Positions 1 to 10,322 of a stretch of 10,322 bases of DNA are shown piece after piece; position 1 is the stretch's first letter; each line of letters opens with the position of its first letter. The position numbers were made by a program, and so were the translations under genes. The notes beneath the pieces were generated by a model. It was not told where the DNA came from and did not search any database. It saw only the letters and a list, made by a program, of their open reading frames with translations. Origin of the DNA: an uncultured Thermococci archaeon (lineage in GTDB: Archaea; Methanobacteriota_B; Thermococci; Thermococcales; Thermococcaceae); NCBI GenBank assembly GCA_964487115.1, contig CAZAPD010000127.1, positions 1 to 10,322 of the forward strand. The letters run 5' to 3'.

Positions 1-42
1 TCCCCGTGCAATTTTTTGCAATGCCTGACTTGTCTCGTTCAT
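1..42 (-). CDS. 5' end (first 14 codons) of a probable flippase / polysaccharide biosynthesis (MOP/Wzx-like) protein, running off the left edge
   Basis: Reverse complement reads ATG AAC GAG ACA AGT CAG GCA TTG CAA AAA ATT GCA CGG GGA = MNETSQALQKIARG, preceded by SD-like GGGTGGG. The 'ALQKIARG' N-terminus resembles Thermococcales flippases as I recall them. Only 14 aa are visible. Confidence 0.6.
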   Translation of the reverse strand, partial: MNETSQALQKIARG

Positions 43-140
43 AAAGCCCACCCGAGCTTGTTGAGAATACTACTCAAAATTATCATACTAGTGAAGCTCT
101 TAAGCTTATCTTTTCAACATTTTGGTTACCTTGTTAAATA

Positions 141-154
141 GAAAAGTTTATAAG
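141..154 (+). promoter_or_regulatory. BRE + TATA box of the TasA-like gene
   Basis: GAAAAG-TTTATAAG about 45 nt upstream of ATG 199; SD GGAGGT at 186-191. Confidence 0.7.
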
Positions 155-198
155 ACCTAAAGTTGGACATTACGTGATAACTTTTGGAGGTAGTACAG

Positions 199-795
199 AT
201 GAAACGACTTTGGTTGGTAGTTGGGATGTCTGTGCTCCTGTTTGTTGGAGGAATTAAAGTTGGAGTCTCCTACTTCACGGATGCTGCCACTTCGACTGGA
301 AACGAAATCTCCACAGGAGAGTTTGATATCGGGATAAGCAGAGATGGGAGCAGATACTATGATAACTACAAGCTTTTTGAGTTTTCAAACCTCAAGCCAG
401 GCGAAGAAAAAACCATAGATTTTTACATAAAAAATCGCGGTGATTATCCGGTTTCACGAATTACAATGAGATTCAATATTACAGATTTGGAAAAGGGTGA
501 ACTTTCGGGAGCAGAAGCGCTGGTTGATAAAACTCCCGACACCGGAGAACTGAGCAGGAATCTTGTGATAACGAGTTTTAAGGTTAAATACAATGGACGG
601 ACTACCGCTCTGGATGGGTATGCAGGTAAGACCCTTGCGGAACTTAACAACACTAAGATAACGCTCTTCAGCGGGAAGTTGGAAAAAAGCGACTCTATGG
701 AAGTTTTATTATCCATTAAGCTCTCGGAAAACGCAGGAAACGAATGTCAGACAGATATTTCCAAAATCGCTCTCACAATATATGCGGAGCAATAA
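199..795 (+). CDS. TasA/camelysin (M73)-family secreted protein with SipW-cognate signal peptide
   Basis: ATG at 199 follows GGAGGT and is preferred over TTG 184. The N-terminus is basic then hydrophobic, followed by 'SYFTDAATSTGNEISTGEFDI', which matches the SipW-class pattern A-Y-F-T-D-x-x-x-S-x-x-N-x-F/I-x-A/T-G-x-L/F-D. 'NLKPGE...IKNRG' and the C-terminal 'AGNECQ...IYAEQ' are typical of TasA/camelysin-like proteins. Confidence 0.85.
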   Translation: MKRLWLVVGMSVLLFVGGIKVGVSYFTDAATSTGNEISTGEFDIGISRDGSRYYDNYKLFEFSNLKPGEEKTIDFYIKNRGDYPVSRITMRFNITDLEKGELSGAEALVDKTPDTGELSRNLVITSFKVKYNGRTTALDGYAGKTLAELNNTKITLFSGKLEKSDSMEVLLSIKLSENAGNECQTDISKIALTIYAEQ

Positions 796-858
796 TGTAA
801 CCTTCAGGCTGATATAAATCGCAGGCAGAAGAAGGCAACCCATATCAAGAGTGATGGC

Positions 859-870
859 AAACCCTTTAAG
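859..870 (+). promoter_or_regulatory. BRE/TATA for the first C/D box sRNA
   Basis: AAACCCTTTAAG, with TTTAAG (865-870) about 25 nt upstream of the predicted RNA 5' end. Confidence 0.6.
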
Positions 871-890
871 GCACCGTGAGAATCTCTAAC

Positions 891-948
891 TGCGATGATG
901 AGTGATGGGCGAACCGATCGATGAGGATGGAAAGGTGATCTCTGAGCA
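891..948 (+). ncRNA. Box C/D 2'-O-methylation guide sRNA (sRNA A)
   Basis: Box C ATGATGA 895-901; guide GTGATGGGCGAA 902-913; D' CCGA 914-917; C' ATGAGGA 921-927; guide TGGAAAGGTGATCT 928-941; box D CTGA 942-945; terminal stem TGC/GCA. The D' guide is complementary (one G:U) to archaeal 23S UUCGCCCAUUA, and the D guide to GAUCACCU at the 16S 3' end. Confidence 0.9.
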
Positions 949-950
949 TA

Positions 951-960
951 TCTTTTTAAG
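951..960 (+). promoter_or_regulatory. T-tract after sRNA A overlapping a TATA-like box for sRNA B
   Basis: TCTTTTTAAG: the T5 run lies right after sRNA A, and TTTAAG (955-960) lies about 21-26 nt upstream of the sRNA B start at 981. Confidence 0.5.
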
Positions 961-980
961 ACTCCCCCCATACTTTTCTT

Positions 981-1090
981 GGGATGATGATTTCAGCCTT
1001 GCCTGAGGCCCGTAAGATACTGATGAACTGGGGTTAGAACATACGTTACACAGTATCCAGGGCCAGTGATGATGGAGTGACGGTCTGACC
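981..1090 (+). ncRNA. Box C/D guide sRNA with a long structured insert between D' and C' (sRNA B)
   Basis: Box C ATGATGA 984-990; guide TTTCAGCCTTGC 991-1002 (12/12 complement of 16S GCAAGGCUGAAA); D' CTGA 1003-1006; hairpin insert 1007-1064; C' GTGATGA 1066-1072; guide TGGAGTGACGGT 1073-1084 (complement of 16S CCGUCACUCCA); box D CTGA 1085-1088; GG/CC closing pairs. Confidence 0.88.
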
Positions 1091-1194
1091 ATCCTCCGTT
1101 ATGTTATTTGTGATATGGTATTAGAGTTTCCTAACAAATTTAGAAACCTTAATAAAGTTCGGATTTCTAATCCCATGCAACGTGTGGTGTTTAT

Positions 1195-2055
1195 ATGGAG
1201 GAGAGATTAAAACCGATATGGCTCAGCATCTTTGGAAATATGGTCCTCTCAGTTTTCAAGCTGGTGATAGGTTTTCTCTACTCCAGCATAGCCCTGATCT
1301 CCGATGGTATTCATTCCCTCTCCGATGTTATCACGAGCATCATAGGTTATTTTGGGATAATGATTTCCTCAAAGCCCCCGGACAAGAGTCATCCCTTTGG
1401 TCATTCCCGTTTTGAGCCTCTTGTGGCGTTGTTGATAGGTGAGGCCCTCCTTGTAGTTGCATATGAAATTGGGAGGGATGCCGTTTTTAGAATATTGCAT
1501 GGAAAGAGTGTGGAGGTTAATTCTCTGATGTTAGTCATCACAATTGTTTCAATTCTGTCCAAAGAAGCAATGGCAAGATATTCAATTCATATCGGCAGAA
1601 AGCTCAGGAGCCAGATTCTCATAGCAGATGCATACCATCACAGAAGCGATGCACTCAGCAGTGTTGCTGTCCTATTTGGGCTTGGAACTCAGAAGCTTGG
1701 CTTTGAGTATGGGGATGCGTTGGCGGGGCTTATTGTTGCAATTTTCCTTGTTAAAGTGGCTTTTAATGTAATTATGGAGAATCTGGGCTACCTAACGGGG
1801 CAGGCACCTCCTTTTGAGCTATGTGAGGATATAAAGAAAATAGCATTGGAGGTATCCGGTGTTCTCGGTGTTCATGACCTCCGTGCTCATTATGTTGGAA
1901 GCAGGCTTCATGTGGAACTTCATATCGAAGTTTCAGCGGAACTCACGCTGAAGGAAGCTCATGACATAAGCGAAGAAGTCAAGAGAAGGATAGAGCAGCT
2001 TGAGGATGTTGATACAGCATTTGTTCATGTTGATATTCAGGGAATAACAAAGTAG
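1195..2055 (+). CDS. Cation diffusion facilitator (FieF/YiiP-like divalent metal efflux transporter)
   Basis: CDF signature 'SIALISDGIHSLSD', 'KPPDKSHPFGHSRFE', TM5 'DAYHHRSD', and a C-terminal dimerisation domain 'VHDLRAH..HVELHIEV...EAHDI...VHVD'. SD-like GTGGTG upstream. Confidence 0.95.
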   Translation: MEERLKPIWLSIFGNMVLSVFKLVIGFLYSSIALISDGIHSLSDVITSIIGYFGIMISSKPPDKSHPFGHSRFEPLVALLIGEALLVVAYEIGRDAVFRILHGKSVEVNSLMLVITIVSILSKEAMARYSIHIGRKLRSQILIADAYHHRSDALSSVAVLFGLGTQKLGFEYGDALAGLIVAIFLVKVAFNVIMENLGYLTGQAPPFELCEDIKKIALEVSGVLGVHDLRAHYVGSRLHVELHIEVSAELTLKEAHDISEEVKRRIEQLEDVDTAFVHVDIQGITK

Positions 2056-2058
2056 CTT

Positions 2059-4347
2059 TCATACTGAGTAAACCCTGCCATTCAGATTTACTAAGAAGCT
2101 CTCCCTCACAGGTTCGATTATCACAAGCTTCCACGTAGTCAGGGTATCTATATTCACTATTATCCAATCTCCGCTTCTGATGTATTTTAGATAGGTTCTG
2201 CCCTCCTCAGGGGATATGGAGAAAATCTGCAGAATTCCATAATTCTCTGGGAGCTTCAGCTTGACTTCTATGTTTCTCTCCGGAACTGTCCAGTCATGAT
2301 TTTTGTTATAATGGTAGTTGTAATTAATCAAGCTTAAAATAAACTCATTGGTGTCAAATTTTTTGAGGGTATTTATCATTACGTTCTTTGAAGCATTTGT
2401 ATCAAGGAGCTTATCCATGTCCCAAGCGAAGCTTATCTTTCTTGCCATGTAACTGAATAGACTATTGTCAGGTTTTCTTTCTCCGAGAGAATCCCAATAT
2501 AACTCACCAGTTTTATTAACAATAATAACGTTTTTGCTGTTTAGAATTGTTGTTCTAATCGTGTTCTCCCTCCCATTATTCATGTCGTCATATAGAGCAA
2601 AATCTGCCGTGGTAATTAATCGCCCCTCAGTTTCTAAAAATTTCTCTATTGCATTTAGGTCGCGTGAAGAAATCCTGCTCAATCTTGGGGCTATCAGCAC
2701 CTTGTAATCCTTTAGTCTTTTGTAGGAATCTGTATTTAATATTCCATCCATCCCAAGTAGTAATACATCATAAGGAACATGCATCTCCTCCAAAGCTCTT
2801 GCCCAGCCACGGATCTCATCGTAGTAGTCATCACTACTGCGTATTCCAAAAGCCGGGAAATACTGCCATATTGCCGTTGGAAGAGAAACTAATAATGCCA
2901 CATTGGAATAAGGGCGCGTGTTTTCAAATAATTCCCGCATATTTGAGATGAAGCGATAGTATTCTGCTACTCCCTTTCTTTCATGTTTGCTGACCAATCT
3001 GTGAGGTGGCCACCCTTCATCAGGAGAACCTGTTCCAAAAGGTATTAGCATTATACAGCCGGGGTTACTGAATATCTCTGAGATTCTAAGCTTTATGAGA
3101 GTAGAAACGTCTGTGGGTGGAGTTTCTGGTGCAAAAGGATTTGCAAACCAGAGAGCCCACTCGCCAATCCAGACAGGTTTTGTAAAATTTGAAGAAGCCC
3201 TGGCGAGCTTGCATACCAGCCCGTTGGTTTGGTATGGAAACGGCCTGAGTTGGCTGTCTTCGACATAAACTACATCCATATAGGGCGTTAGAGTTATGTG
3301 GGGAATCCATGCGTAGAATTCGTTTGTTGTCAACAGAACTTTTCTATGGTTTGCTTCTGCATATTTCTTGGTCTCCACTGAAATGTTTTTAACAAGAGCT
3401 ATCGCAGACTGGTACCAGTATAACAATGCTTCCTTTAAAACGGGATCTGACAAAACTTCACTGTTGTTTTCAAATTCTATCCATTCAAACGGCCAGGATG
3501 TTAAAAATTTTTTTCTAAACGGAACACGAATTGAATAGTCTCCTTTTAGAGGATATTTGCTTTCTAAGTAGGTTTTCAAACAGAAATTATCCACATCTCT
3601 GATTCCCAGCTCTGAAAGCTGGCTTTTGGTGAATTTTGATTTTAGGTATTCTATAAACCCATGGCCTTCCCATGTATTCTTACAGCCCCAACCTCCGCCC
3701 CAGACAAATGTAAAAATAGCATCGGGACTGTCAAGGAATATTGCATCCGCTCCAGAGTTAATGGACTTCCTTATCCAATATAGAAGAAATTCCCTCCAGT
3801 ACGGATTTTGGGGCTGCATTATTCCGTAAAAATCCCTTCTCCCAAGCTCTTCTCCCAGAATCCTGATGGTGAGATAACCCGAGAAGGAGCGAGACAGCCC
3901 TACTGTGTAGGGATCTGAAGCTATGGTTCCGTTAGGATACCTCCATCGTTTGGAGTAGGGAAGTACATGCTGATAATAATATAAAAAGCCAATGTGAGAG
4001 GTGTAGGGCTCATCAACGGAATCCCCAACATGCCATCCCATGGCTGTTCCAACCGGAATGCCATATGCATGGGAAAGTGAAATAAGTGATTGCACATGTC
4101 TCCACTCTTCGGGATATTTCATCCATGGTCTGTAGTCTATCCATGCTTGAACTGTGTTATGAAGGAATTCAAGGTGATAATCGCTTTTTATTTCATTCAA
4201 CATATTCCCATAGAACTCAATTCTGAAGGCATCTCCAACAACAATCAGATCATTCCATTGAATTGCCGTTGATGTATTTGTCATTCCAATTAGCATAAAA
4301 ATCATGAAACATATTACTATTCTCTTAGTGCTTAGATTGACAAACAT
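2059..4347 (-). CDS. Large secreted hypothetical protein, putative glycoside hydrolase (TIM-barrel-like + beta-galactosidase-trimerisation/GATase-like + beta-sandwich)
   Basis: 762-aa ORF. ATG 4347 follows AAGGTG and is preferred over TTG 4365. Signal peptide 'KRIVICFMIFMLIGMTNTSTA'. 'NPYWREFLLYWIRKSINSGADAIFLD' is GH TIM-barrel-like. 'ARALEEMHVPYDVL...LKDYKVLIAP...IEKFLETEGRLI' resembles the GH42 trimerisation domain. The family is not assignable by eye. Confidence 0.6.
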   Translation of the reverse strand: MFVNLSTKRIVICFMIFMLIGMTNTSTAIQWNDLIVVGDAFRIEFYGNMLNEIKSDYHLEFLHNTVQAWIDYRPWMKYPEEWRHVQSLISLSHAYGIPVGTAMGWHVGDSVDEPYTSHIGFLYYYQHVLPYSKRWRYPNGTIASDPYTVGLSRSFSGYLTIRILGEELGRRDFYGIMQPQNPYWREFLLYWIRKSINSGADAIFLDSPDAIFTFVWGGGWGCKNTWEGHGFIEYLKSKFTKSQLSELGIRDVDNFCLKTYLESKYPLKGDYSIRVPFRKKFLTSWPFEWIEFENNSEVLSDPVLKEALLYWYQSAIALVKNISVETKKYAEANHRKVLLTTNEFYAWIPHITLTPYMDVVYVEDSQLRPFPYQTNGLVCKLARASSNFTKPVWIGEWALWFANPFAPETPPTDVSTLIKLRISEIFSNPGCIMLIPFGTGSPDEGWPPHRLVSKHERKGVAEYYRFISNMRELFENTRPYSNVALLVSLPTAIWQYFPAFGIRSSDDYYDEIRGWARALEEMHVPYDVLLLGMDGILNTDSYKRLKDYKVLIAPRLSRISSRDLNAIEKFLETEGRLITTADFALYDDMNNGRENTIRTTILNSKNVIIVNKTGELYWDSLGERKPDNSLFSYMARKISFAWDMDKLLDTNASKNVMINTLKKFDTNEFILSLINYNYHYNKNHDWTVPERNIEVKLKLPENYGILQIFSISPEEGRTYLKYIRSGDWIIVNIDTLTTWKLVIIEPVRESFLVNLNGRVYSV

Positions 4348-4379
4348 CCTAAGCACCTTTAACAATGTGGAATAGTGTG

Positions 4380-4394
4380 TATAAAACTTTTTTG
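4380..4394 (-). promoter_or_regulatory. BRE/TATA for the GH-like gene
   Basis: Minus strand reads CAAAAAAGTTTTATA about 33-47 nt upstream of ATG 4347. Confidence 0.55.
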
Positions 4395-4444
4395 TTTAAT
4401 TTCTTGTGATGTTTATGTTGGATCTCGTATGTGTAATTATGACT

Positions 4445-5590
4445 CTATAAAATCTCCCTTAGATCGCGCAAAAACTCCTCAAGATGTGCTTTCCTCACGT
4501 GAGGCATCATAACAATCCTTATATAACCCCTATGAGCGCTTATCCCCCAGCCTCTGTTTTTGAGCTCTTCCTCAACTCTCTCAAGCCCTTGAGTTCCAAA
4601 TGAGACTATATTGAGAACTGGCTCGCGAATCAGGTAAACCCCTGGCATTCTTTTAAGCTCATCTGCGAACCATCTGCTCAGCTCCATAGCTTCCTTCACG
4701 ATTTCCCTGTAGCCTTCAAACCCGAGATGTTTTATCATCCCCCATACAGCTAAAGCATTTGCTCCGGGTCTTGTGCCGGTTATGGTTGCCTGCCATACCT
4801 TTCCACCGGCGAGATAGGGCGCTGGAACACTTATAGCTTCTAAGAACATCTTCTTACGGAAGAGTATCCCTCCCGCTGGAATGGGTACCATGCCCATTTT
4901 GTGGGGATCTATGGTTACGCTCTGGACGCCTCTAAGTCTGAAGTCGAAATCCGGGAGTTCATAGCCAAGGGTCTTTGCAAAGGGTATTACAAATCCCCCG
5001 AAGGCCGCATCGACGTGAAGAGGAAGCCCGTAGTCCATGGCCAGATCGCTCAGGGCAGGTATATCATCGACGACTCCTAAACCTGTGGTTCCGGCTATGC
5101 CCACAATTCCAATTGTGTTGTCTGTTATCTTGGCTTCAACATCCTTAACATCCACGGAATAATCCTCCTTCAACTCAGCCCAGACAAGTTTAACCTTAAG
5201 CATCTCGCTGGCCTTCAGGAAAGAGAAATGGGCACTTTCTGGTAAAATAAGTTCTGGATTCTCAACGTCTGCAATATTCCGGAAGGCTCTAACGGCTAAG
5301 ATGTTTGCTTCCGTTCCACCTGAAACTATATTGCCGTGAGCTCTTTTCAGATGGAGAAGAGAGCCAAGCATCTGAATCACTTCACGTTCTATCTCCCGGC
5401 TTCCGAGATGAAGTCCCGGATCGCCGAGATTTCTGTCAATATATCCTGCGACTATTTTTCTAGCGAAGGGATGGGGATAGGTACACATTGAGCCGAGAAT
5501 TTTTCCAGAATCGAAAGTTAAATCTCTCTGAGTCTTTCTTTCCAGCTCTGCCAGAACTTCATTCTCATCTAAGCCTTTCTCTGGGAACAT
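4445..5590 (-). CDS. mfnA: PLP-dependent group II decarboxylase, MfnA family (L-aspartate/tyrosine decarboxylase; the beta-alanine source for CoA in Thermococcales)
   Basis: 'ILGSMCT', 'NLGDPGL', 'SGGTEAN', 'AHFSF', 'LHVDAAFGG', PLP-lysine motif 'DPHKMG' and 'GTRPG'. SD AGGTGA before the ATG. Confidence 0.95.
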   Translation of the reverse strand: MFPEKGLDENEVLAELERKTQRDLTFDSGKILGSMCTYPHPFARKIVAGYIDRNLGDPGLHLGSREIEREVIQMLGSLLHLKRAHGNIVSGGTEANILAVRAFRNIADVENPELILPESAHFSFLKASEMLKVKLVWAELKEDYSVDVKDVEAKITDNTIGIVGIAGTTGLGVVDDIPALSDLAMDYGLPLHVDAAFGGFVIPFAKTLGYELPDFDFRLRGVQSVTIDPHKMGMVPIPAGGILFRKKMFLEAISVPAPYLAGGKVWQATITGTRPGANALAVWGMIKHLGFEGYREIVKEAMELSRWFADELKRMPGVYLIREPVLNIVSFGTQGLERVEEELKNRGWGISAHRGYIRIVMMPHVRKAHLEEFLRDLREIL

Positions 5591-5627
5591 TTTCTCACCT
5601 GCTTGTTTAAGCTTTCAGCTTTTCAAT

Positions 5628-6809
5628 TTAAGCTTTGCCTTTTATTCTCTTGAGATAGCTCTTGAAGAAGAAGGGAGTTGTTAATGCTGTCATCATCGAG
5701 ACGGTTACAACACCTGCAAAGAGCACCTGATTTATTATGCCCGTATCGAGACCAAATTTAAGAATTGCCAGCTCAAGACTCCCCCTTCCGCCCATTCCGA
5801 TACCTATGAGCAGGGAATCCTTCCACTCAAGTCCGAACATTTTGCTCCCGAGAGAACATCCTATCAGCTTTCCCATCACCGCAGCCATGTAAAGGATGAC
5901 TATTAGGGCGAGGTTTATTTCGTTGACTTGTGGATTAAACATCAAGCCCACATAGACAAAGAAGAGGGGGATGAAGAACTCTGTAAGAACCACCTGCAGA
6001 TTCTCTATAAGTTCGTTCAACTTTATGCGACTTATTATCATGGGATCCCGCCTTTCTTTCAGTCTGCTGATTGTGAGTCCAGCCAGATATGCTCCGATGA
6101 TATAATGCAGACCAACGGTTTCTGCAAGCAGTGCCAGTGAAAAAGTTAGAATCAGCGTGAATGTAAAGAACACATTCAGGTTTTTGATTATATAGTTGAA
6201 GCTTTTGGCACGTTTGAAGACAAATTCGGAGAGCAGGAGAGTACCGGCTATGAACAGGGCAATTTTAATAGTGAGCAGGATCAGGGGGTATGTGCTGAAT
6301 TCTCCCCTGGCTAAAGCAGTGATTATACCGATAAGATAAACTGCTATGATGTCATCGACGAAAGCCGCACCCATCAGGATTGAGGATACTTCCCTTCTGA
6401 CCCGCTCCTTAACGAGAATTCCGCTCGTTACCTCTATAGCTGTGTTTCCGAGGGTTATACCAACAAATACTGCAGCGGCCAAGCCTTCTCCGAAGACTAT
6501 AACCGTGGTAAAACCGAGGATAAATGAAAAAGCAACTCCCATCGCTGCAACGACAATTGATCTCTTTGTATTCTGAGCTATTGCAGAGAAGTTGCTTGTT
6601 AGACCCATGTAAAGCATCATCATGAGGAGTCCAAACTCGGATAAAACCTTAAGCTCTCCCATCGGTTGGACGACTCCAAGAATGAAAGGTCCGAGAATGA
6701 TCCCTGTTAAAACATGGGCTATTATAGGGGGAATACTCACCCGCTCAAAAAGCCACTCTAAGCTCTTTGCAACCACCAGAAGAATGGCCAGAGCAAAGAG
6801 ATAATTCAC
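5628..6809 (-). CDS. Cation:proton antiporter (CPA2, NapA/KefB-like)
   Basis: About 12-13 hydrophobic segments with 'GIILGP', 'AAFVDD', 'GAYLAG', 'FFIPLFF..VG' and 'GMGGRG'. GTG at 6809 follows GGAGGGGG and is preferred over TTG 6830. Confidence 0.92.
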   Translation of the reverse strand: MNYLFALAILLVVAKSLEWLFERVSIPPIIAHVLTGIILGPFILGVVQPMGELKVLSEFGLLMMMLYMGLTSNFSAIAQNTKRSIVVAAMGVAFSFILGFTTVIVFGEGLAAAVFVGITLGNTAIEVTSGILVKERVRREVSSILMGAAFVDDIIAVYLIGIITALARGEFSTYPLILLTIKIALFIAGTLLLSEFVFKRAKSFNYIIKNLNVFFTFTLILTFSLALLAETVGLHYIIGAYLAGLTISRLKERRDPMIISRIKLNELIENLQVVLTEFFIPLFFVYVGLMFNPQVNEINLALIVILYMAAVMGKLIGCSLGSKMFGLEWKDSLLIGIGMGGRGSLELAILKFGLDTGIINQVLFAGVVTVSMMTALTTPFFFKSYLKRIKGKA

Positions 6810-6887
6810 ACTATTCCCCCTCCAGAGCAATATTTTTATTCCCTAAGGGGTATTTTGAGCTCCCTGTGATTACCAGCAAAACGATCT

Positions 6888-7136
6888 TCATCCCCTCCTC
6901 CAGAACAGTGCCCCTGCAATCCAAAGGAGCATCAGAATTATAGCAAGAATCATTGCCAGAATTGCTCCTCTTTGCGTTCCGAAGACTATGGGGATGGGGC
7001 CTATCATTATGACCCCTCCGCCTTCTACCTCACCATGCTCTCCAGCGCTCATGAGAGCTCCCAGGAAAATCATCATAAATCCGATGAATATCAGGATTAT
7101 TCCACCGGCTATCAGGAGTTCCCCTCTCATACCCAT
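6888..7136 (-). CDS. DUF131 / TIGR00304-family small membrane protein
   Basis: Two TM helices flank the family motif 'GGGVIMIGPIPIVFG'. The start is uncertain (ATG 7136 or 7130). A TTTAAA box lies about 25 nt upstream of 7136. Confidence 0.85.
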   Translation of the reverse strand: MGMRGELLIAGGIILIFIGFMMIFLGALMSAGEHGEVEGGGVIMIGPIPIVFGTQRGAILAMILAIILMLLWIAGALFWRRG

Positions 7137-7282
7137 CAATGGAAATTATGTGATCTTTTTTTAAATCTTAACCTGTGCTGTGAGGGGTATCATGTGGTCG
7201 TAGTTCGTTAAGGATACCATCGAGCTTGTCCTGACAATATACACAACCCAAAAATTAAAAACGGGCGGGGGGAGGTTATAAT

Positions 7283-7975
7283 ATGCTCGTGCTCCTTGAC
7301 CTCGATGATACCCTGTGCAATACATGGGAGGCAGGAAAGTACACTATACTGAGGCTGCTTCCTTACCTGCTTAAAAAAAAGAAGTTTAGAGCGCTCTTCT
7401 ATATTCTGACAAGTAGGTATCGTGACTTAGAACAGGTCAAGGAGCTCCATCTAATGGATTTGGATAAAATTCTTGAAAAAGCCATGAGGAAGGTTTATTC
7501 CCACATACCTCAAAATGAACTTGATGAGATGTTTGAGCTCGTTGACAGAGTCTTCTTCTCAAATCTGAAACTTTTTCCTGATGCAAGGCCATTTCTTGAG
7601 GAGCTGAGGAAAATGGATGCTAAAATTGTCCTTATAACCGATTCTTCAAGCTACTGGCAGAGGAAAAAGCTCGAATACCTTGGAATAAAGGATTATTTTG
7701 ACAGTATAGTGATAAGCGGCGAAACAGGGCACAGCAAATTTGAGCTCTATAACTTCATCCTTGCGAAAAAGCTCTTCCCTGTGGAGTCGGAAATATACAT
7801 GATTGGTGACAGGGATGAAACTGATATGAAGGGTGGGAAAGCCATTGGAGCCATTACGATACTCGTAAACCGGGGCTATTTCAGGGGCAGAGGGACAAAA
7901 AATGCAGATTACATTGTGAGAAACCTCATGGAGGCTTTGGAGGTGATAAAACATGAGCATGAAAAGAGAGCTTAA
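7283..7975 (+). CDS. HAD-superfamily hydrolase (subfamily IA-like)
   Basis: Motif I 'DLDDTL', motif II 'LITDS', motif III K in 'GHSK', motif IV 'IGDRDETD'. SD GGAGGT. Confidence 0.92.
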   Translation: MLVLLDLDDTLCNTWEAGKYTILRLLPYLLKKKKFRALFYILTSRYRDLEQVKELHLMDLDKILEKAMRKVYSHIPQNELDEMFELVDRVFFSNLKLFPDARPFLEELRKMDAKIVLITDSSSYWQRKKLEYLGIKDYFDSIVISGETGHSKFELYNFILAKKLFPVESEIYMIGDRDETDMKGGKAIGAITILVNRGYFRGRGTKNADYIVRNLMEALEVIKHEHEKRA

Positions 7976-8570
7976 GAGGAAGGCGCTTCACCTCACTGGT
8001 CTTATAGTTCCTGCAGTTTATATTTTCTCCGACAAGACATTCACGCTAACCTTTATTGGGGTTGCCATGCTTGTTTTCCTCATTCTGGAGCCATTCAGGA
8101 TTGTTGAAGCCTTTAGGGATAAAATAAAGAAAATTCTCCGTATTTATGTCCAAGATGAGGTCATATCAACCCTTGAGAAAAACATAGATGAAATAACCAG
8201 AGAGGAAGAGAGGAGCGGGATTGCGGCCCACATATATTTTACAGCGGCGGCATTTATCGTGGTTTATTTCTTTCCAAAAAACATAGCGATAGGAGCAATC
8301 GCTGTAGCTACTATCGGGGATGCTATGGCAGCCATAATAGGAAAAACCTTCGGGAAGCATCGTTTTGCAAATGGTAAGAGTGTGGAAGGCAGCTGTGCAT
8401 ATTTTCTGAGTGCTCTTGTTATTCTGCTGTCTCTGATGGATCTTTCTCATGCTCTCATGGGAGCAATTGCCGGAATGCTTGCAGAGTTCTATGATCTTCC
8501 GCCTGATGACAACTTCTCAAACCAGCTGGCGATAGGCTTAGTGCTTTATATATTCGGACTAATAACCTGA
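7953..8570 (+). CDS. Dolichol/phytol (polyprenol) kinase-family membrane protein (SEC59/DGK1/VTE5-like)
   Basis: 'RKALHL', 'GDAMAAIIGKTFGKH', 'KSVEGS' and 'DDNF' motifs. Perfect SD GGAGGTGA at 7939-7946 inside the HAD gene, with a 23-nt overlap. Confidence 0.9.
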   Translation: MSMKRELKRKALHLTGLIVPAVYIFSDKTFTLTFIGVAMLVFLILEPFRIVEAFRDKIKKILRIYVQDEVISTLEKNIDEITREEERSGIAAHIYFTAAAFIVVYFFPKNIAIGAIAVATIGDAMAAIIGKTFGKHRFANGKSVEGSCAYFLSALVILLSLMDLSHALMGAIAGMLAEFYDLPPDDNFSNQLAIGLVLYIFGLIT

Positions 8571-8593
8571 GAAAAGGGAAGAGGAAAGATAAA
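8571..8593 (-). terminator. Pyrimidine-rich putative terminator for the minus-strand surface-protein gene
   Basis: Minus strand reads TTTATCTTTCCTCTTCCCTTTTC immediately after the stop codon, in the gap between convergent genes. Confidence 0.5.
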
Positions 8594-10322
8594 TCATTTA
8601 ATTACCACCTTAACGAAGTTGCTGAGCGTATCGCTGTCTTTCCATTCATCGGTGCTGTCATGGACTGCTTTGTCATCTGGGATTGTTACAACGGCTGATG
8701 TCCTGTCTCCTCCAGCTATCCATGCTATAACCTTCACTTCTTTGGGCTTTCCTCCAATGGCCTTCCATGGTATCCTGAGTTCTACCGTTTGCAAACCTGA
8801 AGTTCCTCCAAAGTACGCTACCTTAAAGCCTTTAAACTGTTTGTTCCAGTCGTATGTCCATTTTCCATCCTCGTATTTGACCAGTTGCATTCCTGTGTCC
8901 TTGCCGAAGTTGTACTCAAGCCTCTTTGTTCCGCTGTTCCACCAGCCGTAGATTTCGTAGTCTACGCCTTCTGTGAAGCTTATCAGCTTGCCCCATGCAT
9001 CTCTATCTCCTGTGTATCCTCCTTTCTTTACATCCAGCCCGATTCCATAGCTTAAGTCCCAGTTCTTGCTGTTGTTTGCCTCAAGGGCGATATAGAGGTA
9101 ATTGTTGTCATAGTCCACTCCAAGCGTGACGAGATTGGCACCGGCATAATTTGAGTTCTTTTCCCTGATTACGACTTTGGCATTCTGCCAGTCAGCTAAG
9201 GCACCATCAATTGCGAGCTTCTTTGGAACTTCACTTCCGGTCCCCTTCAGCGTTGCATAGGTTGTTATCCAGTCTAAGTCGTTCCATTCATTTGCTTGGT
9301 CGTTTATGATCTTGTCATAGGGCAGGCAATCGACTGCTGAGGTTCCTGTATCTGCCCCTGTAACAAATGCACTCACCTTTGCATTATCTGGATCTGGGAT
9401 GAGAGAGCGCGGAATCTGGAATATGAGCCTCTTTATTCCGCTGGAGCCTTTTGTATACGAAATTCTAATTCCGACCTCGTCGGGTTTGTTGTACTTCCAT
9501 TCTCCAGACTTCCATTTGGCAAAGCTCATGGCATCAATGCTGTTATCCTCCGAGCTCCAATAGACATAGATTTCGTAATCAGGTTTAAAAGAGAACCAGA
9601 TGTTCCTTCTCCAAGCATCAGATGTTCCATTGTAGCCTCCATCCTTTGCATCGATGGCGATTCCATAGGCGACATCCCAGTTTTCGGTGTTACCTGTATC
9701 AACAACTACATAGTAGTATTTATCATCAGAGCCGAGGTATAGAGCTGTGAGATTTGCACCCTCTTTTCCATGTTGCATGTCTTCCGCAACCTTGGTGACC
9801 CTGCTCATGACGCCCTCAGATTCAAGCTTTTTGATGAGGTTGGTTATCTTGGTCTGGATGCCCTTTATCCGGTAGTATGCTGAAGCCACGATGAAGGCCC
9901 CCCTTGGAGATGGATTACTTCCCTGTAGGAGAGTGAATCCCTTTTTGAACAGTCTATGGTTCTCTGCAAGCTTCTTCTCAAGGGTCTTGATTTTGGCTAA
10001 TGATTCATTGGTGAGTGCTATCTCCTTTGCTTTCTCAAGTGCTTTTACACTCCATTCATATCTCTTCACGTATAAGTTAGGCCAGATATACATTCCAGCA
10101 GTCATCAAGTTCTGTCTTCTTATCTCAATTTCTCCGACATAGAGCTTGTAGGAAGAGGTTATGTTTTTCCCTTCGTACTCCACTACGGCTTTTAGATAGT
10201 GAGTCCCGGTTTTCTGTTCATTATACTCGTAAATGTAGTTCAGATTTATTTTGCCTTTAGCTGGGACACTAACAGTCCAGTTTTTAATTTTTACATCGTT
10301 ATCGTAAAGTGTTACATTGACG
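8594..10322 (-). CDS. 3' part of a large extracellular protein: CARDB-like Ig domain, helical bundle, two tandem DOMON/CBM9-like domains
   Basis: The frame stays open from 10183 to the window edge (VNVTLYDNDVKIKNWTVSVPAKGKINLNYIYEYNEQKTGTHYLKAVVEY, CARDB-like), so the true start is outside the window. 'IDGALADW', 'DNNYLYIA' and 'VELRIPWKAIG' are DOMON/CBM9-like hallmarks. Confidence 0.8.
   Translation of the reverse strand, partial: VNVTLYDNDVKIKNWTVSVPAKGKINLNYIYEYNEQKTGTHYLKAVVEYEGKNITSSYKLYVGEIEIRRQNLMTAGMYIWPNLYVKRYEWSVKALEKAKEIALTNESLAKIKTLEKKLAENHRLFKKGFTLLQGSNPSPRGAFIVASAYYRIKGIQTKITNLIKKLESEGVMSRVTKVAEDMQHGKEGANLTALYLGSDDKYYYVVVDTGNTENWDVAYGIAIDAKDGGYNGTSDAWRRNIWFSFKPDYEIYVYWSSEDNSIDAMSFAKWKSGEWKYNKPDEVGIRISYTKGSSGIKRLIFQIPRSLIPDPDNAKVSAFVTGADTGTSAVDCLPYDKIINDQANEWNDLDWITTYATLKGTGSEVPKKLAIDGALADWQNAKVVIREKNSNYAGANLVTLGVDYDNNYLYIALEANNSKNWDLSYGIGLDVKKGGYTGDRDAWGKLISFTEGVDYEIYGWWNSGTKRLEYNFGKDTGMQLVKYEDGKWTYDWNKQFKGFKVAYFGGTSGLQTVELRIPWKAIGGKPKEVKVIAWIAGGDRTSAVVTIPDDKAVHDSTDEWKDSDTLSNFVKVVIK
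8597..9802 (-). repeat. Protein-level tandem duplication of a ~190-205 aa domain (about 9802-9248 and 9220-8597)
   Basis: Aligned motifs: GANLTALY/GANLVTLG, NWDVAYGIAIDAKDGGY/NWDLSYGIGLDVKKGGY, DAWRR/DAWGK, DYEIY/DYEIY, TSAVDCLP/TSAVVTIP, EWNDLD/EWKDSD. Confidence 0.85.

Follow-up and report, generated by a model that had tools for sequence, protein, structure and literature searches.

The segment 981-1090 of the DNA analysed here is, judged by its guides and synteny, a box C/D guide RNA orthologous to the catalogued sR60, and its D'-C' loop very probably carries a decayed mini-element of the IS6 family (ISPfu1-like). With moderate confidence we favour the reading that this sR60, with the decayed insert in its loop, is still functional as an RNA of ~110 nt via a kink-turn (K-turn). 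The window, i.e. the whole stretch of 10,322 nt, is contig C127 of a 2.06-Mb, 96%-complete metagenome-assembled genome (G000).

Identity of the guide RNA

A preliminary description made from the letters of the window had recognised four near-perfect boxes and two 12-nt guides. Boxes C, D', C', and D are present in the proper order, all four are perfect consensus, and both guides find complements in the 16S rRNA of the same genome (Table 1). Based on the N+5 rule for choosing the methylated base (PMC6009581), the D' guide would target G849 and the D guide U1355 (own 16S numbering). The single mismatch of the D guide to the 16S is the base adjoining box D, and the N+5 base is paired in both guides. 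We take G849 and U1355 to be the equivalents of E. coli G902 and U1406, respectively.

Table 1. Coordinates of the sR60 region and of the elements recognised in its loop (window numbering)
Feature	Position	Strand	Remarks
Neighbouring C/D guide RNA sR1 (RF01152)	891..947	+	Rfam 55.3 bits, cut-off 45; 3-nt loop
TATA-like element	953..960	+	~20-25 nt upstream of sR60 5' end
sR60 orthologue (RF01309)	981..1090	+	110 nt including the insertion; two half-matches to RF01309
Terminal GG/CC stem of sR60	981-982/1089-1090	+	GGG..CC ends in 29/29 relatives' loci
Box C, ATGATGA	984..990	+	Perfect consensus; same in 29/29 relatives' loci
D' guide, 12 nt	991..1002	+	12/12 complement in own 16S
Box D', CTGA	1003..1006	+	Perfect consensus
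D'-C' spacer, 59 nt	1007..1065	+	
5' strand of new 5-bp GC stem	1007..1011	+	From folding; directly after D'; C-stem of predicted C'/D' K-turn
Left copy of 8-bp duplication	1008..1015	+	Abuts left tip; old C' start GTGA now GTAA
Decayed IS6/ISPfu1-like mini-element (probable), 42 nt	1016..1057	.	Tips equal the terminal inverted repeats of Thermococcales IS6 over their outer 7 bp
Left inverted-repeat remnant	1016..1032	+	5 nt of inner repeat deleted; 17/17 to C55:22094 across one 5-nt gap
Right inverted-repeat remnant	1050..1057	-	Outer 8 bp intact, inner part decayed
Four extra nt, right tip to right duplication copy	1058..1061	+	Give two of the five stem pairs
3' strand of 5-bp GC stem	1060..1064	+	From folding
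Right copy of 8-bp duplication	1062..1069	+	Restores first 4 nt of box C'
3-nt bulge of predicted K-turn	1065..1067	+	Before GA of C'; register = terminal C/D K-turn (983-985)
Box C', GTGATGA	1066..1072	+	Perfect consensus
D guide, 12 nt	1073..1084	+	11/12 complement in own 16S
Box D, CTGA	1085..1088	+	Perfect consensus

Upstream lies sR1, the neighbouring RNA for which a 3-nt spacer had been described correctly, and relatives in the genus keep this sR1-sR60 tandem. The two Rfam families also fit the earlier placement of the DNA in Thermococcales. The two genes are adjacent in most relatives and ~750-850 nt apart in G001, G033, G014, G005, G034, and on contig C51 of G016. The TATA-like element is presumably the sR60 promoter; a TTTTAA core was found at the same place upstream of sR60 in 5/5 relatives listed. 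The tandem is flanked by genes for a camelysin/Peptidase_M73-like secreted protein (184-795) and a cation-efflux (CDF) transporter (1195-2055). Two large secreted-looking proteins of 768 and 529 aa are encoded further on (2059-4365 and 8594-10183, both on the minus strand); their ORFs had no blastn counterpart in the compared stretches of G016 and G022, except that 1238-5650 aligns with G016. An antisense ORF of 68 aa (886-1092) is taken as incidental.

Each half of sR60 was searched in 99 genomes of the order, and both halves were found in 93, all Thermococcaceae. At the 94 sR60 loci the D'-C' spacer is 3 nt (64 loci) or 5 nt (29 loci), and 59 nt at the window only. The site is empty in 92/92 other genomes holding both halves, i.e. 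orthologues lacking the insert, the search for which had been proposed as a check, exist in 92 of the 93. The RNA is therefore an old one that was already known, and the insert is confined to a single lineage. Of the two lengths given previously, 59 nt for the spacer holds, and 58 nt for the insert is off by one; the net insertion relative to the closest relatives is 54 nt. Outside the loop, the window sR60 equals that of the relative G016 (a genome 85% complete with 4% contamination) except at the variable first guide base. The gene is single-copy in the window's assembly; G016 has two copies (C51 and C226), which may reflect contamination. A lone match of the 5' half in G114 lacks box context and is regarded as chance. 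A JGI scan for other long sR60 (40-70-nt gap) gave 1 match, L031, which is identical to the window at the same coordinates and therefore not independent.

It had been predicted that an insert of this length would make standard C/D searches miss the RNA, and at the gathering score an Rfam scan of the whole window indeed returned sR1 only. With a relaxed threshold, the halves of sR60 matched RF01309 at 31.1 and 20.1 bits (cut-off 50); the uninserted copy of G016 scores 60.6 bits. The window copy misses the RF01309 score because of the insertion, and it is therefore filed as an sR60 variant. As to whether it has already been catalogued, the RNA family has, as sR60, but a catalogued long form was not found. 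This exposes a blind spot: a universally kept guide is lost from Rfam annotation after such an insertion.

Origin of the insert

Transposases of PF13610 were detected in 17/99 genomes. No IS6 transposase ORF was found in the window's assembly, which is 96% complete and of a kind in which repeats often go unassembled. An unbiased inverted-repeat search at 30 IS6-transposase loci recovered 20 elements of ~770-780 bp whose repeats begin with GATACTG or its first-base variant, and an exact 8-bp duplication was present in 10/21 extracted elements. These agree with the ISFinder figures for ISPfu1 and ISPfu2, namely lengths of 781 and 782 bp, repeats of 15/16 bp starting with GA, and an 8-bp duplication (PMC6807381 Table 5).

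The positions 1016-1022 and 1051-1057 are exact IS6 tips in inverted orientation. In a reversed-pattern control, inverted 7-mer pairs 12-42 nt apart occurred 13 times in the 99 genomes, about 1 per 14 Mb. The real search at the same distance gave 17, made up of the insert of the window, 13 others, and three mini-elements whose repeats are complete or almost so. None of 1500 random genomic 42-mers scored as well as the insert against IS ends. The interior of the insert contributes weakly: when it was shuffled and the tips were left in place, 150/1500 scored as high. Against the IS ends of other genomes the left arm ranks 25 and the right arm 163 of 294 7-mer occurrences, so that the inner part of the right arm is indistinguishable from chance. 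The full 16-bp IS6 repeat is absent from the insert, and the outer 7/8 bp are exact at both ends.

A degenerate direct repeat, probably the target duplication, borders the element. Its two copies are 6/8 identical and the right copy is offset by 4 nt. Each duplication 9-mer matches the ancestral 9-mer of loop plus C' at 7/9 positions, and of the 9 positions left unexplained by a non-duplicating insertion, 6 match the ancestral 9-mer (p about 0.01). Two substitutions separate the copies: by one, the leftover half-C' has lost its G, and by the other, the bulge has gained a purine as its first base.

The family has left other traces. In the window's own genome, remnants were observed at C109:21156-21237 (an 82-nt mini-element), at C100:47408-47781 (374 nt), as a cluster of ends at C55:19358-24000, and at C51:9988. 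The left arm of the insert (1016-1032) equals an IS end of this genome, at C55:22094, in 17/17 positions across a 5-nt gap. Five genomes contain mini-elements (47-95 bp) whose 16-bp repeats are complete, and 12/28 of those examined have an exact 8-bp duplication. G016 holds 28 pattern matches, IS6-type elements of 47-87 bp with full 16-bp repeats, in many cases an exact 8-bp duplication, and variable modular interiors (e.g., L218-L226, L228, L233-L242); a few more (56-95 bp) occur in G063, G096, G105, and G000. This burst of 47-87-bp elements in G016 may merit a separate study. Rfam scans of 20 mini-element loci found nearby tRNAs only; none of these loci was a further case of a known guide carrying an insertion. 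At 3/20 scanned loci, all in G016 (L226, L233, L236), a tRNA gene lies within ~140 nt of the mini-element.

Based on these comparisons, the following history is proposed. An IS6-family (ISPfu1-like) element, either of full length or already a tiny MITE, would have entered the D'-C' loop of sR60 and duplicated 8 bp made up of the loop plus the 5' half of C'. The duplication spans the loop and the start of C', so that an intact C' would have been left 3' of the element. The element would then have decayed to a hairpin of 42 nt, with the inner repeats lost and the duplication mutated; this order of events is our reconstruction, and the element is probably now immobile. A small mobile element tolerated in the loop was among the possibilities raised in the preliminary description, and it can now be given a name as an IS6/ISPfu1-like remnant.

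Folding, function, and alternative readings

Both stems described for the spacer, 1007-1011/1060-1064 and 1016-1022/1051-1057, are present in the minimum free energy (MFE) structure. With the spacer folded alone, their pair probabilities fall from 0.98-1.0 at 37°C to 0.68-0.96 at 80°C. In a protein-free state the inner stem is of marginal stability close to the growth temperature (0.23-0.35 at 90°C), and the AU-rich apical part of the hairpin is unfolded at 80°C. The spacer alone is more stable than its dinucleotide shuffles (z -3.1, 7/2000), a comparison in which the region was picked post hoc. When the left outer arm is left off, the remaining 54 nt fold no better than dinucleotide shuffles (816/2000), and the whole 126-nt region is unremarkable relative to shuffles (z -1.0). 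The usual C'/D' kink-loop (K-loop) is predicted to be replaced here by a K-turn. Where a short C'/D' K-loop in an RNA of about 50 nt is expected, the window sR60 has a 59-nt spacer; the short K-loop is a typical and not a strict feature, and loops of 19-21 nt exist elsewhere.

In Thermococcaceae, sR60 would act as a dual guide for two ribose methylations of 16S rRNA. The window copy is most likely transcribed as one ~110-nt molecule from its own promoter. The GC stem would join D' and C' as a K-turn, L7Ae, Nop5, and fibrillarin could assemble at both ends, and G849 and U1355 would be methylated while the hairpin projects as a passenger. Boxes and guides have not changed beyond the variation of the family, and the insert has taken several substitutions and indels. 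Boxes and guides have thus stayed intact while the insert decayed, and there is no second sR60; hence the ~110-nt RNA probably works, and a single molecule that still guides both methylations is the likely product. Neither target is among the three ribose methylations in the cryo-EM tables for the P. abyssi 30S subunit (PMC7005279 Tables 2-3). The published methylation status of both targets was not found in the available text of PMC7005279 and PMC7758197 or in 12/15 supplementary files of PMC4247193.

The most serious alternative, which we nevertheless consider unlikely, is that the IS6 insertion crippled the RNA. The locus would then be a young pseudogene, a guide with one working half, or the source of hairpin-cleaved halves that function poorly or serve as a two-piece guide. 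The evidence for selection comes from only two informative substitutions and 46 sites under constraint; of the 58 sites, 12 lie outside the boxes, and the two changes that separate the duplication copies are both found there (p about 0.04). The apical AU-rich part, unfolded at 80°C, would be exposed to nucleases. [quoted passage not shown] However, boxes, both guides, the terminal stem, and the TATA-like element are intact despite the substitutions and indels of the insert, the new stem lies in the exact K-turn register, and sR60 is kept in 93/99 genomes with no backup copy here.

Selection may even have remodelled the transposon remnant into a structural part of the guide RNA, a suggestion that we make only tentatively and regard as rather doubtful. 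On this suggestion the repeats would have been trimmed in register, the decoy half-C' destroyed, and 4 nt added to give five GC pairs, although each of these steps is offered with the same reserve. It is likewise conceivable, if doubtful, that the product is a natural C/D RNA whose two ends both form K-turns and which acts as a monomeric sRNP in the cell. If so, it would be a natural test of the mono- vs. di-sRNP question, and would reveal a route by which tiny IS6 MITEs can lengthen compact archaeal guides toward the long-loop form.

Less probable still is a non-transposon source of the insert, either local (a template switch or hairpin duplication) or by selection for an additional domain (e.g., a third guide, rRNA-binding enhancer, H/ACA hairpin, or ribozyme). 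Local duplication of the palindromic GGCC would also yield the outer stem, the interior of the insert matches the IS ends of other genomes weakly, and the 21-nt hairpin loop of Thermococcus sR39 variants exists without IS tips. Against this, exact inverted IS6 tips are rare by chance and here coincide with the boundary of the duplication. Similarity searches gave no source. The check for further copies of the insert, which had been suggested, came back empty: blastn found none in the own genome, where the longest shared word is 13 nt and no 20-mer lies within 3 mismatches, and no homologue exists in 98 other genomes of the order. A plasmid and phage search gave noise only (E 5-6), viral scans gave 4 and 106 matches that were unrelated among the matches listed, and a GTDB-wide hairpin pattern gave 25 matches, none of which matches the insert sequence. 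The IS origin escaped these similarity searches owing to the deletions that break up the repeats. In a genome-wide count of 25-mers of the own genome, two types of CRISPR-like repeat were observed, in 24 and about 11 copies, together with a tRNA-3'-end-like sequence in five identical copies and a ~60-nt GC-rich repeat in four.

The earlier idea of an extra functional domain fares no better. The best complement of the insert to 16S is 9 bp (10/60 shuffles are as good), and its complements of 7 bp to the 23S of the relative G010 (the 23S is missing from the window's assembly) and of 7 bp to tRNAs also do not rise above shuffles. Pairing of the insert near either target site is no better than in shuffles. 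The insert does contain CTGATGA, a motif that resembles the C box and the hammerhead core. No D box follows this motif within 9-14 nt, as a third guide would have. The fold has no pseudouridylation pocket, apical K-turn or K-loop, or ACA tail, and Rfam reports no H/ACA match. The hammerhead consensus comprises a core of CUGANGA and GAAA with three stems; GAAA is absent from the insert, the CTG is paired in a stem, and Rfam returned no ribozyme match.

The intron-like element of the preliminary description, which would be cut out by the tRNA splicing endonuclease to give a normal sR60 of ~56 nt, is very improbable. C/D RNAs are known to circularise in archaea (PMC7994747), and one contig of run X1 skips exactly 54 nt. 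That contig (depth 4.65), however, differs at 15 further letters in 120 and stems from a different organism's DNA. A 3-nt bulge/4-bp helix/3-nt bulge is missing from the ends of the insert: the junction is a 4x2 internal loop with a 5-bp helix, and the sole strict bulge-helix-bulge in 981-1090 pairs 1034-1037 with box D.

An assembly artefact is scarcely credible: the window comes from one metagenome-assembled genome, and two matching contigs may share its sample, but these two, the JGI contig L031 and a single 10,322-nt Logan contig (depth 49.5), were separately assembled and are identical letter for letter, the insert has no second genomic copy to mis-join, and a decayed IS with a mutated duplication is unlike a product of mis-assembly. 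In DNA run X2, from another study, a contig equals 823-1014 without difference, including two letters of the inserted allele; it ends 3 nt into the insert and is too short to count.

Comparison with known RNAs and elements

A scan of the own genome for C/D RNAs with long spacers gave 56 raw matches. With the read-through of the sR1-sR60 tandem set aside, only the window sR60 joins a long spacer to long guides that match 16S. Order-wide patterns with spacers of 15-76 nt recovered mostly tandem sRNA pairs, along with the 21-nt loop of sR39 and a three-guide RNA bearing a hairpin of 18 nt; 60 of these loci were classified by script and the others by eye from their first 80 nt. Three box-plus-guide units in a row were observed in genus g1 (L276, L277, L284, L288, L292, L299, and other genomes of the genus), with an 18-nt GC hairpin between units two and three. 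This may be a three-guide sRNA; at the gathering score, Rfam reported no match for L276 and L292. Another apparent three-unit C/D arrangement is present in genus g14 (G113, G115, G116; e.g., G113:C1:1122983-1123063).

Natural D'-C' spacers of 19-21 nt, in excess of the usual 3-10 nt, have been described in haloarchaeal C/D guides (PMC2584109). Variants of sR39 in Thermococcus have a spacer of 21 nt that folds as a hairpin, as in the window, and in which no IS tips were seen. Both are about one third as long as the window spacer. The sR39 hairpin loop was located at L286:1497-1569 (G075) and G080:C20:73794-73860, where the sequences differ and the stem is kept; the sR39 orthologue of the window's genome (C66:15458) has a 3-nt loop. 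Known sR60 (RF01309, clan CL00132) shares with the window copy the boxes, both guides, the terminal stem, and the place beside sR1. Its spacer is 3-5 nt with a K-loop, whereas the window copy has 59 nt, a predicted K-turn, and a score under the Rfam cut-off.

In the literature covered, which was mainly open and at the level of abstracts, we met with no archaeal C/D RNA described as interrupted by an IS-derived insertion; supplementary sRNA lists may bear on this point. The available text of PMC4644070, PMC3849170, PMC2678158, and PMC7758197 and 12/15 supplementary files of PMC4247193 hold nothing on sR60. With ISPfu1/ISPfu2-like elements and their MITEs the insert has in common the outer 7-8 bp of the repeats, a probable 8-bp duplication, and the presence of the family in this genome and order. 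It differs from ISPfu1-like MITEs in its length of only 42 nt, the lost inner repeats, the degenerate duplication, the lack of a transposase, and its single copy; being single-copy, it is filed as a remnant and not as an active MITE. The MITE-like sRNA elements of Pyrobaculum calidifontis also combine a MITE and a C/D sRNA in one locus (PMC6009581). In that organism the inverted repeats lie to either side of an sRNA-like core, of which there are 15 copies, whereas in the window a MITE remnant lies inside an established single-copy guide.

The sR60 of the window is an accident of a single lineage in a known family, and its organism is known from metagenome data only. Its interest lies in a predicted natural conversion of a K-loop to a K-turn. 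Should the ~110-nt RNA be functional, an insertion of 54 nt from a mobile element would be tolerated in nature by the archaeal D'-C' loop, and a K-loop would not be required in vivo. This would bear on the question of whether archaeal C/D particles are monomers or dimers, for which evidence has so far come from artificial RNAs (PMC5062973, PMC6239191). It has been shown that a symmetric C/D RNA with a stem in place of the loop forms an active mono-RNP in vitro, for which a crystal structure is available (PMC6239191, PMC7994747). In such engineered RNAs (PMC5062973, PMC6239191, PMC7994747) the K-loop was swapped for a K-turn or second stem, as appears to have happened here; they are artificial, whereas the window sR60 is encoded in a genome.
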